From NCBI GenBank assembly GCA_035482155.1, contig DATHRB010000053.1, positions 17,620-81,619 of the forward strand: a DNA stretch of 64,000 bases. The letters are read 5' to 3'. Every line of letters starts with the position of its first letter. Position 1 is the stretch's first letter. The DNA comes from Verrucomicrobiia bacterium (GTDB lineage Bacteria; Acidobacteriota; Terriglobia; Acidiferrales; UBA7541). Positions 1-64,000 of the stretch are shown here, in pieces. Both the position numbers and the translations under genes were made by a program. The notes beneath the pieces are model-generated. The model saw only the letters and a list, made by a program, of their open reading frames with translations. It was not told the DNA's origin and ran no database searches.

Positions 1-136
1 CTTCTCCAAAAAGAGGCACCGCAGCAATGGGTGATGTGAGGATGACCCCGAAATAAATCAGGTCCCACAGGGTCAGCACGCGTTTCAGGTGAGGTTTCGT
101 CGAAGATTCCGAGGTGAGCTGCTTGGTTTGATCCAC
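1..136 (-). CDS. APC-family amino acid/polyamine permease, N-terminus only (runs off the window start)
   Basis: Not in the ORF track. The reverse strand from GTG at 136 reads VDQTKQLTSESSTKPHLKRVLTLWDLIYFGVILTSPIAAVPLFGE, matching the typical APC start L(K/R)RVLTLWDL..G. An AAAGAGG SD-like motif lies 4 nt upstream. Confidence 0.75.
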   Translation of the reverse strand, partial: MDQTKQLTSESSTKPHLKRVLTLWDLIYFGVILTSPIAAVPLFGE

Positions 137-208
137 CCAGCCTCTTTCCACTAATTCGCGCTTCTGCGCGATGGTCCAGACAAGCTGTACCTAGACTGTT
201 CGTTCCAC

Positions 209-2062
209 TCAGAAAAGCAGCCGCTCATTCTTACGCGCTTTCTCGTATTCACTTCGTGCGTTTTTCACCGTGTCCCGTTCGGAAACCTCCGCGATAGGCA
301 CGTCCCACCACGATTCGTATCCAGGCACGCGGTCGTCGTAAGAGGTTTCCACCACCACCACGGAAGTTCGCGTCTGTTTTTTCCCCTCGCATAAGGCATT
401 TCTCAATCCTTCTGACGTGCGCGCCCGAACCGCCCAGGCTCCCAGGCTTGCCGCATTGGCCTGGAAATCCACTGGCAGCAACTCTCCGTCATAGCGCTCT
501 CCTTGCCGATAACGATAGTTCGTCCCCATCCCTTCGTTCCCGCAGATGCGGCTCAATCCGCCAATACTCGAGAATCCGTGGTTATCCAGCAGGACGATAT
601 TTAGCTTGTAGCCTTCCTGCACCGAAGTGACAATTTCCTGCGCCATCATTAAATAAGATCCGTCGCCAACCATCACGTAGACATCACTCTCGGGCTTGGC
701 CATTTTTATTCCCAACCCGCCCGCGATTTCATAGCCCATGCAGGAATAGCCATATTCCATGTGGTAATTGCCCGGCCCGCGTGTGCGCCATAGCTTGTGC
801 AAGTCGCCAGGTAAACTTCCCGCCGCACATACCATGACATCATCGGCTTTACACATTTCGTTTACCACCCCGATGACTTCGCCTTGCGTGATAGGCGGAT
901 CTTTTCGTATGCCATAAATGCGTTCAACTTCCTTTTCCCACTCGTCGCGAAATTTGGAAATTCTCTCTTGATAATTTGAATTCACTCGCACGCCGGACAG
1001 CGCCTCGCTCAATTCTTCCAGCGTCACACCTGCATCTCCAGTGAGTGGCAGTGCGCGATGTTTGTAGCTGTCAAATTCCGCCACATTAATATTTATGAAT
1101 CGCACCTCTGGATTTTGAAACGCGGTTTTCGACGCGGTAGTAAAGTCGCTGTAGCGAGTCCCAATTCCGATAATCACGTCCGCTTCCCTCGCCATGATAT
1201 TGGCGCCCGGAGTTCCAGTGACTCCAATCGCTCCCAATTGCTGCGCGTGATCATAAGGCAAAGACCCTTTTCCAGCTTGGGTTTCGCATACGGGAATGCC
1301 CGTCTGTTGCGCAAATTTCGCAAGCGCTTCCCAGGCCTCCGAATAAAGCACTCCTCCACCTGCTACGATCAATGGTTTTGTCGCGGAACGAATCCATTCC
1401 GCTGCGGTCGTAAGAAAACGCTGGTCGCAACGATTTCGCGGAATCGTCCACACCCGCTTCTTCAGAAATTCCTGAGGAAACTCAAAACTTTCGGCTTGCA
1501 CGTCTTGCGGCAAGCTAAGCGTTACCGCCCCAGTATTTTCCGGCGAAGTAAGCACGCGCATCGCTTCCGGCAAAGCCGTGAGAATCTGTTCCGGACGCTG
1601 GATCCGGTCCCAATAGCGTGAAACTGGCTTGAAGCAATCATTCACGGAAACATCTTGTGATGAGGGGGATTCCAGTTGCTGCAAAACCGGCGACACATTT
1701 CTTCTCGCGAAAATATCCCCGGGCAAGAGCAGCACTGGCAGACGGTTGATGGTTGCCAACGCTGCCCCAGTGACCATATTTGTCGCGCCCGGTCCGATCG
1801 AAGTTGTGCAGGCTAAGGTGCGCAGCCGAAAACTTGCTTTGCTGAAAGCCGCGGCAGTATGAACCATAGCTTGTTCATTTCGGCAAAGATAATAGCGAAG
1901 CCTCCGGTCTTGCTCGAGCGCTTGTCCCATGCCCGCCACATTACCGTGCCCAAAAATTCCAAAGCATCCCTCGAAGAATCTCCGTTCCCGGTTATCCCGG
2001 CTGGAATACTGGTTCGATAGAAATGCCACGATGGCTTGTGCAACAGTCAGGCGGCGATTCAT
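209..2062 (-). CDS. iolD: 3D-(3,5/4)-trihydroxycyclohexane-1,2-dione acylhydrolase (ThDP-dependent, myo-inositol catabolism)
   Basis: Motifs RLTVAQAIVAFL, GIFGHGNVAG, RNEQAMVH, TSIGPGATN, HMEYGYSCMGYE and ThDP motif GDGSYLM...NHG; adjacent to iolB. Confidence 0.93.
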   Translation of the reverse strand: MNRRLTVAQAIVAFLSNQYSSRDNRERRFFEGCFGIFGHGNVAGMGQALEQDRRLRYYLCRNEQAMVHTAAAFSKASFRLRTLACTTSIGPGATNMVTGAALATINRLPVLLLPGDIFARRNVSPVLQQLESPSSQDVSVNDCFKPVSRYWDRIQRPEQILTALPEAMRVLTSPENTGAVTLSLPQDVQAESFEFPQEFLKKRVWTIPRNRCDQRFLTTAAEWIRSATKPLIVAGGGVLYSEAWEALAKFAQQTGIPVCETQAGKGSLPYDHAQQLGAIGVTGTPGANIMAREADVIIGIGTRYSDFTTASKTAFQNPEVRFININVAEFDSYKHRALPLTGDAGVTLEELSEALSGVRVNSNYQERISKFRDEWEKEVERIYGIRKDPPITQGEVIGVVNEMCKADDVMVCAAGSLPGDLHKLWRTRGPGNYHMEYGYSCMGYEIAGGLGIKMAKPESDVYVMVGDGSYLMMAQEIVTSVQEGYKLNIVLLDNHGFSSIGGLSRICGNEGMGTNYRYRQGERYDGELLPVDFQANAASLGAWAVRARTSEGLRNALCEGKKQTRTSVVVVETSYDDRVPGYESWWDVPIAEVSERDTVKNARSEYEKARKNERLLF

Positions 2063-2153
2063 GCAGGAGCGCTCCCCGATGGCGATTCGTCAGTTTGAGC
2101 CATAGCATGCCGCAGAACTTCTAGAGGCACCAGTTAAAAATAAATTAATTTGC

Positions 2154-2163
2154 TAACCGCTTA
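2154..2163. promoter_or_regulatory. Candidate LacI-family operator upstream of iolD (TAACCGCTTA)
   Basis: Near-palindrome with central CG fitting nAANCGNTTn; a similar site lies upstream of iolB. Confidence 0.4.
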
Positions 2164-2226
2164 TTCGAATCGGCGCGTCCGCGCTTTTTCAACTTTATTT
2201 CATCACACCAAGGATTGATCGCAATG

Positions 2227-3075
2227 CTACCGGATCAATGGAAGGCGCGGGTCGGTTTCTTTCCACGTCGATTTAATCCACACGTGGTTGGGATCTTCAG
2301 TTACCGACAAGGTCCGCGAGGTCCCCGCAAGAAAATTCAAGTAGTATACGTTGTATCCTGGTCCCGCAACCACCGGATGAAAACCGGAATGAACTAATAC
2401 TGCATCGCCGTCCTGCGCCCGCACTGTGAAGTCTCGCGACTTATCCGGTGAGTACAGTCTTTGCAGCGCGAATCCTTCTTTGGGATGCTCAATCCGGTAG
2501 TAGTAAATTTCGTCCAGATCAACCTCGGTGGGTGGGTCATGCACGTCATGTTTGTGCGGCGGATAGCTCGACCAGTTCCCCCCCGGTGTGTACACCTCAA
2601 TGACCACCAACTTATCTGCGGGGAAATCAGGTCTGATAATATCCACAATCTGGCGTGAAGCATTTCCGCCTCCGCGCAAGCTGGTGGCGACGTCGTCTGG
2701 AGTGATCAGCCGCGGTTCAAGTTTGGCCTCGGAAGGAACCCGGCATTCCGCAATCTCGCAAACAGTTTCGGCGGTAAACGTGATTTCATGACCGGCTGGA
2801 AGGTAAATCGCATAAGGAAACCCCTCAAAAACATTTGCGCGCTTGCCAATTTGCTTCGGTCCTTGACCCCAGTCGGCTATGCACTTCCCACCCAGCACAA
2901 CAAATGCGATTTCCTCTTTTCGTGCAGCCGTTTGCACCATGTCTCCCGGCTGCAAGCGCCACACTGACATACTCATCCACTTCCACCCCGCCTGTTCGCG
3001 GTCGAGGTGCAAAAGTTCTCCCGATTGCCCCGCGGCCAAGTTCTGGGAATGGACTAGAGAGACAGGTTCACTCAC
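2227..3075 (-). CDS. iolB: 5-deoxy-glucuronate isomerase
   Basis: EVYTPGGNWSSYPPHKHD, LDEIYYYR, GFHPVVAGPGYNVYYLNFLAG are IolB/KduI cupin signatures. Confidence 0.93.
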   Translation of the reverse strand: MSEPVSLVHSQNLAAGQSGELLHLDREQAGWKWMSMSVWRLQPGDMVQTAARKEEIAFVVLGGKCIADWGQGPKQIGKRANVFEGFPYAIYLPAGHEITFTAETVCEIAECRVPSEAKLEPRLITPDDVATSLRGGGNASRQIVDIIRPDFPADKLVVIEVYTPGGNWSSYPPHKHDVHDPPTEVDLDEIYYYRIEHPKEGFALQRLYSPDKSRDFTVRAQDGDAVLVHSGFHPVVAGPGYNVYYLNFLAGTSRTLSVTEDPNHVWIKSTWKETDPRLPLIR

Positions 3076-3130
3076 TTCGCCTCCACATCAGCGAATTTCC
3101 CTGCAAGATTCACTTTTTCGTTTCGTATTC

Positions 3131-3140
3131 TAACCGGTTT
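3131..3140. promoter_or_regulatory. Candidate LacI-family operator upstream of iolB (TAACCGGTTT)
   Basis: Palindromic core AACCGGTT at 3132-3139, about 55 nt upstream of the iolB ATG. Confidence 0.45.
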
Positions 3141-3237
3141 GAGACTATAGAAATGCCTTTTATCTTGTCAAATCGGGATGGTGAGGATATCGAGATGGTT
3201 TTTTGGGCAATATTTACGAAAGGAGTGTGAGAAATAT

Positions 3238-4083
3238 TTATTCGACTCGATTGGATAGCGTACCGCTGGATGTTGGCCGAGCGTCTGATCGCCGCGAATC
3301 TATTTCCTCAAGCGGACGTGCCGCCAGGATTTCGTAGTTCCGGTATTTGATGGACAATACCGCGTGTCCGCCCACGCGCATGCTCGACGTGGATTCATTC
3401 TCCGAAGGAAACCAAAAATCACCCGATTTTTTATAGATATGATGAATTGCGGTGCTCTTGATCCACAACGACGGATTCTTCGATGGCTCCGCCTCGATGC
3501 GGCATACCGCGAAATCTTTGCTGTTCACCCACACGCGTCCGCGATATAGAAGCTTGTTCGGCATTTTCGGTTGAACGGTTAGCACGTAAGAGCAACCGTC
3601 ACCGGTATCTTGAAACTCCATCCCGGTGAATTCGTAATTGCGGCGATCCAGGGCCACACGCTCGCGATTCTTACTACTTAAAGCTTCTTGTTCAGCTTGC
3701 ATCAGCCCTTTGAAAATCCGCTCAATCATCCATTTGGGGCCGCTCTGCGAAACGATCTTAAAGTTCTTCGTCGCTGGCGCCTCGTAAACCATGTCCACAA
3801 CCATCTCGGCCTTTAGCGACGTGGGGAATCCCGTGTAATCCAGACGATAAAAACGCCTGCTTTGGTAACGTTGCAAAGCCGCCGCTCGCTCGGCATTTTT
3901 TACGACGAGATTGTCCACCACCTGTTCGAGTGTTGGTCGCGCTCCGATACCTGTTGGTAGTATGACCGTTTGTGCCATGCCGGGGGCAGTCCAGATCAGC
4001 AGAGATGCAATAATCAGTGCGCGGCTCTGACAGAGTCGGGCCGCGGATACAGCCCCACTTCGACCCGCGGGCTTTCTGATCAT
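3238..4083 (-). CDS. Secreted protein, possibly LolA/RseB(MucB)-like fold
   Basis: Signal-peptide-like N-terminus from ATG 4083 (IIASLLIWTAPGMAQ); YVLTVQPK and YRGRVWVNSKDFAVCRIE resemble outer-membrane lipoprotein-sorting-like proteins. Start codon uncertain. Confidence 0.55.
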   Translation of the reverse strand: MIRKPAGRSGAVSAARLCQSRALIIASLLIWTAPGMAQTVILPTGIGARPTLEQVVDNLVVKNAERAAALQRYQSRRFYRLDYTGFPTSLKAEMVVDMVYEAPATKNFKIVSQSGPKWMIERIFKGLMQAEQEALSSKNRERVALDRRNYEFTGMEFQDTGDGCSYVLTVQPKMPNKLLYRGRVWVNSKDFAVCRIEAEPSKNPSLWIKSTAIHHIYKKSGDFWFPSENESTSSMRVGGHAVLSIKYRNYEILAARPLEEIDSRRSDARPTSSGTLSNRVE

Positions 4084-4114
4084 CGGCGCCGCCAACCGCC
4101 CATCACACTTGGAA

Positions 4115-5305
4115 TTACGCATTTGCATCGCAGGGAATCTCGGTGGCCAAAGATAATTCTGTATTTCTGCCAAAGGTGTAATTCAGCGCGTGACGCACTG
4201 ACTTCTTTTCGGCCATGCGGATAATAGAAAAAATTCGCCCCAAAAACCGCGGCGGCGCTTTCCACAACGCCGACAACGGACTGTCGCAGCCCGTATAACA
4301 ATCAATATGAAACACTCGCTCATCCCAGCGGCGGGAACCCACCGGATATTCTGGATATTCGCGAAGCACATCAATCACTGTTTGCCAAAACCGCAAGCTG
4401 CGCGGCTCCGCATATTGCGGCATAAACAGAACATGGCTCAGCTGCTCGTCCCTGATTTCCTCCACGAACTGAGAAAAATTTGTGGCGCGCGTCAGGTTCA
4501 GTGCGCCGCTAGGCTCGCATCCATGCCGGTCTCCCCCTGAAATTACCGGCCGCTCCCAAAGCTCAGCCAGATCTATGACCCGTTTGTTTTCGCTCCAGTA
4601 GCGCATGGCGTTCAGCTCGAAAGCGTGAAGAAATTCGATGTGCTGCTGCAAAAATCGTTCCAGAACAAGTTGGAATGAAAGTTGTCCCGGACCCAGCTGG
4701 TCCCACAGTGGGTGGTTGAAGACGATCAATACATCAGGTATTTCATGGAGAGCCGCCATTATTTCCACTAAGCGGGAGGCAGAAGGGCTGCGAGTGTATT
4801 CTGCAAAGTCTTCCATGAAAGTCGGCGCCAGGTTCGGCGGCAGGTTGTGAACGCCCATATGAAACACCGCATCTTCAAACGGCACACTCCACTCCACCGC
4901 AAGCGGGATCTGTATCGCCTCGGGCAATTGTCGCAAAGAGGTCGGCGCCCCTATGCTGTCATGATCGGTAAGCGATACCAGGCTCATCAAATCGAGCTCG
5001 CATTCAATTTGCTTGCTCTCCAATTCGAATCCCACCTTGGCTGATACCGGTGGTCGCCAGTACGCCGTGGAAAAATCCACCGGTCTGCACGACTTCTTGC
5101 ACTGTTTGTCTAGGGCCCGCCGTAACACCGGCCACTTTTCTGCGAACGCGGGGATGAAGTGCAGGCTTTCTTTAGAGAAATTAGTGTGGCTGTGGAGAGA
5201 AACCGCTGCGCGGTAATTTCCCTCAATTTGTGGTTGATTCCAAACGCACGAAATCTTCGATAACGTCAATCGCTGGCCTCCAATTTTAGCCGCGGGCTCC
5301 GGCAC
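4115..5305 (-). CDS. PHP-domain metallo-hydrolase-like protein
   Basis: SLHSHT, LTDHD, VEWS, FHMGVHN, FNHP and GGDRH correspond to PHP metal-binding motifs. Confidence 0.65.
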   Translation of the reverse strand: MPEPAAKIGGQRLTLSKISCVWNQPQIEGNYRAAVSLHSHTNFSKESLHFIPAFAEKWPVLRRALDKQCKKSCRPVDFSTAYWRPPVSAKVGFELESKQIECELDLMSLVSLTDHDSIGAPTSLRQLPEAIQIPLAVEWSVPFEDAVFHMGVHNLPPNLAPTFMEDFAEYTRSPSASRLVEIMAALHEIPDVLIVFNHPLWDQLGPGQLSFQLVLERFLQQHIEFLHAFELNAMRYWSENKRVIDLAELWERPVISGGDRHGCEPSGALNLTRATNFSQFVEEIRDEQLSHVLFMPQYAEPRSLRFWQTVIDVLREYPEYPVGSRRWDERVFHIDCYTGCDSPLSALWKAPPRFLGRIFSIIRMAEKKSVRHALNYTFGRNTELSLATEIPCDANA

Positions 5306-5562
5306 GTACCGGGATTTGGGTCTAACTACCTGGAGGCCGACGCTTCCTTCAGACCGTCACGTTATTGATTGTATCTGCTATTCAAGCCTTTTCTTCTAGT
5401 CTTTGGTATACAACGGTCGCCAAAATGAAAATATCCACAATTGCACACACACTGACCAACTCGAATTCTGGTCCCGCAATAACAAAGTCATAGGCCACGC
5501 GCGCAAGATGCGAAAGCTGCCAAATTGTGGCTTAATTATGTCCGCATCAGAGACCGTGTGGA

Positions 5563-6750
5563 GTGATCAGCATGCCTTCCGTCAACTCGCCGCATGTCGT
5601 GAACATCCATGATTTGAGGCGCATAGCGCAGCGGCGGCTCCCCCGAGTGGTTTTCGATTATCTCGATGGTGGCGCGGAAGGCGAAGTCACGCTTCGAGAA
5701 AATTGCCGTGTTTTTGATGATGTAACCTTTCGTCCCCGTCACGCCGTGGCCTTTGCGAATTGCGATTTGCGCGCCACGGTGCTGGGACATGAGCTTTCTC
5801 TGCCCGCCATGCTCGCTCCCGTTGGTTACAGCCGGCTGATGCATCCCGGTGGAGAAGTTGCCGCCGCACGCGCCGCAGGGAAGGCCGGCACCGGTTATAT
5901 TCTCTCCACCATTTCAGGACACAAACTCGAAAATGTGAAAGCGGGCTCCGCCGGACCGGTCCTTTACCAGCTTTATCTAATGGGCGGGCGCGCCGCGGCG
6001 GAGGCTTCCATCGATCGCGCGCGGCGCGCCGGATTTGCCGCGCTCGTGATCACCATCGACACGCCGGTCAGCGGAATTCGCGAGCGCGACCCTCGCAACG
6101 GCATGGTTGAACTGCTGAACCCCGGACTCCTCCAAAAAATTCCTTATGCCGAGCAATTCTTAACGCATCCGGGCTGGCTATATTCCTTCTTGAAAGATGG
6201 TGGGGTTCCTCCCCTCTACAATGTGGTTCTGCCCGGAAAGGGCCCTATGCCTCTCACCGATATTGGCCGTGCCCTCGCTGCTTCTACGGTGACTTGGAAG
6301 GATCTGACCTGGATCAGAGAACACTGGAACGGCCCAATCGTCGTTAAGGGCGTGCTCACCGGCGATGATGGCCGCAGGGCCGTCGATGAAGGGGCTGCAG
6401 CCATCGTCGTTTCGAATCACGGCGGCCGCCAGCTTGATTGTGTTTCCGCATCCCTACGCGCATTGCCCGAAGTGGTCGCAGCCGTGAACGGCCGAATTGA
6501 AGTGCTAATGGATGGAGGCGTGCGCCGCGGCACCGACATCGTGAAAGCATTGTGCCTCGGCGCCCGCGCCGTCCTCTGTGGACGTGCCTATGCCTACGGA
6601 CTGGCCGCCGCCGGTGAAGCAGGAGTAACTCGCGCGATCGAAATTTTGCGCGAAGACGTCAAACGCACCCTGGTATTGTTGGGCTGTTCCAGCGTTGCAG
6701 CGCTCGATTCCTCTTACGTGCGTATCCCAAAGGATTGGGCCGCCAATTAA
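5563..6750 (+). CDS. lldD: FMN-dependent alpha-hydroxy acid dehydrogenase (L-lactate dehydrogenase LldD-like)
   Basis: FDYLDGGAEGE, APVG, QLY, VVKG, SNHGGRQ, DGGVRRGTD; next to a lactate permease. Substrate inferred from that context. Confidence 0.82.
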   Translation: MISMPSVNSPHVVNIHDLRRIAQRRLPRVVFDYLDGGAEGEVTLRENCRVFDDVTFRPRHAVAFANCDLRATVLGHELSLPAMLAPVGYSRLMHPGGEVAAARAAGKAGTGYILSTISGHKLENVKAGSAGPVLYQLYLMGGRAAAEASIDRARRAGFAALVITIDTPVSGIRERDPRNGMVELLNPGLLQKIPYAEQFLTHPGWLYSFLKDGGVPPLYNVVLPGKGPMPLTDIGRALAASTVTWKDLTWIREHWNGPIVVKGVLTGDDGRRAVDEGAAAIVVSNHGGRQLDCVSASLRALPEVVAAVNGRIEVLMDGGVRRGTDIVKALCLGARAVLCGRAYAYGLAAAGEAGVTRAIEILREDVKRTLVLLGCSSVAALDSSYVRIPKDWAAN

Positions 6751-6802
6751 ATTAAATCTGCGTTTCCGTCAACAATCGTTCCAAACCGCTCAGGGCAGAA
6801 CT

Positions 6803-8512
6803 TCAGTGCACGAAGTTCAATCCGTGCGGTATAAATTGCGGGAAAACATAAGCGTATAGCATCACAATCACGCCAATAATCGCCGCCAGCGCCACCGAAT
6901 GCCAAAACACAAACCGGAAAATCGAGCCTTCATTTCCCACTTGATTGGTTGCTGCGGTGGCGATGCAGATCGATTGTGCATCAATCATTTTGCCCATCAC
7001 GCCGCCGGCGCTGTTCGTGGCGCACATTAAGATTGGACTCAGATTCAGTTGCTGCGCTGTAATGCGCTGCAGGCCGCCAAATAGCGCGTTCGACGCCGTG
7101 TCGCTCCCCGTCAGCGCGACTCCCAGCCACCCGATATAGGCGCCAAAGAACGGAAAGAACCAGCCCGTCCGCGTAAATGCCAGTCCCAATACCGCATCCA
7201 TTCCCGAGTACCGTGTCACATATCCAAGGCCCAGCATGCACGCCATGGCAATGATTGCGAAACGCAACCGATACATCGTGCCGCCAAATATCTTGAATAT
7301 TCTCCCTGGTTTTAAACCCAACAGAAGCCCGGCAATAACTGCGGCAAAGAAGCAGCCCGTCCCAGTCGCAGTCAACCAGTTAAGATCGAACTTCGCGTTT
7401 TCCGCTGCGGGCTTCATCACCACCGGTTGTGCCCGAAATACGGCCTGATGCAAATAGGGCACTGCCCATCCCCCAGTCTTAAACGCCGGAGTTGTGTACT
7501 TACCCATAGCAGTCTTGATCGTCGGCAGTCCCCAGAGCAAAACAAACATGGATAGCAGCGCAAACGGCATCCACGCTTTTGCCAGTTGCCCAGGCGTGTG
7601 CACCACCGCGAACTCTCCGCGTTTCACCTTGGCGGCATCTTCTCCTCGTTCATCTTCAAATCGCCAGATCCGTTTCGGTTGCCACACTCGCAAGAATAAA
7701 AGTGTTGCGACGATGGATGCGATGCCCGCCGCAATATCCACAAGATTGCTGTCCACGTGATTCGACCAGAAATATTGCACCCCCGCGAACGAAATCCCCA
7801 CCACCAAAATCGCGGGAAATACTTCGAAAGTCTCCGACCAGCTCACAAAAGTGCGAACCAACCAAAACGGCACAATCACCGCGGTCCACGGAAGAATCCG
7901 CCCAACCATCGCGCTTAAGTCCGACTCCGGCAGCGCCGTCACCGCCGCCAGCGTATGTACTGGAGTTCCGATCGCTCCCCAAGCGACAGGCGCAGTATTA
8001 GCTATAAGATTCAAAACCGCCGCCTGAAACGGCCTGAATCCCAACCCGATCATAAACGCTCCAGCAATAGCTACCGGGGCCCCAAAGCCCGCCGCTCCTT
8101 CCAGAAAAGCGCCGAAAGCAAACGCCACCAGCAGCACCTGCAAACGCCGGTCAGGCGTAATCGCCGCGATAGACTGCTTCATTATTTCGAATTGGCCGGT
8201 ATCGACAGAAATGTCATACAAAAAGACCGCCGCAATCACGATCCATACTATTTTCAGAAATCCAAAAGCGCCCCCATACAGAAAGCTGATCACCGCCAAT
8301 CGTGAGGGCATCCCAAACGCCACGATGGCAATAATAATCGCCGCCGCCGCGCCGGCCATGGCGCACAGGTGAGGGCGCACTCGAAACCCTGCCAAAAGTG
8401 TCAGCAAAACGAGAATGGGGATGGCGGCCACCAGCGTCGATAACCACCAATGACCGAAAGGGTCATAGACTTGCGTCCAGGTCACAGGATCCTCCGCCGA
8501 AGAGAATTGCAC
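6803..8512 (-). CDS. lldP: L-lactate permease (LctP family)
   Basis: WTQVYDPFG, FGAFLEGAAGFGAPVAI, ANTAPVAWGAIGTP, LTGSDTASNALFG; highly hydrophobic. Confidence 0.9.
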   Translation of the reverse strand: MQFSSAEDPVTWTQVYDPFGHWWLSTLVAAIPILVLLTLLAGFRVRPHLCAMAGAAAAIIIAIVAFGMPSRLAVISFLYGGAFGFLKIVWIVIAAVFLYDISVDTGQFEIMKQSIAAITPDRRLQVLLVAFAFGAFLEGAAGFGAPVAIAGAFMIGLGFRPFQAAVLNLIANTAPVAWGAIGTPVHTLAAVTALPESDLSAMVGRILPWTAVIVPFWLVRTFVSWSETFEVFPAILVVGISFAGVQYFWSNHVDSNLVDIAAGIASIVATLLFLRVWQPKRIWRFEDERGEDAAKVKRGEFAVVHTPGQLAKAWMPFALLSMFVLLWGLPTIKTAMGKYTTPAFKTGGWAVPYLHQAVFRAQPVVMKPAAENAKFDLNWLTATGTGCFFAAVIAGLLLGLKPGRIFKIFGGTMYRLRFAIIAMACMLGLGYVTRYSGMDAVLGLAFTRTGWFFPFFGAYIGWLGVALTGSDTASNALFGGLQRITAQQLNLSPILMCATNSAGGVMGKMIDAQSICIATAATNQVGNEGSIFRFVFWHSVALAAIIGVIVMLYAYVFPQFIPHGLNFVH

Positions 8513-8568
8513 CCCTGGGGAGGTTGCGAATCTTCGGGAGAACTACAAATCAGTTATAGTGCGCTTGT

Positions 8569-8597
8569 GAAATAGTGCTTGGCCGCCGAATTGTCAA
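8569..8597 (-). promoter_or_regulatory. Candidate sigma70 promoter for lldP (TTGACA-N17-TATTTC)
   Basis: Perfect -35 with a 17-nt spacer on the minus strand; the -10 is weak. Confidence 0.35.
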
Positions 8598-8688
8598 GCG
8601 AGAAGTGAGCCTTGCATAGGATAAGCCGCGAGCCGAGCCTCGCGAACCACAAGCCGAATTATCGCGATATAATAGTTACCATAAGCTT

Positions 8689-9363
8689 ATGCGCATTCTC
8701 CTGGCCGAAGACGAACGAAAAGTTGCGAGCTTCATTGCGCGCACTCTTAGAGAAAATTCCTACGCCGTCGACATTGCGGACACCGGCGAAAAAGCCCTCG
8801 AACTTGGCAGGGAAGTGAATTACGACGCCATCCTTTTGGATGTGCGCCTGCCTGGCATAAGCGGAATCGAAGTGTGCCGCGAATTGCGCCAGCGGGGTAT
8901 CGAATCTCCCGTCATGATGCTTACCGCGCGAACCCTCGTCGAGCAGCGTGTCGAGGGACTGGATGCCGGTGCCGACGATTATTTGACCAAGCCCTTCGTG
9001 CTGGCCGAACTCCTCGCGCGCGTCAGAGCCCTGGTCCGCCGCGGCTTCCACAAAGGAAATGCTCGCCTGCATTACGCTGATCTGGAACTCGATCGCCACC
9101 GGCGCCGCGCCACGCGCGGCAAGGAAATAATCCCACTAACCTCCAAAGAATTTGCGCTCTTGGAGCTCTTCCTCCTGCACGCGCCGGACCTCATCACCCG
9201 CAGTGCCATCGTCGAACACGTGTGGGACTACCACTTCGACAGCGAGACCAATCTGGTAGAGGTTTATATCAATCGTCTGCGCCAGAAAATCGACGTCAGC
9301 GGCGCCCCCAAATTAATTCACACCGTGCGAGGCGTCGGCTACCGCCTAGGCATGCCCGAATAA
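8689..9363 (+). CDS. OmpR/CusR-family response regulator (no adjacent kinase)
   Basis: MRILLAEDE, phospho-acceptor LLDVRLPG, GADDYLTKPF, C-terminal winged helix HTVRGVGY. Confidence 0.92.
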   Translation: MRILLAEDERKVASFIARTLRENSYAVDIADTGEKALELGREVNYDAILLDVRLPGISGIEVCRELRQRGIESPVMMLTARTLVEQRVEGLDAGADDYLTKPFVLAELLARVRALVRRGFHKGNARLHYADLELDRHRRRATRGKEIIPLTSKEFALLELFLLHAPDLITRSAIVEHVWDYHFDSETNLVEVYINRLRQKIDVSGAPKLIHTVRGVGYRLGMPE

Positions 9364-9370
9364 TCTAAAT

Positions 9371-9417
9371 CCGGAGGGTGCCCCAGGCTTGATTTGTAGC
9401 CTGGGTCTTGCAGTTGT
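9371..9417 (+). repeat. REP-like palindromic element, copy A
   Basis: CGGAGGGTGCCCCAGGCTTGATTTGTAGCCTGGGTCTTG; 8-bp stem CCCAGGCT/AGCCTGGG; related copies at 36895, 46962 and 27879. Confidence 0.75.
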
Positions 9418-9474
9418 CTTTTGCAGTTGCTTTTGAGCTTGCCTTCTGAAACCCGCAGCGCAACTCATCCACCC

Positions 9475-9888
9475 TCAAGACCGTTCGACCGGCGCTGAAT
9501 AATCTTGCTCGCTTACATGTTCCAGCCACACCACACTAACGCCGTTCTGGTCCGCTTCTTGAATCGCCAGATGAACCATCGTGTGGCCAGCATCCGCCCC
9601 GTGCCAGTGACGTTCCCCCGCTTCGATCCAAACCGAATCGCCCGCAGTGATTATTTTCCCTGGCTTGCCCGCGAGTTGCACGCGCCCAACTCCTGTTAAC
9701 ACATGCAAGGCCTGCCCCATCGGATGCGTATGCCACGCTGTCCGCGCCCCTGGCTCAAACGAAACGCGATTCACAGCGAATCTCGCCGGCGCCGCAGCGG
9801 CCACGATTTCGTCGATCCACACCGTACCGGTAAACCAATCTTGCGGTCCCCTGCGGCAACCACGCATCTCGTTAGTCAATATTTTCAT
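9475..9888 (-). CDS. Cupin domain protein
   Basis: VSFEPGARTAWHTHPMGQ and GERHWHGA cupin motifs 1 and 2. Confidence 0.88.
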   Translation of the reverse strand: MKILTNEMRGCRRGPQDWFTGTVWIDEIVAAAAPARFAVNRVSFEPGARTAWHTHPMGQALHVLTGVGRVQLAGKPGKIITAGDSVWIEAGERHWHGADAGHTMVHLAIQEADQNGVSVVWLEHVSEQDYSAPVERS

Positions 9889-9923
9889 TTTTTCTTTCTG
9901 CACTCCAGCCGCATGACGCGAAC

Positions 9924-10718
9924 CTACGACAATTTTCCAGGCGTAAACAGCGCCGTCATTTCCATCACATCGCGATAATAGTCTTTTTGCTTTAACAGCG
10001 CGGCGGCTCCTTCGTCAACAATAGCGGTGGCGTCAGGATGAAGTTGCAGAGCCGAAGCCGTAACAGAAGCCGTGAGAGGCCCCTCGATCGCGTTCGCCAC
10101 CGCGCCGGCTTTTGCCGCACCAGTAGCCAGCATCAATACGCGCCTGCTGGCCAGTATCGTGCCGATGCCCATTGTGATCGCGAGACGCGGCATCTTCTCT
10201 CCAGCGCCAAAAAACTTGCGATTGTCCTCGACCGTCGCTTTATTGAGAACCTTCAGCCGCGTTTTCGACGCGAAACTTGACGTCGGTTCGTTGAAGCCGA
10301 TGTGCCCGTTGCGTCCAATACCCAGAATTTGCAGACCGATACCACCCGCCCTTTGAATTTCGTCTTCATATCCCGCGCAATATTTTTCGTAGTCGCCGCT
10401 GATGGTGCCGTCCGGAATATGAATGTTCCGCGCGTCAAGGTTCACACGCGAAAAAAAATGTTCGTTCATGAAATGGTGAAAACTCTGCGGATGTTCCGGA
10501 GCAATCCCCAGATATTCGTCCAGATTAAACGTAACCACCCCGGAAAAATCGAGTGCTTCTTCGCGGTGTAGGCGCGCCAGTTCGCGGTACACCCCAATGG
10601 TGGTGCTTCCCGTCGCCAAACCCAGCCGCACCTCCGGGTTCTGGCGTACCGAGTTGGCCACAATTCGCGCCGCTTCCTGACTCAGCTCTTCATAATTGGA
10701 TTTTAGGACCACCAGCAT
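9924..10718 (-). CDS. nagB: Glucosamine-6-phosphate deaminase
   Basis: LGLATGST, TFNLDEY, LGIGRNGHIGFNEP, AITMGIGTI, SALQLH. Confidence 0.94.
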   Translation of the reverse strand: MLVVLKSNYEELSQEAARIVANSVRQNPEVRLGLATGSTTIGVYRELARLHREEALDFSGVVTFNLDEYLGIAPEHPQSFHHFMNEHFFSRVNLDARNIHIPDGTISGDYEKYCAGYEDEIQRAGGIGLQILGIGRNGHIGFNEPTSSFASKTRLKVLNKATVEDNRKFFGAGEKMPRLAITMGIGTILASRRVLMLATGAAKAGAVANAIEGPLTASVTASALQLHPDATAIVDEGAAALLKQKDYYRDVMEMTALFTPGKLS

Positions 10719-10897
10719 TTAACGTAAGCCCGCCTGTTTTTTGGAGTTCAGCGATGTGCCCGTTACAAACAAACTTTTGTTGCGCTCGCCCTTGCCATTT
10801 AAGCTTTTCTGAGCCACCATGCTGTGCTTCGCAGCGTCCCGATAGACTACAACATCCGCGCCATCAATTGCTGGCCCGGCCATTACTAAAACGATTT

Positions 10898-10918
10898 AAC
10901 CTGGTCACCTGACCGGTT
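10898..10918. promoter_or_regulatory. Palindromic operator candidate between divergent nagB and the SSS transporter
   Basis: AACC-T-GGTCA-CC-TGACC-GGTT, a near-perfect dyad. Confidence 0.4.
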
Positions 10919-10974
10919 AGGCGCATCTTAATTTGCGCCACCGCTCAACTGCGGCAGGAGAGTAGACACTCAAG

Positions 10975-12939
10975 ATGGCACTTACCACCACCGATTGGAT
11001 CGTAATCGCCGCCTACCTGCTGCTCAATCTGTTGATCAGTCTGTATTACCGCCGGCGCTCCTCGGGCAGCACTGAAGAATTTTTCGTATCGGGACGAAAT
11101 GTTTCCTGGTGGCTGGCCGGCACCTCTATGGTGGCTACCACCTTCGCCGCCGACACCCCTCTGCTTGTCGCCGGCTTAGTAGCTAAAAACGGAATCTCCG
11201 GGAACTGGCTGTGGTGGTCGCAATGCCTCTGTGGAATGATGACCGTTTTTTTCTTCGCCCGATATTGGCGCCGCGCGGAAATCCTCACCGACGTGGAATT
11301 TGTCGAGCTCCGCTACGAAGGCAAGCCTGCCGCCTTCCTTCGTGGTTTTCGCGCCATTTATCTTGGCGCGCTGATGAATTGCCTGATCCTTGGCTGGGTA
11401 ATCAAAGCCATGATCAGCATCACCACCGTCTTGCTTGGCGACGCCATCGCTGCTGGCCGAGTATTACAAATCGCCGTGGGTGGTCATGTGCTCTTGCATT
11501 ACACCCTGGGAGCCCCGGCGCATACCGCGTTGCTGATCTGCGTCCTGATCCTCGTGCCCTTCACAGGCATATACACATTCATCGGCGGATTGTGGGGCGT
11601 GCTCGTCACCGATCTGTTCCAGTTTATTTTGAAGATGACCATGATCGTGGTCCTGGCCTGGATCGCCGTCTCCAAACTTGGCGGCATGACCATGCTCAAA
11701 ATCCAGTTGTCCCACGTGGATAGCACGGTGCGTCAATCGGGACAAACCACCGGGTCGATTCTCTCCTTCTTTCCTTCCTTCCATCTCGGCTGGACCACCG
11801 ACGCCTTGTGGACTCTCCCGGTCATTACTTTTTGTCTCTACCTCGCAGTCCAGTGGTGGGCTAGTTGGTATCCCGGAGCCGAACCCGGTGGCGGCGGCTA
11901 TGTCGCCCAACGCATGTTCAGCGCGAAAGACGAAAAAAACTCACTCGGTGCAACGTTGTGGTTCAACATCGCCCACTACGCCATGCGTTCCTGGCCATGG
12001 ATTCTCACCGGCCTGGTAGCTGTCGCTGTTTATTCTCCTCATGGCGGTTTGCGTCCCAGTATGGAATTTGCCGCCGAACCGGAAAAAGGCTACGTCATGG
12101 TGCTGCGCGATTTTCTCCCGCCCGCGCTTCGTGGATTGATGGTGGCCGCTTTCCTGGCTGCATTTATGTCTACTGTCGGCACCCAATTGAACTGGGGCAC
12201 TTCCTACCTCATCAACGATCTTTATCGCAGATTTCTGGTGCGCAAGGCCACCGACAAGCACTACGTTTTCGTCAGTAAAGTTTTTATCGTAATGCTCGTC
12301 ATTCTCAGCGGCTACGCCGCCGCAAACATTAATTCCATCCAGTCCGCGTGGCAATTACTCCTCGGCATGGGTGCCGGAACGGGCAGCGTTTTGCTATTGC
12401 GCTGGTATTGGTGGCGCATCAATGCCTGGAGCGAAATCTCCGCGATGATCGCCGCCTTCGTCGTCTCCATTTCACTGCAGCGCGTGCATTTCTCAGGCAA
12501 CGACTCCGTGGTCTTCGCCAAGGCCGCCTTGATCACTACCATCACCACAACAGTCGTGTGGTTGGTCACCACCATGATCACCAAGCCGGAGTCGGACGAA
12601 CGCCTTATAAAATTCTATCGCCAGGTGCACCCCACGGTAATCGGCTGGCAGCGCATCGCCGCCTTAGCCCCCGAGATCGCTCCGGTCCGCGATCTGGGCG
12701 CAAACACTTTCGACTGGATCATGGGCTGCACTCTTGTTTATTGCTGCATGTTCGCCATAGGCGAACTGGTCCTGCAGGAATGGCTCCCCGGACTCGTGTT
12801 GTTACTTTGCGCCGCAGCCTCCGGCTATTTTATTTATTGGAGCCTGTCACGCCGCGGCTGGAAATCTTTCTCAGTTGCACCCGAGCCTGTTATCGCGCCA
12901 CCCCGCACAATCGTACCCGGCGCCGAACAAGGCACCTGA
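10975..12939 (+). CDS. Sodium:solute symporter family transporter (probable sugar/amino sugar)
   Basis: FFVSGRNVSWWLAGTSMVATTFAADTPL, AEPGGGGYVAQRM, AAFMST; many transmembrane helices. Confidence 0.9.
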   Translation: MALTTTDWIVIAAYLLLNLLISLYYRRRSSGSTEEFFVSGRNVSWWLAGTSMVATTFAADTPLLVAGLVAKNGISGNWLWWSQCLCGMMTVFFFARYWRRAEILTDVEFVELRYEGKPAAFLRGFRAIYLGALMNCLILGWVIKAMISITTVLLGDAIAAGRVLQIAVGGHVLLHYTLGAPAHTALLICVLILVPFTGIYTFIGGLWGVLVTDLFQFILKMTMIVVLAWIAVSKLGGMTMLKIQLSHVDSTVRQSGQTTGSILSFFPSFHLGWTTDALWTLPVITFCLYLAVQWWASWYPGAEPGGGGYVAQRMFSAKDEKNSLGATLWFNIAHYAMRSWPWILTGLVAVAVYSPHGGLRPSMEFAAEPEKGYVMVLRDFLPPALRGLMVAAFLAAFMSTVGTQLNWGTSYLINDLYRRFLVRKATDKHYVFVSKVFIVMLVILSGYAAANINSIQSAWQLLLGMGAGTGSVLLLRWYWWRINAWSEISAMIAAFVVSISLQRVHFSGNDSVVFAKAALITTITTTVVWLVTTMITKPESDERLIKFYRQVHPTVIGWQRIAALAPEIAPVRDLGANTFDWIMGCTLVYCCMFAIGELVLQEWLPGLVLLLCAAASGYFIYWSLSRRGWKSFSVAPEPVIAPPRTIVPGAEQGT

Positions 12940-13120
12940 TTCAGACCGTGCTCGTGTCTGTTTTATTCCATACTTGCGCCATCTGCGCCTTTCGCGCATC
13001 AAATGAAGCGTACTCATTGCCGGAAGAAGCACGCAATCAGAACTGCGATGGGCCGCAACTTCGCAGTTGATGCAAGAATAAATTGAAGAATTTTGGATCG
13101 TCCACCCAAAACTATGTTCT

Positions 13121-15856
13121 ATGCCTAGACTGCAGACCCGCGAAGACCAGCGCCTCGAAGAAACCCGCACGCGCAAGAAATATTGGAAGCGCTGGGGCCC
13201 TTATTTATCCGAGCGCCAATGGGGCACCGTACGCGAAGACTACAGCCCGTATGGCACCGCCTGGGAATATTTTCCGCATGATCACGCCAGATCACGCGCG
13301 TACCGCTGGGGTGAAGACGGTATCGGAGGCATGAGCGACCGTCATCAGATGATTTGTTTCGGTCTCGCCATGTGGAACGGCCGCGATCCGATCTTGAAGG
13401 AGCGGCTCTTCGGCCTCACCGGGCATCAGGGAAATCACGGCGAGGATGTAAAGGAATGTTACTTCTACCTGGATTCTACGCCCACCCACAGCTACATGCA
13501 GATGCTGTACAAATATCCTCAAGCGGAATTTCCCTACGATGCCTTAGTCGCCGAAAACGGCCGTCGCAACCGCACTCAGCCCGAATTCGAGCTGATGGAC
13601 ACTGGCGTCTTCGCTGAGAACCGCTATTTCGACGTCTTCGTCGAGTATGCCAAGGCCGACGTCGAAGACATTCTCATCAAGATCATCGTGGTGAATCGCG
13701 GCCCGGAGGCCGCCACACTTCATCTCTTGCCCTCGCTATGGTTTCGCAATACTTGGTCGTGGGGCAAGGATAACCGCCGTCCCACGATGCGGAAAACCGT
13801 CGGGCCAGAAAACTGCCGCTGCGTTGAAGTGCAACATTGGCAATATGGCAAGCGTTGGCTACTCTGCGCTGGTCAGCCGCAATTGCTTTTTACCGAGAAC
13901 GAAACCAATTATGAGCACGTTTTTGCTGGAAAAAGCCCCACGCCCTTCGTCAAAGACGCTTTTCATGAATATCTCATTCACAAAAATCAAGCTGCAGTGA
14001 ATCCCCAGCAAACCGGCACCAAGATGGCCGCTTATTACCCGCTCACGCTTGGCCCTGGTGACAGCACTACGCTGAAGTTGCGCTTAACGGACATCCAGCC
14101 ACTCGGTGGCATAAACTCTGATTCCAATAAACTTGGCACCATCACTTCTCCAGCTCATGCGGGACCCGACGAAGAGGTTCCAGCCACCCACGATTTCGGC
14201 GCTGGTTTCGATCGTCTTTTCGACCTACGCCAAAAAGAAGCGGACGATTTTTACGGTTCTCGTGTGCCTAAGGACATTTCCGAAGATGCTCGAAACGTAA
14301 TGCGTCAGGCCTTATCGGGGATGATGTGGTCGAAGCAGTTCTACCACTACGACGTCCTGACCTGGCTTACCGGTGATCCCGGCCAACCGACTCCCCCGGA
14401 AGAGCGCTGGAGCGGCAGAAACAAGGATTGGACGCAGTTGTATAACGACGACGTCGTTTCCATGCCCGACAAATGGGAATACCCCTGGTACGCCGCATGG
14501 GATCTCGCATTCCACTGTGTCTCGTTGGCCATCATCGATCCCGACTTCGCCAAAGATCAGCTCGTGCTGCTCCTGCGCGAATGGTATATGAACCCCAATG
14601 GCCAATTGCCCGCTTACGAGTGGGCTTTTAGCGATGTGAATCCCCCGGTTCATGCATGGGCCGCGTGGCGTGTTTACAAAATCGAGCGTCGCGTCCGCGG
14701 CGTAGCCGATCGCGCCTTCCTCGAAAAAGTTTTTCATAAATTGCTGTTGAATTTCACCTGGTGGGTCAATCGAAAAGATCCCGAAGGCTCAAATATTTTT
14801 CAGGGGGGCTTTCTCGGTCTCGACAACATCGGAGTATTCGACCGCTCCGCGCCTCTTCCCACCGGCGGTCATCTCGAGCAGTCCGATGGCACCAGCTGGA
14901 TGGGCATGTATTGCCTCAACATGCTCGCTATTGCACTCGAACTTGCCAAAGAAGATCGCGCCTACGAAGACATCGCCAGCAAATTCTTCGAGCATTTTGT
15001 CTACATCGCCCATGCCATGAACAATTTTGGATCACGCGGCAAATCTTTGTGGGACGATGAAGACGGTTTTTACTACGACGTTCTCCACCTCCCCAACGGC
15101 GAAGATCATTTCTTGAAGGTCCGCTCCATGGTCGGCCTAATTCCGCTGTTCGGCGTGGAGACCCTCGAACCCGAAGCCATCGACAAGCTACCCGGCTTTA
15201 AGCGTCGCATGCAGTGGTTCATCGACAATCATCCCGACTTTCCAGACCACATCGATATGTCGCAAAGCTCGGCTCGCGGCACGCGCTTGCTACTCTCGCT
15301 AGTCAGCAAAAAAAGGTTAGGCCGCGTACTCTCGCGTATGTTGGACGAATCGGAATTTCTCTCTCCCTACGGCATCCGGGCGCTGTCGCGCTTTCACATG
15401 GATTACCCTTATGTGCTGCGCTTCAATGGCACGGTCAACAGAGTAGATTACGAGCCTGCCGAATCGGCTACCGGAACGTTTGGCGGCAATTCGAATTGGC
15501 GCGGTCCCATCTGGTTCCCCGTGAACTATCTGTTGGTCGAGTCCTTGCAGAAATACCATCATTACTATGGCGAAGACTTCAAACTCGCATGTCCTACCGG
15601 TACCAACAATCAAACCAATCTCTGGCAAGTCGCCACAGAAATATCGCGTCGGCTGACCCATATTTTTCTCCGCGACGACAATGGCCGCCGTCCCGTTAAC
15701 GGAAACGCCGAGGTGTTTCATAGCGATCCCTACTGGCGCGACCTTGTTCTATTTTATGAATTTTTTAACGGTGACAATGGCGCCGGCCTCGGCGCCAATC
15801 ATCAGACCGGCTGGACCGGCCTCGTTGCGAAGATGATTCAACAAAGTGGTGAGTGA
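13121..15856 (+). CDS. MGH1-like/GH63-type glycoside hydrolase (glucosidase)
   Basis: [58 protein letters not shown]. Confidence 0.88.
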
Positions 15857-15863
15857 ATCACCG

Positions 15864-16448
15864 TTACGGCAACTCGTAAAACTCAATCAGCACTTTGGTG
15901 TTCTCACCGCCCGCGCCCGGAACCGGCACCAGAACAAAATTTACCTTCGAACCGTTAGCCCCTGCCCGCGCCTCCAGATAAATAGGAGCTACGCCAAACC
16001 GCTCGCGCACAATTGCCATGGCGCGGTTGACATCCGTGCACCGAAACTCTACCTGCTGAACGCCCTCGCCAAATTTTGCAAGAAACCTCGCGATCGCCCC
16101 GTGACCAGCCGGCTCCCTGCTCGTTAGCACATCTAGTTCAACATCATCTGCAAAATGCAGCTCGAATTCCTCGGCGTCTTGTTCTAGAGGCACATCCGCC
16201 AGTGCTGGCTGCCCGTTACCCATCCGAATCTTCGCGAACGTCTCCCGATGCACAGCCACACCAACAGTAACAATCGGTTTTGGGCTCAGAAGCAACTCAG
16301 CTAATTCCGGATCTTCCCACCAACGAGATGCCGCTCGATCTGCTGCAACCCGCCCGTGTCGATAGATTTCCGAAGCCGCCGCCATACGCGTCGATTTCTC
16401 AGCAGCTGACAGATTCGTAATTGCGGACGACATCGCGTGGGCCATCAT
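15864..16448 (-). CDS. Hypothetical protein with a VOC/glyoxalase (methylmalonyl-CoA-epimerase-like) C-terminal part
   Basis: IARFLAKFGEGVQQVEF ... ARAGANGSKVNF ... LIEFYE resemble VOC epimerases. Confidence 0.55.
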   Translation of the reverse strand: MMAHAMSSAITNLSAAEKSTRMAAASEIYRHGRVAADRAASRWWEDPELAELLLSPKPIVTVGVAVHRETFAKIRMGNGQPALADVPLEQDAEEFELHFADDVELDVLTSREPAGHGAIARFLAKFGEGVQQVEFRCTDVNRAMAIVRERFGVAPIYLEARAGANGSKVNFVLVPVPGAGGENTKVLIEFYELP

Positions 16449-16460
16449 ATTTCCCAAGCT

Positions 16461-17420
16461 CTATCTGTCAGGACCGTGCGCGATTCTACCGCGAGGCTGT
16501 TCAGTGACCGCTGCTTGCCCAGGCGACATCAGCGACGCGATAAGGGCAACCAGCAGTATTCCCGCCACCACTAGCAGCGAAATGTGCACCGGAACATACA
16601 TCCACGGTTCCGCAATCATCTTTGCACCAATAAAAACCAGCACCCCCGAAAGTCCCACCGTCAGGTATCGCAGTCGCCCCAAAGCTCCTGCCAGTAAAAA
16701 ATACATCGCCCTTAACCCCAGAATCGCAAATACATTCGAGGTGTACACGATAAACGCATCGTGAGTGATCCCAAAAATCGCCGGAATCGAATCCACCGCT
16801 AGCGTGACATCCGTAATCTCTACCACCAGCAGCACCAAAAACAAAGGTGTCGCAAATAATTGCTTGTTCAAGCGCACAAAAAATCTCTCGCCATGATATT
16901 GGCGGGTGACTCGCAAATGCTTGTTCGCCAATTGAAAAATCTTGTTTTGTTCCGGATGCGTGTCCCGCGTTCGAACCAAAAGCATGTGAATTCCCGCATA
17001 CACCAGAAAAGCCCCGAAGACGTACATGATCCACGAAAAGCGCGCCACCAGCGCCGCGCCCATCGCAATCATGATTCCCCGCATCACTAATGCGCCCAGC
17101 ACACCCCACGCAAGCAAGCGATGTTGTACCCGTTCATCCACTGAAAAAGCACGAAAGATCACCAGAAATAAAAACAGGTTATCGATGCTCAGCGCTTTTT
17201 CGATCAGGTATCCGGTGAAGAATTCCAGTGCTGGTTGCCTGCCCAGAAACCAAAACACCCCCACGCCAAAAAGTAGCGACAGCGCCACCCACCCCACACT
17301 CCAGATCGCCGCTTCGCGCAGCCGTATTCTATGCGGCCGCCGATGAAACACACCCAGATCAAGTGCCACCGCAACCAGCACAAAAATGTTAAAGAAAATC
17401 CAGCGCGAGAGGGTACCCAT
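16461..17420 (-). CDS. TerC/Alx-family membrane protein
   Basis: LDLGVFHR, EFFTGYLIEKALSIDNLF, DSIPAIFGIT, TSNVFAILGLRAMYF. Confidence 0.92.
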   Translation of the reverse strand: MGTLSRWIFFNIFVLVAVALDLGVFHRRPHRIRLREAAIWSVGWVALSLLFGVGVFWFLGRQPALEFFTGYLIEKALSIDNLFLFLVIFRAFSVDERVQHRLLAWGVLGALVMRGIMIAMGAALVARFSWIMYVFGAFLVYAGIHMLLVRTRDTHPEQNKIFQLANKHLRVTRQYHGERFFVRLNKQLFATPLFLVLLVVEITDVTLAVDSIPAIFGITHDAFIVYTSNVFAILGLRAMYFLLAGALGRLRYLTVGLSGVLVFIGAKMIAEPWMYVPVHISLLVVAGILLVALIASLMSPGQAAVTEQPRGRIAHGPDR

Positions 17421-17437
17421 TTTCGCGTTGGTTTATT

Positions 17438-18301
17438 TCAGGGAGCGGAAGCCGCGTGTGCGTCCGTCGCGTTCAAATTATTTAACTCCACTCGCGTGGT
17501 TTGTCCCGGCTGAATCGCCACCGCCACGTCCCACCTCACTCGCGTATCTCCTGCATCGGCATCCAAATTCAAAGAACTCACCCAGTAACTTCCTGGCGGC
17601 AATCCCGAAACGCCCGCGCGCCCATCCAGATCCGTGTCCGCCTTGGCCACCAGATATTTCGTCTGCGCCACATCGGGCGCCAGGTGCTGCACGTGTTTCT
17701 TGTGCTCGCTTTCAATCTTCGCCCATTTTCGCTGTGGATTCACGGCGTCCATTTCCAGTTCCATCCCGCTCATCGTTTCCGGGTGCAAGCGAATAAACTT
17801 CCGCAGTGCGCTGTAGTATTCCTCGGTTTGCTTTTTGTATTTCTCCGGATGATCCGTTTTGTCCGCGTCCTTATATTTCGGTTTGGGAATGCCATTCGTC
17901 ACTCCGCCGCTATTCGCGCGCTGGTAAGCCAGCAAAAATTCCGGTACGTGCAGTACATCATCGGCCGTCAGCGCTTTGTCCAGTCCCGGCATGGTCAAAT
18001 CCAGAATCTCATGTGCTTTGAGCCATTCCTTCAGCTCCGGAGAAACTTTCAAATCATCAATGAATTTATCGCGAGAGGGAATGACGTCCCCCGCTTCCAC
18101 TTCTTGAGAAACCGCTGCGTAGCTTTTGCTGAGGATGTAAAAAGTGAATTGCCGTACCGGCTCGGGCCGCGCAGCCGTAGGTGTGATCCTTGCTGTAAGC
18201 TGCAGCCCGCCCGTGTTCGCAGCCGTTTGTGCAAATGAATTGGTGCTTATGAACAACGACCCAAGCAACACAGCCAGCGTGGCCATTCGCGTTTTCATCA
18301 T
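17438..18301 (-). CDS. Secreted hypothetical protein with a C-terminal prealbumin/carboxypeptidase-regulatory-like segment
   Basis: Signal peptide (TLAVLLGSLFISTNSFAQ); TDLDGRAGVSGLPPGSYW. Confidence 0.6.
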   Translation of the reverse strand: MMKTRMATLAVLLGSLFISTNSFAQTAANTGGLQLTARITPTAARPEPVRQFTFYILSKSYAAVSQEVEAGDVIPSRDKFIDDLKVSPELKEWLKAHEILDLTMPGLDKALTADDVLHVPEFLLAYQRANSGGVTNGIPKPKYKDADKTDHPEKYKKQTEEYYSALRKFIRLHPETMSGMELEMDAVNPQRKWAKIESEHKKHVQHLAPDVAQTKYLVAKADTDLDGRAGVSGLPPGSYWVSSLNLDADAGDTRVRWDVAVAIQPGQTTRVELNNLNATDAHAASAP

Positions 18302-18450
18302 TGGCAAATCGTAACAGATTGGAGTCCAGCCGACGCACCGAACATCTTTTGTGTTGCTTTAGTGAAGGGTCCCGCCCGAGCAGACTGATCCTACGCCATC
18401 AGCAAATTGGCATTCCCGCTCTAGCGCGAAACGCTGCTGTTAGTCGACTC

Positions 18451-19677
18451 TTAGTAAAGGTGGAAAGTAACTTCGATCTGTACCCGGCAGGCGACAGGTT
18501 TGCCCCCAGGCCCCAAAGCCGCCCGCATCTTCCAATTGCGCACCTGCGCCAGCGCCTTTTCTTCCAAGCCAAGTCCCGGCCCTTTAATCACGATGGGATT
18601 AACAACCCGTCCGTCGGCCGTCACCGTCACGTCCAGCAAAACCGTACCCTGGTACTTCGCCTTGCGAGCCTCATCCGAATATTCCGGTTGCGGGCAGTAG
18701 ATACACTGCGGCGAGCCAACTCCATTTATGCCCGCGCGAAAATCGCCTCCGCCCGTGCCGCCAGTATTCCCAGGGCCCAAGCCTGCGCCGTTCCCGCTGC
18801 CAATGCCGCCGCTTGTCCCTACCCCGACACCGCCGCCACCACCTGGTCCGCCCGACATTGTTACCGCGCCCGCCATCGGATCGCCCACATTCGGGAGCGG
18901 CGGATTCGCAATCTTCAGCTCCGGCGGCCCCAGTAGTGTCGGATCCATCGGCAGCTTAGGAGCGAGATTCCTGATCGTCACCTCAGGCGGCGTAAATTGT
19001 GTATACGCGAATTTCGGAGCCTGACCCTTCGTAGGCGGCGTAATGGATCGGTCACCTCCGCCACCACCGCCGCCAGCCTTCTTCGTGCCAGCCGGCAACT
19101 TCGCGATATAAGGAGAAATATCCAACGGCGTCGAATCAAATTTATTTTTTGCTTGTGTCGAGCCCGGCAGAATATGTGTGAACAACGGAACAACTAGAAG
19201 TGTAATTATCCCGACGTGCAGCCCGATCGAAATTATTTGCGTCCACCCAAAATTCTCGTCCTTCGACCAGATATCTTTAACCTTGACCGGCTTGCTGGTC
19301 CACTGCGCAGGAGCCTGCTTCACCGGAAAGAACAATTCCTTGATGCGGTCCCCGAACCCCCCGAACCCAGCGCCCCAAGCCACTTCCAATCTACTATTCG
19401 AGGCGCCTTTTGGAACTGGCCCGCCCTTAAGTACCGTCTTTAAATTTTCTCTAAATCCATCGCCGTAATTTTCAGGCATCAGCGGAGAATGAACATCCCC
19501 GCTAATCTTCACCGGACGTTCCGTCAGGAATTGTTTGAGGTTTCCCCAGAAACCATCGGTCACAAACTTGGTGGGAGTCCCGAATCGGGGCAGCGGAGTC
19601 GTGGAACCTGCACTGGCTTCGTTGGCCCTGGGTGGCTGAGGCTGAGTCGGCAAGAGATTGATCATTCTACCCGGCAC
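18451..19677 (-). CDS. TonB-family protein (energy transducer, TonB C-terminal domain)
   Basis: One TM helix (ISIGLHVGIITLL), Pro/Gly-rich linker, PEYSDEARKAKYQGTVLL ... GLGLEEKA. Confidence 0.85.
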   Translation of the reverse strand: MPGRMINLLPTQPQPPRANEASAGSTTPLPRFGTPTKFVTDGFWGNLKQFLTERPVKISGDVHSPLMPENYGDGFRENLKTVLKGGPVPKGASNSRLEVAWGAGFGGFGDRIKELFFPVKQAPAQWTSKPVKVKDIWSKDENFGWTQIISIGLHVGIITLLVVPLFTHILPGSTQAKNKFDSTPLDISPYIAKLPAGTKKAGGGGGGGDRSITPPTKGQAPKFAYTQFTPPEVTIRNLAPKLPMDPTLLGPPELKIANPPLPNVGDPMAGAVTMSGGPGGGGGVGVGTSGGIGSGNGAGLGPGNTGGTGGGDFRAGINGVGSPQCIYCPQPEYSDEARKAKYQGTVLLDVTVTADGRVVNPIVIKGPGLGLEEKALAQVRNWKMRAALGPGGKPVACRVQIEVTFHLY

Positions 19678-19973
19678 CGTCTTCCCTCGGTTTAGACGCA
19701 GCTATTGCGAATTAAGCGTGCTAGCCGGATATGATTCGCGCTCCCCGGGAAAGGTTGCGCGACCCATGCGGCTGACATCGACTGCCATTCATTGTAACAT
19801 ACACATTTAATCAGCTTTCCGATGTTTCCCGTCGTATACCTCTCTCCAGAAATACGATCGGTATAAATGCGGGGAAAACAGGGATTTATCGTGCTGGCCA
19901 CGACGGGGATGAAATTATCCTGCACTATCGATAATCGCCAGCGACAAAAAGGGGACTTTCCATTTCTCAGCTC

Positions 19974-22787
19974 ATGGCCGAACCACTGGAACTAAAGAAA
20001 ACTCTAAACCTGCCCAAGACCGATTTCCCCATGAAAGCCAGCTTGCCGCAGAACGAGCCTAAACAGCTTGCTGCCTGGGAGGAGGCCCATCTTTACGAAA
20101 AAATTCTGGAGACCCGCAAAGGCAAGCCTCTTTTTGTTTTGCACGATGGTCCTCCCTATCCCACGGGCACCATTCACCTCGGCACCGGTCTCAATAAAAT
20201 TCTAAAAGACATGATCGTTAAATCCGAAAGCATGGCCGGGCACTTCGCGCCCTACGTCCCTGGCTGGGATTGCCACGGTTTGCCCATCGAGACTCAAGTC
20301 GAAAAAGAGCTGGGCGGCAAAGCCAAGGTTTCCGCGCCCGAATTTCGTAAGCTTTGCCGTGAATTCGCCAATCGCTACGTCGAGCAGCACAAGCGCGACT
20401 TCAAACGCCTCGGCGTCTTTGGTCGCTGGAACGATCCGTACCTCACCATGAATTTTGACTATGAAGCCACCATCGCCGGCGCTTTTCTGGAGTTCATGGA
20501 AAAGGGCTACGTCTATCGCGGGCGCAAGCCTGTCTACTGGTGCCTTCACGACCGTACCGCATTGGCGGAAGCCGAAGTCGAGTACGAAGATCACACCAGC
20601 CCATCCGTGTGGGTGAAATTCGCCATCGCCGATGGCCAGAATCCCGGCAACGAAGTTAGCGCTGTCATCTGGACCACCACTCCTTGGACCCTGCCTCATA
20701 ACCGCGCATTGGCTTTTCATCCCGACTATGACTATGCAGTCGTCGACACCGAAAAAGGCGCTCTACTCCTCGCCGTCGACCGCATCCCCGCGCTTCAATC
20801 CGAATGCGATATTAAGGAAGCTCGCATCCGCGAAACCTTCAAGGGCAGCCAATTCGAAAGCCGCAGATTTCAGCATCCCTTTTTGCCTCTCCAGGTCCCT
20901 GGTATTTTGGCCGACTACGTCACCCTCGATCAGGGCAGCGGAATCGTGCACACCGCTCCCGGCCACGGCGCCGACGACTTTTATTCCGGCCAGAAATATG
21001 GATTGGAAACGTACGCTCCACTCGATGACCGCGGCGTTTATCTAGAAGGTTTGCCCGAATACAAAGGCAAAAATGTTTTTGAAGCCAACCCCATCATCGT
21101 CAAACTGCTGCAGGATCGCGGCGCGTTGCTCAGCCATCACGAATACAAACACACTTACCCGCATTGTTGGCGTTGCCACAATCCGGTGATCTTTCGCGCC
21201 ACCGAGCAATGGTTTATCAAGATGGACGCCGTCGTGCCCGGTCGCGATAAAACGTTTCGCCAGGAAGCCCTCGATGAGGTGGAAGGCGTGAAATGGATCC
21301 CTGCCTGGGGCGAGGAACGCATTTACGAAATGGTCGAAAAACGCCCCGATTGGTGCGTTTCGCGCCAGCGTTTCTGGGGCGTGCCCATCATCGTGTTTTA
21401 TTGTGACGCCTGCGGAAAACGACTCGAAGATTTCTCCGCCTTACGAAATGTTTTGCATTGGTTCAAAAAAGAAGGCGCCGACGCCTGGTATCAGCACACC
21501 CCGGAAGAATTGTTGCCGCCCAATACAAAATGTTCTTGCGGTTCCACTAAATGGCGGCAGGAGCACGACATTCTCGACGTGTGGTTTGATTCCGGTTCTT
21601 CCAACCTGGCGGTCTTGCACGGCCCGGAGTGGCCCGCCCATATTTATCTCGAAGGTCCCGACCAATATCGCGGCTGGTTCCAAAGTTCGTTGCTGGTAGC
21701 CACTGGAATTAAAAATGCCGCGCCTTTCCGTGGCGTGGTAACCCACGGCTGGACTCTAGATGAACAGGGACGTCCGATGTCCAAGTCCCTTGGCAACGTC
21801 GTCGAACCCGCCGAAATTTGCGAAAAGTGGGGCGCCGATCTGCTGCGCCTGTGGGTCGCCTCCCAGGAATACCAGGCCGACGTAAAGATGAGTGAACGAG
21901 TCATGGATCAGCTCAGCGAAGCCTACCGAAAAATTCGCAACACCTTCCGCTTCGCACTTGGAAATCTCGACAAATTTGATCCTTCACGCGATGCGCTACC
22001 CAATGAGCAATTGGAAGAAATCGATCGCTGGATGCTCGACCGCACCGCGGAGCTATCTCGCAAATGCCGCGCATGGTACGCCGCATACGATTTCCATCGC
22101 GTATACCACGCCATTCACGACTACTGCGTGGTCGACCTCAGCTCCTTTTACTGGGACGTGTTAAAGGATCGCCTCTACACCAAAGCGCCTCGCAGCACAT
22201 CGCGGCGTTCCGCGCAGACCGCGATCTGGAAAATTTCCAGCGCCTTGGTGCGTTTGCTCACGCCTATCCTGGTATTCACCACCGAAGAAATTTGGAAGAT
22301 GCTTCCTGCGGATAAACACGCCACGGGCAGCGTGCATCAGGCTGAATTCGCCGAAGCTGATTCGCTTGCCAGCGGCATCAGCACGGAAGCGGCGGAACAA
22401 TGGGCCCGCCTCGCGCAAGTACGCCCCGCGGTGTTGGTGGCGCTCGAGCAAGCTCGTGCGGCCAAGGCCATTGGTAAGGGAATCGAAGCGAAAGTGAAGC
22501 TTCACGCCGGCAGCGAGGCGCCAGGATTGCAGAAATTGCTGCAGGAAAGATGTAATGTGCTGCCCGAGCTTTTCATCGTTTCGCAAGTCGAGGTTGAGCC
22601 GACCCCGCCTGCCGGTGCCGTCCAAAGCGAATCGCTGCCCGGCCTCGCCATCAAGATCGAGCGCGCCGACGGAGCCAAGTGCGAACGCTGCTGGAATTAT
22701 TCCACGCACGTAGGCGAAAACCACAGGTATCCCACCGTCTGTGAACGGTGCACCGAGGCCCTGGCCGAAATCGAAAGCGCTGCGTAA
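19974..22787 (+). CDS. ileS: Isoleucine--tRNA ligase (type 1, C-terminal Zn finger)
   Basis: TLNLPKTDFPMKA, LHDGPPY, PGWDCHGLPIE, DWCVSRQR, MSKSLGN, KCERCW; ileS-lspA synteny. Confidence 0.97.
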   Translation: MAEPLELKKTLNLPKTDFPMKASLPQNEPKQLAAWEEAHLYEKILETRKGKPLFVLHDGPPYPTGTIHLGTGLNKILKDMIVKSESMAGHFAPYVPGWDCHGLPIETQVEKELGGKAKVSAPEFRKLCREFANRYVEQHKRDFKRLGVFGRWNDPYLTMNFDYEATIAGAFLEFMEKGYVYRGRKPVYWCLHDRTALAEAEVEYEDHTSPSVWVKFAIADGQNPGNEVSAVIWTTTPWTLPHNRALAFHPDYDYAVVDTEKGALLLAVDRIPALQSECDIKEARIRETFKGSQFESRRFQHPFLPLQVPGILADYVTLDQGSGIVHTAPGHGADDFYSGQKYGLETYAPLDDRGVYLEGLPEYKGKNVFEANPIIVKLLQDRGALLSHHEYKHTYPHCWRCHNPVIFRATEQWFIKMDAVVPGRDKTFRQEALDEVEGVKWIPAWGEERIYEMVEKRPDWCVSRQRFWGVPIIVFYCDACGKRLEDFSALRNVLHWFKKEGADAWYQHTPEELLPPNTKCSCGSTKWRQEHDILDVWFDSGSSNLAVLHGPEWPAHIYLEGPDQYRGWFQSSLLVATGIKNAAPFRGVVTHGWTLDEQGRPMSKSLGNVVEPAEICEKWGADLLRLWVASQEYQADVKMSERVMDQLSEAYRKIRNTFRFALGNLDKFDPSRDALPNEQLEEIDRWMLDRTAELSRKCRAWYAAYDFHRVYHAIHDYCVVDLSSFYWDVLKDRLYTKAPRSTSRRSAQTAIWKISSALVRLLTPILVFTTEEIWKMLPADKHATGSVHQAEFAEADSLASGISTEAAEQWARLAQVRPAVLVALEQARAAKAIGKGIEAKVKLHAGSEAPGLQKLLQERCNVLPELFIVSQVEVEPTPPAGAVQSESLPGLAIKIERADGAKCERCWNYSTHVGENHRYPTVCERCTEALAEIESAA

Positions 22788-22867
22788 GCATTCCGATCCA
22801 GTGACTGCCTCATCCGTTAAGATCATGGAAGAACGGAAAAAGTTGACGCCATGAAAGTAGAAATTTA

Positions 22868-23380
22868 GTGCAAATTTCCCCGCGATTGCGATGGTTGTGG
22901 CTCACCCTCGCGATAGTCATCGCCGACCGCGCCACTAAAGCCTGGTTTGAAGCTTCCACCACCGAGAGCTATCGCCACGAGGTCGTCCACAACTTAATCT
23001 ACCTGGTGCACAGCACAAATCCCGGAATCGCCTTCAGCTTTTTCGCCGATTCGAATTCGCCTTGGATGAAATCCATTCTTATCGCTGGTTCGATTCTGGT
23101 GGTGATCGCTCTTGCGTGGCTTTTGGTCGCCGGTAAGACTGGCGGCCCAATGACCTTCGCGGGCCTTGCTCTTTTAATCGCGGGTGCCACCGGAAATGTC
23201 ACCGACCGCATTCTGCATGGCGGCGTAACTGATTTCCTCGAAGTGTGGATTGGCTCCTACCGCTGGCCGGCATTCAACGTCGCCGATTCCGCCATCACCA
23301 TCGGAGCCGCGCTGATCTTGCTCGATGCCATCTTTGGCACCAATGTGGACGCCACTGTATCCGCAAAAAAGCGCGCCTGA
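22868..23380 (+). CDS. lspA: Lipoprotein signal peptidase II
   Basis: D..TK, NPGIAFS, GATGNVTDR, VTDFL, WPAFNVADSAI. Confidence 0.95.
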   Translation: MQISPRLRWLWLTLAIVIADRATKAWFEASTTESYRHEVVHNLIYLVHSTNPGIAFSFFADSNSPWMKSILIAGSILVVIALAWLLVAGKTGGPMTFAGLALLIAGATGNVTDRILHGGVTDFLEVWIGSYRWPAFNVADSAITIGAALILLDAIFGTNVDATVSAKKRA

Positions 23381-23428
23381 ACTATTTTGAAGGTTGGAAA
23401 GAACTCGCGCGTGATTCCAAGGTCTCGT

Positions 23429-24487
23429 ATGAGCGGTGAAAAAGAAATCAACACCGAAGCGCCTTCAGAGCCGGAAGAGAATTCCATCCTCTCCTTCGAA
23501 GTTCTCGACTCTGAAATCGGGGACCGCCTCGATCACGCCGTTGCCGCCAGGTATCCCGAGCTAAGCCGCACCCGCGTCAAAGAATTGATCGACGGTGAAC
23601 TTGTACTGGTCGACGGAAAACCCTCCAAAGGCTCGCATCGCTTGCATACCGGCGAAAAAGTCGCCGTAACTCCCAAGGCCCGGCCCCCGTTGCGAGCTCA
23701 TGCCGAATCTATCCCCCTGGACATTCTGTTTGAAGATGCCGACATCATCGCCGTCGATAAGCCTGCAGGCATGACCGTCCATGCAGGAGCAGGCAACGCT
23801 ACCGGCACCATGGTCAACGCTCTCCTCGGCCGCGGCCAGTCCCTCTCGCAATTGGGTGACGCCTTGCGTCCCGGAATTGTTCACCGCCTCGACAAGGAAA
23901 CCTCCGGCGTCATTCTCGTTGCGAAAACCGACTCCGCCCACGCGCGCCTTGGCGAAGCCTTTCGCCAGCGCACCGTAAATAAAACCTACATCGCTTTGGT
24001 ACAAGGCTCGTTCGACACCACCAGCGGTCGGATCGAGCTGGCCATCGGTCGCGACCCGATCAAGCGCGTACGCATGGCCGCAGAACAGAAAACCTTCCGT
24101 GGCTCGAAAATTGCCAACTCGCGTGAAGCTCGCACCGACTGGCGCACCCTTATTAAGATCGACGCCACTACTTTGCTGGAGGTCCAGCTTCACACCGGTC
24201 GCACCCACCAGATACGCGTCCATTTTTCCGCGCTCAAACATCCGGTAGTAGGCGACACACTCTACGGAGCCGCTGCGCAGCTGCGTGTGGGAGACATATC
24301 CCTCCCGCCACTAGGCCGCAATTTTTTGCATGCCGCAAAAATTGTTTTTTCTCACCCGCGAACCGGCGAAAGAATGGAGCTCCGCGCTCCGTTGCCGATC
24401 GAACTCCGCGACTTCCTGTACACGCTAGCCAAGACCGCCGGGGGAGACCCAGCAAAAATTGACGCTGCACTCGCTGGGTACCTATAA
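23429..24487 (+). CDS. rluD: RluA-family pseudouridine synthase (RluD-like, S4 domain)
   Basis: RLD...LSRT S4 domain, VDKPAGMTVH, catalytic HRLDKETSG, TGRTHQIRVH. Confidence 0.88.
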   Translation: MSGEKEINTEAPSEPEENSILSFEVLDSEIGDRLDHAVAARYPELSRTRVKELIDGELVLVDGKPSKGSHRLHTGEKVAVTPKARPPLRAHAESIPLDILFEDADIIAVDKPAGMTVHAGAGNATGTMVNALLGRGQSLSQLGDALRPGIVHRLDKETSGVILVAKTDSAHARLGEAFRQRTVNKTYIALVQGSFDTTSGRIELAIGRDPIKRVRMAAEQKTFRGSKIANSREARTDWRTLIKIDATTLLEVQLHTGRTHQIRVHFSALKHPVVGDTLYGAAAQLRVGDISLPPLGRNFLHAAKIVFSHPRTGERMELRAPLPIELRDFLYTLAKTAGGDPAKIDAALAGYL

Positions 24488-24496
24488 TCTGGGCAG

Positions 24497-25609
24497 ATGC
24501 AACCCAAACCATTTTTAATTTTGGTTCTAGCCGTCATTGCCATATTGCTTTTGCCGGCTCGACATTCCGCGCAACAGCTTCCTCCCCCTGCGCCGCCGAC
24601 TCAATCCACGCCTCCTGCCGCGTCTAATCCCGACGCGTCACAAGCGCCACCCACTGGCCAAACCCCTACCGTCATCCAAAGCCGCGTCAACCTCGTCGAC
24701 ATTTTGTTCACCGTTCTAAATCGCCGCAACAAACTCGTCCCTGACCTCGAAAAAGCCGACTTCAAAATTTTTGACGACAGAGTCCCACAGGAAATCCGCT
24801 ATTTCAGCAAGCAGACCGAACTTCCCCTGCGCATAGGCATGCTGCTCGACACTTCCAATAGCATTCGCGACCGCCTTAAGTTCGAGCAGGACGCTTCCAC
24901 AAATTTCCTCTTCAGCGTTTTGCGCCATAACAAAGACGAAGCCTTCCTCATGACCTTTGATGACGAGCCGCAAGTGATTCAAAAATTCACCGGCGACGCC
25001 GGAGCCTTACGCGATGAAATTTTCAAGACTCGCGCCGGCGGCGGCACCGCCATTTATGACGCCATCTATTCCGCATGCTTGAATGAATTAAGCCACCCGC
25101 CGCGTCCACCCGGCGATCAGCCTGACGTCGTGCGCCGCGTGATGATTTTGATCAGCGACGGCGATGACAATCTCTCCACGCGCACTCGCGCCGAAGCTAT
25201 CGAAATGGCCCAACGCGCCAGCGTGGTGATCTACACCATCAGCACCAGCACCCAGTGGATCGCGCTTTCGCAGACCGATCCATCCAAGGCCGCCAATCGC
25301 AAGAACCACCTCACCCCCGGTGATCAAATTTTGCAGGATTTAGCTGAAGAAACCGGCGGCCGCGCCTTTTTTCCTTACCACGTGGATGATTTAGATCAAT
25401 CGTTTCAGGACATCGGAGACGAGCTGCGTAACGAATACTCCATCGCCTACAGTCCTACCAATTACGTTATGGATGGCCGCTACCACAAAATCCGCATCGA
25501 AACCCCCGACCACAAGGGCTATCAGGTGAACGCCAGACGCGGTTACTTCGCGCGAGCCGGTGCCAACTCCGCCGGACCAGGAACTCCCCCAGCCGGCTCG
25601 CCTCGGTAA
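24497..25609 (+). CDS. Acidobacterial VWA-domain protein 1
   Basis: Signal peptide, Pro-rich linker, MIDAS LLDTSNS, GGGTAIYDA, ISDGDD, ELRNEYSIAY. Confidence 0.88.
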   Translation: MQPKPFLILVLAVIAILLLPARHSAQQLPPPAPPTQSTPPAASNPDASQAPPTGQTPTVIQSRVNLVDILFTVLNRRNKLVPDLEKADFKIFDDRVPQEIRYFSKQTELPLRIGMLLDTSNSIRDRLKFEQDASTNFLFSVLRHNKDEAFLMTFDDEPQVIQKFTGDAGALRDEIFKTRAGGGTAIYDAIYSACLNELSHPPRPPGDQPDVVRRVMILISDGDDNLSTRTRAEAIEMAQRASVVIYTISTSTQWIALSQTDPSKAANRKNHLTPGDQILQDLAEETGGRAFFPYHVDDLDQSFQDIGDELRNEYSIAYSPTNYVMDGRYHKIRIETPDHKGYQVNARRGYFARAGANSAGPGTPPAGSPR

Positions 25610-26592
25610 GCCGCTTCTCCCTTGGGAGCGTAATAGCCTTTCCGCGCCAGCACTTTCAAATCGTGATTATTTGTTTCCACTTTGATTTTGCGAAATTTCC
25701 CGTCCCGCGCCGCGTTACTCGGGTAATATCCCAGCGTGTACTGGCTGCGCAGCTCGTCTGAAATTTCATCGAACGCTTCTTTTAATTTCTTCTCATTACT
25801 CACGACAATCATCCGTCCCCCAGTTTCATCTGCAAGCTTCTTCGCGACACCAGGATTCCCACCGCCAAATCTTCGGTCCGCCACCAGCAAAACGTGGATC
25901 ACCGAATCTGTCCTCTGCGCCGACTCAATAGCCTCTTCAATCCGCACTTTGCTGCCTTCGTCTTGCGCGTCGGTGACAATCACGATGGCTTTACGGCCCG
26001 CTTCTGTATTCAGCTTTTCTCCGCTCGCCAAATAAATCGCATCATAGAGCGCCGTCCCGGTCATCTGCTGGTTTCCGATCGGCCCCGGATTTCCCGCGAT
26101 CATCCCTCCGCCCGGTGTATTGATCCGCGCCCTTCGCACCGCGCGATCCAACTGCGCCCGATCATCGGTAAAGTCCGAAAGCATATCCACATCGGTATCA
26201 AAGGACATCACCAGCGCCTCATCGCCCTTACGAAGCACGCGGTCCAGAAACTGGCTCCCCGCCGCTTGAATCGCCCCCAGCATGTCCTGTTCGCTCCCGG
26301 AAGTATCCAACAGCAGAGCCAGCGTAATCGGCAGGCTCACTTCCTTCGAAAAAAACGAAATCTTCTGGTCCTGGTTATCCTCTATAATCTTGAAGTCTTC
26401 CTGCTTCAGGTCCCCGACAATCCGTTTATTTTTGTCGCGCACCGTGGCGAACACGTTCACCAGGTTCACTTGCGACCGGATCACCGGTCCTTGCCCAGCG
26501 TCCTGTGGACCCGCTGGAACCGCCGGGACCGCCAGCATCGCCGCGCTGCTAACTGCCAACCACACCCTCGCAAGTTTGCTCAAAGAATGCAT
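25543..26592 (-). CDS. Acidobacterial VWA-domain protein 2
   Basis: Signal peptide, LLDTSGS, GTALYDAI, VTDAQD, ELRSQYTLGY; 67-bp convergent overlap with VWA 1. Confidence 0.88.
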   Translation of the reverse strand: MHSLSKLARVWLAVSSAAMLAVPAVPAGPQDAGQGPVIRSQVNLVNVFATVRDKNKRIVGDLKQEDFKIIEDNQDQKISFFSKEVSLPITLALLLDTSGSEQDMLGAIQAAGSQFLDRVLRKGDEALVMSFDTDVDMLSDFTDDRAQLDRAVRRARINTPGGGMIAGNPGPIGNQQMTGTALYDAIYLASGEKLNTEAGRKAIVIVTDAQDEGSKVRIEEAIESAQRTDSVIHVLLVADRRFGGGNPGVAKKLADETGGRMIVVSNEKKLKEAFDEISDELRSQYTLGYYPSNAARDGKFRKIKVETNNHDLKVLARKGYYAPKGEAAYRGEPAGGVPGPAELAPARAK

Positions 26593-26733
26593 GTATACTT
26601 TCCTTTGTTAGAATCCGCTGTTGCTCGCCTCTGGCGGCCAGCATGCATCCTACGATGCCGTGAACGGACGGGATGGATGCGTAGCCCGAAATCCTCGAGA
26701 GGCTAAATCGACACGAAGTTTGGCTTGAGGCCC

Positions 26734-27831
26734 ATGAAAAGTCTACGAAAAACCGTAATCGTCGCCCTCACCACCACACTCATCCCCTTCATCGCAATGA
26801 ACGCCCAGGAAACTAAGCCAGATACCCCTGCTCCCGCACCAAATGCTCACCAGCCCCCACCTCCGGCCGATACCGGCGCCAATGGCCAGGCTGGTAGAAT
26901 CGTAATCCCCGTTAATCAGGTCATCGTTCCCGTCACCGTCAAAGACGGTTCCGGCCGCCTCGTCCCCGACCTGTCCAAAGACGAATTTCGCATCTTCGAA
27001 GACCAGGTCGAGCAGCGCATCGCTTATTTCAGCAACGAAGCCTTCCCGCTTTCCATGGTCATTCTCATCGACAACGACCTAAAACGGAAAGATGCCGAGG
27101 AAGTTGCCGCCAGCCTGAAAGCCATCATTATGGGTTTGAGCACCGCCGATGAAGCCTACATCGCTCGCTTCGATCAGTTTTTCCACGAAGGCCCCGGCTT
27201 CACGAAGAATCAGGACAAATTACTCACCGAAATTAAACGCACCGAATTGGACACCAAGCCGTCCGTAGCACCGCCTGGCCCCGCGATGACCGACGGCCCG
27301 GTAATCAATGGACACTCCGCCATCGGCGATTCACCCAACGTCGCCCCTACCGTTAATCTCGTCAAAGGCCAGAGCACCAAGGCTCTCGACGACGCCGTCT
27401 ACAGCGCGGCGCAACTCCTGAAAGACCGCGGCCGCGAGCGCCGCAAAATCATCTTCCTCATTTCCGACGGCGCCAACGGAATCAGAACTAATACCCACGA
27501 TTACAAGTCCACTGTAAAAGAATTGCTGCGTTACGAGATCTCCGTCTATAGCGTCGCCGTCAGCAGTGCCTATTTCGAACGCCGCTTCAGTCGACTGGTC
27601 GATTACGCTCACGACTCCGGAGGCGATGTCTACTTCGCCGCCAAGCGCAGCACCATGGAAGAACTCTATTCCCGCGTCACCGAAGAAGCCCGCAATCAAT
27701 ACACCCTGGCGTACTCCCCAGCCGGAACGAATCGCGCGCTCGACTACCACACCATCGAAGTTCGCGTGAAGCGTGAAGGCCTGACGGTTGACGCTCGCGA
27801 AGGCTACTACGCCGGCGCCGCCCCCCACTAA
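26734..27831 (+). CDS. Acidobacterial VWA-domain protein 3 (degenerate MIDAS)
   Basis: VPVTVKDGSG, ILIDNDLK in place of DxSxS, ISDGANG, ARNQYTLAY. Confidence 0.85.
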   Translation: MKSLRKTVIVALTTTLIPFIAMNAQETKPDTPAPAPNAHQPPPPADTGANGQAGRIVIPVNQVIVPVTVKDGSGRLVPDLSKDEFRIFEDQVEQRIAYFSNEAFPLSMVILIDNDLKRKDAEEVAASLKAIIMGLSTADEAYIARFDQFFHEGPGFTKNQDKLLTEIKRTELDTKPSVAPPGPAMTDGPVINGHSAIGDSPNVAPTVNLVKGQSTKALDDAVYSAAQLLKDRGRERRKIIFLISDGANGIRTNTHDYKSTVKELLRYEISVYSVAVSSAYFERRFSRLVDYAHDSGGDVYFAAKRSTMEELYSRVTEEARNQYTLAYSPAGTNRALDYHTIEVRVKREGLTVDAREGYYAGAAPH

Positions 27832-27878
27832 TTAACGTCGATGTCGCATTAAATAATCGCCAAAATTAAATCCATGCA

Positions 27879-27918
27879 CCGGGTGGCCTACGCTTTGCGA
27901 TTTTTGCAAAGGGTGGGC
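27879..27918 (+). repeat. REP-like palindromic element, longer divergent copy D
   Basis: CCGGGTGGCCTACGCTTTGCGATTTTTGCAAAGGGTGGGC; stem CTTTGC/GCAAAG with the shared GATTT loop and GGGTG ends. Confidence 0.5.
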
Positions 27919-28081
27919 GCTTCTGCTCAGCTTTCTTCCATCCGCCACGCGCTGCCTCCCTCGCTTCTTCCGCATTCAACAAAAATTTTGTTTTTTGCTG
28001 CTAGTGCCCGCGACTTTTTTGTGAGACAACTATATCGGGCCGAGCGATTTTTTCCGGCCATTGAAAATTGCGGAGGTGTTT

Positions 28082-28129
28082 GTGAAGAAGAAGCCAGCAA
28101 AGAAGAGCAGCACAAAAAAAGGTAAGTAG
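28082..28129 (+). CDS. Candidate 15-aa Lys-rich micropeptide MKKKPAKKSSTKKGK
   Basis: GGAGGT at 28072-28077, GTG at 28082, TAG at 28127-28129, then a terminator hairpin. Below the ORF-track size cutoff. Confidence 0.55.
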   Translation: MKKKPAKKSSTKKGK

Positions 28130-28145
28130 CACCTCATTCAGATTG

Positions 28146-28191
28146 AAAAAAAGGGCGCAGCGGATTTTTTCGCAGCGCCCTTTCTTATTTT
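28146..28191. terminator. Bidirectional intrinsic terminator
   Basis: A-tract, GGGCGCAGCG...CGCAGCGCCC, then TTTCTTATTTT; lies between the micro-ORF (+) and the helicase (-). Confidence 0.8.
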
Positions 28192-28231
28192 CAAGAGTTC
28201 GAATCGCTTCAACAACTCCGTCTAGCTCCGT

Positions 28232-31219
28232 CTACGAACTCAATGCCTCTTCATGACTCGGGCAAATCGGCCGGTAAGCACAATTGCGGCACAGGTACCC
28301 CGGCTTTGGCGGAAACTGTCCGGCGCGAATGTCCTCCGCGACCTCCTGCACAATTTTCTGCGCATCTTGCAGTTGCTTGGCATCTCGCGTTGTCGCCTGT
28401 ATCTGATTATTTTGCAGGTAATGAAACACCAGCCGCACAGGGTTCCATTCGAATATCTCCACCGCCGCCAGCGCGTAAATGCTCAACTGCAAATCCCGCC
28501 GTGCATCCAGATCCTTCTTCGGCTTCCCGGTTTTGTAATCCACGATTTCCACGTTGTTACCGCCCAACGCATTCACCTGGTCAATGCGCCCGGCAATAAT
28601 CACGTTGTTCTCCATCGGCAATTCGAACGTCTTCTCCTGCTCCAGAATTTCCGGCAAACTCTCCAGCATCGCCGCGTGAAATACTTTCAGCTGTTCCAGC
28701 CCATCTTTCTTGTATTCGTTCTCCTGATAATCGTCCTCAAACCCCGCCGATTTCCATTCCGTCTCAAATATTCGTTGCACTTCCTCGAATGGCAACTTGT
28801 TGCCCTTGCGCAATTCCGCCAGCGTTCGCCTGATCGTGTCGTGCACCACCCGCCCAAACGTCAACGTCCCTCGCGGCCCTTCCTCCAGCGCCCATAGCCG
28901 CCCAAACAAATATTGCTGCGGGCATCTGCGGTAATTGTCCAGCGCCGAAGGGCTCAGCTTCAGCGGCTCCGGCGACGGGGGATGAAACGTTTCCGCCCAC
29001 GAAGCAATGCGCGAAAAAATTCGCGGCGGATCAATCGGCGCCGGAAACAATGAAGCCGCCATCGCGCTGCCGCTCGGAACCACATCACTCGGCACTCGCG
29101 CAGCCAGTCGTGGCGCCATCTGCACCACGTCCCGCCACTTCACCAGCGGATCCATCACAATGTCCTCGACAAAAGTAGGCACTTTGCCTTTTTTGTCCGT
29201 CAACGTGGTAATCGTCAGCCGTTCGCGCGCCCGCGTCAGCGCCACGTAAAACAGCCGCCGCTCTTCCTGAATGTGGAATTGCTCCGCGGGCGCGCCTTCT
29301 TTCATCAGCTCGGCAGGGAACTCAAACACCCGCGTCCGCTCCGACGCCGGAAACGCCTTGTTATTCAGCCGGAGCAAAAACACGTGCGGAAACTCCAGCC
29401 CCTTCGCGCCGTGTACCGTCATCAACTGCACCGCATCGCCCGGAACATCGTCTTCCAGGCTCACCGTCCCGCCCGCCTGATCGAAATAATCCAGATACTC
29501 CAAAAACTCCGCTAGCCCCTTCGTATCGCTTTTCGGCTCCCACTCCACAACAAATTCCGCCAGCCGCGTCACATATTTGCGATCCTGCACCGCCGCGCGC
29601 TCGCGAATTTCCAACCAGTCGATCACCGATCCCAGAATTTGTTTCGCGCTCCTCCGGTTAATTGTCTTTCGTTGCGCCAAAAGAAAATCCAGCAGCACCT
29701 GTACCGCCGCTTGTGACGCATCAAACGCCAGTTCCGTCTGCGGTGCCTGCAAAATATCGATCAGCGCGGCCCCGCGTTTCTTCGAAGCCCGCTGCGTCAG
29801 CCTCACCAAATCTTCCGGCTCCATATGCCAAGCCGGCGCCGCCAACACCCGTGCGCACGCCACATCGTCGTATGGCTGCGCGATCAGCCGTAGGTACGCC
29901 AGTACATCCCGCACCAACGGATGCTCCAGAATCGAAAGCTTGCTGATCACAAATGGAATCTTTGCCCGCGAAAGCTCTTCCACCAGATGATCGCGATGCG
30001 CGTGTTGCCGGTACAACACCGCGAAATCCTTCCAGCGGTGTCCCGCGCGGTGCAGCCGTTGCAGTTCCCCCGTAACCCACCGCGACTCATCATCCGCATT
30101 GGCCAGTTCCGCGATGCGAATTTTCTCACCCTCGGGGTGCGGCGTCGTCAGTACCTTGGGAGGAAAGCGTTCGCTGCGCGCGTTTTGTCCGATAACGTGC
30201 GTCGCCACCCGCAAAATATTCGGCGTGGACCGGTAATTCTCCGTCAACGTCACGCGATACCGGCTGGGATCGTCCGTATCCTTTAACCCCGCGAATCTCT
30301 TTTCAAAAATGGCAAAGCTCGCGAACGAAGCTCCGCGAAAACGGTAAATGGCCTGGTCGTTGTCGCCCACCACAAAAATATTTCGCGGCTCCGCGCACAA
30401 CAGATCTAGCAGCTCGATTTGCGCGATATTTGTATCCTGAAACTCGTCCACCAGGATGTAGCGGTAACGCTGTCGCAGTTTTTCTCGCAGCGCCGCATCT
30501 TTTTGCAGCAGTTCCACCGCGCCGGTAATCAGCGAATTAATTGATACGCGATTCTTCGCGCGCAGCAATCCCTCGCTGGCCCCGTAAGCCCGCGCAATCT
30601 CCTGTTGCAGCGCCACCTGGTCGGCGCGCTCCGCGTACGTATCCTCGTCCAGCTCCCCGCGCTCTGCTTCCAGTTTCGTCCCTAATCCATCCGCATAGCG
30701 CTGGAAGTCTTCGCAGGACACGAGCTCGTCCTGGCAGCGGCTGAAAAATTCCAGAAAATCATTCAGGAACTGTCCCGGGTCCGGCAGCCGCCGGTATTTC
30801 TCCAGCCGCAGCCGCGCCAAATTCCGCCGCAATAAAATCCAGTGATCGCATTTATCCAGAATCACCCGGCCGGGATCCAGTTCCACCAGCAGCGCCTCGC
30901 AAAACGAATGAAACGTCGCCAGCGTGACGTCCTTGCCCCGCTCTCCCACCGCCTTCACCACCCGCGCCTTCATCTCCCCGGCCGCCTTCTTGGTAAAAGT
31001 CAGCCCCAGAATATTTTCGCCCGTAATCGATGCATCATTCTCCAGCAGGTGCCGGATCCGCTCCGTAATCACCCGCGTCTTCCCCGTCCCCGCCCCCGCA
31101 ATCACCAGCAGTGGCCCCGCCCCATGCGTAATCGCGCGCCGCTGCGTCTCATTCACACCCAGCAGGGGACTAGCCGTCGCCGGCAGCCCCATTTCAAAAA
31201 GTGTAGCCATCCGTTCCAT
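28232..31219 (-). CDS. UvrD/PcrA-family SF1 helicase fused to a C-terminal PD-(D/E)XK (RecB/AddB/Cas4-like) nuclease
   Basis: Walker A AGAGTGKT, LVDEFQD, VGDNDQAIYRFRGA, TVHGAKGLEF, EERRLFYVALTRAR; nuclease GRIDQV, DYKTG, QLSIY; Cys in YRRCPQ plus CRNCAYRPIC. Confidence 0.92.
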   Translation of the reverse strand: MERMATLFEMGLPATASPLLGVNETQRRAITHGAGPLLVIAGAGTGKTRVITERIRHLLENDASITGENILGLTFTKKAAGEMKARVVKAVGERGKDVTLATFHSFCEALLVELDPGRVILDKCDHWILLRRNLARLRLEKYRRLPDPGQFLNDFLEFFSRCQDELVSCEDFQRYADGLGTKLEAERGELDEDTYAERADQVALQQEIARAYGASEGLLRAKNRVSINSLITGAVELLQKDAALREKLRQRYRYILVDEFQDTNIAQIELLDLLCAEPRNIFVVGDNDQAIYRFRGASFASFAIFEKRFAGLKDTDDPSRYRVTLTENYRSTPNILRVATHVIGQNARSERFPPKVLTTPHPEGEKIRIAELANADDESRWVTGELQRLHRAGHRWKDFAVLYRQHAHRDHLVEELSRAKIPFVISKLSILEHPLVRDVLAYLRLIAQPYDDVACARVLAAPAWHMEPEDLVRLTQRASKKRGAALIDILQAPQTELAFDASQAAVQVLLDFLLAQRKTINRRSAKQILGSVIDWLEIRERAAVQDRKYVTRLAEFVVEWEPKSDTKGLAEFLEYLDYFDQAGGTVSLEDDVPGDAVQLMTVHGAKGLEFPHVFLLRLNNKAFPASERTRVFEFPAELMKEGAPAEQFHIQEERRLFYVALTRARERLTITTLTDKKGKVPTFVEDIVMDPLVKWRDVVQMAPRLAARVPSDVVPSGSAMAASLFPAPIDPPRIFSRIASWAETFHPPSPEPLKLSPSALDNYRRCPQQYLFGRLWALEEGPRGTLTFGRVVHDTIRRTLAELRKGNKLPFEEVQRIFETEWKSAGFEDDYQENEYKKDGLEQLKVFHAAMLESLPEILEQEKTFELPMENNVIIAGRIDQVNALGGNNVEIVDYKTGKPKKDLDARRDLQLSIYALAAVEIFEWNPVRLVFHYLQNNQIQATTRDAKQLQDAQKIVQEVAEDIRAGQFPPKPGYLCRNCAYRPICPSHEEALSS

Positions 31220-31235
31220 AGTCTATCCAATTGCT

Positions 31236-31265
31236 AGGCGAAGAGGAAGCGAAGCCACGATGAAC
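31236..31265 (-). promoter_or_regulatory. Candidate LexA (SOS) box upstream of the helicase-nuclease
   Basis: Minus strand GTTCAT-CGTGG-CTTCGC-TTCCT-CTTCGC-CT with 11-bp periodicity; closely matches the lexA promoter repeat. Confidence 0.55.
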
Positions 31266-31404
31266 GGATGAAATCGTTGTGTCGAGGCCGATGCCGAGTA
31301 TCGTCGGCCCGCATTGAAACATCAAGTCATACACGCTTACGTTAGTACGAAGAATCTACTGTTGTCGGCAAACAGGGTTGATAACCTGTGCATACGAGGA
31401 AATA

Positions 31405-31617
31405 GTGCCTGACAAATCCAAGACTCGGCAGCAGCTTCTTTCGCAAATGACAGAAATTGTGGTCGGAAACGTCGAGACGATGCCACCAGATGAGCGTGCC
31501 GAACGCGTCGCTGCTTTTCGAAAGGCCATCAAGGGTGACGAGAAGACCGCATTAAGTCGTCCCAAAGCGCCGCGAACTTTTGGTAATCCGCGGAAGTCTC
31601 GTCGTAGCCGAGCTTAA
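31405..31617 (+). CDS. Small hypothetical protein (70 aa, basic C-terminus)
   Basis: GAGGA 4 nt before GTG 31405; open frame to TAA at 31617. Confidence 0.4.
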   Translation: MPDKSKTRQQLLSQMTEIVVGNVETMPPDERAERVAAFRKAIKGDEKTALSRPKAPRTFGNPRKSRRSRA

Positions 31618-31665
31618 AGAGTGCCCGCCTGAATTTTGGAAAATCTCGTTCCGCGAAAATGGAAA

Positions 31666-31696
31666 GGGCGCACCGGCTGTAAATTGCGGTGCGCCC
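31666..31696 (-). terminator. Intrinsic terminator downstream of the beta-barrel gene
   Basis: 10-bp stem GGGCGCACCG/CGGTGCGCCC; U-rich tail on the minus strand. Confidence 0.7.
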
Positions 31697-31741
31697 TAGC
31701 CCATCAAGAAACAGAATTGTAATGGCCGCTTCAGATTTTGA

Positions 31742-32293
31742 TTACCTGCCGAAGCGCCACACGAGTCCGCTCTGTATTCTCAGATTGTTCTGCCCGGCCC
31801 CGGCAAAGTGGGTGTAGAGATAATCGACCTGGATGGCTCGGAAGGAAACGTGCCGCGTCAGGGTGACATCGGCTCCGCCTCCTGCGGCCGCTGCAAAGGC
31901 GTTGCTTGACGTCGAGCCTAGACCAGTTGCACCGGCAGAGAACTGCTCGCCACCGAAGAGCGCCTGGACGAACGGAAACACGCGGCCACGGGTTGGGAAA
32001 TAGATTCGAGGCCCAACAAGATAGCTCAACTCGTGCGAAGTGAGGCCGGACGGCAAGCCCGTCACCTTGCATGCCCCGAACTCACCGATTACGCCAACCC
32101 GCGGCGCAAAATAAGCCCCGAATGAGCCAGACCCGCCCTCGCAGTTAGCGCCGGAAGCTCCGTTGCCCGGATTCAACCGAACATATTGATAGTCTCCAGA
32201 AATCTCGAACCCTCGGCCTTCTTGCGCGTTCGCAGAGACTGCAAAGACCGTGGAAACCAAGAACAACCCACACACCATCAGCAACTTACGCAT
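31742..32293 (-). CDS. Small outer-membrane beta-barrel protein
   Basis: Signal peptide (AVSANAQ), alternating beta strands, YLVGPRI, terminal aromatic strand SGLVWRF. Confidence 0.8.
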   Translation of the reverse strand: MRKLLMVCGLFLVSTVFAVSANAQEGRGFEISGDYQYVRLNPGNGASGANCEGGSGSFGAYFAPRVGVIGEFGACKVTGLPSGLTSHELSYLVGPRIYFPTRGRVFPFVQALFGGEQFSAGATGLGSTSSNAFAAAAGGGADVTLTRHVSFRAIQVDYLYTHFAGAGQNNLRIQSGLVWRFGR

Positions 32294-32642
32294 TTCTCTC
32301 CTCCAAAGAGTGTATTTGGTTCAGCTAGTACTATTACTATGATGAGCGAGACACATTCTCGGGGCAAGCGTGTCGGATTCGATGGTTTCCCGGGACGAAC
32401 TTGTCCTCTAGGTCAAGGCGTTTGACCAGACGAACAGGCTCCAATTTCGTCCTTGCCAGCGCCTCGGCCCGCCTCCTCGGCGATCTCGCCTGCGCTTTGC
32501 TATAGCCCAAAAAAACGCTTGAGCTCAGTCGCGACTACGTGTATTAGGAACCATGAGCGGCGGAACACGTATGTAACTCAGAGGGCCGCAGGAGCATCGA
32601 ATTCGCGCGACCCTCCCCACGAGCGGGAGGTGAAGGCAAGAA

Positions 32643-33761
32643 ATGTCCGTGGTTTCTGCAAGAGAGAGCTTGATTCTGGGCCTCGCAAAGCTGGTTTGGC
32701 TGAGCCTGCCAGTGCTCCTTTGCAGCTTTCCTTTATGGTCTCAACAACCTCCGACCGACCAAACAACGACGAGTGCGCTGGTCGACTTAGAAGGAACACA
32801 GGCTTCCGCCGGGGGACCGCAACACGCTGAGCACCAACCGGGAAGCATCAGCGGCAAGGTTGTTGATCAATCCGGAGCCAACATTGCCGGAGCCGTCGTG
32901 AAGCTTACACGTGAAGGCCAATCTTCGGGCCTGGAGGTAACGTCGGACGAGGACGGGCTATTCGCGTTTTCCAATGTCGCCCCAGGCCCCTTCCAGCTCA
33001 CAATTTCATCCTCGGGTCTCGCGTCGCAGGAGTCGTCCGGAACCCTCCGATCTGGAGAAGCCTACGTCACTCCGCTGATTATGTTGGTCATCCCCACTCA
33101 GGTAACCGAGGTGCACGTTGCACTGACGCCGGAGGAACTGGCAACCGTGCAGATCAAGGAACAAGAAAAGCAGCGGGTCTTCGGAGTGATCCCGAACTTC
33201 TATGTCAGCTACGAACCGATTTCCGCTCCTCTCGCGCCGAAACACAAGTTTGAACTTGCGTGGAAATCGGCTAGTGACCCGATCACACTTGTCGGGGTTG
33301 GGGTGGTCGCGGGGATTAGCCAGGCCGGAGATCGTTGGAGCTCCTACGGACAGGGAGCGCAAGGGTATGCAAAGCGCTACGGCACAGTTTACGCCGATGT
33401 TTTTGCCGCAACGCTTATCGGCGGCGCGGTAATGCCTTCGGTTCTCAAGCAGGATCCACGCTACTTTTACAAAGGAAGCGGTAGCAAGCGATCCAGGATT
33501 CTCTATGCCGCGGCGAGCTCGGTTATATGCAAAGGGGACAACGGGCACTGGCAGCCCAATTACTCGAATGTCATCGGTAGTTTTGCTGGCGCCGGACTGC
33601 AAGCCCTCTATCTTCCCGCCAACGACCGCCGCGGATCCGGGTTCGTGGTCTCCTCGGCGCTAATCAGACTCGGCGAGACGTCCCTCGTCGGCGTCCTTCA
33701 AGAGTTCGTTCTTTCGAAGTTGACACCGAATCGCCCTAGGCGTGTGTCATCGCAGCCCTAA
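32643..33761 (+). CDS. Carboxypeptidase-regulatory-like domain protein
   Basis: GSISGKVVDQSGANIAGAVVKL ... GLFAFSNVAPGPFQL; C-terminal EKQRVFGVIPNFY region of acidobacterial type. Confidence 0.75.
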   Translation: MSVVSARESLILGLAKLVWLSLPVLLCSFPLWSQQPPTDQTTTSALVDLEGTQASAGGPQHAEHQPGSISGKVVDQSGANIAGAVVKLTREGQSSGLEVTSDEDGLFAFSNVAPGPFQLTISSSGLASQESSGTLRSGEAYVTPLIMLVIPTQVTEVHVALTPEELATVQIKEQEKQRVFGVIPNFYVSYEPISAPLAPKHKFELAWKSASDPITLVGVGVVAGISQAGDRWSSYGQGAQGYAKRYGTVYADVFAATLIGGAVMPSVLKQDPRYFYKGSGSKRSRILYAAASSVICKGDNGHWQPNYSNVIGSFAGAGLQALYLPANDRRGSGFVVSSALIRLGETSLVGVLQEFVLSKLTPNRPRRVSSQP

Positions 33762-33909
33762 GTCCTACCGCGGGGGCGCGATTGCGGAACTGCTGCCGCC
33801 CTATTGAGCGCCAACGCACAGTTCGGCGTCGTTCTAAGCATTTGAACTTGGCCAATTGCGTAATCCGCCGGCTGAATAACAATCCACTCTGAAACTGGAA
33901 CCTCCGACT

Positions 33910-34458
33910 TTAGCGCTGCGACTTCTCGCCCGAAGCCACCTGCGCGTTAAACTCCCCCGACTTCTTCTTGGGAACCGACAGCGTTCGCCAATCGCTTCCC
34001 GCAAAATGCCTCGCCACATAAACGATCTGCCCGACGTGGTACGAATAATGAGCAATCTGCCGGTTGATAGCCTGCGTCACCGAATGCGGCTCGGTTCGAA
34101 TAGTGATCGTTCTCGATAAGTCTGCATCCGTCAGCGAAGTGAGCGCTTCGAATAAGTAGTTCCAACCCGCGTCCCACATCGCCACGATTTCGGCGCGCGT
34201 CGCAGGCGCATCTTCAAATTCCGTATCCCGCCGCCGGTCCGGCTTCTCGCCATCCGTCGTCAGAAAATTGCTCCACCGGGACCGCATGTTTCCCGTCATG
34301 TGCTTTACGATAATCGCTACAGAATTCGACTCCGGATCAATCTCCGCGCAAAGTTTCTCGTCCGGACACTGCCCAATCGCGCCATCCCCCAGCCGCTTGT
34401 AGTAACGAAACAAATCAACCGCATCCTTCAGGTACGAAGTCGTGAATTGGTGAGCCAT
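33910..34458 (-). CDS. DUF1572 / DinB-superfamily protein
   Basis: NSVAIIVKHMTGNMRSRWSNFLTTDGEKPDRRRDTEF, RQIAHYSYHVGQI. Start reassigned to ATG 34458. Confidence 0.85.
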   Translation of the reverse strand: MAHQFTTSYLKDAVDLFRYYKRLGDGAIGQCPDEKLCAEIDPESNSVAIIVKHMTGNMRSRWSNFLTTDGEKPDRRRDTEFEDAPATRAEIVAMWDAGWNYLFEALTSLTDADLSRTITIRTEPHSVTQAINRQIAHYSYHVGQIVYVARHFAGSDWRTLSVPKKKSGEFNAQVASGEKSQR

Positions 34459-34756
34459 ACCGCGATTCTCCAGCGCCCCGCCAGGAAACGCAACACCAAC
34501 GCAATCTGCTAATTCGAAAGCAATGGATGCCCCAGAATACGGCCCCAAGTACAATATGCGCCTAGCCGTTTATTTAGTTTGTAATTATATATCTATGTAG
34601 TAAAATAGACTGCGATTAACGCAATACGCTATCGAACCGTTCCTACCTGGCAGTTCGCCCGTCCCGCCATCGTGTCTCCCTCTCATTTCAGAACAGCTTC
34701 AGCTCGTAACATCCAGGGGCTCTCGCGCTCTTTGCTCTCTTTTGAGCCCTTGTGTT

Positions 34757-34960
34757 CTTTGTTTTCAGCATTTTCCAGTATTTTTTTTGCAAACGCCGGG
34801 GATGAGGTACCCCGGTGGCTCAGGGATCAAATTGTCCTTCCAGCGTTATCTATATTATTTTCAGCATCTTCTGAACTCTTTGTCACTTTTTGCAACGCCG
34901 ATCCTTTGTTTTCAATACTTTGTGAACTCTTTCTGCAAAAAACATCCCGGGTGGGGGGCC
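34757..34960 (+). repeat. Three degenerate tandem copies of a T-rich unit of about 45-55 nt
   Basis: Copies start near 34757, 34855 and 34904 with consensus TT(G/A)TTTTCA(G/A)(C/T)A.TT....GAACTCTTT....TGCAA. Confidence 0.6.
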
Positions 34961-35063
34961 CGTACATCATTTTTCTTGCACTGCAGGGTCGCAAGTTTGC
35001 TTGCCTTTCGTGTGTTCCAGTACAATCGACCTTATCCTCACTCCTCTCGCCCGGAGCTAAAAA

Positions 35064-35558
35064 ATGCCTATCAGCGAACTGCTAGTCACTGAATGGGACC
35101 AGGAAGGTGCCAACACCCGCAAGGCCCTCGAACGCGTTCCAGCCGAAAAATGGGATTGGAAACCTCATCCCAAATCGGGAACGCTAGGTTGGATGGCTTC
35201 GCACATAGCCACCCTGCCGCATTTTGCCATCACCACCATCAAGACCTCTGAATTCGAAATCGAGGGTGGCGAACGCCCCAAGGTGGATGGCCATGCACGG
35301 CTGCTCCCTGTATTCGACGAGCAACTCAAGAAGGGCCACGATGCCATCGCCGGCGTGACCGACGAGCAACTCCGTCAAATCTGGACGCTCAAATGGAAAG
35401 GTAACGTTCTGTTTGCCATGCCCAAGTACAACGTCGTCCGCGGCATGTGCTTCAACCACATCATTCACCATCGCGCGCAGCTAACCATGTACTTGCGCAC
35501 CTTGGATATTCCCGTTCCCGCGCTATACGGACCCAGCGCCGACGAACAAAATTTCTAA
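35064..35558 (+). CDS. DinB-family protein
   Basis: [40 protein letters not shown]. Confidence 0.88.
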
Positions 35559-35605
35559 ACTTTTCAGTTGGGTCCGTTGAGCTGTTCAGAAGTCGGAGAT
35601 TGAAA

Positions 35606-36790
35606 ATGGAAACACCAGTAATTCTCAGCGCCGTTCGCACCCCGGTAGGAAAATTTCAGGGCGGCCTCTCAAGTTTTTCCGCAGTTGATTTGGGTTCCAA
35701 AGCAGTTGCCGAAGCAGTCCGTCGCGCCGAACTCGACGCCAAACAAATTGACGAAGCCATCCTCGGTAACGTAGTCCAAGCCGGTCTGGGTCAGAATCCT
35801 GCACGCCAGGCAGCGTTAAAAGGTGGCCTCGATCCTCGCGTCGCTGCCATGACCATCAACAAAGTGTGCGGCTCCGGCCTGAAGGCGGTCGCACTCGCAG
35901 CTCAAGCTGTGCAACTAGGCGAATCCGAAATCGTCGTCGCAGGCGGCATGGAGTCCATGTCCAATTGCCCCTATCTACTTCCCCAAGCTCGCACCGGATA
36001 TCGAATAGGCGATGGCAAACTCGTTGACTCCATGATTCACGACGGCCTGTGGGATGCCTACGAAGACTTCCACATGGGCATGACCGGCGAATTGGTCGCA
36101 GAAAAATACAAGATCACCCGCGACGAGCAGGATCGTTTTGCATTTGAAAGTCACCAGAAAGCCGTGCGCGCGCGCAAATCCTGCTTCTTTGAAGCACAAA
36201 TTCTTCCCATCGAAGTCCCGCAAAAAAAAGGCTCTGCAATCATGATCAAATACGATGAATCCCCACGCGAAGACACGTCCATGGAAGCCCTCGCGAAATT
36301 AAAACCCGCCTTCAAAAAAGATGGAACAGTCACCGCAGGCAACGCCCCAGGCACAAACGATGGAGCCGCAGCAGTAATCGTCACCAGCGAACGCCGCGCC
36401 CAATCGCTAAACAAAAAACCGATGGCCCGCATCGTCGCTCAAGCCGTCAGCGGAGTCGAACCCAAGTGGGTCATGATGGCCCCGGTGGAAGCCGTGGAAA
36501 AACTTCTGACCAAAACCGGCTGGAACCGCGATAAAGACGTCGACCTCGTCGAACTCAACGAAGCCTTCGCCGTCGCTGCCATCGCGGTCACGCGCCAATT
36601 GCGCCTCAACCCCGAAAAAGTAAACGTAAACGGCGGCGCCGTCGCCATCGGACATCCCATCGGCGCCTCAGGAGCCCGCATCCTCGTCACCCTGCTCTAC
36701 GAATTGCAACGCCGCAACCTGAAACGCGGAATCGCCGCCCTCTGCCTTGGCGGAGGCAACGCCGTAGCCCTCGCCCTTGAAATGATGTAG
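35606..36790 (+). CDS. Acetyl-CoA C-acetyltransferase (thiolase)
   Basis: [51 protein letters not shown]. Start reassigned to ATG 35606. Confidence 0.94.
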
Positions 36791-36892
36791 CAGCAAAAAC
36801 AGAAAATCGCGGGGGCTAGAACTTAACCAATCACGCTACGATTTGAAAAATCACGGAGGGTACGTACTCAGAAATTGCGCGGATTTAACAAA

Positions 36893-36940
36893 CACGGAGG
36901 GTGCCCCTCACTCGATTTGTAGGGTGGGTCTTGGGGTTGT
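36893..36940 (+). repeat. REP-like palindromic element, copy B (partial CACGGAGGGT copy at about 36852)
   Basis: CACGGAGGGTGCCCCTCACTCGATTTGTAGGGTGGGTCTTGGGGTTGT. Confidence 0.7.
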
Positions 36941-36980
36941 TCTTTGCTTCTAAAGTTTGGGGTTTCGTTGCAGTGGGTTC

Positions 36981-37631
36981 TTATACGGAACTGCGGACGA
37001 TCGGCGCATCATTCACCGACGAACCCCCCGCAACAGCCCCCGGCGCCAATTCGCAGGCGCAGTACGGGCAGAATTTATCCGTCTCTCCAACTTCGCGTTT
37101 GCATTGCGGGCAAGTTGGCTGGAGATTGCATTTGCAGTTAGGACAGAAATTAAATCGCGCCCCAACCGTCGCTCCGCATTGCGGGCAGTTATACGGCAGC
37201 GGCTCGCGCATTAAGAAGTAAATAAAAAATCCAAGCGCCAGTGACTGTGACAACACCACGACGAGAATGGTCCACAGCGCCGAGTTCATCCCCCGCCGCT
37301 TGGCGTCGCGATTTACATATCCGAAACCTAGCAGCATGGCCGCCAGCGGGATGCTCGCGGCAGTAACAATTCCCGCGACGCTGAGCACCGAAAGCGCGGG
37401 GTTATTGGGGAATGGCCACATTTCGCCTTCTGGCGTGCTGAGTGCATGCGCATAAAAATTAGCTATAAAAAACGCTACCTGCGCGATTACGAAAAAAAAG
37501 ATGACCATCACGATCAGCCATTTCGGAATGATGCGTAGCTCATCGCGAAATCGCGTCTTCTCTCGAGTGCGGCGAAAACGAATCCGCCTCAATTTTTCAC
37601 TGAACGTGCTGTTAACTTGTAGATCCGACAT
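36981..37631 (-). CDS. Membrane protein with a C-terminal double zinc ribbon
   Basis: Hydrophobic helices, YVNRDAKRRGM, four CxxC pairs (CPQC, CPNC, CPQC, CPYC). Confidence 0.8.
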   Translation of the reverse strand: MSDLQVNSTFSEKLRRIRFRRTREKTRFRDELRIIPKWLIVMVIFFFVIAQVAFFIANFYAHALSTPEGEMWPFPNNPALSVLSVAGIVTAASIPLAAMLLGFGYVNRDAKRRGMNSALWTILVVVLSQSLALGFFIYFLMREPLPYNCPQCGATVGARFNFCPNCKCNLQPTCPQCKREVGETDKFCPYCACELAPGAVAGGSSVNDAPIVRSSV

Positions 37632-37676
37632 GCTGTGACCTCATCGATTCCAAAAAAGATTGCACGCCAAATTTTA

Positions 37677-38174
37677 TTAGCTGCGCTGCAGCCAGTAACT
37701 CTCGCCGCTTTGTTTTTCGTGCTCAGAGAGCAGCACGACCGCAGCGATCAAAGCAGGCACTGCCCACCACAAACCAAATCCCATTTCCCAAACCAACTTT
37801 GGAACGCCGGTTTGTTCTCCGAGCCAGGCAAAGAACCGCCACACAAACGGCGCGCTGGCCACACCGGTGGCCCACGAAATGCCCGCGGCAATCCACAGCA
37901 CGCGGCGGCGCGGTTCGTGCTGGCGAAGTTGTTGCGCGCGCAAACTTACACGGAATTGTGTGCGCTCCGCCAACCCTGCAGGTAACGCGATCGGCATGGT
38001 TTGTAATGAACGCAAAGCCACTGAAGTCTTGCGAGCGAAATCCGCGCAGCTGTCGCACTCCTGCAAATGTGCGGCAAGCCAGGCGTTCTCTGACGAAGAG
38101 ATGCCTTCGATGCGCTCCTGCGAGATCAGTTGCAGCGCCCGCTCATGAACATTTTCATGAATATTTTCGCTCAT
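37677..38174 (-). CDS. Zinc-finger (ZAS/zf-HC2) transmembrane anti-sigma factor
   Basis: HLQECDSC (HxxxCxxC), two TM segments; 4-nt overlap with the ECF sigma gene. Confidence 0.8.
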   Translation of the reverse strand: MSENIHENVHERALQLISQERIEGISSSENAWLAAHLQECDSCADFARKTSVALRSLQTMPIALPAGLAERTQFRVSLRAQQLRQHEPRRRVLWIAAGISWATGVASAPFVWRFFAWLGEQTGVPKLVWEMGFGLWWAVPALIAAVVLLSEHEKQSGESYWLQRS

Positions 38175-38821
38175 GAAATTCCGGCCTCCAGCGTGCCGCG
38201 CAAAGCGTCCAGTCCTCTATACAGGCGAGATTTCACAGTAGACGGTGGAGTGCCCAGCACTCCTGCGATTTCGTCGATTTGCAATTCTTCCTGAAAACGC
38301 AGGAGCAGCACTTCGCGATAAATGGCGGGAATCTGCTGAAGCGCGCCCTGCACTTGCGTGTCCTGTTCTGAATTCAAAATTGCCTGCAGTGCAGACGCGG
38401 AGCGTTCGTCTTTTACTTGTAGCGGATGTGCCTGCTCCGAATCGGTGAGCGCGTCCAGACTTTGCACTTTTCGCTGGCGCTGCCAATCGATCACCAGGTT
38501 GCGTGCGATGGCAAACAGCCAACCTTCAAAGCGGGATTTTCCGTCGTACTGATGTCCCCGCTCCAGAACGCGAATCCAGGTTTCCTGGAAAAAATCTTCG
38601 GCGCGCGTGCGATCGCCGCTGATGTACACCAAATAACGAAACAAGCGGAATTGATATTGCTCGATCAGCCGGTCCAGCAAATCCGGATCGCGCCGCTGCA
38701 GGCCCTGCGCCAGTGCTTTATTTTCGTCTTTCATCAACGCAGAGAACGCACAGGTCGGCAAAGCCCGGGCAGGCCACGCATTTTGCTTATGAATCGCCGG
38801 AAATAGAAACGTCGCGCTCAT
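38171..38821 (-). CDS. ECF RNA polymerase sigma factor
   Basis: AEDFFQETW, WLFAIARNLVID, YREVLLLRF, TVKSRLYRG. Confidence 0.92.
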   Translation of the reverse strand: MSATFLFPAIHKQNAWPARALPTCAFSALMKDENKALAQGLQRRDPDLLDRLIEQYQFRLFRYLVYISGDRTRAEDFFQETWIRVLERGHQYDGKSRFEGWLFAIARNLVIDWQRQRKVQSLDALTDSEQAHPLQVKDERSASALQAILNSEQDTQVQGALQQIPAIYREVLLLRFQEELQIDEIAGVLGTPPSTVKSRLYRGLDALRGTLEAGIS

Positions 38822-39054
38822 TGTACAGAGAACTACGCGCCAGCCAGGAGAAAAGACTCAAGTAGCTGAACAGGCCTTTAGTTCGTTTAACTTACGGCCA
38901 CTATGAATACCTTGGCCGCCTGCCGGATTGGCGGCTTGTATAGTAAACTTACTTGGCGATGTTCACTTGTCGAGCGCGACAGACTGGCCCGGTTTTTTCG
39001 TCTCGTAGCATAGAACCCGCATAGAGAAATGCAACCACTTACAGCGAGGCAGGC

Positions 39055-39582
39055 ATGTCTGATTTTGGCAACGAAGGTTCTTTTGTAATTCTCTGGGCCG
39101 GAGAAAATCCTTCCGTGCATGTGAATCTGATCGAGAAGCTGGAGGCTAACGGAATCGCCTTCAATGATATGTCCTTGGGCGACGACGAAGTTGCCCCTAC
39201 CGCGGATCCTTTGCCCATCGACTGGAAACCCCGCTTTGGATTTGAAGTTACCGTGTTGTCCACGGACTATCCTGCAGCGAAAGAACTCCTTGATGATCTG
39301 CTGGAACGTGAACCAGAGAACTTAGAGATTCCCGCGCAGCCGGAAGTGGTCGATCCGTCAACCATGACACCTAAAGCAAATGACGCGCCGGCTACATTGA
39401 GGGTCTGGAAGGGAACAGACCCCAAGCTTGCGCAGTTCCTGACCAGCGCGCTGAGCGAGAACAATCTCGTCGCACGCGTCGCCAATGAAGCGGGATCCAC
39501 CGCAATTTATGTGGCGGAAGGGAATCAGGCGCGGGCCCTGGAAATTGTCCGCGAAGTAACGCAAGGCGCTCCTCCGAAATAA
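39055..39582 (+). CDS. Hypothetical protein, possibly tandem DUF2007-like domains
   Basis: Two repeats of ..L...L..NGI/NNL...A.ELL/ALEIV; 2-nt gap to the next gene. Confidence 0.55.
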
Positions 39583-39584
39583 GC

Positions 39585-40475
39585 ATGAGCATAGACAACA
39601 TCAAGACTGTCGCGGTGCTCGGCGCAGGCACAATGGGTAACGGCATCGCGCACGTCTTTGCGCGCTCCGGCTATAAAGTGATTTTGCGAGATGTGGAACA
39701 GCGCTTCGTCGACCGTGGCATGGACACGATCGGCCAGAATCTGGGCCGCGAAGTAAAGAAGGGCAAAATCACTGAAGCAGAGCGCGTCAGCACGCTGGAG
39801 CGATTGCTGCCTGTCACCGATGTCGCCAATATCGCTGCGGCCGATTTTCTGGTGGAAGCCGTTCCGGAAAAAATTGAAATAAAACGCGCTGTCCTGGCGG
39901 ATGCTGACTGGCTTTTGCGCGACGATGTGATTATCGCCAGCAATACGTCGTCTATTTCTATGACCACGCTGGCCTCGTTAACGCGCCGGCCGGAGCGCTT
40001 CGTGGGGATGCACTTCATGAACCCCGTGCCGGTGATGGCCTTGGTGGAAGTGATTCGCGCGCTGCAAACCAGCGATGCCACTTTTCAAATCACGATGGCG
40101 CTTGCCGAAAAGTTGGGCAAGAAGCCAATCGCGGTGAATGACGCTCCCGGCTTCGTATCCAACCGCGTGCTGATGCCACTGATCAACGAAGCGGCCTATT
40201 GCGTGATGGAAGGCGTGGCGACTGCGGAATCCGTGGACGCGGTGATGAAAGTAGGGATGAACCACCCGATGGGGCCGCTCGAACTGGCTGATTTTATTGG
40301 GTTAGATGTGTGCGTCGACATTATGCACGTGTTGCAGGAAGGATTGGGCGATCCAAAGTACCGCGCCTGCCCGCTTTTAAAAAAATATGTGGCGGCAGGC
40401 TGGATGGGGCGCAAGAGCGGCAGGGGTTTCTATAGTTACGTGGATGCCGCCCAATCCAAAAGCGCCTTAAAATAG
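39585..40475 (+). CDS. 3-hydroxybutyryl-CoA dehydrogenase
   Basis: [51 protein letters not shown]. Confidence 0.92.
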
Positions 40476-40476
40476 T

Positions 40477-40507
40477 ATTTGCTTTTTGTTCGCCTCGATG
40501 TTATTTT
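40477..40507 (+). promoter_or_regulatory. Candidate recA promoter with an overlapping degenerate LexA box
   Basis: TTGCTT(40479)-N17-TATTTT(40502) with an extended TG; overlapped by ATTTGC-TTTTT-GTTCGC-CT. Confidence 0.5.
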
Positions 40508-40734
40508 GCCCTCAGGTTTTCAACAGGCCGGCATTTTGCACTGTCGGTCTCGTGGTTCGGGAGTGCGGCAACGTGAGAGACTCATTCCAGTGCGTCGACT
40601 TTGTGACGGGCCGGATCGCACTTCAATAATTACGTATTCATTAAGTTAACTACATGGTACTATCAGACAACTTTATTGTACCGACGGCATAATTCAGACG
40701 TGACTGATTAAATATTTTTTCACCGAGGTGTTGC

Positions 40735-41859
40735 ATGGCAGACGATAGAGCAAAGCTGCTGGAAGCGGCCATATCGCAGATTGAAAAGTCCTACGGGAAG
40801 GGTTCTATCATGCGGCTGGGCAGCCGCGATGTGCTGGTGCCGGTCAGTGTGATCCCCAGCGGCTGCCTATCTATTGATGCGGCGCTCGGCGTGGGTGGCT
40901 TTCCCCGCGGACGGGTGATTGAAATTTATGGCCCGGAATCTGGCGGCAAGACCACCATGACACTGCACGTCATCGCGGAAGCGCAAAAACTCGGCGGCCA
41001 GGCGGCGTTTATCGACGCAGAACACGCGCTCGATCCGGTGTACGCGCGGAAGCTGGGCGTGGACGTGGATAACCTGTTGGTGTCGCAGCCGGACAATGGC
41101 GAGCAAGCGCTGGAAATTGCGGAAGCGCTGATTCGTTCGGGCGGCGTAGACGTCGTGGTGGTCGACTCGGTGGCTGCGCTGGTGCCTAAAGCTGAATTGG
41201 AAGGCGAAATGGGCGACCCGCAGATGGGTCTGCAGGCGCGGTTGATGTCGCAGGCGCTGCGCAAGCTGACCGCTATCGTTTCCAAGTCGCGCACCTGCCT
41301 GATTTTCATCAACCAGATCCGCGAAAAAATTGGCGTGATGTTTGGCAATCCGGAAACCACCACGGGCGGCCGGGCTTTGAAGTTTTATGCCTCCATGCGC
41401 GTGGATATCCGGCGTATTCAGGCGATCAAGGACGGCGATAAAGTGGTGGGTTCGCGCACGCGCGCCAAAATCGTAAAAAATAAAGTGGCCGCGCCTTTCC
41501 GCGAAGCGGAGTTCGACATCATCTATGGCGAAGGTATTTCTCGCGAAGGCGATCTGATTGATATCGGCGTGGATCGCGGTGTGCTGGAAAAGAGTGGCAC
41601 GTGGATCAGCTTCGGCAGCGAGCGCATGGGGCAGGGCCGCGAGAATGCGCGCACCTTCCTGAAAGAAAACAAGGATGTACGCGACAAACTGGAATTAGCT
41701 CTGCGTAAAAAGCTTGAAATAGCGATTCCCGTCAATTCAAATTCCGCTGAACCCGCGCCCAACGGACACGCGCCTCACGCACAAGCGGATAAGCCGCCAG
41801 TAAAAACCACGGCCGCGGCCGCTGGCGCGGACGCTTCACGGGGCCGCCCGAGTCGATAG
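40735..41859 (+). CDS. recA: Recombinase RecA
   Basis: [43 protein letters not shown]; no intein seen. Confidence 0.98.
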
Positions 41860-42010
41860 TTTTGCGGCCATCCGTAATCTAAAAATGAGTGCTGGATCAG
41901 TTCCCGGTACTAATCGGGAATTGGTGCAGTTTTGTGGGAGAATCCAAACAAGGGACTTGACCCGGTGATTGTTGAGATTGCTCTGGACTTGAAAGCTTGA
42001 ATCAGGGAGC

Positions 42011-42904
42011 GTGATTGTGCGTTATCGGATTCTGATTTGTTTTGCAGGTGCGCTATTTGCGACGGTCTGTACCGATGCGCAGATTGCACCCCAGGCGGAC
42101 GCGCCCACCGCTGCGACTGTGCGAGACGACGTTATTGCACCTATTTATGCCGAGACGCCCGACGGATTGATGAAGCTCGTACACGACTTGTTGGACGCGG
42201 AAAAAACGGAAGATACAAAGAGAAGTTCTGAGATCTATACAAACCTTGTTATCTCAAATCATTCCCAATGGTTCGGGAAAACATTTGGCGGGCCGGAAGG
42301 CGAGCGGCTCGATGCCAAATACGACAGGCTGCTCGAACTCCCCACGAGCCAGCTGAAGACGGACGTGGCGAGGGCAGTCCAGAAAGGCCAAGAGTGCGTA
42401 GTCGTGCGAACCTTTCCGAAACCAGACGATGCACCGATGGAGTTACAGAAAGCTTTTCTCGCTGCTATGACGATTCCAACCTCACTCTATGGCGCAGCGA
42501 CGAATAGCGGTCCAGAAGACAAGTCCCATACGCTTCTCGGAGATTTTGTCTATGTGGACGGTGGGTTTCGCTACTTGGATTTCGAGGTCATGCAGGCGCT
42601 CACCACTGCCCCTACGCGCATCCGGTTTGGCGGAAATATTCCGAAGCCCAAGTTGATAAAAGAAGTTAATCCTATCTATCCCGAGGCAGCGAAGGTGAAT
42701 GGGGTTCAGGGCACGGTGAAATTGCATGTCATCTTGGCAAAAGATGGCAGCGTGCGGCAAGCTGAGCTGGTCAGTGGTGATCCGCTATTAGTGCAGGCAG
42801 CGATTGACGCCGTAAAACAGTGGAGGTACCGGCCCTCGCTCTTAAATGGCCAACCAGTGGAAGTGGACAACGAAATCAGCGTTGTTTTTCACCTGAAGTA
42901 CTGA
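42011..42904 (+). CDS. Secreted protein with a TonB C-terminal domain
   Basis: Signal peptide; PIYPEAAKVNGVQGTVKLHVIL ... AIDAVKQWRYRP. Confidence 0.8.
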   Translation: MIVRYRILICFAGALFATVCTDAQIAPQADAPTAATVRDDVIAPIYAETPDGLMKLVHDLLDAEKTEDTKRSSEIYTNLVISNHSQWFGKTFGGPEGERLDAKYDRLLELPTSQLKTDVARAVQKGQECVVVRTFPKPDDAPMELQKAFLAAMTIPTSLYGAATNSGPEDKSHTLLGDFVYVDGGFRYLDFEVMQALTTAPTRIRFGGNIPKPKLIKEVNPIYPEAAKVNGVQGTVKLHVILAKDGSVRQAELVSGDPLLVQAAIDAVKQWRYRPSLLNGQPVEVDNEISVVFHLKY

Positions 42905-43000
42905 CCGAATACATAAAGGCGGGAAAAGCGGTGAGCAACGCTACCCTGGCAGTGCCTGATTAACACTTATTGGGAGTTAGCCCTCGAGGGGTTGCTTCCC

Positions 43001-43255
43001 TTACACCAGTACGGGCTCTTTCGCCATTCTCACATTGCCATTGTTGTAGTTCTTTTCGCAGGAATCGCAGAACAGCGCCTGGTAAGTGGTGCCATCTTTC
43101 GCGCTGGCGTCCGGGATTGGGTTCCAACCCTTGGCCTTTGTGAGCTTGCCACTCTGTGTGAACGCCTGAAACAGGTGCTCACAGATGTAGCCCATTCCGT
43201 CGGCCTCTACCTTTTTCGCGTCGGCCAGCCTGTGAATCCAAATCGTTTGCGCCAT
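43001..43255 (-). CDS. Small Cys/His-containing hypothetical protein (84 aa)
   Basis: GGAGG 5 nt upstream of ATG 43255; contains ICEH and FCDSC. Confidence 0.55.
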   Translation of the reverse strand: MAQTIWIHRLADAKKVEADGMGYICEHLFQAFTQSGKLTKAKGWNPIPDASAKDGTTYQALFCDSCEKNYNNGNVRMAKEPVLV

Positions 43256-43784
43256 GTGCTCCTCCAAGTTCAACCTCCACTCTGGCACACGCGCAAAAGC
43301 ACAAATAGCTGCTCGGAGGGGCAGGTGTGCGCCGTTGGCAACTGGACTAAACATTGAGTCCGAGGCTCGCCCTAACGCCCAATTGTCCGGTAACGCGATT
43401 ACACAGGAAAAGGGGACTATGATGTCGCAAGTTCTGACAACCAGCCTTCTGACTCGGAATAACTTCCGAACCCGTTAATCGAGAGGCCAAGAATATAAAG
43501 ATCATTCATATGCCTAAGCGGAGTGAGAAAATCATTCCGCTCGTAAATACATCTCCCGCCAACTGTTTGTCATTTTTGCTAGGCCATTGACGCGTTCCTC
43601 CGATGATCGGGTCCATTTTCAGGCGCTTACGAATGGACTCCAGCCTGCACTCCGCTAGATCGACCAGTCAGCTCTGTCCGCTGGCAAACCTGAAGGAGCA
43701 TAAGAAATAACATCTGTCGCAGAAGAACCGGGAGCGTCGCCTATTTCTGACACTGCCCTTGCGCGCCTCGCTTCGCCTGATGTA

Positions 43785-44327
43785 TTGGCCCGTGCCCGTA
43801 AGATCAAACTTTTTCTGATCGACGTAGACGGTACGCTGACCGATGGCAGCGTCTGCCTGATCTCTTCCACAATCGCCGCCGGCTTAGGAGAACCGATCGT
43901 CTCCGAAATGAAAGTGTTCAACGCCGAGGACGGCCAGCGATTATCGCTTGCCCACACCATGGGGATTCAGACAGGCTTCATCACCGGCAGACATTCACCG
44001 GCCGTGGCTAAGCGTGCTCAAGAGCTGAAGGTCACTTTTGTTTATCTGGGACAGGAGAAGAAGACGGCGGCTTTCGAAGAGAGCGTGCAAAAGGCAGGCG
44101 TGAGCGAAGACGAGGTTGCTTATATGGGCGATGACCTGCCGGACATTCCTCTGGCGCAGCGAGCCGGACTGGCAGTTTGCGTAGCCGACGGGGCACCTGA
44201 GTTAGCGGCTGTATGCCACTTCACCACTCGCCGGCTTGCGGGGCGGGATACCGCGCGCGAGGTGGTGGAACTAATCCTGAAGGCCCAGGGACGTTGGGAG
44301 GAGGCGGTGCCTCAAGCGCTTGCGTAA
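43785..44327 (+). CDS. kdsC: KdsC-like HAD phosphatase (3-deoxy-D-manno-octulosonate 8-phosphate phosphatase family); start uncertain
   Basis: DVDGTLTDG, ITGR, YMGDDLPD, AREVVELILKAQG. Confidence 0.78.
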   Translation: MARARKIKLFLIDVDGTLTDGSVCLISSTIAAGLGEPIVSEMKVFNAEDGQRLSLAHTMGIQTGFITGRHSPAVAKRAQELKVTFVYLGQEKKTAAFEESVQKAGVSEDEVAYMGDDLPDIPLAQRAGLAVCVADGAPELAAVCHFTTRRLAGRDTAREVVELILKAQGRWEEAVPQALA

Positions 44328-44331
44328 CCAG

Positions 44332-44566
44332 ATGAAATCTGCACAAAGCGGCAAAATCTCCAAGAGTTCTGGTCATCGACGTCGGCGGTACGAACGTCAA
44401 GATGCTGGCTACCGGGCAAAAGGAGCCTCGAAGATATCCATCTGGCCCGACCATGACCCCGGGGAGAATGGTCCGCCTAGTCAAGAACTCGGTTCGGGAC
44501 TGGAAGTTCGATTGTGTATCTTTAGGATTCCCGGTCCGGTCATGCCAATACGACGCTTGCGACTAA
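44332..44566 (+). pseudogene. Frameshifted, truncated ROK-family / polyphosphate glucokinase-like remnant
   Basis: Frame from 44363 reads RVLVIDVGGTNVKMLATGQKEPRRYPSGPTMTP...DWKFDCVSLGFP; it is out of frame with ATG 44332 and with the following GPV, and about two-thirds of the gene is missing. Confidence 0.75.
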
Positions 44567-44721
44567 ACGCTGGTTACGCCAGTTCAAGGTCGAAAGCGAG
44601 ATTGCTACTGTCTGAGTAAGACATCTCCTGGTTAAACATATTTCGAAACTGGCCATTGGCTCAGAATGCCCCTGCTGAGTTTGGTTGCGGACATTTTCTT
44701 GGCTGCTGCTAAACTTGATGG

Positions 44722-45507
44722 ATGCCCTCCGCGCATAACGAAATCGTTCGCGAGTCTTTCACTACACAGGCGACGGCTTTTGCTGCCAATCCCTGGGTTT
44801 CCGATGAACAACGCATCGCGCGACTGGTTTCCGCTGCGCGGCTGACGGGCCCGGAACGTGTTCTGGACATTGCCACCGGCCCGGGGTATATCGCGGAGGC
44901 CTTTGCAAAAAATTCGCGCGAAGTTTTGGGAATGGATCTGACGAAGGCAATGCTGGATATTGCTCGTGCTCGAACAAAAGAGCGCGGCGTGAAAAATATT
45001 TGTTTTCGAGCTGGCGATGCGCAAAATTTGCCCTTCGACGAAGGCGAGTTCGATGTTGTGGTGTGCCGCCTGGCTTTGCATCACGTGCAGCAGCCCGCCA
45101 AAGTGGTTAGCGGCATGGCTCGGGTGTGCCGCGCTGGCGGTAGCGTATTGGTGGAAGACATTTATAGCAGCGAATATTCCGCGCGGGCCGCTTATCAGGA
45201 TTGCTGGGAAATATTGCGCGACCCTTCGCATGTGCGGGCCTTGCCGTTAAGCGAGCAGCTGCATATTTTTCGCGACGCGGGATTGGAGACAGAAACAGTA
45301 AGTACCGCGGATGATCTTTGCCCGGAAGTAGAGCGATGGATGGCGACAACGAAAGTGTCTGAAGAGCGAGCTGCGGAAATACGCCAACTGCTGGAAGATG
45401 ATTTACAACATGATCTCAGCGGAACGCGGCCATTTCGCGATGCCGCGGGGCAGATGTTTTTTCACGCCCGCACGGTGATTATTTCGGGACGGAAGACCGG
45501 TGCCTGA
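44722..45507 (+). CDS. Class I SAM-dependent methyltransferase
   Basis: VLDIATGPG, GMDLT, GDAQNLPFDEGEFDVV, ALHH, RDPSHVRAL. Confidence 0.9.
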   Translation: MPSAHNEIVRESFTTQATAFAANPWVSDEQRIARLVSAARLTGPERVLDIATGPGYIAEAFAKNSREVLGMDLTKAMLDIARARTKERGVKNICFRAGDAQNLPFDEGEFDVVVCRLALHHVQQPAKVVSGMARVCRAGGSVLVEDIYSSEYSARAAYQDCWEILRDPSHVRALPLSEQLHIFRDAGLETETVSTADDLCPEVERWMATTKVSEERAAEIRQLLEDDLQHDLSGTRPFRDAAGQMFFHARTVIISGRKTGA

Positions 45508-45515
45508 CCCTGGGG

Positions 45516-45649
45516 CCAGCTGAAGGCCAGTTGATACAAAGCAAAGCACATACGTTCGTACTAAGCCTGATAGGCTATTGCGGAGCAGATGGCATGGCAA
45601 TATTATGTGCAAGTTAAGCGGGAGCCGAGTTCGGCGCGGCTTCAGCTGG
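45516..45649. ncRNA. Candidate structured RNA (nested stems) upstream of the transpeptidase gene
   Basis: CCAGCTGAAG/CTTCAGCTGG (10 bp) encloses GCACATA/TATGTGC, AGCCT/AGGCT, TATTGC/GCAATA and GCCG/CGGC. No family recognised. Confidence 0.35.
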
Positions 45650-45791
45650 TGGCATTTCAGCAACAAGGCGCATCTGATTCAAAGATAAGGCGTATAGGCT
45701 GAAAGGGCTATCAGAATGGTGTTGACCGGCGCGACGGCTTCGATGAAAATCAACGTCCCGCATAGTTTGTAACGGAAGATCGCACTCTGAG

Positions 45792-46901
45792 GTGGTAGCA
45801 GTGAAGGAACTTGTAAAAGCGACGGTTGCAACTGTGCTTGCGGTGTTATGCGCTATGCCGCTACCTGCAGCCCCGGGAGCTCTTAAGTCAACGCGCACAC
45901 GCAGAGCCCCAGCACGGTATCACGGGGCCGGAGTACCCACCTTTGCGAATTCTTCCAACGGGGACATTACGGCATTTGATGATCCAGTTGTTCGCCAGGC
46001 TGCGGTTGAGGGATTGGGTCGCTATAACGGCGCAGTCGTGGCCGTGGATCCGAACACCGGGCGAGTTCTGACGGTGGTGAACCAAAAAATTGCGTTTGGT
46101 GAAGGCTACATTCCTTGCTCGACGATCAAGCCGACGATTGCTTTGGCGGCGCTGGAAGAAAACGTAATCAACCGCGACACCATGTTGAAAGTTGGGCGCC
46201 GCAAGTACATGAATCTGACGGAAGCGATGGCACACTCCAACAACGAATTTTTCGAGCAGCTTGGGTTGCGTATGGGTTTCGATACAGTCTCAAAGTACGC
46301 GCGCTTGCTGGGACTTGGCGAGCTTTCCGGTTACGAAATACCGGAGGAGCATCCTGGCGCGTTTCCGATGCAGCCGCCGGCGCATGGCGGAGTGGCGCGG
46401 ATGTCCAGTTTTGGCGAAGGCATCCAGATGACGCCGTTCCAGTTGGTTTCCTTGGCTGCGGCATTCGCGAATGGCGGAACACTTTATTACTTGCAGTATC
46501 CGCGGACAGCGGATGAGCAACTTGCGTTTGCTCCGCGAGTGAAGCGGGAACTGAATATTGCGCAGATTTTGCCGGAAATTCGTGAAGGCATGCTCGCAGC
46601 GGTTCTGTATGGGACTGGCAAAACGAGCTTCGATCGCGGCGGAGATGAAACACCGCTGGGTAAGACCGGCACTTGCGACGATCACGTTACGCCTTCGCGC
46701 ATTGGTTGGTTCGTGACTTATGCGGATGAAGCTCATCCGAAAATTGCGCTGGCGGTTCTGCTTCGTGGAAATACGCGACGCGTAAAAGGACCCACGGCCG
46801 CTACGGTTGCGGGGAATATTTATCGCCGGCTGCGTGAACAGAATTATTTCGCTACGGTAGCGACGGCCAACACTGTTTCGAACCTGCAATCCGGACAGTA
46901 A
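45792..46901 (+). CDS. Penicillin-binding transpeptidase-domain protein (stand-alone)
   Basis: SxxK = STIK, SxN = SNN, KTG = GKTGT; signal-like N-terminus; no PBP dimerisation or transglycosylase domain seen. Confidence 0.85.
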   Translation: MVAVKELVKATVATVLAVLCAMPLPAAPGALKSTRTRRAPARYHGAGVPTFANSSNGDITAFDDPVVRQAAVEGLGRYNGAVVAVDPNTGRVLTVVNQKIAFGEGYIPCSTIKPTIALAALEENVINRDTMLKVGRRKYMNLTEAMAHSNNEFFEQLGLRMGFDTVSKYARLLGLGELSGYEIPEEHPGAFPMQPPAHGGVARMSSFGEGIQMTPFQLVSLAAAFANGGTLYYLQYPRTADEQLAFAPRVKRELNIAQILPEIREGMLAAVLYGTGKTSFDRGGDETPLGKTGTCDDHVTPSRIGWFVTYADEAHPKIALAVLLRGNTRRVKGPTAATVAGNIYRRLREQNYFATVATANTVSNLQSGQ

Positions 46902-46961
46902 ACTTCTCAAAGATCTTCAGGGATTTGAATTACGTTCTAGGTGGCGTGCAATACAAAACGC

Positions 46962-47008
46962 ACAACCCAAGACCCAGGCCGAAAATCGAGCCTGGGGCAC
47001 CCTCCGTG
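46962..47008 (-). repeat. REP-like palindromic element, copy C (inverted)
   Basis: Reverse complement CACGGAGGGTGCCCCAGGCTCGATTTTCGGCCTGGGTCTTGGGTTGT. Confidence 0.75.
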
Positions 47009-47268
47009 TTAGTTCAATGTTCGATAACAACTAATTTCTTGTCATTCAAATGTGAAAATGTGGGCGTGTCGACATTTTTTTCTTAAACACAGGACTTAGC
47101 CGATCCACTTTCAACTCTGCGCTGATATCGTTGGCTGCTGATGTAAAATCCGCATTAATTCAATCTGCTACCGTCAGGTAGTCTCAACGCGCGCGTGGTG
47201 CACGATTCAAAGTTATTTCTGTAATATTTCCGCACACCGGTGCGTAATTACTGCAAAGGAGTTTGGGG

Positions 47269-48276
47269 ATGAACAAAGTTGTGAAGGGTCTTGGAATTGG
47301 TGTGCTTATTCTTGTGGTTCTGGCGGTGGTCGGGATTAGCGCGACTATCGGGTGGCGGCCGTTCATCGGGCCTCAAAAGCGCGCGCTGACGGATCGCAAG
47401 TTTGAAGCTACACCGGAGCGAGTAAAACGCGGCGAATACCTCTCGGAGCACGTCGCCGGCTGCACGTATTGTCACACACCGCAAGAAGAAGGCCCGAACG
47501 GCCCGGAGCTCGTGCGGGGGCAGAAAGGCGCCGGTCAGTTTTTTAATATGCCAGGTTTTCCGGGAACTGTAGTGGCGCCGAACATTACGCCCGATCGCGA
47601 AACGGGCATCGGCAATTTTACCGACGACCAACTGGCTCGCGCAATTCGCGAAGGCATCAGCCACGATGGGCAAACACTTTTTCCGATGATGCCCTACGTG
47701 CGTTTCCGGCGGATGTCGGACGAAGATCTGGCTTCAGTGGTTGTCTACCTCAGGACTTTGCCACCAATTCGCAATCCACTGCCGCGCACCGACATTCATT
47801 TTCCGGTGAAGTATCTGATCCGTGGAGTTCCCGAGCCGGTAACAGGGACGGTGCAAGCTGATCTCTCAACTCCAGCGAGCCGTGGAGAATACCTAGTGAA
47901 TTTGTCGTCATGTTTGGACTGTCATACGCCACGCAAGCGGGGCCAACTGGATTCCAGCATGAAATTTGCCGGCGGACAGGTTTTTGATGCATCGGGGCAA
48001 ATCGTAAGCCCCAACATCACGCCGGACGCGACAGGGATCGGCAGCTACACCGAGGAAAAGTTTGTGAAGGCCTTGAGGACGGGCTATGTGGGCAAGCGGC
48101 AACTTGATACGGTGATGCCCTGGCAGGGCTATAGCGGGCAAACAGACGAAGATCTGAAAGCCATGTACGCTTACCTTAGTACTGTGCCGGCCGTCGCCCA
48201 TCGTGTGGACAATACCCAACCGCCCACGGCCTGCAAGAAATGCGGTCAGAAACACGGAGCGGGCGACACCAACTGA
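47269..48276 (+). CDS. Membrane-anchored diheme c-type cytochrome
   Basis: N-terminal TM helix; CTYCH and CLDCH; repeated PNITPD and MP(Y/W) ligand motifs; AAGGAG SD. Confidence 0.88.
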   Translation: MNKVVKGLGIGVLILVVLAVVGISATIGWRPFIGPQKRALTDRKFEATPERVKRGEYLSEHVAGCTYCHTPQEEGPNGPELVRGQKGAGQFFNMPGFPGTVVAPNITPDRETGIGNFTDDQLARAIREGISHDGQTLFPMMPYVRFRRMSDEDLASVVVYLRTLPPIRNPLPRTDIHFPVKYLIRGVPEPVTGTVQADLSTPASRGEYLVNLSSCLDCHTPRKRGQLDSSMKFAGGQVFDASGQIVSPNITPDATGIGSYTEEKFVKALRTGYVGKRQLDTVMPWQGYSGQTDEDLKAMYAYLSTVPAVAHRVDNTQPPTACKKCGQKHGAGDTN

Positions 48277-48284
48277 GCGACGGT

Positions 48285-49652
48285 TTAATAAATGATGGGA
48301 AGTTTGTAGAGGTCTTCCGTGGGTTCGTCGGTGACGCGCAGCAGGATCAAGGTGCGATCGTCGTGGGGTGTGGATTCGGCGCCACTGTAATCGTCGGTGG
48401 CGGCGAGAATTCTATTAGCGATGGACAGAGATGTTTCGTCGCCGTTGACGCCTCCAAGAAGCGCGTGAAGGCGTTCGGCACCGAACTCCTCGCGGTCGCT
48501 GTCCTCAGATTCCAAGATGCCGTCGGAGGCGCACACCACTACATCTCCCGGCTGCAGGTCAATGGTGACCTCCTCGTATTCGCTTTCTGCGAACAGGCCA
48601 AGGGGAACACCAGCTACGTCAATCTCGGTGATCTCTCCGTTCCGTACCAGCAGAGGGTAAGGTTCGCCGCCATTGGCCAGCGTAAGACGCCGCGCAGGGG
48701 CATCGTAAATTCCAAACAGCAGAGCTATGAACTTTGCTTCCAGGCGCGCGCCGAACATCCGGCGATTTAATACCGAGAGCATTTTGCCGGCGCCAAGGGT
48801 ATGGTCGGTGACGACTTCACGCAGAGTTCCTATGGCGAGCGAGCCGTACAGCGCTGCAGCCGTTCCTTTGCCGGAGACGTCACCGAGCGCGAACGCCAGT
48901 CGGCCTTCGCCGTAGGGATGAAAATCGTAAAAATCGCCGCCTAATTCACGGGCAGGAGCATAAGCCGCGGCCAAATCAAGGCCAGGAATTTCCCTCGCGC
49001 CTTTCGGCAAAAGCTGGCGCTGAATTTCCCGCGCCATATTTAAATCGTTTAGCAGGCGCAGTTCGTTCTCGCGTGCATCCTGGTACAGGCGAGCGTTTTC
49101 GAGAGCGATGGCGACGTAAGTGCCCATGGTGTCGAGCATGCGCTCATGCTCGAGTGTGAAGGCCTGCGGCACGGTGCTTTCGAGGTCGAGCACGCCGATC
49201 AGGCGATCTTGCAATAAGAGCGGGATGACCAATTCCGAGCGAACTTCCACGTCGGTATCAAATTGCACGTAGCGCGAATCCTTGCGCACGTCGCCAATGC
49301 GCATGGGACGGCGCTCTCCGGCGGCCATTCCGGTAATTCCTTGATTCAGGCGCAGGCGCAAGCGAGCGGGGATGGCGTCGTCGTAGTGCATGGCGAAGAC
49401 ACTTTCCAGCATTTGGCGGGTCTCGTTCCAGAGCATTACGGTGAAGACGTGATAATTCACGATGCGTTTTACGTGTTGGGCGATGCGCCGTAACAATTCC
49501 TCACGATCGAGGATGGCGGTCAATTCGCGGCTGACTTCGTAGAGGAGCGCGAGGCCTTCGGCCTGATCCGGTGCGTCGCCCATCAGACTTGGGGCGAACG
49601 AATCGAGATCGCCGAGCGGAAACAAAGGAGCGAGTTTGGCTGAATCATCCAT
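48285..49652 (-). CDS. GAF + PP2C/SpoIIE-type serine phosphatase
   Basis: GAF (GITG, SELVIPL, IGVLDLES); PP2C (GGDFYD, GDVSGKG, SDGI, DDRTL). Confidence 0.92.
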   Translation of the reverse strand: MDDSAKLAPLFPLGDLDSFAPSLMGDAPDQAEGLALLYEVSRELTAILDREELLRRIAQHVKRIVNYHVFTVMLWNETRQMLESVFAMHYDDAIPARLRLRLNQGITGMAAGERRPMRIGDVRKDSRYVQFDTDVEVRSELVIPLLLQDRLIGVLDLESTVPQAFTLEHERMLDTMGTYVAIALENARLYQDARENELRLLNDLNMAREIQRQLLPKGAREIPGLDLAAAYAPARELGGDFYDFHPYGEGRLAFALGDVSGKGTAAALYGSLAIGTLREVVTDHTLGAGKMLSVLNRRMFGARLEAKFIALLFGIYDAPARRLTLANGGEPYPLLVRNGEITEIDVAGVPLGLFAESEYEEVTIDLQPGDVVVCASDGILESEDSDREEFGAERLHALLGGVNGDETSLSIANRILAATDDYSGAESTPHDDRTLILLRVTDEPTEDLYKLPIIY

Positions 49653-49807
49653 AACCTGGTAAAAGAACTTCTCGGTTAGATGTAACACAGACGCGGAAGA
49701 TTACAGCAATTGTTTTTATTTTTCGGAAAGGATTTGCAAGCGCTGAAGGGTGGCCAGACCCCAAGTTTCGGGGTCTTCGAAGCCATTATTTCACTTCTTC
49801 GAAATGA

Positions 49808-50842
49808 TTATTTTACTTCCCAGGTATCGCCAGCGCGAAGAAGCTTGGTCAAATCTCCAGCGCCCCGCTTGGCGATCACGTCGTTTATCTGCTGATTCAT
49901 GACGTCTTCATAGCGCGGAACATCTTCCCAGGATCGCAGGACGCCAATGGGAGTGGGGAAGCCCGGGCGTTTCTCCATTTGAGACAACTGAAATGCGTAG
50001 GCGGCTTCAAGATGATGGGCGTCGTGGACTAACAGATCTTTTTCGGTGATTCCATTGGCCAACTGCACGACTTCCATATTCAGGCCATTCATGCGAATGC
50101 CCTTGTCGCGGTTCTTGCCGAAAACCAGCGGCTTGCCGTGTTCAAGTTGAATGACGTGTTCGCTGCGGGCTTCGCGCTCGGTGAGAGAGAACCACGCGCC
50201 ATCGTTAAAAATATTGCAGTTCTGCAGAATCTCCACGAAGGCGGAGCCTTTATGAGCCGCGGCGTGTTTCAGAGTTTCTTTCAGGTGGCCCTGGAAGACA
50301 TCGACGGAGCGGGCCACGAAAGTGGCTTCCGCGCCGATGGCTAGCGATATCGGATTGAAGGGGCGGTCAAGCGATCCAAAAGGCGTGGATTTGCTTTTTT
50401 TGTTCAGCTCGGAGGTGGGCGAATATTGGCCCTTGGTCAATCCATAAATTCGATTGTTAAACAGGAGCACTTTGATGCCGACGTTGCGCCGCAACATATG
50501 GATGGTGTGATTTCCGCCGATGGAGAGCGCGTCGCCATCACCGGTGGCCAGCCAAACTTCCAGATCGGGGCGGAGCGCTTTGATGCCGGTGGCTACCGCA
50601 GGTGCGCGCCCGTGGATGGTATGAAAGCCAAAAGTGTTCATGTAATACGGGAAGCGACTGGAGCAGCCGATTCCGCTGACGACCACGAAATTTTCGCGTT
50701 TGATTCCGAGTTCAGGAAATACCGACTGCACCGCGGACAGGATGGCGTAATCTCCGCAACCGGGGCACCAACGCACTTCCTGATCGGTCTGAAAATCTTT
50801 TTTGGTGAGCGGGGTGATGGGTGGCAGCGTAGTGGTGCTCAT
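49808..50842 (-). CDS. korB: 2-oxoacid:ferredoxin oxidoreductase beta subunit
   Basis: WCPGCGD, GIGCSSR, IHGRA, GDGD, NNRIYGLTKGQYSPT; ATGA overlap with the alpha subunit. Start reassigned to ATG 50842. Substrate specificity not determinable. Confidence 0.9.
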   Translation of the reverse strand: MSTTTLPPITPLTKKDFQTDQEVRWCPGCGDYAILSAVQSVFPELGIKRENFVVVSGIGCSSRFPYYMNTFGFHTIHGRAPAVATGIKALRPDLEVWLATGDGDALSIGGNHTIHMLRRNVGIKVLLFNNRIYGLTKGQYSPTSELNKKSKSTPFGSLDRPFNPISLAIGAEATFVARSVDVFQGHLKETLKHAAAHKGSAFVEILQNCNIFNDGAWFSLTEREARSEHVIQLEHGKPLVFGKNRDKGIRMNGLNMEVVQLANGITEKDLLVHDAHHLEAAYAFQLSQMEKRPGFPTPIGVLRSWEDVPRYEDVMNQQINDVIAKRGAGDLTKLLRAGDTWEVK

Positions 50843-52713
50843 GCGAAATGCTCCTGGCTGCCGAGCATCTCTTCGATTTTTTGTTCGAGTTCGGCCTGCT
50901 TGAAGGGGCGACCCTGAATTTTGTTGAGGCCCACGGCGTCCACCAGATATTTGGCGCGTAGGACCCATAGTAATTGACCCATGTTGAGTTCCGGGACCAA
51001 TACACGCTTGTACCTGGCGATTACTTCACCGAGGTTGGGAGCTAACGGGTTCAGATGGCGCAAATGCACGTGACCGATTTTGTGTCCCTTTTCTCGCTGC
51101 GCGCGAACCGCCGCGGTAATTGCTCCGTGGGTAGAGCCCCAGGCGACGATCAGCAAGTCTCCTTCGGGATCGCCGGCGGGCACAATTTCGGGAATATCCT
51201 GAGCGATGCCAGCGACCTTCGCGGCGCGAATGCGCACCATGTTTTCGTGGTTCAGAGGTTCGTAGTTGATGTTGCCGGTGACGTCTTGTTTTTCGAGTCC
51301 GCCGATGCGGTGTTCGAGTCCGGGTGTTCCGGGAACGGCCCACGGGCGCGCTAATGTTTGTGGGTCGCGTTTGTAAGGTAAAAATCCTTCGGCGGTTTTC
51401 GCGAATTGCACTTTGAAGTCAGGTATCTCGCTGAGCTCCGGAACGTGCCATGGCTCGGCGCCATTCGCCAGATAACCATCTGAAAGAAGAATGACGGGGA
51501 CCATGTATTTCACCGCGATGCGGCAGGCTTCCAGGGCAACCCAGAAACAATCGGCGGGAGTAGCGGCAGCGATTACGGGGATGGGCGCTTCGGAATTTCG
51601 TCCAAACAAGGCTTGCAACAAATCCGCTTGTTCGGTTTTTGTGGGGAGGCCGGTGGATGGACCGCCACGTTGAATGTTGCAGATAACCAGTGGCAACTCG
51701 ATAGCTACGGCCAAGCCTAGCGCTTCGGTTTTGAGCGCCATTCCAGGGCCCGAGGTGGTGGTAATGGCAAGAGCTCCGGCGTAAGACGCGCCGATCGCGG
51801 AAGTAATGGCGGCGATTTCATCTTCGGCTTGGAAGGTCATCACGCCGAAATCTTTGTACTGCGAAAGCTCGTGGAGAACATCGGAGGCCGGAGTGATCGG
51901 ATAGCTTCCTTGAAAGAGACGCAGGCCTGATTTTTGAGAAGCGGTGACTAATCCCAGTGCCAGCGCCTGATTCCCGCTCAGGTTGCGGTACAGACCTGGA
52001 GACAACTGCGCGCGCGGAATTTCATAACTGATCTGAAACGCTTCGGTGGCTTCGCAGTAAGAATAACCGGCCTTCATAGCGAGCTTGTTGGCTTCGGTCA
52101 ACAGCGGCTTGCCTTTGAATTTGTCTTCAATCCAGCGAACCGTGGAATCCATTGAGCGGTTGTAGAGCCAGTAGCACATCCCGAGGGCGAAGAAATTTTT
52201 GCAGCGATCCATGGACTTGGCATCAAGTCCCAGATGTTCAAGCGCGCGGCGCGTGAGGCGCTCCAGTCCCACGGAGAATAGTCGGAACTTGTCGAGTGAA
52301 TGGTCTTCCAGCGGATTCACGGTCATTTGCGCTTTGCGCAGATCGCTTTCCGTGAAGCTGTCACTGTTTACGATCAGGATGCCGTTGGGTTTCAAGTCCG
52401 CGACGTTGACCTTGAGCGCGGCCGGATTCATGGCGATCAGCACATCGACGGCGTCGCCGGGGGTGGATACATCGTCGGACGAAAAATGTAATTGGAAACC
52501 GCTGACACCGGGGAGCGTTCCCGCTGGCGCGCGGATCTCGGCAGGATAATCAGGGAAGGTGCGGATATCATTGCCGTAGAGAGCGACGGTGTTGGTGAAT
52601 TGGCTACCGGTTATCTGCATGCCGTCCCCGGAATCGCCTGCAAAACGGATAACTGCGCTGTCGATAACTTCAGGCTTGGTCTTCGAGGGCGGCAGTGTAA
52701 TTAACGTCGACAT
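50839..52713 (-). CDS. korA: 2-oxoacid:acceptor oxidoreductase alpha subunit (gamma-alpha fusion)
   Basis: FAGDSGDGMQ, YPAEIRAPAG, YPITPAS, QAEDEIAA, TSGPG, QRGGPSTGLPT. Confidence 0.9.
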   Translation of the reverse strand: MSTLITLPPSKTKPEVIDSAVIRFAGDSGDGMQITGSQFTNTVALYGNDIRTFPDYPAEIRAPAGTLPGVSGFQLHFSSDDVSTPGDAVDVLIAMNPAALKVNVADLKPNGILIVNSDSFTESDLRKAQMTVNPLEDHSLDKFRLFSVGLERLTRRALEHLGLDAKSMDRCKNFFALGMCYWLYNRSMDSTVRWIEDKFKGKPLLTEANKLAMKAGYSYCEATEAFQISYEIPRAQLSPGLYRNLSGNQALALGLVTASQKSGLRLFQGSYPITPASDVLHELSQYKDFGVMTFQAEDEIAAITSAIGASYAGALAITTTSGPGMALKTEALGLAVAIELPLVICNIQRGGPSTGLPTKTEQADLLQALFGRNSEAPIPVIAAATPADCFWVALEACRIAVKYMVPVILLSDGYLANGAEPWHVPELSEIPDFKVQFAKTAEGFLPYKRDPQTLARPWAVPGTPGLEHRIGGLEKQDVTGNINYEPLNHENMVRIRAAKVAGIAQDIPEIVPAGDPEGDLLIVAWGSTHGAITAAVRAQREKGHKIGHVHLRHLNPLAPNLGEVIARYKRVLVPELNMGQLLWVLRAKYLVDAVGLNKIQGRPFKQAELEQKIEEMLGSQEHFA

Positions 52714-53000
52714 AATTGCTGACTTCCTTGGGCCCTAGGACGCATACCCGCCGGTGTTGCACGCGGGACTTCTAACTAACGCAATAAGGGTGACACAAAA
52801 AGAATAGCACAGCGAGGCGTGTGTCCGCAGAGCACACAGGGGGAACGACGTGGGCTACCGGTAAGCCGAACAATAGCGGTATCGAAAATTACATCAAGCC
52901 TGCATACGTAGAAATTTTTGACCGCTGTTCCACATCGAAACATCAAGTCGTTCGCTAGAGATCAGGACTTCCCGTTTTGCTTTGTACATTAGGTCGAGCT

Positions 53001-53035
53001 TTTCGCTTGACGTTCGCTTTTTTTTCGCCTAAATT
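53001..53035 (+). promoter_or_regulatory. lexA promoter with a tandem LexA box
   Basis: TTTCGC-TTGAC-GTTCGC-TTTTT-TTTCGC in 11-bp phase, overlapping TTGACG(53007)-N17-TAAATT(53030). Confidence 0.75.
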
Positions 53036-53095
53036 AATGGCACAAAGCCTGCTGTCCACAGAAGGAAAAATGCAGACAGGCGATCGGAGGCGTAC

Positions 53096-53719
53096 ATGGC
53101 CCTGACCAAGCGTCAAAAAGAGGTTCTGGATTATTTGGTTTCGTTTGAAACGAAACACGGTTACGCGCCGAGCTTTGAAGAAATTGGCAAAGGGTTGAAG
53201 TTGACTTCATTGGCGACCGTTCATAAACACATCACCACGCTGGAAAAGAAAGGTTTCATTCGTCGCGGTTATAACCAGAGTCGATCCATCGAAATTCTGC
53301 GACTTCCGAAACCCGTAAAAGACCAGGTCATGGACCGAAGGATTCAGGAGCTGCCGCTAGTTGGACGCATTGCAGCGGGGCGGCCGCTGGAGGCGGTTGA
53401 GGAGCGAGAAACTTTGTCGCTCGGGGACTTCGCGCGCGGTGGAAATTCTTTCGTGCTGCAGGTTAAGGGCACTTCCATGATTGAAGATCACATCATGGAT
53501 GGCGATTACGTGGTGTGTGAGCAGACGCAAGTGGCGAATGCGGGCGACATCGTGGTGGCACTGATCGGCGAGGATGAGGCGACCTTGAAGCGTTTTTACC
53601 GCGAAGGGGCAGGGAAGATTCGCTTGCAGCCGGCCAATTCCGAAATGGGACCGATTATCGTGGCGGCCAATGACGTTAAGATCCAGGGCCGGGTGATTGG
53701 CGTTCTGAGAAAATATTAG
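53096..53719 (+). CDS. lexA: SOS repressor LexA
   Basis: LTKRQKEVL, PSFEEI, Ala-Gly cleavage site IAAG, catalytic Ser (GTSM) and Lys (TLKR); GGAGG SD. Confidence 0.97.
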   Translation: MALTKRQKEVLDYLVSFETKHGYAPSFEEIGKGLKLTSLATVHKHITTLEKKGFIRRGYNQSRSIEILRLPKPVKDQVMDRRIQELPLVGRIAAGRPLEAVEERETLSLGDFARGGNSFVLQVKGTSMIEDHIMDGDYVVCEQTQVANAGDIVVALIGEDEATLKRFYREGAGKIRLQPANSEMGPIIVAANDVKIQGRVIGVLRKY

Positions 53720-53918
53720 GCTGGCGCGTAGCAAACTGTTTCAAATAGGTTCGCTTCGGCTTCGATCGTTCTTCAACCTGAAACCCTTCCAGAAGCGCAA
53801 CTTTTGCGTTCCTATTGGGATAGAACATTCTGGTACAGTGCGCGCGTTCGCGCTTCCATTGCATCTCGGGTGGGCTAGACTATTCCCAGCACATTCCAAG
53901 TGTTAAAAGGACGCTTCT

Positions 53919-55238
53919 TTGAGTAACTTTGATCTGAAAAATTCACCAAGGCCCATCAAGACTGTTGTTGCCCTGGCACTGCTATTGGCCCTTTTTCTGC
54001 CATTGCGATGCGCGGCCTATGCCGTGCTCTCCCACGAAGCCATCATCGACGCGGCCTGGGACACTAATCTGAAGCCGCTGCTACTGAAACGGTTTCCGCA
54101 GGCGACGCCCGACGAACTGCGCAAGGCGCATGGATATGCTTACGGCGGGGCCATCATTCAAGACATGGGTTACTACCCGCACGGGACTCATTTTTTCAGC
54201 GACCTCACGCATTACATACGCAGCGCCGATTTTATTCTCGCCATGATACACCACTCCAAGGACCTAAACGATTACGCTTTCGCGTTGGGCTCGATGGCGC
54301 ACTACGCCGCAGATACGGATGGCCATAGCATTGGAACGAACCACGCGGTGCCAATTCTGTATCCCAAGCTGAAAAAGAAATATGGGGATGTTGTGACGTA
54401 TGAGGAAGACCCGCTGGCGCACGTCAAAACTGAATTTGGCTTTGATGTCTTGGAAGTAGCGCAACACCGCTACGCTCCGGACAGTTATCACGACTTTATC
54501 GGATTTCAGGTGGCAGTGCCGTTGTTGGAACAGGCATTTCGGGAGACCTACGGCCTTGAGTTGAAAAGCGTGCTTCCAAGCGAGGAAAAGGCATTAAATT
54601 CCTATCGCCGTGCGGTGAGTGAGCAACTTCCCAAAGCCACGAAAATCGCGTGGAGCCTGAAGCAAAAAGACATACAGAAAGACATGCCGGGCATGACCAA
54701 GCGGAAGTTTCTGTACAACCTGAAACGTGCCAGTTATGAAAAGGAATGGGGCAAGAATTACGACCAGCCGACCGCCGGCGAGAAATTTATTGCGTTCTTG
54801 ACCAAGCTGCTTCCCAAGATTGGACCGCTGCGGGTGCTACAGTTCCGCGCTCCAACGCCGCAAACGGAAAAGATGTTTGAAGACAGCTTCAACGCCACCA
54901 TGGATCGTTACCGCAAATTGCTGGGCGCGGTTGGAAGCGACCACTTGGAAATGGTTAACGATAATTTTGACACGGGAGGAAGCATTGCTCCGGGCAAGTA
55001 CCGCATGAGCGATGATACTTACGCGAAACTTCTGGACAAGTTGTCGGATGAGAAGTTTGCGAAAGCTTCGCCAGAGGTGCGAGCAAATATCCTGGCGTTT
55101 TACAGCGATCCGAGTGCGCCCTATGCTACCAAACGCGATCCGAAGGCGTGGGAGAAGGTTCAGACCGAGCTCGACCAATTGAAAGCAGCGCCGCCGGCCG
55201 CCCCGGTAATGGCGGAATCCTCTAACTCGAAAGACTGA
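53919..55238 (+). CDS. Zinc-dependent phospholipase C-family protein
   Basis: Signal peptide, then YAVLSHEAIID, QDMGYYP, HYAAD, HVKTEFGFD. Confidence 0.8.
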   Translation: MSNFDLKNSPRPIKTVVALALLLALFLPLRCAAYAVLSHEAIIDAAWDTNLKPLLLKRFPQATPDELRKAHGYAYGGAIIQDMGYYPHGTHFFSDLTHYIRSADFILAMIHHSKDLNDYAFALGSMAHYAADTDGHSIGTNHAVPILYPKLKKKYGDVVTYEEDPLAHVKTEFGFDVLEVAQHRYAPDSYHDFIGFQVAVPLLEQAFRETYGLELKSVLPSEEKALNSYRRAVSEQLPKATKIAWSLKQKDIQKDMPGMTKRKFLYNLKRASYEKEWGKNYDQPTAGEKFIAFLTKLLPKIGPLRVLQFRAPTPQTEKMFEDSFNATMDRYRKLLGAVGSDHLEMVNDNFDTGGSIAPGKYRMSDDTYAKLLDKLSDEKFAKASPEVRANILAFYSDPSAPYATKRDPKAWEKVQTELDQLKAAPPAAPVMAESSNSKD

Positions 55239-55389
55239 TTGCGGCTGTGGCAAGTCGCTAAGCTGGCGTTAAATACACCCGCATAGATTATTTCTTTCTG
55301 ACGAATGCAAAATTCGGCGTTGCCGCCTCGCGCCCAGTCGATGAAACAATGTAGAATTTTGCGCATGGTTCTGCGGTTGTGCCTTCCGA

Positions 55390-58300
55390 ATGAAGAGTAA
55401 CCGGCCTATCCGAAAACTGCTCGCCGCCAATCGGAGCGAGATCGCTATCCGGATTTTTCGCGCTGCCAATGAGCTTGGCCTGCGCACAGTGGCGATCTAT
55501 TCGCAGGAAGACCGGCTGGCGCTACACCGTTTTAAGGCGGACGAGGCTTACCTGATTGGTGCCGGCAAGGGACCGGTAGAGGCGTATCTCGATATTCCGG
55601 GGATCGTCGCGCTAGCAAAAGAAAAAGAAGTTGATGCTATCCATCCTGGTTATGGATTTCTCTCGGAAAATCCGGCGTTTGCGCGTGCGTGCGAAAAAGC
55701 CGGGATCAAGTTTGTCGGTCCAACACCTGATCTTTTGGAGTTACTCGGCGATAAAACAGCGGCGCGCCGGCTCGCGGCTTCGGCGGGCGTTGCGGTGTTG
55801 CCCGGTACCGCCAAGCCGGTGAAAACCAATGCCGCGGCGCACAAAGCTGCGGGTGAGATTGGTTACCCGGTGATGGTCAAGGCCGCGATGGGAGGCGGCG
55901 GGCGGGGTATGCGCGTCGTTCATGACGCGGCGGAACTGGATCGGTTGTTGGAAGAGGCCCAAGGAGAAGCGCGATCGGCGTTTGGCGATGGTTCGGTATT
56001 CCTGGAGAAATACCTGGCACGTGCTCGACACCTCGAGGTGCAAATTCTCGGCGATGAGTATGGGGAACTGCTGCACTTGTACGAGCGCGATTGTTCGGTG
56101 CAGCGGCGGCACCAAAAAGTAGTGGAAGTCGCGCCTGCGGCAAATTTGGCTGCGAGGGTGCGGAGTGAATTATGCGAAGCAGCAGTGAAATTGGCGCGCG
56201 AAGCGGGTTATAGAAACGCCGGAACGGTGGAATTTCTTTACGATGTAGACGCCGCGAAATTCTATTTTATCGAAGTGAATCCGCGCATTCAGGTGGAGCA
56301 CACCGTCACAGAGATGGTTACCGGGATTGACCTGGTACGTTCGCAGATTCTAGTGGCGCAGGGGCATCATTTGCATGAAGCGCCGCTGTCTTTGCCGGCG
56401 CAGGAAAAAATTCCGCTGTATGGGGCCGCGCTTCAGTGCCGGGTGACCACCGAAGACCCAGCAAATAATTTTTCTCCCGACTACGGAAAACTTTCCACCT
56501 ATCGTTCACCGGCGGGATTTGGGATTCGCCTGGATGGTGGAACGGCTTATGCGGGTGCGATTCTGGCCGCTTATTACGATTCTTTGCTGGTCAAAGTTAC
56601 GGCGTGGGGTGCGAATTTGCCGGAAGCGTGCCAACGCATGGACCGGGCGTTGCGCGAGTTCCGGATCCGTGGGGTAAAAACGAACATTCCGTTTGTGGAA
56701 AATGTTGTCAATCATCCCAAATTTCGTGCTGGGGATGTCACCACGTCGTTTCTTGACGAATCGCCGGAGCTTTTTCGTTTTCGCACACGCGGCGATCGGG
56801 CCACGAAACTGTTGTCTTATTTAGGCGACGTCATTTTGAATGGGAATCCGGAGGTGAAAGGGAAGAAAGCTCCCGAGACGCGGGAAACGGCTGTTGTTCC
56901 GGCGGCGCCAGGAATGGATATTCCGGACGGAAGCCGGCAACTGCTACACAAACTCGGGCCTGAGAAATTCGCGGCGTGGGCAAAGAAGGAGAAGCGGCTG
57001 TTAATCACGGACACGACGTTCCGCGACGCGCACCAATCGCTGATGGCCACGCGGGTGCGCACACATGATTTGCTGGCTACTGCGGGTGCGGTGGCGCGGC
57101 GGCTGCCTAATCTTTTCAGCCTGGAGATGTGGGGCGGGGCGACGTTCGATACGTCGCTGCGTTTTTTGCATGAAGACCCGTGGCAGCGGCTGCGTGATCT
57201 GCGAATCCGCGTGCCAAATATTTGTTTTCAGATGCTGCTGCGCGGGGCGAATGCCGTTGGCTACGCTTCGTATCCCGACAATGTAATTGTGGAGTTTGTT
57301 CGCGAAGCGCACGGGCAGGGCATCGACATTTTTCGTATCTTCGATTCGCTTAATGCCATCGATAACATGCGTGTTTCGATCGACGCGGTACTGGAAACGG
57401 GCGCAGTTTGTGAACCGGCCATTTGTTACACGGGGGACATTCTCGATGGTGCGCGGCCGAAATATTCGTTGAAGTATTACGTGGCGCTGGCGCAGCAACT
57501 CGAAAAGCTGGGCGCTCATTTTTTGGCTATCAAAGACATGGCAGGGTTGTGCAAACCCTACGCGGCGTATGAACTAGTGAAAGTGCTGCGACAAGAGATT
57601 GGCATACCGGTGCACTTTCACACGCATGACACCAGCGGGCTCAACGCTGCAAGTATCTTGAAGGCTGCTGAAGCTGGAGTGGACGTGGCCGATGCCGCGG
57701 TTGCCGCCATGAGCGGAGGCACCAGCCAGCCGAACCTGAATGCCATCGTCGAATCGCTGCGACATACACGGCGCGATACGCAGCTCGACATCGAAACGTT
57801 AAATGAGTGCTCCGATTATTGGGAGACGGTTAGAGGATTTTATGGGCCGTTCGATTCGGGACCGAAGTCGGGCTCGGCGCGTTTGTATCAACACGAAATT
57901 CCTGGCGGGCAGTACACCAATCTGCGGGAACAAGCGACATCCATGGGACTGGGGCAACGCTGGCGCGAGGCGGAAAAAATGTACGCGGAGGTAAACCAGC
58001 TTTTTGGGGACATCGTTAAGGTGACGCCTTCAAGTAAGGTGGTCGGAGACATGGCGCTGTTTCTGATGGCCAACGACCTGCATCCGGCAGACATTTTGGC
58101 GCTGGATGAGAAGCACGATGTTTCGCTGCCGAATTCCGTGGTGGAAATGTTTTCAGGAGTGTTGGGTGTTCCGCCTGGTGGTTGGCCGAAGAAATTACAG
58201 AAGATTATTTTGCGGGGACAGAACCCTGTGCGCGGGCGGCCGGGCGCGAGTCTGGAAGACGTGGATCTAGATAAGGAGCAGAAAGCGCTCGAGAAGAAAG

Positions 58301-58848
58301 TGAATCACGCGGTTCGGCCCGAAGACCTCTTAAGCTATCTGCTGTACCCCGAGGTGTTCACCAAATATGACAAGTTCCGGCAGACCTACGGAGATGTGAG
58401 TGTTCTTCCGACTTATGCCTTTTTTTATGGCTTGCGATCGGGAGAAGAAATCACCGTAGAGATCGAGGCTGGAAAATCGCTGGTCATCAGGTTCCTGACC
58501 GCCAGCGAGCCGCATCCTGATGGTACGCGTACGTTATTTTTCGAATTAAATGGGCAGCCGCGAGAAGTTAATGTTCGTGACCGTGCGTTGCGAGTTGTAG
58601 AACGATCGCATCCTAAAGCGGATCCTGCAGACTCGGGGCAGGTCGCGGCTCCTACCGCGGGAGTCATCAGTGGGATTGCAGTGAAAGCAAATCAGGCCGT
58701 GGAGCGCGGGGCGAAATTATTAACGCTGGAAGCCATGAAGATGCAATCCAATATTTATGCGCCTATAACAGGAAAAATTGCCAAGCTGCTGGTATCCCCA
58801 GGGCAGAATGTGGAAGCGAAGGACCTACTCGTCACCATTACTCCATGA
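55390..58848 (+). CDS. pyc: Pyruvate carboxylase
   Basis: BC domain (ANRSEIA, HPGYGFLSEN, GGGGRGMR), CT domain (RDAHQSL, IKDMAG, HTHDTSG), biotin motif EAMKM. Confidence 0.97.
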   Translation: MKSNRPIRKLLAANRSEIAIRIFRAANELGLRTVAIYSQEDRLALHRFKADEAYLIGAGKGPVEAYLDIPGIVALAKEKEVDAIHPGYGFLSENPAFARACEKAGIKFVGPTPDLLELLGDKTAARRLAASAGVAVLPGTAKPVKTNAAAHKAAGEIGYPVMVKAAMGGGGRGMRVVHDAAELDRLLEEAQGEARSAFGDGSVFLEKYLARARHLEVQILGDEYGELLHLYERDCSVQRRHQKVVEVAPAANLAARVRSELCEAAVKLAREAGYRNAGTVEFLYDVDAAKFYFIEVNPRIQVEHTVTEMVTGIDLVRSQILVAQGHHLHEAPLSLPAQEKIPLYGAALQCRVTTEDPANNFSPDYGKLSTYRSPAGFGIRLDGGTAYAGAILAAYYDSLLVKVTAWGANLPEACQRMDRALREFRIRGVKTNIPFVENVVNHPKFRAGDVTTSFLDESPELFRFRTRGDRATKLLSYLGDVILNGNPEVKGKKAPETRETAVVPAAPGMDIPDGSRQLLHKLGPEKFAAWAKKEKRLLITDTTFRDAHQSLMATRVRTHDLLATAGAVARRLPNLFSLEMWGGATFDTSLRFLHEDPWQRLRDLRIRVPNICFQMLLRGANAVGYASYPDNVIVEFVREAHGQGIDIFRIFDSLNAIDNMRVSIDAVLETGAVCEPAICYTGDILDGARPKYSLKYYVALAQQLEKLGAHFLAIKDMAGLCKPYAAYELVKVLRQEIGIPVHFHTHDTSGLNAASILKAAEAGVDVADAAVAAMSGGTSQPNLNAIVESLRHTRRDTQLDIETLNECSDYWETVRGFYGPFDSGPKSGSARLYQHEIPGGQYTNLREQATSMGLGQRWREAEKMYAEVNQLFGDIVKVTPSSKVVGDMALFLMANDLHPADILALDEKHDVSLPNSVVEMFSGVLGVPPGGWPKKLQKIILRGQNPVRGRPGASLEDVDLDKEQKALEKKVNHAVRPEDLLSYLLYPEVFTKYDKFRQTYGDVSVLPTYAFFYGLRSGEEITVEIEAGKSLVIRFLTASEPHPDGTRTLFFELNGQPREVNVRDRALRVVERSHPKADPADSGQVAAPTAGVISGIAVKANQAVERGAKLLTLEAMKMQSNIYAPITGKIAKLLVSPGQNVEAKDLLVTITP

Positions 58849-59621
58849 CCTTTCGTAAACACGAAAAATTTCCTTCCGAAGTCTTAAAAAATGAGCGGGA
58901 TCTTGTTGTTTATCTGCCTCTGGGCTATGAGGGGCAGGGCACGCGACGTTTTCCTGTGCTGTATTTGCACGATGGGCAAAATCTCTTCGACGGCTCGACG
59001 GCGTTTGTTCCGGGCTTGGACTGGCGCGTGGGCGAAACCGCGGATCACATGATCGGTAGCGGCGCGGTTGAGCCGCTGATTATCGTGGGGATTTATAATT
59101 TGGGCGAGCAACGCATTCGGGAGTACACGCCCACGCGGGTACCCAAGCTGGGCGGCGGGCGTGCGGATCGTTACGGAAAATTCCTGATCAACGAACTGAA
59201 ACCATTTATTGATCGAGAATACCGGACCCTCGGGGATTCCGCGACTACGGGATTGGGTGGCTCATCGCTGGGCGGCCTGGTGTCGCTGTACGTAGGACTG
59301 AAATTTCCGCAAGTATTTGGGCAGCTGGCGGCGCTTTCCCCCTCAGTGTGGTGGAACCAGCGGGTGATGCATCGCTTCGCTGCCACTGTGCAAGCTGAGC
59401 CCCGCCCGCGCATCTGGCTGGACATCGGCACTCGCGAAGGGGCGCAGATTGTGCGGGACGTTGAAAATTTTCGGGACGTGCTGGTGAAAAAAGGCTGGCA
59501 GCTCGAGCAGGATCTGCACTACGAACGAGTGGAAGGCGCGGAGCACAACGAAGCGGCGTGGTCACAGCGCGTCGGGCCAGTGTTGCAATTCCTCTTCCCA
59601 GCGGGGAATAAGAACGTATAA
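58845..59621 (+). CDS. Alpha/beta-hydrolase esterase (IroE/Fes-like)
   Basis: VLYLHDGQN, nucleophile GGSSLGG, HNEAAW; ATGA overlap with the pyc stop. Confidence 0.88.
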   Translation: MTFRKHEKFPSEVLKNERDLVVYLPLGYEGQGTRRFPVLYLHDGQNLFDGSTAFVPGLDWRVGETADHMIGSGAVEPLIIVGIYNLGEQRIREYTPTRVPKLGGGRADRYGKFLINELKPFIDREYRTLGDSATTGLGGSSLGGLVSLYVGLKFPQVFGQLAALSPSVWWNQRVMHRFAATVQAEPRPRIWLDIGTREGAQIVRDVENFRDVLVKKGWQLEQDLHYERVEGAEHNEAAWSQRVGPVLQFLFPAGNKNV

Positions 59622-59711
59622 TCCGCGCGCTGTGCGGTTTGATGAATTTTGAATTTATGTGCGCTATCATCGCGCGGTTTAGAGATTCCCGATAAAGTTT
59701 GCAGGGGCTTC

Positions 59712-60917
59712 ATGCCGGATCAGAAACCGCTGACAATTCTGTGCGTAACTTCCTACGAAAAAGGGCAGGAGTTTATCCGTACGTGTAAAGCGATGGGTTG
59801 TCGCGTGCTACTTCTAACCGTGGAAAAACTAAAGGATGGCGACTGGCCACGGGGGTGCCTCGATGGCATTTTTACCATGCCTGAGGATCTTCCGCTGCAG
59901 GGCTTGATCTATTCAGTGAGTTATATCGCGCGGTCGCAGCGGATTGACCGCATCGTGGCGCTCGACGAATTCGATATGGAGAATGTGTCAGCGCTGCGGG
60001 AACATTTGCGCATCCCCGGCATGGGCCTGACTACCGTGCGCTACTTTCGCGACAAGCTTTCCATGCGCGCGCGGGCAAAGGAAGCGGGCATCGCGGTTCC
60101 CGAATTTGTGCCGGTTCTGAATTACGACGACCTGCGCGAGTATATGGCGCAGGTGCCGGGGCCGTGGCTCTTGAAGCCGCGCTCGCAGGCCTCGGGCATC
60201 GGGATGAAGAAGATCCACGCGCCGGACGAGCTTTGGCCGCGGCTTGACGAGTTGGGTGATCAGCAATCTTTTTATTTACTGGAGCATTTCGTTCCCGGGA
60301 CCGTTTACCACGTGGACAGCATTGCGTCGGAGCGCGAGGTGGTTTTCGCAGAGGCTCACAAATACGGGACGCCACCACTGACGACTTCTCACCAGGGCGG
60401 GGTTTTCACGACGAGTACTTTGCCCCCGGATGCGCCAGAGTACGCGGAGCTTCTGTCGCTCAATCGAAAGGTTCTCGGCGAATTGGGTTTCGTACGCGGT
60501 GTTACGCATGCTGAATTTCTGGAAGCGGATTCCGACGGCAGGTTTTACTTCATTGAAGTGGCAGCGCGGGTTGGCGGAGCATTTATCAGTGACGTGATTG
60601 AAGCCGCTACGGGAATTAATTTATGGCGGGAATGGGCGCGGCTGGAAGTTGGTGCAGGCAAGGAGCCTTATCAGCTTCCGCCTCACAGGCGTGAATACGC
60701 CGCCGTCATTCTGTCACTGGCGCGCCAGGAACATCCGAACACTTCGGCCTACAACGATCCGGAAATCGTGCGGCACATTTCAAAATATCACCATGCCGGA
60801 TTGATTTTGAGGGCGACCAGCTCTGCGCGGCTGCAGCAATTAATTACCTCCTATGCTGAGCGTTTCCAGCAGGATTTTCTGGCGACGCAACCGGTGCCGG
60901 ACAAACCAACTTTTTAA
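59712..60917 (+). CDS. ATP-grasp domain protein (putative carboxylate-amine ligase)
   Basis: FRDKLSMR, LLKPRSQASGIG, EHFVPG, HAEF, FIEVAARVGG. Confidence 0.85.
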   Translation: MPDQKPLTILCVTSYEKGQEFIRTCKAMGCRVLLLTVEKLKDGDWPRGCLDGIFTMPEDLPLQGLIYSVSYIARSQRIDRIVALDEFDMENVSALREHLRIPGMGLTTVRYFRDKLSMRARAKEAGIAVPEFVPVLNYDDLREYMAQVPGPWLLKPRSQASGIGMKKIHAPDELWPRLDELGDQQSFYLLEHFVPGTVYHVDSIASEREVVFAEAHKYGTPPLTTSHQGGVFTTSTLPPDAPEYAELLSLNRKVLGELGFVRGVTHAEFLEADSDGRFYFIEVAARVGGAFISDVIEAATGINLWREWARLEVGAGKEPYQLPPHRREYAAVILSLARQEHPNTSAYNDPEIVRHISKYHHAGLILRATSSARLQQLITSYAERFQQDFLATQPVPDKPTF

Positions 60918-61173
60918 TGCGGGCCTCGTTGGGCCGACTTAATACCGCGGCGCAGGTCCGCATCTTGTAGATATTAAAATTAAATTAATGCGAGATTTTG
61001 CATGACAAACGCGCATTATTTTGTGTTATGTTTGCGCCCCCTGTCCTCTGGTCCAGTAACTGAAACGCACGAGCGGGCCACGCACCGTTTGCAAGTGCAC
61101 ATCCCAAGGCATAGAGTTTGCTTTACCCGGTTGGACGTCTTGTAGTTTTGGGGGCTGTCCCTTGGGAGGAACG

Positions 61174-61725
61174 ATGTGGAGTAACAAGAAACCGGAAACG
61201 CCACAGGCTGCGGAACCGGAGCCAAGAAAATTCAATTTCAATGAGCCGCCGAAGCCTGCTACGGCGACCTTGGAGGGGACAAAGAATATGGCAACAGGTA
61301 ATGATGCAATTCGTCCGCTGGGAAATACCGGAGACCGTACAGGAACGGGAGCGCGACTTGGCTCCAGTCTGCACGTTAAAGGCGAGATTTCCGGGAATGA
61401 AGATCTGCTGATCGACGGCACGGTCGAAGGACTGATCACGCTGGATGAGCGGAAGCTGACTGTCGGCGCAAGCGCCAAAGTCACGGCGGATATTATCGCA
61501 CGTGAAGTTGTGGTTTATGGCACGGTGAAGGGTAATCTCCGGGCTAAGGATCGCATCGAAATCAAGAAGGACGGGTCCGTGAACGGCGACCTGACCACCG
61601 CGCGCATCATGATCGAAGACGGCGCGTATTTTAAGGGTTCCGTGGAAATCGATCGCACTTCGGATAAAGAATCGTCCGGCGCGAACGCGTTTGCGCGTGT
61701 TCCGGCAACCGCGAAAACTATTTAA
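61174..61725 (+). CDS. Bactofilin (polymer-forming cytoskeletal protein)
   Basis: GEISGNEDLLIDGTVEG ... VNGDLTTARIMIEDGAYFKG beta-helix; GGAGG SD before ATG 61174. Confidence 0.9.
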   Translation: MWSNKKPETPQAAEPEPRKFNFNEPPKPATATLEGTKNMATGNDAIRPLGNTGDRTGTGARLGSSLHVKGEISGNEDLLIDGTVEGLITLDERKLTVGASAKVTADIIAREVVVYGTVKGNLRAKDRIEIKKDGSVNGDLTTARIMIEDGAYFKGSVEIDRTSDKESSGANAFARVPATAKTI

Positions 61726-61745
61726 CTCTCCCACTTTCAAATCCG

Positions 61746-61784
61746 ACGGCGGCGAGGTCAATTCCTCGCCGCCGTTTGTATTTT
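61746..61784 (+). terminator. Intrinsic terminator after bactofilin
   Basis: 12-bp perfect stem ACGGCGGCGAGG/CCTCGCCGCCGT followed by TTGTATTTT. Confidence 0.85.
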
Positions 61785-63188
61785 GTGATGATGGGTACCC
61801 CGGGGCGCAACTCTCTTTGTGAAAGACGATTTAGGTTGTATTCGCCAATGGCGGATACTTCACCGGGCGAAGCGCATCGTCGCCACATCGTGTACGACGC
61901 GGCACACAAATACGTATTCATCGCTAACGCAGCGATGAATCGGTTGGAAGTCATCTCTGCGGTGGATCAAAGCAGGGTCGCACGCATTTCAGTTTCAGGT
62001 GCGACCAGCGCCGACATATCTGCTGATGGCACTACTTTATGGGCGGGTTCGGCGCTAAATGAAATCGTTGCTGTGGACACCTCGACGCTGCAGATAAAAA
62101 CTCGCTACGAGCAAGCTGGAATTTCGCCGTTCCCGGCAGCTGTTTTCGATCGGCCTATAGAGGTTCTTTCTCTTGCTACCGGGCAATGTTTCGTTCGACT
62201 TCGTCAATCGCGTTCTACTGAAGCGCCGCTGGCTCTTTGGGATCCGGTTTCCAATGCGATGACTGACCTGACACCGACGGCCGGGGCGCTGTTTCAAAAC
62301 GGTCTCGGGCCTATGGCTCGAACCGGCGATCATTCGGCGGTGATTGTGGCTGCAAATGATTCCAGTGGAAATGCTGCGGTCTTCGCGCTTAATGGAGTGG
62401 TGAGCACAGGACCTCGATCGCTAGGCTCCGGTGATAACGCTTCCTGCAAACTTGCGGTCTGGGACGCGAGCTCGCCAGGGCAGTTCAAGATTTCGCCGGC
62501 GAAAGTCGCCGTCCAAGACATTGCAAGCACGGCGGGCGGAAGAGCGTTTGCGCTGCAAACCGCCGCTTCCATCGAAATTCGCGATTCCGGTATGTATGTA
62601 ACAGCCGTGCCGACCGCCGCGGAATTGAACCAAATTCCTGGACGCGTCGCGGTGCCGGGACTCGCGATGCATCCGACCGGGGCGCTTCTCTATCAGCCAT
62701 TTCTCACTGGAGCAGCGGGCGGGCCGAATGCACGGGGCGGTGTGGATATTTCGGACGCGTGTTCGGGCCAATTGCATATGCGGATATTCTTGCCGCAACA
62801 ATTGATGACCGATGTGGATGCGCTTCACGGCGATTTCTTGGCCATTGATGAAAACGGGCAACGGCTGTTTGCCATCACATCACTGGATGGGTCGCCGCAA
62901 AACGCGGCGCTTACGGTTGTGCAATTGGCCTCTGTTCCCCTCGCACTGGGAAGCGTTTCATCACCAACGATCTCGGCTGCCGGAGGTACAACGTTCACGA
63001 TTCGAGGGAGCGGTTTTCAAGCGGGGATCAAGGTAGCCATCGGTGGCAAGCCCACGATGCCAACATTGGTGGATATGAATACGCTGACCGTGGTTTCGCC
63101 GCCGGTGCTGACCGGCCCCCAGCAGTTAACGCTAACCAACGTGAACGGCGAGACTGTTACAGTGGACGCTGCGGTCATCGCCAATTAG
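61776..63188 (+). CDS. YncE-like beta-propeller + IPT/TIG domain protein, possibly 5'-truncated
   Basis: YVTN-like repeats (VFIANAAMNRLEVIS, DISADGTTLW); C-terminal GGTTFTIRGSGF TIG domain; no signal peptide. Confidence 0.6.
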   Translation: MYFVMMGTPGRNSLCERRFRLYSPMADTSPGEAHRRHIVYDAAHKYVFIANAAMNRLEVISAVDQSRVARISVSGATSADISADGTTLWAGSALNEIVAVDTSTLQIKTRYEQAGISPFPAAVFDRPIEVLSLATGQCFVRLRQSRSTEAPLALWDPVSNAMTDLTPTAGALFQNGLGPMARTGDHSAVIVAANDSSGNAAVFALNGVVSTGPRSLGSGDNASCKLAVWDASSPGQFKISPAKVAVQDIASTAGGRAFALQTAASIEIRDSGMYVTAVPTAAELNQIPGRVAVPGLAMHPTGALLYQPFLTGAAGGPNARGGVDISDACSGQLHMRIFLPQQLMTDVDALHGDFLAIDENGQRLFAITSLDGSPQNAALTVVQLASVPLALGSVSSPTISAAGGTTFTIRGSGFQAGIKVAIGGKPTMPTLVDMNTLTVVSPPVLTGPQQLTLTNVNGETVTVDAAVIAN

Positions 63189-63259
63189 TTACTAACTTTT
63201 CACGCCTGGCTTCATCCAAATTAACGACTACTCTTACTCATTCAATTTTGGAGCGAAAG

Positions 63260-64000
63260 ATGCAGACTCGCAAACTCGGTAATTCTGACCTGAATATAAC
63301 TCGCACAGGTTTTGGCGCGTGGGCTATCGGCGGAGGCGGTTGGGAATTCGGTTGGGGAAATCAGGAAGACAACGATTCCATTGCGGCCATCAAACGTGCG
63401 TTGGAATTGGGTGTCAACTGGATTGATACGGCTGCGGTGTATGGCACCGGGCATTCGGAAGAGGTCGTCGCGAAGGCTCTGACGGAATGGCAAGGAGCGC
63501 GGCCTTACATTTTTACGAAATGTTCGATGGTTTGGGATGAGCAGCGCAAAGTTCGCAACGAATACAGCGCCGATTCCATTCGCCGTGAATGCGAAGCCAG
63601 TTTACGCCGGCTGCGGGTCAGCGCGATCGATCTTTATCAGATGCATTGGCCGCCCGCAGATAACGGCGGTGGTTTGGAAGAAGCGTGGCGAACGATGGCT
63701 GCGCTGCAGAAGGAAGGCAAAGTTCGCTGGATTGGAGTTTCTAATTTTACCGTCGAGCAATTGAAACGCGCTGAAAAAATCGCACCGGTCACTTCACTGC
63801 AACCGCCATATTCGCTGATTCGCCGTCAGATTGAAGCTGAAATTCTTCCGTATTGCGAAAAGCGGGGAATCGGTGTGATTTCCTATTCTCCGATGGCTTC
63901 CGGTTTACTAACAGGAGCGATGACCCGTGAGCGTGCGGCGGCATTGCCCGCGAGCGACTTTCGTAGCCGCGATGCTGAATTTAAGGAGCCGCGACTTTCC
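63260..64000 (+). CDS. Aldo/keto reductase (partial, runs off the window end)
   Basis: Not in the ORF track. MQTRKLGNSDL..GFGAWAIGG, WIDTAAVYG, IFTKC, IDLYQMHWP, IGVSNF, SLQPPYS. Confidence 0.92.
   Translation, partial: MQTRKLGNSDLNITRTGFGAWAIGGGGWEFGWGNQEDNDSIAAIKRALELGVNWIDTAAVYGTGHSEEVVAKALTEWQGARPYIFTKCSMVWDEQRKVRNEYSADSIRRECEASLRRLRVSAIDLYQMHWPPADNGGGLEEAWRTMAALQKEGKVRWIGVSNFTVEQLKRAEKIAPVTSLQPPYSLIRRQIEAEILPYCEKRGIGVISYSPMASGLLTGAMTRERAAALPASDFRSRDAEFKEPRLS

What the first reader, a model, noticed from the sequence alone, without database searches (positions are those of the whole stretch)
28072..28191. Unannotated 15-aa Lys-rich micropeptide gene with its own SD and terminator
Seen: GGAGGT, a 4-nt spacer, GTG, then MKKKPAKKSSTKKGK* (8 of 15 residues Lys, no acidic residues), followed 17 nt later by a strong terminator. 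It sits alone in a 400-bp intergenic gap. Known: short K/P/A-rich peptides resemble histone H1-like tails and small ribosome-associated basic proteins. Inference: a real expressed small protein that binds nucleic acid, ribosome or polyphosphate and is invisible to gene callers.
Basis: partly seen in the sequence, partly recalled or inferred. Interest (0 to 1): 0.7.

Follow-up and report, generated by a model that had tools for sequence, protein, structure and literature searches.

The report
Conserved unannotated oligolysine micro-gene
The 15-codon lysine-rich reading frame is a real gene that no annotation records. Soil Acidobacteria of the order Candidatus Acidiferrales keep it under protein-level selection, and it encodes a tiny peptide of about +8 charge whose cellular target is still unknown.

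Summary
GGAGG lies at 28072-28076. GTG at 28082 opens MKKKPAKKSSTKKGK*, which ends at 28129, and a -23 kcal/mol terminator spans 28146-28192. It is the only ORF in the 4.48-Mb genome that combines 10-30 aa, at least 40% Lys, an SD and a terminator.

It is a genuine coding gene.
- About 17 species-level relatives and 22 metagenome copies found without using the peptide all keep the frame.
- Start (GTG/ATG) and stop (TAG/TAA) codons vary. ORF lengths are only 48, 51 or 54 nt, while the adjacent leader takes seven lengths in all three frame classes.
- Variable columns fall 1/1/8 on codon positions 1/2/3.
- Antisense frames are broken in relatives.

More distant genomes were retrieved only through the neighbouring helicase gene. 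There the same gap holds diverged 11-18-aa peptides (for example MAKKAKKPAKKAKKK, MKKKGKKDEAKGPKKGK) with net charge +7 to +10. They carry a near-consensus TTGAC(A/T)-N17-TATAnn promoter, an AAGGAG SD and a terminator. In two genomes the whole cassette is inverted.

It is not an attenuator, and it belongs to no Pfam, NCBIfam or Rfam family. The function (polycation binding to RNA, ribosome or DNA) is inferred, not shown. Earlier notes of this scan describe the same class of micro-gene in other lineages.

The parts
27993..28005 (+). Invariant upstream block 1, TTTTGCTGCTAGT (TTTTGYYGCTAGT across the clade)
   Evidence: Identical in all 17 species-level relatives that were found through the peptide pattern alone. 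Its distance to block 2 is fixed. Its role is unknown: promoter or operator.
28020..28030 (+). Invariant upstream block 2, TGTGAGACAAC
   Evidence: Invariant in all 17 relatives. The exact 11-mer occurs once in the 4.48-Mb genome, and near matches are no commoner than the reversed control. It sits where the spacer of the promoter lies in more distant relatives.
28031..28036 (+). -10-like hexamer TATATC. It occupies the position of the TATAnn -10 of the near-consensus promoters of distant relatives.
   Evidence: In 20 of 21 distant family members, TTGAC(A/T)-N17-TATAnn lies 52-108 nt upstream of the start. In this clade the -35 is degenerate (GCGACT at a 15-nt spacing) and the hexamer varies (TATATC, TATAGC, TGTAGC). 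The assignment is an inference.
28038..28059 (+). 5'-proximal stem-loop of the leader (GGCCG / CGGCC, 12-nt loop)
   Evidence: Predicted in the minimum-energy folds. A hairpin is kept at this position with different sequences in relatives: ACCGG/CCGGU, CCGGCGA/UUGCCGG.
28072..28076 (+). Shine-Dalgarno GGAGG, 5 nt before the start codon
   Evidence: GGAGG is invariant in the clade; distant members have AAGGAG.
28082..28129 (+). Micro-gene: GTG start, 15 codons, TAG stop; MKKKPAKKSSTKKGK, net charge +8
   Evidence: Start GTG/ATG and stop TAG/TAA both vary. ORF lengths are 48, 51 or 54 nt only. Variable columns fall 1/1/8 on codon positions 1/2/3. All 22 complete units found through the upstream motif alone keep the frame.
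28130..28135 (+). CACCTC directly after the stop, complementary to the SD region GGAGGTG (possible closed-loop pairing)
   Evidence: The duplex energy is -12.5 kcal/mol and the pairing appears in the minimum-energy fold of the window and of L023. CACCTC or CACCTT is kept in 13 of 17 clade members and is absent in L020, L033, L035 and L038 and in distant relatives. It is a clade-limited feature of uncertain function.
28146..28192 (.). Bidirectional intrinsic terminator: A-tract, stem GGGCGCAGCG/CGCAGCGCCC, T-tract
   Evidence: Fold energy -23.2 kcal/mol. It is kept in position with compensatory changes in relatives. The convergent helicase gene ends 40 nt beyond it.

Best explanation
This is a genuine protein-coding micro-gene. 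It encodes a 15-residue oligolysine peptide (net charge +8) in a Candidatus Acidiferrum genome (Acidobacteriota, Terriglobia, Candidatus Acidiferrales).

The gene is a compact cassette:
- upstream control region;
- a leader of about 45 nt with a 5' stem-loop;
- GGAGG;
- the GTG-started ORF;
- a bidirectional terminator.

The cassette lies in a stable slot between a TIGR03436 VWA gene and a UvrD-like helicase-nuclease gene. It is one member of an order-wide family of 11-18-residue peptides. In that family the sequence drifts, but the lysine content (44-73%) and the net charge (+7 to +10) are held. In most lineages the family is driven by a near-consensus sigma-70 promoter and a strong SD.

Shown here: it is coding, it is under purifying selection, it is an autonomous cassette, and it is unannotated.

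Inferred: the peptide is made in quantity and acts as a free polycation that binds polyanions electrostatically, most likely rRNA or ribosomes, or DNA. That is, it would work like a detached histone-tail or a micro ribosomal protein, not as a sequence-specific regulator of its neighbours.
For: Coding:
- GTG/ATG and TAG/TAA alternate among relatives.
- ORF lengths are only 48, 51 or 54 nt, whereas the adjacent leader has seven lengths (62-69 nt) in all three mod-3 classes.
- Nine 15-codon alleles vary at codon positions 1/2/3 in 1/1/8 columns. Ser switches between AGC and TCC.
- The peptide is identical in G358, whose neighbouring VWA protein is only 75% identical.

Peptide-blind samples:
- blastn found G015 and G017, the latter with a 6-nt in-frame insertion.
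- All 22 complete metagenome units found through the upstream motif alone carry MKKKPAKK[S/T][S/T/A]TKKGK, or the 17-aa form, in 13 nucleotide alleles.
- Loci retrieved only through the helicase carry a Lys-rich smORF with an SD, usually with a scored terminator. The counts are 10 of 12 genus loci and 9 of 24 wider loci, against a background of 0.016 per region.

Autonomous cassette:
- 20 of 21 distant members have TTGAC(A/T)-N17-TATAnn.
- The whole unit is inverted in G001 and G010.
- G520 carries one in a different genomic context.

Charge: 25 peptides of 11-18 aa have net charge +7 to +10. Members with Asp or Glu carry extra Lys.

Uniqueness: it is the only such ORF in the genome.

Unannotated.
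Against: In this particular clade the consensus promoter of the wider family is replaced by an unexplained invariant motif with a poor -35. Strong expression is therefore less certain here than in relatives.

The gene was not found near the helicase in 15 of 24 wider loci or in 2 of 12 genus loci. It is therefore either dispensable or located elsewhere in those genomes.

Polyanion binding rests on composition alone.

The third codon positions are shared with one antisense frame. Synonymous-site evidence alone therefore cannot exclude that frame; it is excluded on other grounds.
Confidence: 0.55

Rival explanations
1. It is specifically a ribosomal micro-protein, an analogue of bS22, eL41, bL37 or bTHX, that fills an rRNA pocket in Acidiferrales ribosomes.
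For: It has the size, basicity and stand-alone unannotated gene typical of bL37 (24 aa, pI 12) and bS22 (PMC10081302). Most family members have a strong promoter and SD. The genome has no recognisable bS22 (PF08213), while the control search did find it in Corynebacterium.
Against: The sequence turns over quickly within one genus (47-67% identity, with Asp/Glu gained and lost), which suggests non-specific electrostatics. There is no match to PF08213. It was not found near the helicase in many genomes of the order. It is not linked to ribosomal protein operons.
Confidence: 0.2
2. The functional product is the RNA: a small regulatory RNA, or a dual-function RNA whose A/G-rich (ARN-like) tract and U-tailed terminator bind a chaperone. 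The ORF would then be incidental or secondary.
For: The roughly 155-nt unit ends in a terminator. 10 of 14 triplets in the ORF fit A-R-N. The SD can pair with CACCUC just after the stop (-12.5 kcal/mol). The upstream blocks are more conserved than the ORF's third codon positions.
Against: The substitution and indel pattern is that of a coding sequence. Ser AGC to TCC breaks an ARN triplet but keeps the residue. RNAalifold finds no covariation beyond the 5' hairpin and the terminator; the covariation terms are +0.97 and -0.28 kcal/mol. There is no Rfam match. The post-stop CACCUC is missing in 4 of 17 clade members and in all distant members. Hfq is not detected above the family cut-off in this genome.
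Confidence: 0.07
3. It is a lysine-sensing leader peptide or attenuator (hisL/pheL type), or a poly-Lys translational stall sensor.
For: 8 of its 15 codons are Lys codons, and a strong terminator follows closely. This resembles hisL and pheL.
Against: There is no co-directional downstream gene; the next gene is convergent. There is no antiterminator: the best pairing of the ORF and 3' spacer with the terminator's 5' arm is -6.4 kcal/mol, and 47% of shuffles do as well, against -23.2 kcal/mol for the terminator itself. The cassette is inverted in two genomes and sits in a different context in G520, yet keeps its form.
Confidence: 0.03
4. The real gene is on the minus strand, a small hydrophobic peptide: either the 43-aa LLTFFCAALLCWLLL... 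or the 35-aa MRCYLPFFVLLFFAGFFF... The Lys frame would then be its antisense shadow.
For: Both antisense frames are open in the window. The 43-aa frame spans exactly the conserved block. One antisense frame shares its wobble positions with the Lys frame.
Against: In-frame stops or frameshifts interrupt these frames in L017, L020, L023 and L035. The ATG of the 35-aa frame is not conserved (ATT or TTA in relatives), and the C-termini differ by frameshift. There is no SD, and the terminator lies directly upstream of these frames. The Ser-to-Ser change AGC to TCC would place Glu in the hydrophobic stretch.
Confidence: 0.02
5. It is a chance ORF in an A-rich spacer.
For: It is very short, and short ORFs abound.
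Against: It is unique in the genome. It is conserved with coding signatures in more than 40 independent sequences and across an order.
Confidence: 0.01

Closest known systems
Polybasic ribosomal micro-proteins: bL37 (24 aa), bS22 (about 33 aa, DUF1713/PF08213), eL41, bTHX
   Same: They are tiny and extremely basic, and are encoded by stand-alone genes that annotation often misses (bL37 of M. tuberculosis is unannotated; PMC10081302). They bind rRNA phosphates through Lys and Arg.
   Different: There is no sequence relationship: no PF08213 hit, and PF08213 is absent from the genome. This peptide is shorter (11-18 aa), almost purely Lys with small residues, and has no Arg, His or aromatic residues. 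Its sequence drifts within a genus, and no ribosome association has been shown.
Bacterial histone-H1-like Lys/Ala/Pro-rich proteins and tails (Chlamydia Hc2, PF07382; Burkholderiales H1-like protein, NF038053; AlgP and PhaF KPAA repeats)
   Same: The composition is the same (K, A, P, S, T). PAKK and S/TPKK-type motifs occur, for example KKSPKKGK and KKTPKKGK in two clade members.
   Different: Those proteins have 100-200 or more residues with long repeats. Here the whole protein is a single 'tail' of 15 residues. Only a 32-aa relative (G475) gives a sub-threshold hit: PF07382 at 19.2 bits against a cut-off of 40, and NF038053 at 14.7 against 80.
Unannotated polylysine micro-genes noted earlier in this scan in other Acidobacteriota, Chloroflexota, Binataceae and others (e1-753483, e1-4456222, e1-2187675, e1-979383, e1-937074, e1-1122133)
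   Same: The cassette logic is the same: strong promoter, folded leader, strong SD, 11-25 Lys-rich codons, terminator. Charge is conserved rather than sequence, and the genes are absent from databases.
   Different: Those notes are AI notes on other lineages. No sequence-level homology to them was tested here. This family has its own syntenic slot next to the helicase-nuclease gene, a KKGK C-terminus, and in this clade a replaced promoter region.
Leader-peptide attenuators (hisL, pheL, thrL)
   Same: A peptide of about 15 codons, half of them for one amino acid, followed by an intrinsic terminator.
   Different: There is no antiterminator and no downstream gene to control (gene map).

Membership tests
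bS22 / DUF1713 (PF08213) | Match to the PF08213 profile (Lys/Arg-rich C-terminal helix of about 33 residues) | tested here: not met
   Pfam scan of two concatenated copies of the window peptide and of three longer relatives gave no PF08213 hit at E<=10. A six-frame search of the whole genome gave nothing at E<=1, while the control search found the family in Corynebacterium glutamicum.
bS22 / bL37 / eL41-type ribosomal micro-proteins (functional class) | Physical presence in purified ribosomes | not testable with these tools
   This needs cryo-EM or mass spectrometry of ribosomes from a carrier organism.
Histone H1-like Hc2 (PF07382) / NF038053 | Profile match above the curated cut-off | tested here: not met
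   Only the 32-aa relative of G475 matched: 19.2 bits against a cut-off of 40 (PF07382) and 14.7 against 80 (NF038053). The window peptide gave nothing.
Leader-peptide transcription attenuator | Run of codons for the sensed amino acid within a short ORF | tested here: met
   8 of 15 codons are Lys codons.
Leader-peptide transcription attenuator | Alternative antiterminator pairing that competes with the terminator | tested here: not met
   The best duplex with the terminator's 5' arm is -6.4 kcal/mol. The shuffle mean is -6.6, and 47% of shuffles do as well. The terminator itself is -23.2 kcal/mol.
Leader-peptide transcription attenuator | Co-directional structural gene downstream of the terminator | tested here: not met
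   The next gene (28232-31219) is on the opposite strand. The cassette is inverted or relocated in other genomes.
Known structured RNA families (Rfam 15) | Covariance-model match at the gathering score | tested here: not met
   No match reached a gathering score in the window region; the best was PyrG_leader at 22.7 bits against 65. There were no matches in 20 related loci.
Protein-coding gene (generic) | Frame-preserving indels, synonymous bias, and conserved start, stop and SD across relatives | tested here: met

The most novel reading that the evidence does not exclude
The gene may be one lineage of a very widespread but unrecorded class of the shortest conserved bacterial genes. These would be charge-counted oligolysine peptides (here +8 +/- 1), made from dedicated high-expression cassettes. 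They would serve either as an unrecognised integral component of ribosomes or nucleoid in Acidobacteriota, or as a genetically encoded counter-ion in place of polyamines or Mg2+. In the window's clade the consensus promoter would have been replaced by a dedicated regulatory site (TTTTGYYGCTAGT-N14-TGTGAGACAAC), making the amount of polycation controllable.
Probability: 0.3. Interest if true: 0.8.

Novelty: new variant of a known kind. Interest (0 to 1): 0.6.

Why it matters
Genes of 11-18 codons lie below the length threshold of gene callers. Yet it is conserved across an order of abundant soil bacteria, with the expression signals of a highly expressed gene.

If the peptide is a ribosomal or nucleoid component, or a bulk counter-ion, then a basic part of the cell biology of Acidobacteria is missing from every annotation. 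The case also gives a clean test set for smORF detection methods: a syntenic slot, peptide-blind retrieval, and conservation of charge rather than of sequence.

Tried and rejected
- **Profile search.** A search of genomes with the 17-position peptide alignment did not even recover the window's own gene. The query is too short, so its empty answer says nothing.
- **Length limits.** The search for homologous proteins needs at least 40 aa and the listing of cluster members at least 20 aa.
- **Phylum-wide helicase anchoring.** The helicase orthologue is not recognisable beyond the class, so synteny cannot trace the gene further.
- **Class-wide peptide pattern, ATG..KKGK*.** It recovered three known members and one new one (G520). 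The pattern is narrow, so absence elsewhere is uninformative.
- **Long-range pairing UUUUGCUGCU / AGCCAGCAAAG proposed by RNAalifold.** Rejected: C·A or C·C mismatches in most GCCGCU-type sequences and no covariation.
- **Promoter reading of the invariant blocks.** Rejected or unresolved. I tried sigma-70 -35/-10, extended -10, sigma-54, ECF-type, Bacteroidota-type and CRP half-site readings. None fits. The 11-mer is unique in the genome, so it is not a regulon motif.
- **Extended 22-aa ORF from TTG 28061.** Rejected: there is no SD, and the extension hits a stop in G347.
- **Literature searches.** They returned nothing on bacterial oligolysine micro-genes.

Full report
**Observation.**
- GGAGGT lies at 28072-28077, then a 4-nt spacer, then GTG at 28082.
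- The ORF reads MKKKPAKKSSTKKGK* and ends at 28129.
- An A-tract begins 17 nt later, at 28146. It leads into a stem GGGCGCAGCG / CGCAGCGCCC (28153-28180) and a T-tract (28181-28192). The fold energy is -23.2 kcal/mol.
- The gap between the flanking genes is 400 bp.

The flanks are a TIGR03436 'acidobact_VWFA' gene (26725-27831, plus strand) and a UvrD/PcrA-like SF1 helicase with a Cas4/AddB-like C-terminal nuclease (28232-31219, minus strand). The hairpin has A- and T-runs on both sides, so it is a bidirectional terminator shared with the convergent helicase gene.

**Chance.** In the whole 4.48-Mb assembly (55% G+C, both strands), 1078 ORFs of 10-30 aa have at least 45% Lys+Arg. Only one has at least 40% Lys, an SD and a terminator, and it is this one. 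ORFs of 9-35 aa with at least 35% Lys occur at 0.016 per 905 nt, and almost all lack an SD and a terminator.

**Close relatives.** blastn of the gap against 40 relatives found two homologous gaps, in G015 (85% identity) and G017 (71%). G017 has an ATG start, a 6-nt in-frame insertion (MKKKPAKSAKKSPKKGK), the same SD, and a terminator with compensatory changes.

A degenerate peptide pattern found 7 further loci in 401 genomes of the family, all in the window's genus, and none with the reversed control pattern. The same kind of pattern found 16 loci among 185,579 species genomes.
- Fourteen of the 16 records are titled as Acidobacteriota, Candidatus Acidoferrum, Candidatus Acidiferrales or 'uncultured bacterium'.
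- Two are labelled Methylomirabilota and Verrucomicrobiia, but their flanking genes are 93-99% identical to the window's.

The NCBI lineage is Acidobacteriota; Terriglobia; Candidatus Acidiferrales. Synteny VWA(+) > smORF(+) < helicase(-) holds in all of these loci.

**Coding evidence.** Among about 17 species-level sequences there are seven peptide forms of 15-17 residues.
- GTG and ATG alternate as start codons, and TAG and TAA as stop codons.
- ORF lengths are 48, 51 or 54 nt only. The adjacent leader (the 11-mer through to the start codon) has seven lengths from 62 to 69 nt, in all three mod-3 classes.
- Nine 15-codon alleles vary in 1/1/8 columns at codon positions 1/2/3. Ser switches between AGC and TCC.
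- G358 has an identical peptide, although its VWA protein is only 75% identical.

Because the pattern itself fixed 11 codons, I took a sample that did not use the peptide. The invariant upstream motif alone retrieved 26 metagenome contigs. All 22 with a complete unit carry an intact frame: MKKKPAKK[S/T][S/T/A]TKKGK, or the 17-aa form, in 13 nucleotide alleles. They differ mainly at third positions and in the stop codon.

**Antisense frames.** Two minus-strand frames are open in the window: a 43-aa LLTFFCAALLCWLLL... and a 35-aa MRCYLPFFVLLFFAGFFF.... The first spans exactly the conserved block, so I tested it. In relatives these frames are interrupted by stops or frameshifts (L017, L020, L023, L035). 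The ATG of the 35-aa frame is not conserved, and the C-termini differ by frameshift. There is no SD, and the terminator lies immediately upstream of them. I reject both.

**Wider family.** Loci were fetched only through the C-terminal 199 residues of the helicase.
- In 10 of 12 genus members that lack the pattern, the same gap holds a diverged Lys-rich smORF. Examples are MKKKSKSGKMNPKKEK, MKKKGKKDEAKGPKKGK, MAKKVKKPAKKAKKK, MAKKPAKKAAKKPAKKK, MKKKAKKEDKKAPKKAK and MKKKGKKDDMKKGGKKK.
- In G001 and G010 the whole cassette is inverted (MAKKATKKTAKPTKKKGK, MKKKPKKDAKPPKKGK).
- In a second set, 9 of 24 loci have one. These include other genera and other families of the order: MKKPAKKETKKKGK, MKKAPKKATKKKGK, MKKAKKKAKKKGK, MAKKAKKAAKTAKKGSKR, MKKKAAKKKKK, MKKGAKKKAKKKGKK and a 28-aa form.
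- A class-level pattern search added G520 (MKKTAKKAAKKKGK), which lies in a different genomic context. G475 has a 32-aa AKKPAAKK-repeat form next to its helicase homologue.

With a background of 0.016 per region, 19 of 36 loci cannot be chance.

Twenty of 21 of these members have TTGAC(A/T)-N17-TATAnn 52-108 nt upstream of the ATG. Nineteen have an SD, mostly AAGGAG. Sixteen have a terminator by my crude scan. Their leaders usually start with a stable hairpin and leave the SD open. The mean folding z-score is -1.06, and no shared structure is evident.

The net charge of the 25 peptides of 11-18 aa is +7 to +10. Members with Asp or Glu carry more Lys.

**The window's clade differs upstream.** In place of the consensus -35 and spacer it has two invariant blocks at a fixed distance: TTTTGYYGCTAGT (27993-28005) and TGTGAGACAAC (28020-28030). 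They are followed by a weak -10-like TATATC/TGTAGC. The 11-mer is unique in the genome. I could not fit these blocks to any promoter type I know, and this remains unexplained. In relatives with a short gap, only about 25-35 nt separate the VWA stop from block 1, which leaves no room for a terminator. Co-transcription with the VWA gene is therefore possible.

**What it is not.**
- It is not an attenuator. There is no antiterminator (-6.4 kcal/mol, equal to the shuffles, against -23.2 for the terminator), and there is no co-directional downstream gene.
- It is not a known RNA family.
- It is not a structured sRNA by covariation.
- It is not bS22. There is no PF08213 hit, and PF08213 is absent from the genome, although the control search found it in Corynebacterium.
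- It is not an Hc2 or H1-like family member. Only a 32-aa relative scores, and it falls below the cut-offs.
- The versions of 20 aa or more are absent from a collection of 15 billion predicted proteins.

**Mechanism.**
- *Shown:* it is a self-contained, selected, coding cassette.
- *Inferred:* it is highly expressed. In the wider family this follows from the consensus promoter and the strong SD; it is less certain in this clade. The product would be a free polycation. What selection holds constant is charge and small-residue composition, not sequence. That argues for electrostatic binding to a polyanion (rRNA or ribosome, DNA, possibly polyphosphate) rather than a specific protein partner.

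The published analogues are bL37 and bS22 (PMC10081302), but membership in those families is not supported.

A clade-limited SD/anti-SD pairing (GGAGGUG with CACCUC directly after the stop, -12.5 kcal/mol) could close the mRNA on itself. It is absent in four clade members and in distant relatives.

**Relation to earlier notes of this scan.** Word searches returned many AI notes on similar unannotated polylysine micro-genes in other Acidobacteriota and other phyla. They reached the same conclusions: a real gene, its own cassette, unknown function. I treat them as leads. My results were obtained independently and agree with them. This instance adds five things:
- an order-wide syntenic slot;
- inversion of the cassette;
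- a narrow charge window;
- peptide-blind confirmation;
- a replaced promoter region.

**Verdict.** The gene is real, with confidence of about 0.9. The function is unknown but most likely polyanion binding; confidence in the combined statement is 0.55. It is a new variant of the known kind 'polybasic micro-protein' and is not in any database I could query. Interest is 0.6.

Noticed in passing
window 27879-27925: A REP-like imperfect palindrome (GGGTGGCCTACSCTTTGCGRTTTTTGCAAAGGGTGGGCGC) lies in the same gap. It has about 10 copies in this genome and many in other genomes of the genus. It is absent from the short-gap relatives, so it is an insertion between the VWA gene and the micro-gene cassette.
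   Followed up: partly
window 27993-28030: Clade-specific invariant blocks TTTTGYYGCTAGT-N14-TGTGAGACAAC replace the consensus TTGACW -35 and spacer of the wider family. The 11-mer occurs once in the genome. They fit no promoter or operator type that I tried.
   Followed up: partly
L034 (DATHGV010000178.1) and L039 (DATMOS010000104.1): Contigs in MAGs labelled Methylomirabilota and Verrucomicrobiia carry this locus. Their VWA and helicase proteins are 93-99% identical to the window's. These contigs are probably mis-binned Acidiferrum DNA.
   Followed up: partly
L054 (G001) and L055 (G010): The whole promoter-smORF-terminator cassette is inverted within the same VWA-helicase gap. This shows that it moves as a unit.
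   Followed up: yes
L082 (G475:C54), about 1183 on the minus strand of the locus: A 32-aa AKKPAAKK-repeat ORF (MAAAKKPAAKKAAPKKAAAKKPAAKKPAAKKR) with promoter, SD and terminator lies beside the helicase homologue of another Terriglobia family. It may be an expanded relative that bridges to H1-like repeat proteins.
   Followed up: partly
L043 and L046 (G011, G021): In these genomes the gap is enlarged to about 570-770 nt and appears to hold an additional reading frame on the strand opposite the VWA gene, judging from the hydrophobic-looking reverse translation. G021 and G008 have no Lys-rich smORF in the gap.
   Followed up: no
G000:C12:35294-35437 (own genome): The only Hfq-like (PF17209) signal in the genome is below the family cut-off (23.4 bits against 27). 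It lies in a 115-aa open frame. A canonical Hfq may be absent or divergent.
   Followed up: no
window 28037-28047 and 28170-28180: The 5' arm of the leader hairpin (GGGCCGAGCGA) is complementary to the 3' arm of the terminator (-12.6 kcal/mol). By eye the resemblance does not extend to G017, so it is probably coincidence.
   Followed up: partly

Follow-up and report, generated by a model that had tools for sequence, protein, structure and literature searches.

A predicted LexA operator upstream of a UvrD-type helicase-nuclease gene in Candidatus Acidoferrum

Results

A helicase-nuclease gene in the neighborhood of recA and lexA

The 64,000-nucleotide stretch of DNA analyzed here (the window) comes from a metagenome-assembled genome of Candidatus Acidoferrum (Acidoferrales, Terriglobia, Acidobacteriota), which comprises 4.48 Mb in 84 contigs and is 97.6% complete. 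The window holds recA, lexA and a gene for a helicase fused to a nuclease, together with the short sequence elements listed in Table 1. In profile searches the helicase-nuclease matched PF00580, PF13361 and PF12705, all above their own cut-offs. For the motor the best match was PcrA (E = 7e-74), and the protein as a whole aligned with mycobacterial AdnA (7sjr_A residues 19-1040). It also matched addA models, yet it fell below every NCBIfam equivalog cut-off.

A partner subunit (AddB, AdnB or RecC/RecD) was sought across the 97.6%-complete genome and was not found. Nor did that genome yield a second PDDEXK_1 gene, the helicase-nuclease being the sole one, and its UvrD-family genes number two: the helicase-nuclease and one plain UvrD-like gene on contig C50. 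The single PDDEXK_1 gene and the two UvrD-family genes together suggest that the helicase-nuclease has no AddB/AdnB-type partner.

Throughout the genus the order helicase-nuclease, recA, lexA is kept in a span of about 20-40 kb. The three genes are packed into 9 kb in family f2 (G025:C52), and in family f3 the helicase and recA are divergent neighbors 2-3 kb apart. This conserved synteny with recA independently ties the enzyme to recombinational repair. We also considered a role as a defense-system helicase and rejected it: the PADLOC matches to GajB reflect the generic UvrD core, and the gene is a syntenic core gene beside recA across the order.

Three further observations concern the surroundings of the gene. 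Upstream of the helicase orthologues of family f3 (L022, L023, L026, L028 and L030) and f7 (L294) there is a conserved block, cgATTATAgg-N17-20-ggTCAAggaa; on the opposite strand it reads as a strong TTGACC...TATAAT promoter that faces the divergent neighbor, away from the helicase. In the window, GC skew flips from negative to positive at about 36000-40000, where its cumulative minimum lies; a minimum near recA would suit an origin or a terminus of replication. An Rfam search of the intergenic segment 31150-31800 gave nothing credible.

Table 1 Features of the window and high-scoring predicted boxes of the genome scan. Positions without a prefix are those of the window
Feature	Position	Strand	Score and rank in scan	Remarks
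UvrD/PcrA-type SF1 helicase with C-terminal PD-(D/E)XK (Cas4/AddB-like) nuclease	28232..31219	minus		995-aa ORF; domain matches
Probable true start ATG (M-A-T-L-F-E)	31208..31210	minus		Conserved in orthologues; no Shine-Dalgarno
-10-like hexamer TAGACT	31220..31225	minus		TAcCCT in most orthologues
Predicted LexA operator of helicase-nuclease, CTTCGCTTCCTCTTCGCCT	31236..31254	minus	19.7 bits, rank 13	Two direct TTCGCYT units, 11-bp period
TTCCTC, box spacer, inferred -35 position	31243..31248	minus		17 nt upstream of -10-like hexamer
"In-phase GTTC"	31262..31265	minus		Proposed third unit, unsupported
Predicted LexA box ATTTGCTTTTTGTTCGCCT	40477..40495	plus	24.5 bits, rank 5	240 nt upstream of recA
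recA	40735..41859	plus		TIGR02012, 551 bits
lexA operator GTTCGCTTTTTTTTCGCCT	53012..53030	plus	32.6 bits, rank 1	65 nt before lexA
lexA	53096..53719	plus		207 aa; TIGR00498, 201 bits
Predicted box, Rv2578c/PA0069-like radical-SAM gene	G000:C64:63823-63841		29.8 bits, rank 2
Predicted box, dnaB	G000:C82:80996-81014		26.6 bits, rank 3
Predicted box, imuA			25.5 bits, rank 4
Predicted box, 3' end of pgm, upstream of ftsB	G000:C39:15219-15237		24.4 bits, rank 6
Predicted box, second recA	G000:C28		24.4 bits, rank 7	3.7-kb contig (L077)
Predicted box, MrfA-like DEAD/MZB helicase	G000:C27:81808-81826		24.1 bits, rank 8
Predicted box, ymdB	G000:C3:35952-35970		23.9 bits, rank 9
Three further sites			ranks 10-12
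Predicted box on contig C50	G000:C50:107597-107615 (L076, 1001-1019)	minus	20.8 bits

The predicted box upstream of the helicase-nuclease

On the minus strand, positions 31265-31235 read GTTC-atcgtgg-CTTCGC-ttcct-CTTCGC-CTA. The box within this string, CTTCGCttcctCTTCGC, consists of two direct units with a TTC core at an 11-bp period. A literal G at position 1 is absent, and among the lexA sites of Acidoferrales the position before TTC is unconserved. The original prediction had placed the string about 17 nt upstream of the helicase ATG: the string is as described, and the distance is 15 nt to the first ATG (31219) and 25 nt from the end of the box to the likely start ATG (31210). The resemblance that it had seen to the site before lexA was borne out, the lexA counterpart, GTTCGCTTTTTTTTCGCCTA, being located at 53012-53031. 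We rejected the third, in-phase GTTC unit that it had proposed one period further upstream; that register scores only 1.0 bit, and across 53 unique orthologous promoters the stretch of 20 nt ahead of the box is unconserved. The sites of lexA, imuA and recA have T-rich spacers, unlike the TTCCTC of the helicase box.

The second ATG (31210) is conserved in orthologues, so the real start is probably there, and the annotated one, at the first ATG (31219), probably lies 9 nt too far upstream. To describe the region before this start we used 75 unique orthologous promoters with a conserved M-x-T-L-F-D/E start. A TAnnnT hexamer lies 5-10 nt before the conserved ATG in 69 of the 75, and exactly 9 nt before it in 50. 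A Shine-Dalgarno-like sequence precedes the helicase start in only 4/75 promoters, against 30/30 lexA genes. The lack of a Shine-Dalgarno sequence and, in most orthologues, a TAcCCT hexamer exactly 9 nt ahead of the ATG indicate that the mRNA is leaderless or nearly so.

Among the orthologues that bear the box, the spacing box-N10-TAnnnT-N9-ATG is fixed, typically with the hexamer in its TAcCCT form. The helicase box would thus span roughly -41 to -23 of the predicted promoter, with its 3' unit in the promoter spacer, TTCCTC at -35 and the 5' unit just upstream. As a -35 element TTCCTC is a poor match to TTGACA, and a consensus promoter scan of the minus strand returned no sigma-70 match. We also weighed a -10 immediately downstream of the box, the arrangement seen in lexA, and rejected it, because that hexamer is unconserved in orthologues whereas TAcCCT-N9-ATG is conserved.

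The operator motif in relatives

We compared the lexA promoters of 30 relatives from three families of the order. All 30 read cTTGACg-TTCGC-yTTyyn-TTCGCC-TAnAnT, so that TTCGC-N6-TTCGC sits exactly between -35 and -10, the classic autoregulatory position. In the window, the lexA operator likewise fills the 17-nt spacer between TTGACG (53007-53012) and TAAATT (53030-53035). The Ala-Gly cleavage site and the Ser/Lys dyad of LexA are invariant among the relatives, and a contig profile search with the LexA alignment gave matches from Acidoferrales only. The repeat unit in Acidoferrales is 7 nt long, TTCGCYT, with an 11-bp period and a free base before TTC. The literal form GTTC-N7-GTTC has 0 matches in the window, and the published short form is therefore too strict for this lineage.

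The same motif precedes other genes in these genomes. All 13 imuA orthologues found in relatives have a site of 24-30 bits that lies 20-75 nt upstream of the gene. For recA, a site was seen in about 10 of 22 congeners, at a distance of 240-370 nt upstream. In the host genome, imuA is followed by a Y-family-like gene and then by dnaE2 (1195 bits, above cut-off).

Genome-wide scan

We scanned both strands of the genome, about 9 million positions, with a weight matrix of 19 columns made from 15 distinct lexA sites of the 30 relatives. Because it was built from lexA sites alone, this matrix is independent of the helicase site. The helicase site is the weakest of the top 13 positions (Table 1). Thirteen positions reach at least its score; an exact iid model predicts 0.75 and 3-mer block shuffles 1.2. 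For the strict consensus TTCGCYT-N4-TTCGCYT we counted 6 matches where shuffles predict 0.2: an overlapping pair at lexA, and one each at dnaB, the radical-SAM gene, the helicase and the second recA. The bare form TTCGC-N6-TTCGC, in contrast, occurs 50 times in the 4.48-Mb genome, where a simple frequency calculation gives about 49 and 3-mer shuffles give 31. The bare motif being near background, only the extended unit is informative. It had been suggested with the original prediction that a motif at background frequency would count against it; in its extended form the motif stands far above background.

Two variants of the scan bear on the helicase site. With the spacer columns masked, it is tied among the three best positions genome-wide. 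An independent matrix made from the imuA and recA sites of relatives places it within the top 19.

The scan also drew attention to boxes outside the window. The one before dnaB is a perfect TTCGCYT-N4-TTCGCYT about 20 nt before the likely ATG; a replicative helicase would be an unusual SOS target. Boxes on contigs C64, C27 and C3, of 24-30 bits, precede the radical-SAM gene, the MrfA-like helicase and a ymdB-family phosphoesterase, respectively, and these three genes are probably further members of the regulon. About 85 nt downstream of the C50 box lies an unannotated 36-codon ORF (MPNKRNQERFKRSVVSEDIKAEIVAGSLLYAAALAQ), a candidate small SOS-induced protein. The C39 box lies inside the 3' end of the phosphoglucomutase gene, 244 nt upstream of ftsB/DivIC, and may be either a link to cell division or a false positive. 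The second recA is 77% identical to the recA of the window, a distance like that of family f3 recA, and has its own predicted box (ATTCGCTTTTTATTCGCTT) about 60 nt upstream; its contig probably represents contamination by another member of Acidoferrales.

Conservation of the box among helicase orthologues

Among the congeneric genomes with upstream sequence, 10 of 19 have a site of at least 13.9 bits before the helicase gene, in the same orientation. We extended the comparison to 77 helicase orthologues from metagenomes, with 66-97% protein identity. Sites of at least 10 bits were present in 40 of these 77, of at least 14 bits in 28 and of at least 19 bits in 18. Control windows of equal size inside genes gave 16, 1 and 0 of 756 at the same thresholds. 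The motif stands at a fixed position before about half of the congeneric orthologues. Each of the computational checks suggested with the original prediction, the genome scan and the comparison of orthologues, thereby came out in its favor.

Anchored on the box, 53 unique promoters gave the consensus TTCGCTTCCTCTTCGCC-tcgaAaTcCGc-TACcCT-N9-ATGgcnACnCTnTTtGA. The columns of the box are 87-100% conserved, the 20 nt upstream are at noise level and the flanks cannot be aligned. Neutral intergenic DNA is saturated at these divergences and the box is nevertheless conserved, which argues that it is under selection.

The distribution of the box is uneven. On the protein tree, each of the deep subclades of the genus includes members with a full box, and roughly half of the congeners have kept TTCCTCTTCGCC after decay of the 5' half-site. 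The best fit to this pattern is a single origin followed by at least ten losses within the genus. Outside the genus, sites were found at 0 of 29 orthologues, among them 0/10 in family f3 of the same order, 0/5 other genera of the same family and 0/13 loci from five other Terriglobia families. The lexA promoters of family f3 share the same operator, though its helicase orthologues have no site. The absence of sites outside the genus indicates that the regulatory link is a genus-level acquisition.

Discussion

The helicase box very probably binds LexA and is probably a functional operator that would make the gene inducible by DNA damage. LexA binding, the promoter assignment, repression and inducibility are all points that we infer from sequence. 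In the mechanism that we propose, the box would be an operator of the direct-repeat class known from Acidobacteriota and Alphaproteobacteria, with the unit TTCGCYT at an 11-bp period, overlapping the -35 of a near-leaderless promoter. As long as the DNA is undamaged, a LexA dimer bound to the box would impede RNA polymerase. Once damage had led RecA to stimulate the self-cleavage of LexA, the helicase promoter would be freed, and expression of the sole RecB/AddA/AdnAB-like helicase-nuclease of the cell would rise along with that of recA, lexA and imuA-imuB-dnaE2.

A wider proposal, to which we give slightly less credence than doubt, builds on this. The sole RecB-family end-processing enzyme of the organism might be a partner-less, single-chain protein made from a leaderless mRNA, which entered the LexA regulon in the ancestor of the genus. 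Double-strand-break resection would then be damage-inducible, unlike that by the constitutive RecBCD and AddAB of model bacteria, and the link would have been lost at least ten times.

Other explanations of the box can be put forward. The conserved block could be mainly a promoter element (-35 or UP-like) or the site of another, gene-specific regulator, with a likeness to the LexA motif that is partly coincidental and with weak or no binding. The TTCC spacer is specific to the helicase gene, TTCCTC lies exactly 17 nt from the conserved -10-like hexamer, and TTCCyC is conserved, together with the following TTCGCC, even where the 5' half-site has decayed. The persistence of TTCCTCTTCGCC after that loss suggests that the 3' part of the box probably has a role in the promoter as well, and may be kept for that role rather than for LexA. 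A promoter element, however, need not copy the two units of an operator, and about half of the orthologues have two 7-nt units without a mismatch to the LexA consensus, at the exact 11-bp period. The genome has only six such matches; apart from the helicase site they lie before lexA (two), recA, the radical-SAM repair-type gene and dnaB. We therefore consider it unlikely that the block is mainly something other than a LexA site. That the match is a matter of chance and has no function is hardly credible. About one position of such a score is expected per genome, and the bare TTCGC-N6-TTCGC is near background; against this stand the 28 of 77 metagenome orthologues with a site, compared with 1 of 756 controls, and the fixed distance to the -10 and the ATG, so that the conservation data already contradict chance.

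It is also conceivable that LexA binds the box and merely trims expression, the gene being effectively constitutive because end resection is needed before the SOS signal forms. The helicase site scores lowest among the top sites, and the repeated loss of the box, with at least 10 changes on the tree, suggests a weak selective value. From general knowledge, moreover, RecBCD and AddAB are not SOS genes in model species. The box has nonetheless survived deep divergences within the genus, over which neutral flanks have become saturated, and it overlaps the predicted core promoter region. On balance we find it very unlikely that LexA has so slight an effect here, and we prefer the reading in which the box is a damage-responsive operator.

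These results provide a testable candidate SOS regulon, comprising lexA, recA, imuAB-dnaE2 and the helicase-nuclease, for an abundant uncultured soil lineage. The MrfA-like helicase, the radical-SAM gene and dnaB are possible extra members. They also refine the acidobacterial LexA motif to TTCGCYT-N4-TTCGCYT, and they describe a regulon member that one genus appears to have gained and to have lost repeatedly since. Confirmation would make the helicase-nuclease a case of LexA control over an end-resection-type enzyme.

Comparison with known systems

Published LexA motifs include the direct repeat GTTC-N7-GTTC of Alphaproteobacteria, and Mazon et al. (2006, Microbiology 152:1109) report in their title a LexA box of Acidobacterium capsulatum. 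The motif described here resembles the box of Alphaproteobacteria and A. capsulatum in having two direct TTC-containing units at an 11-bp period, and in its placement on the lexA promoter and before recA and imuA-imuB-dnaE2. It differs from GTTC-N7-GTTC in that the first base is free in Acidoferrales (NTTC) and the unit extends 3' to TTCGCYT. The helicase site in particular has the form CTTC...CTTC and fails a literal search. The box of A. capsulatum is reportedly the same GTTC-N7-GTTC repeat as that of Alphaproteobacteria, as seen by EMSA.

The LexA-regulated imuA-imuB-dnaE2 mutagenesis cassette is the subject of Abella et al. 2004. It is present in the host with the same operator and serves as a positive control for the motif. 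The operator of the cassette differs from the helicase box in its T-rich spacer and its higher score (25-30 bits).

SF1 helicases are known to be under SOS control in other bacteria, uvrD in Escherichia coli and pcrA in Bacillus subtilis. The gene studied here resembles these in placing a UvrD/PcrA-family motor under predicted LexA control. It differs from them in that its helicase bears a C-terminal PD-(D/E)XK nuclease and is, by architecture, an end-processing enzyme. For the plain UvrD-like gene of the host on contig C50, no site of at least 12 bits was among the scan matches listed nearby.

With AdnAB, AddAB and RecBCD the helicase-nuclease shares a UvrD-like motor and a RecB-type nuclease in one chain, and it differs from them in having no partner subunit in the genome. 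To our knowledge, AdnAB, AddAB and RecBCD are not classical LexA targets in model species. None of these results overturns the current understanding of the SOS response. The operator class and the type of regulon are known, and what we describe is not a new kind of system; what is new is a predicted regulon member in a little-studied lineage.
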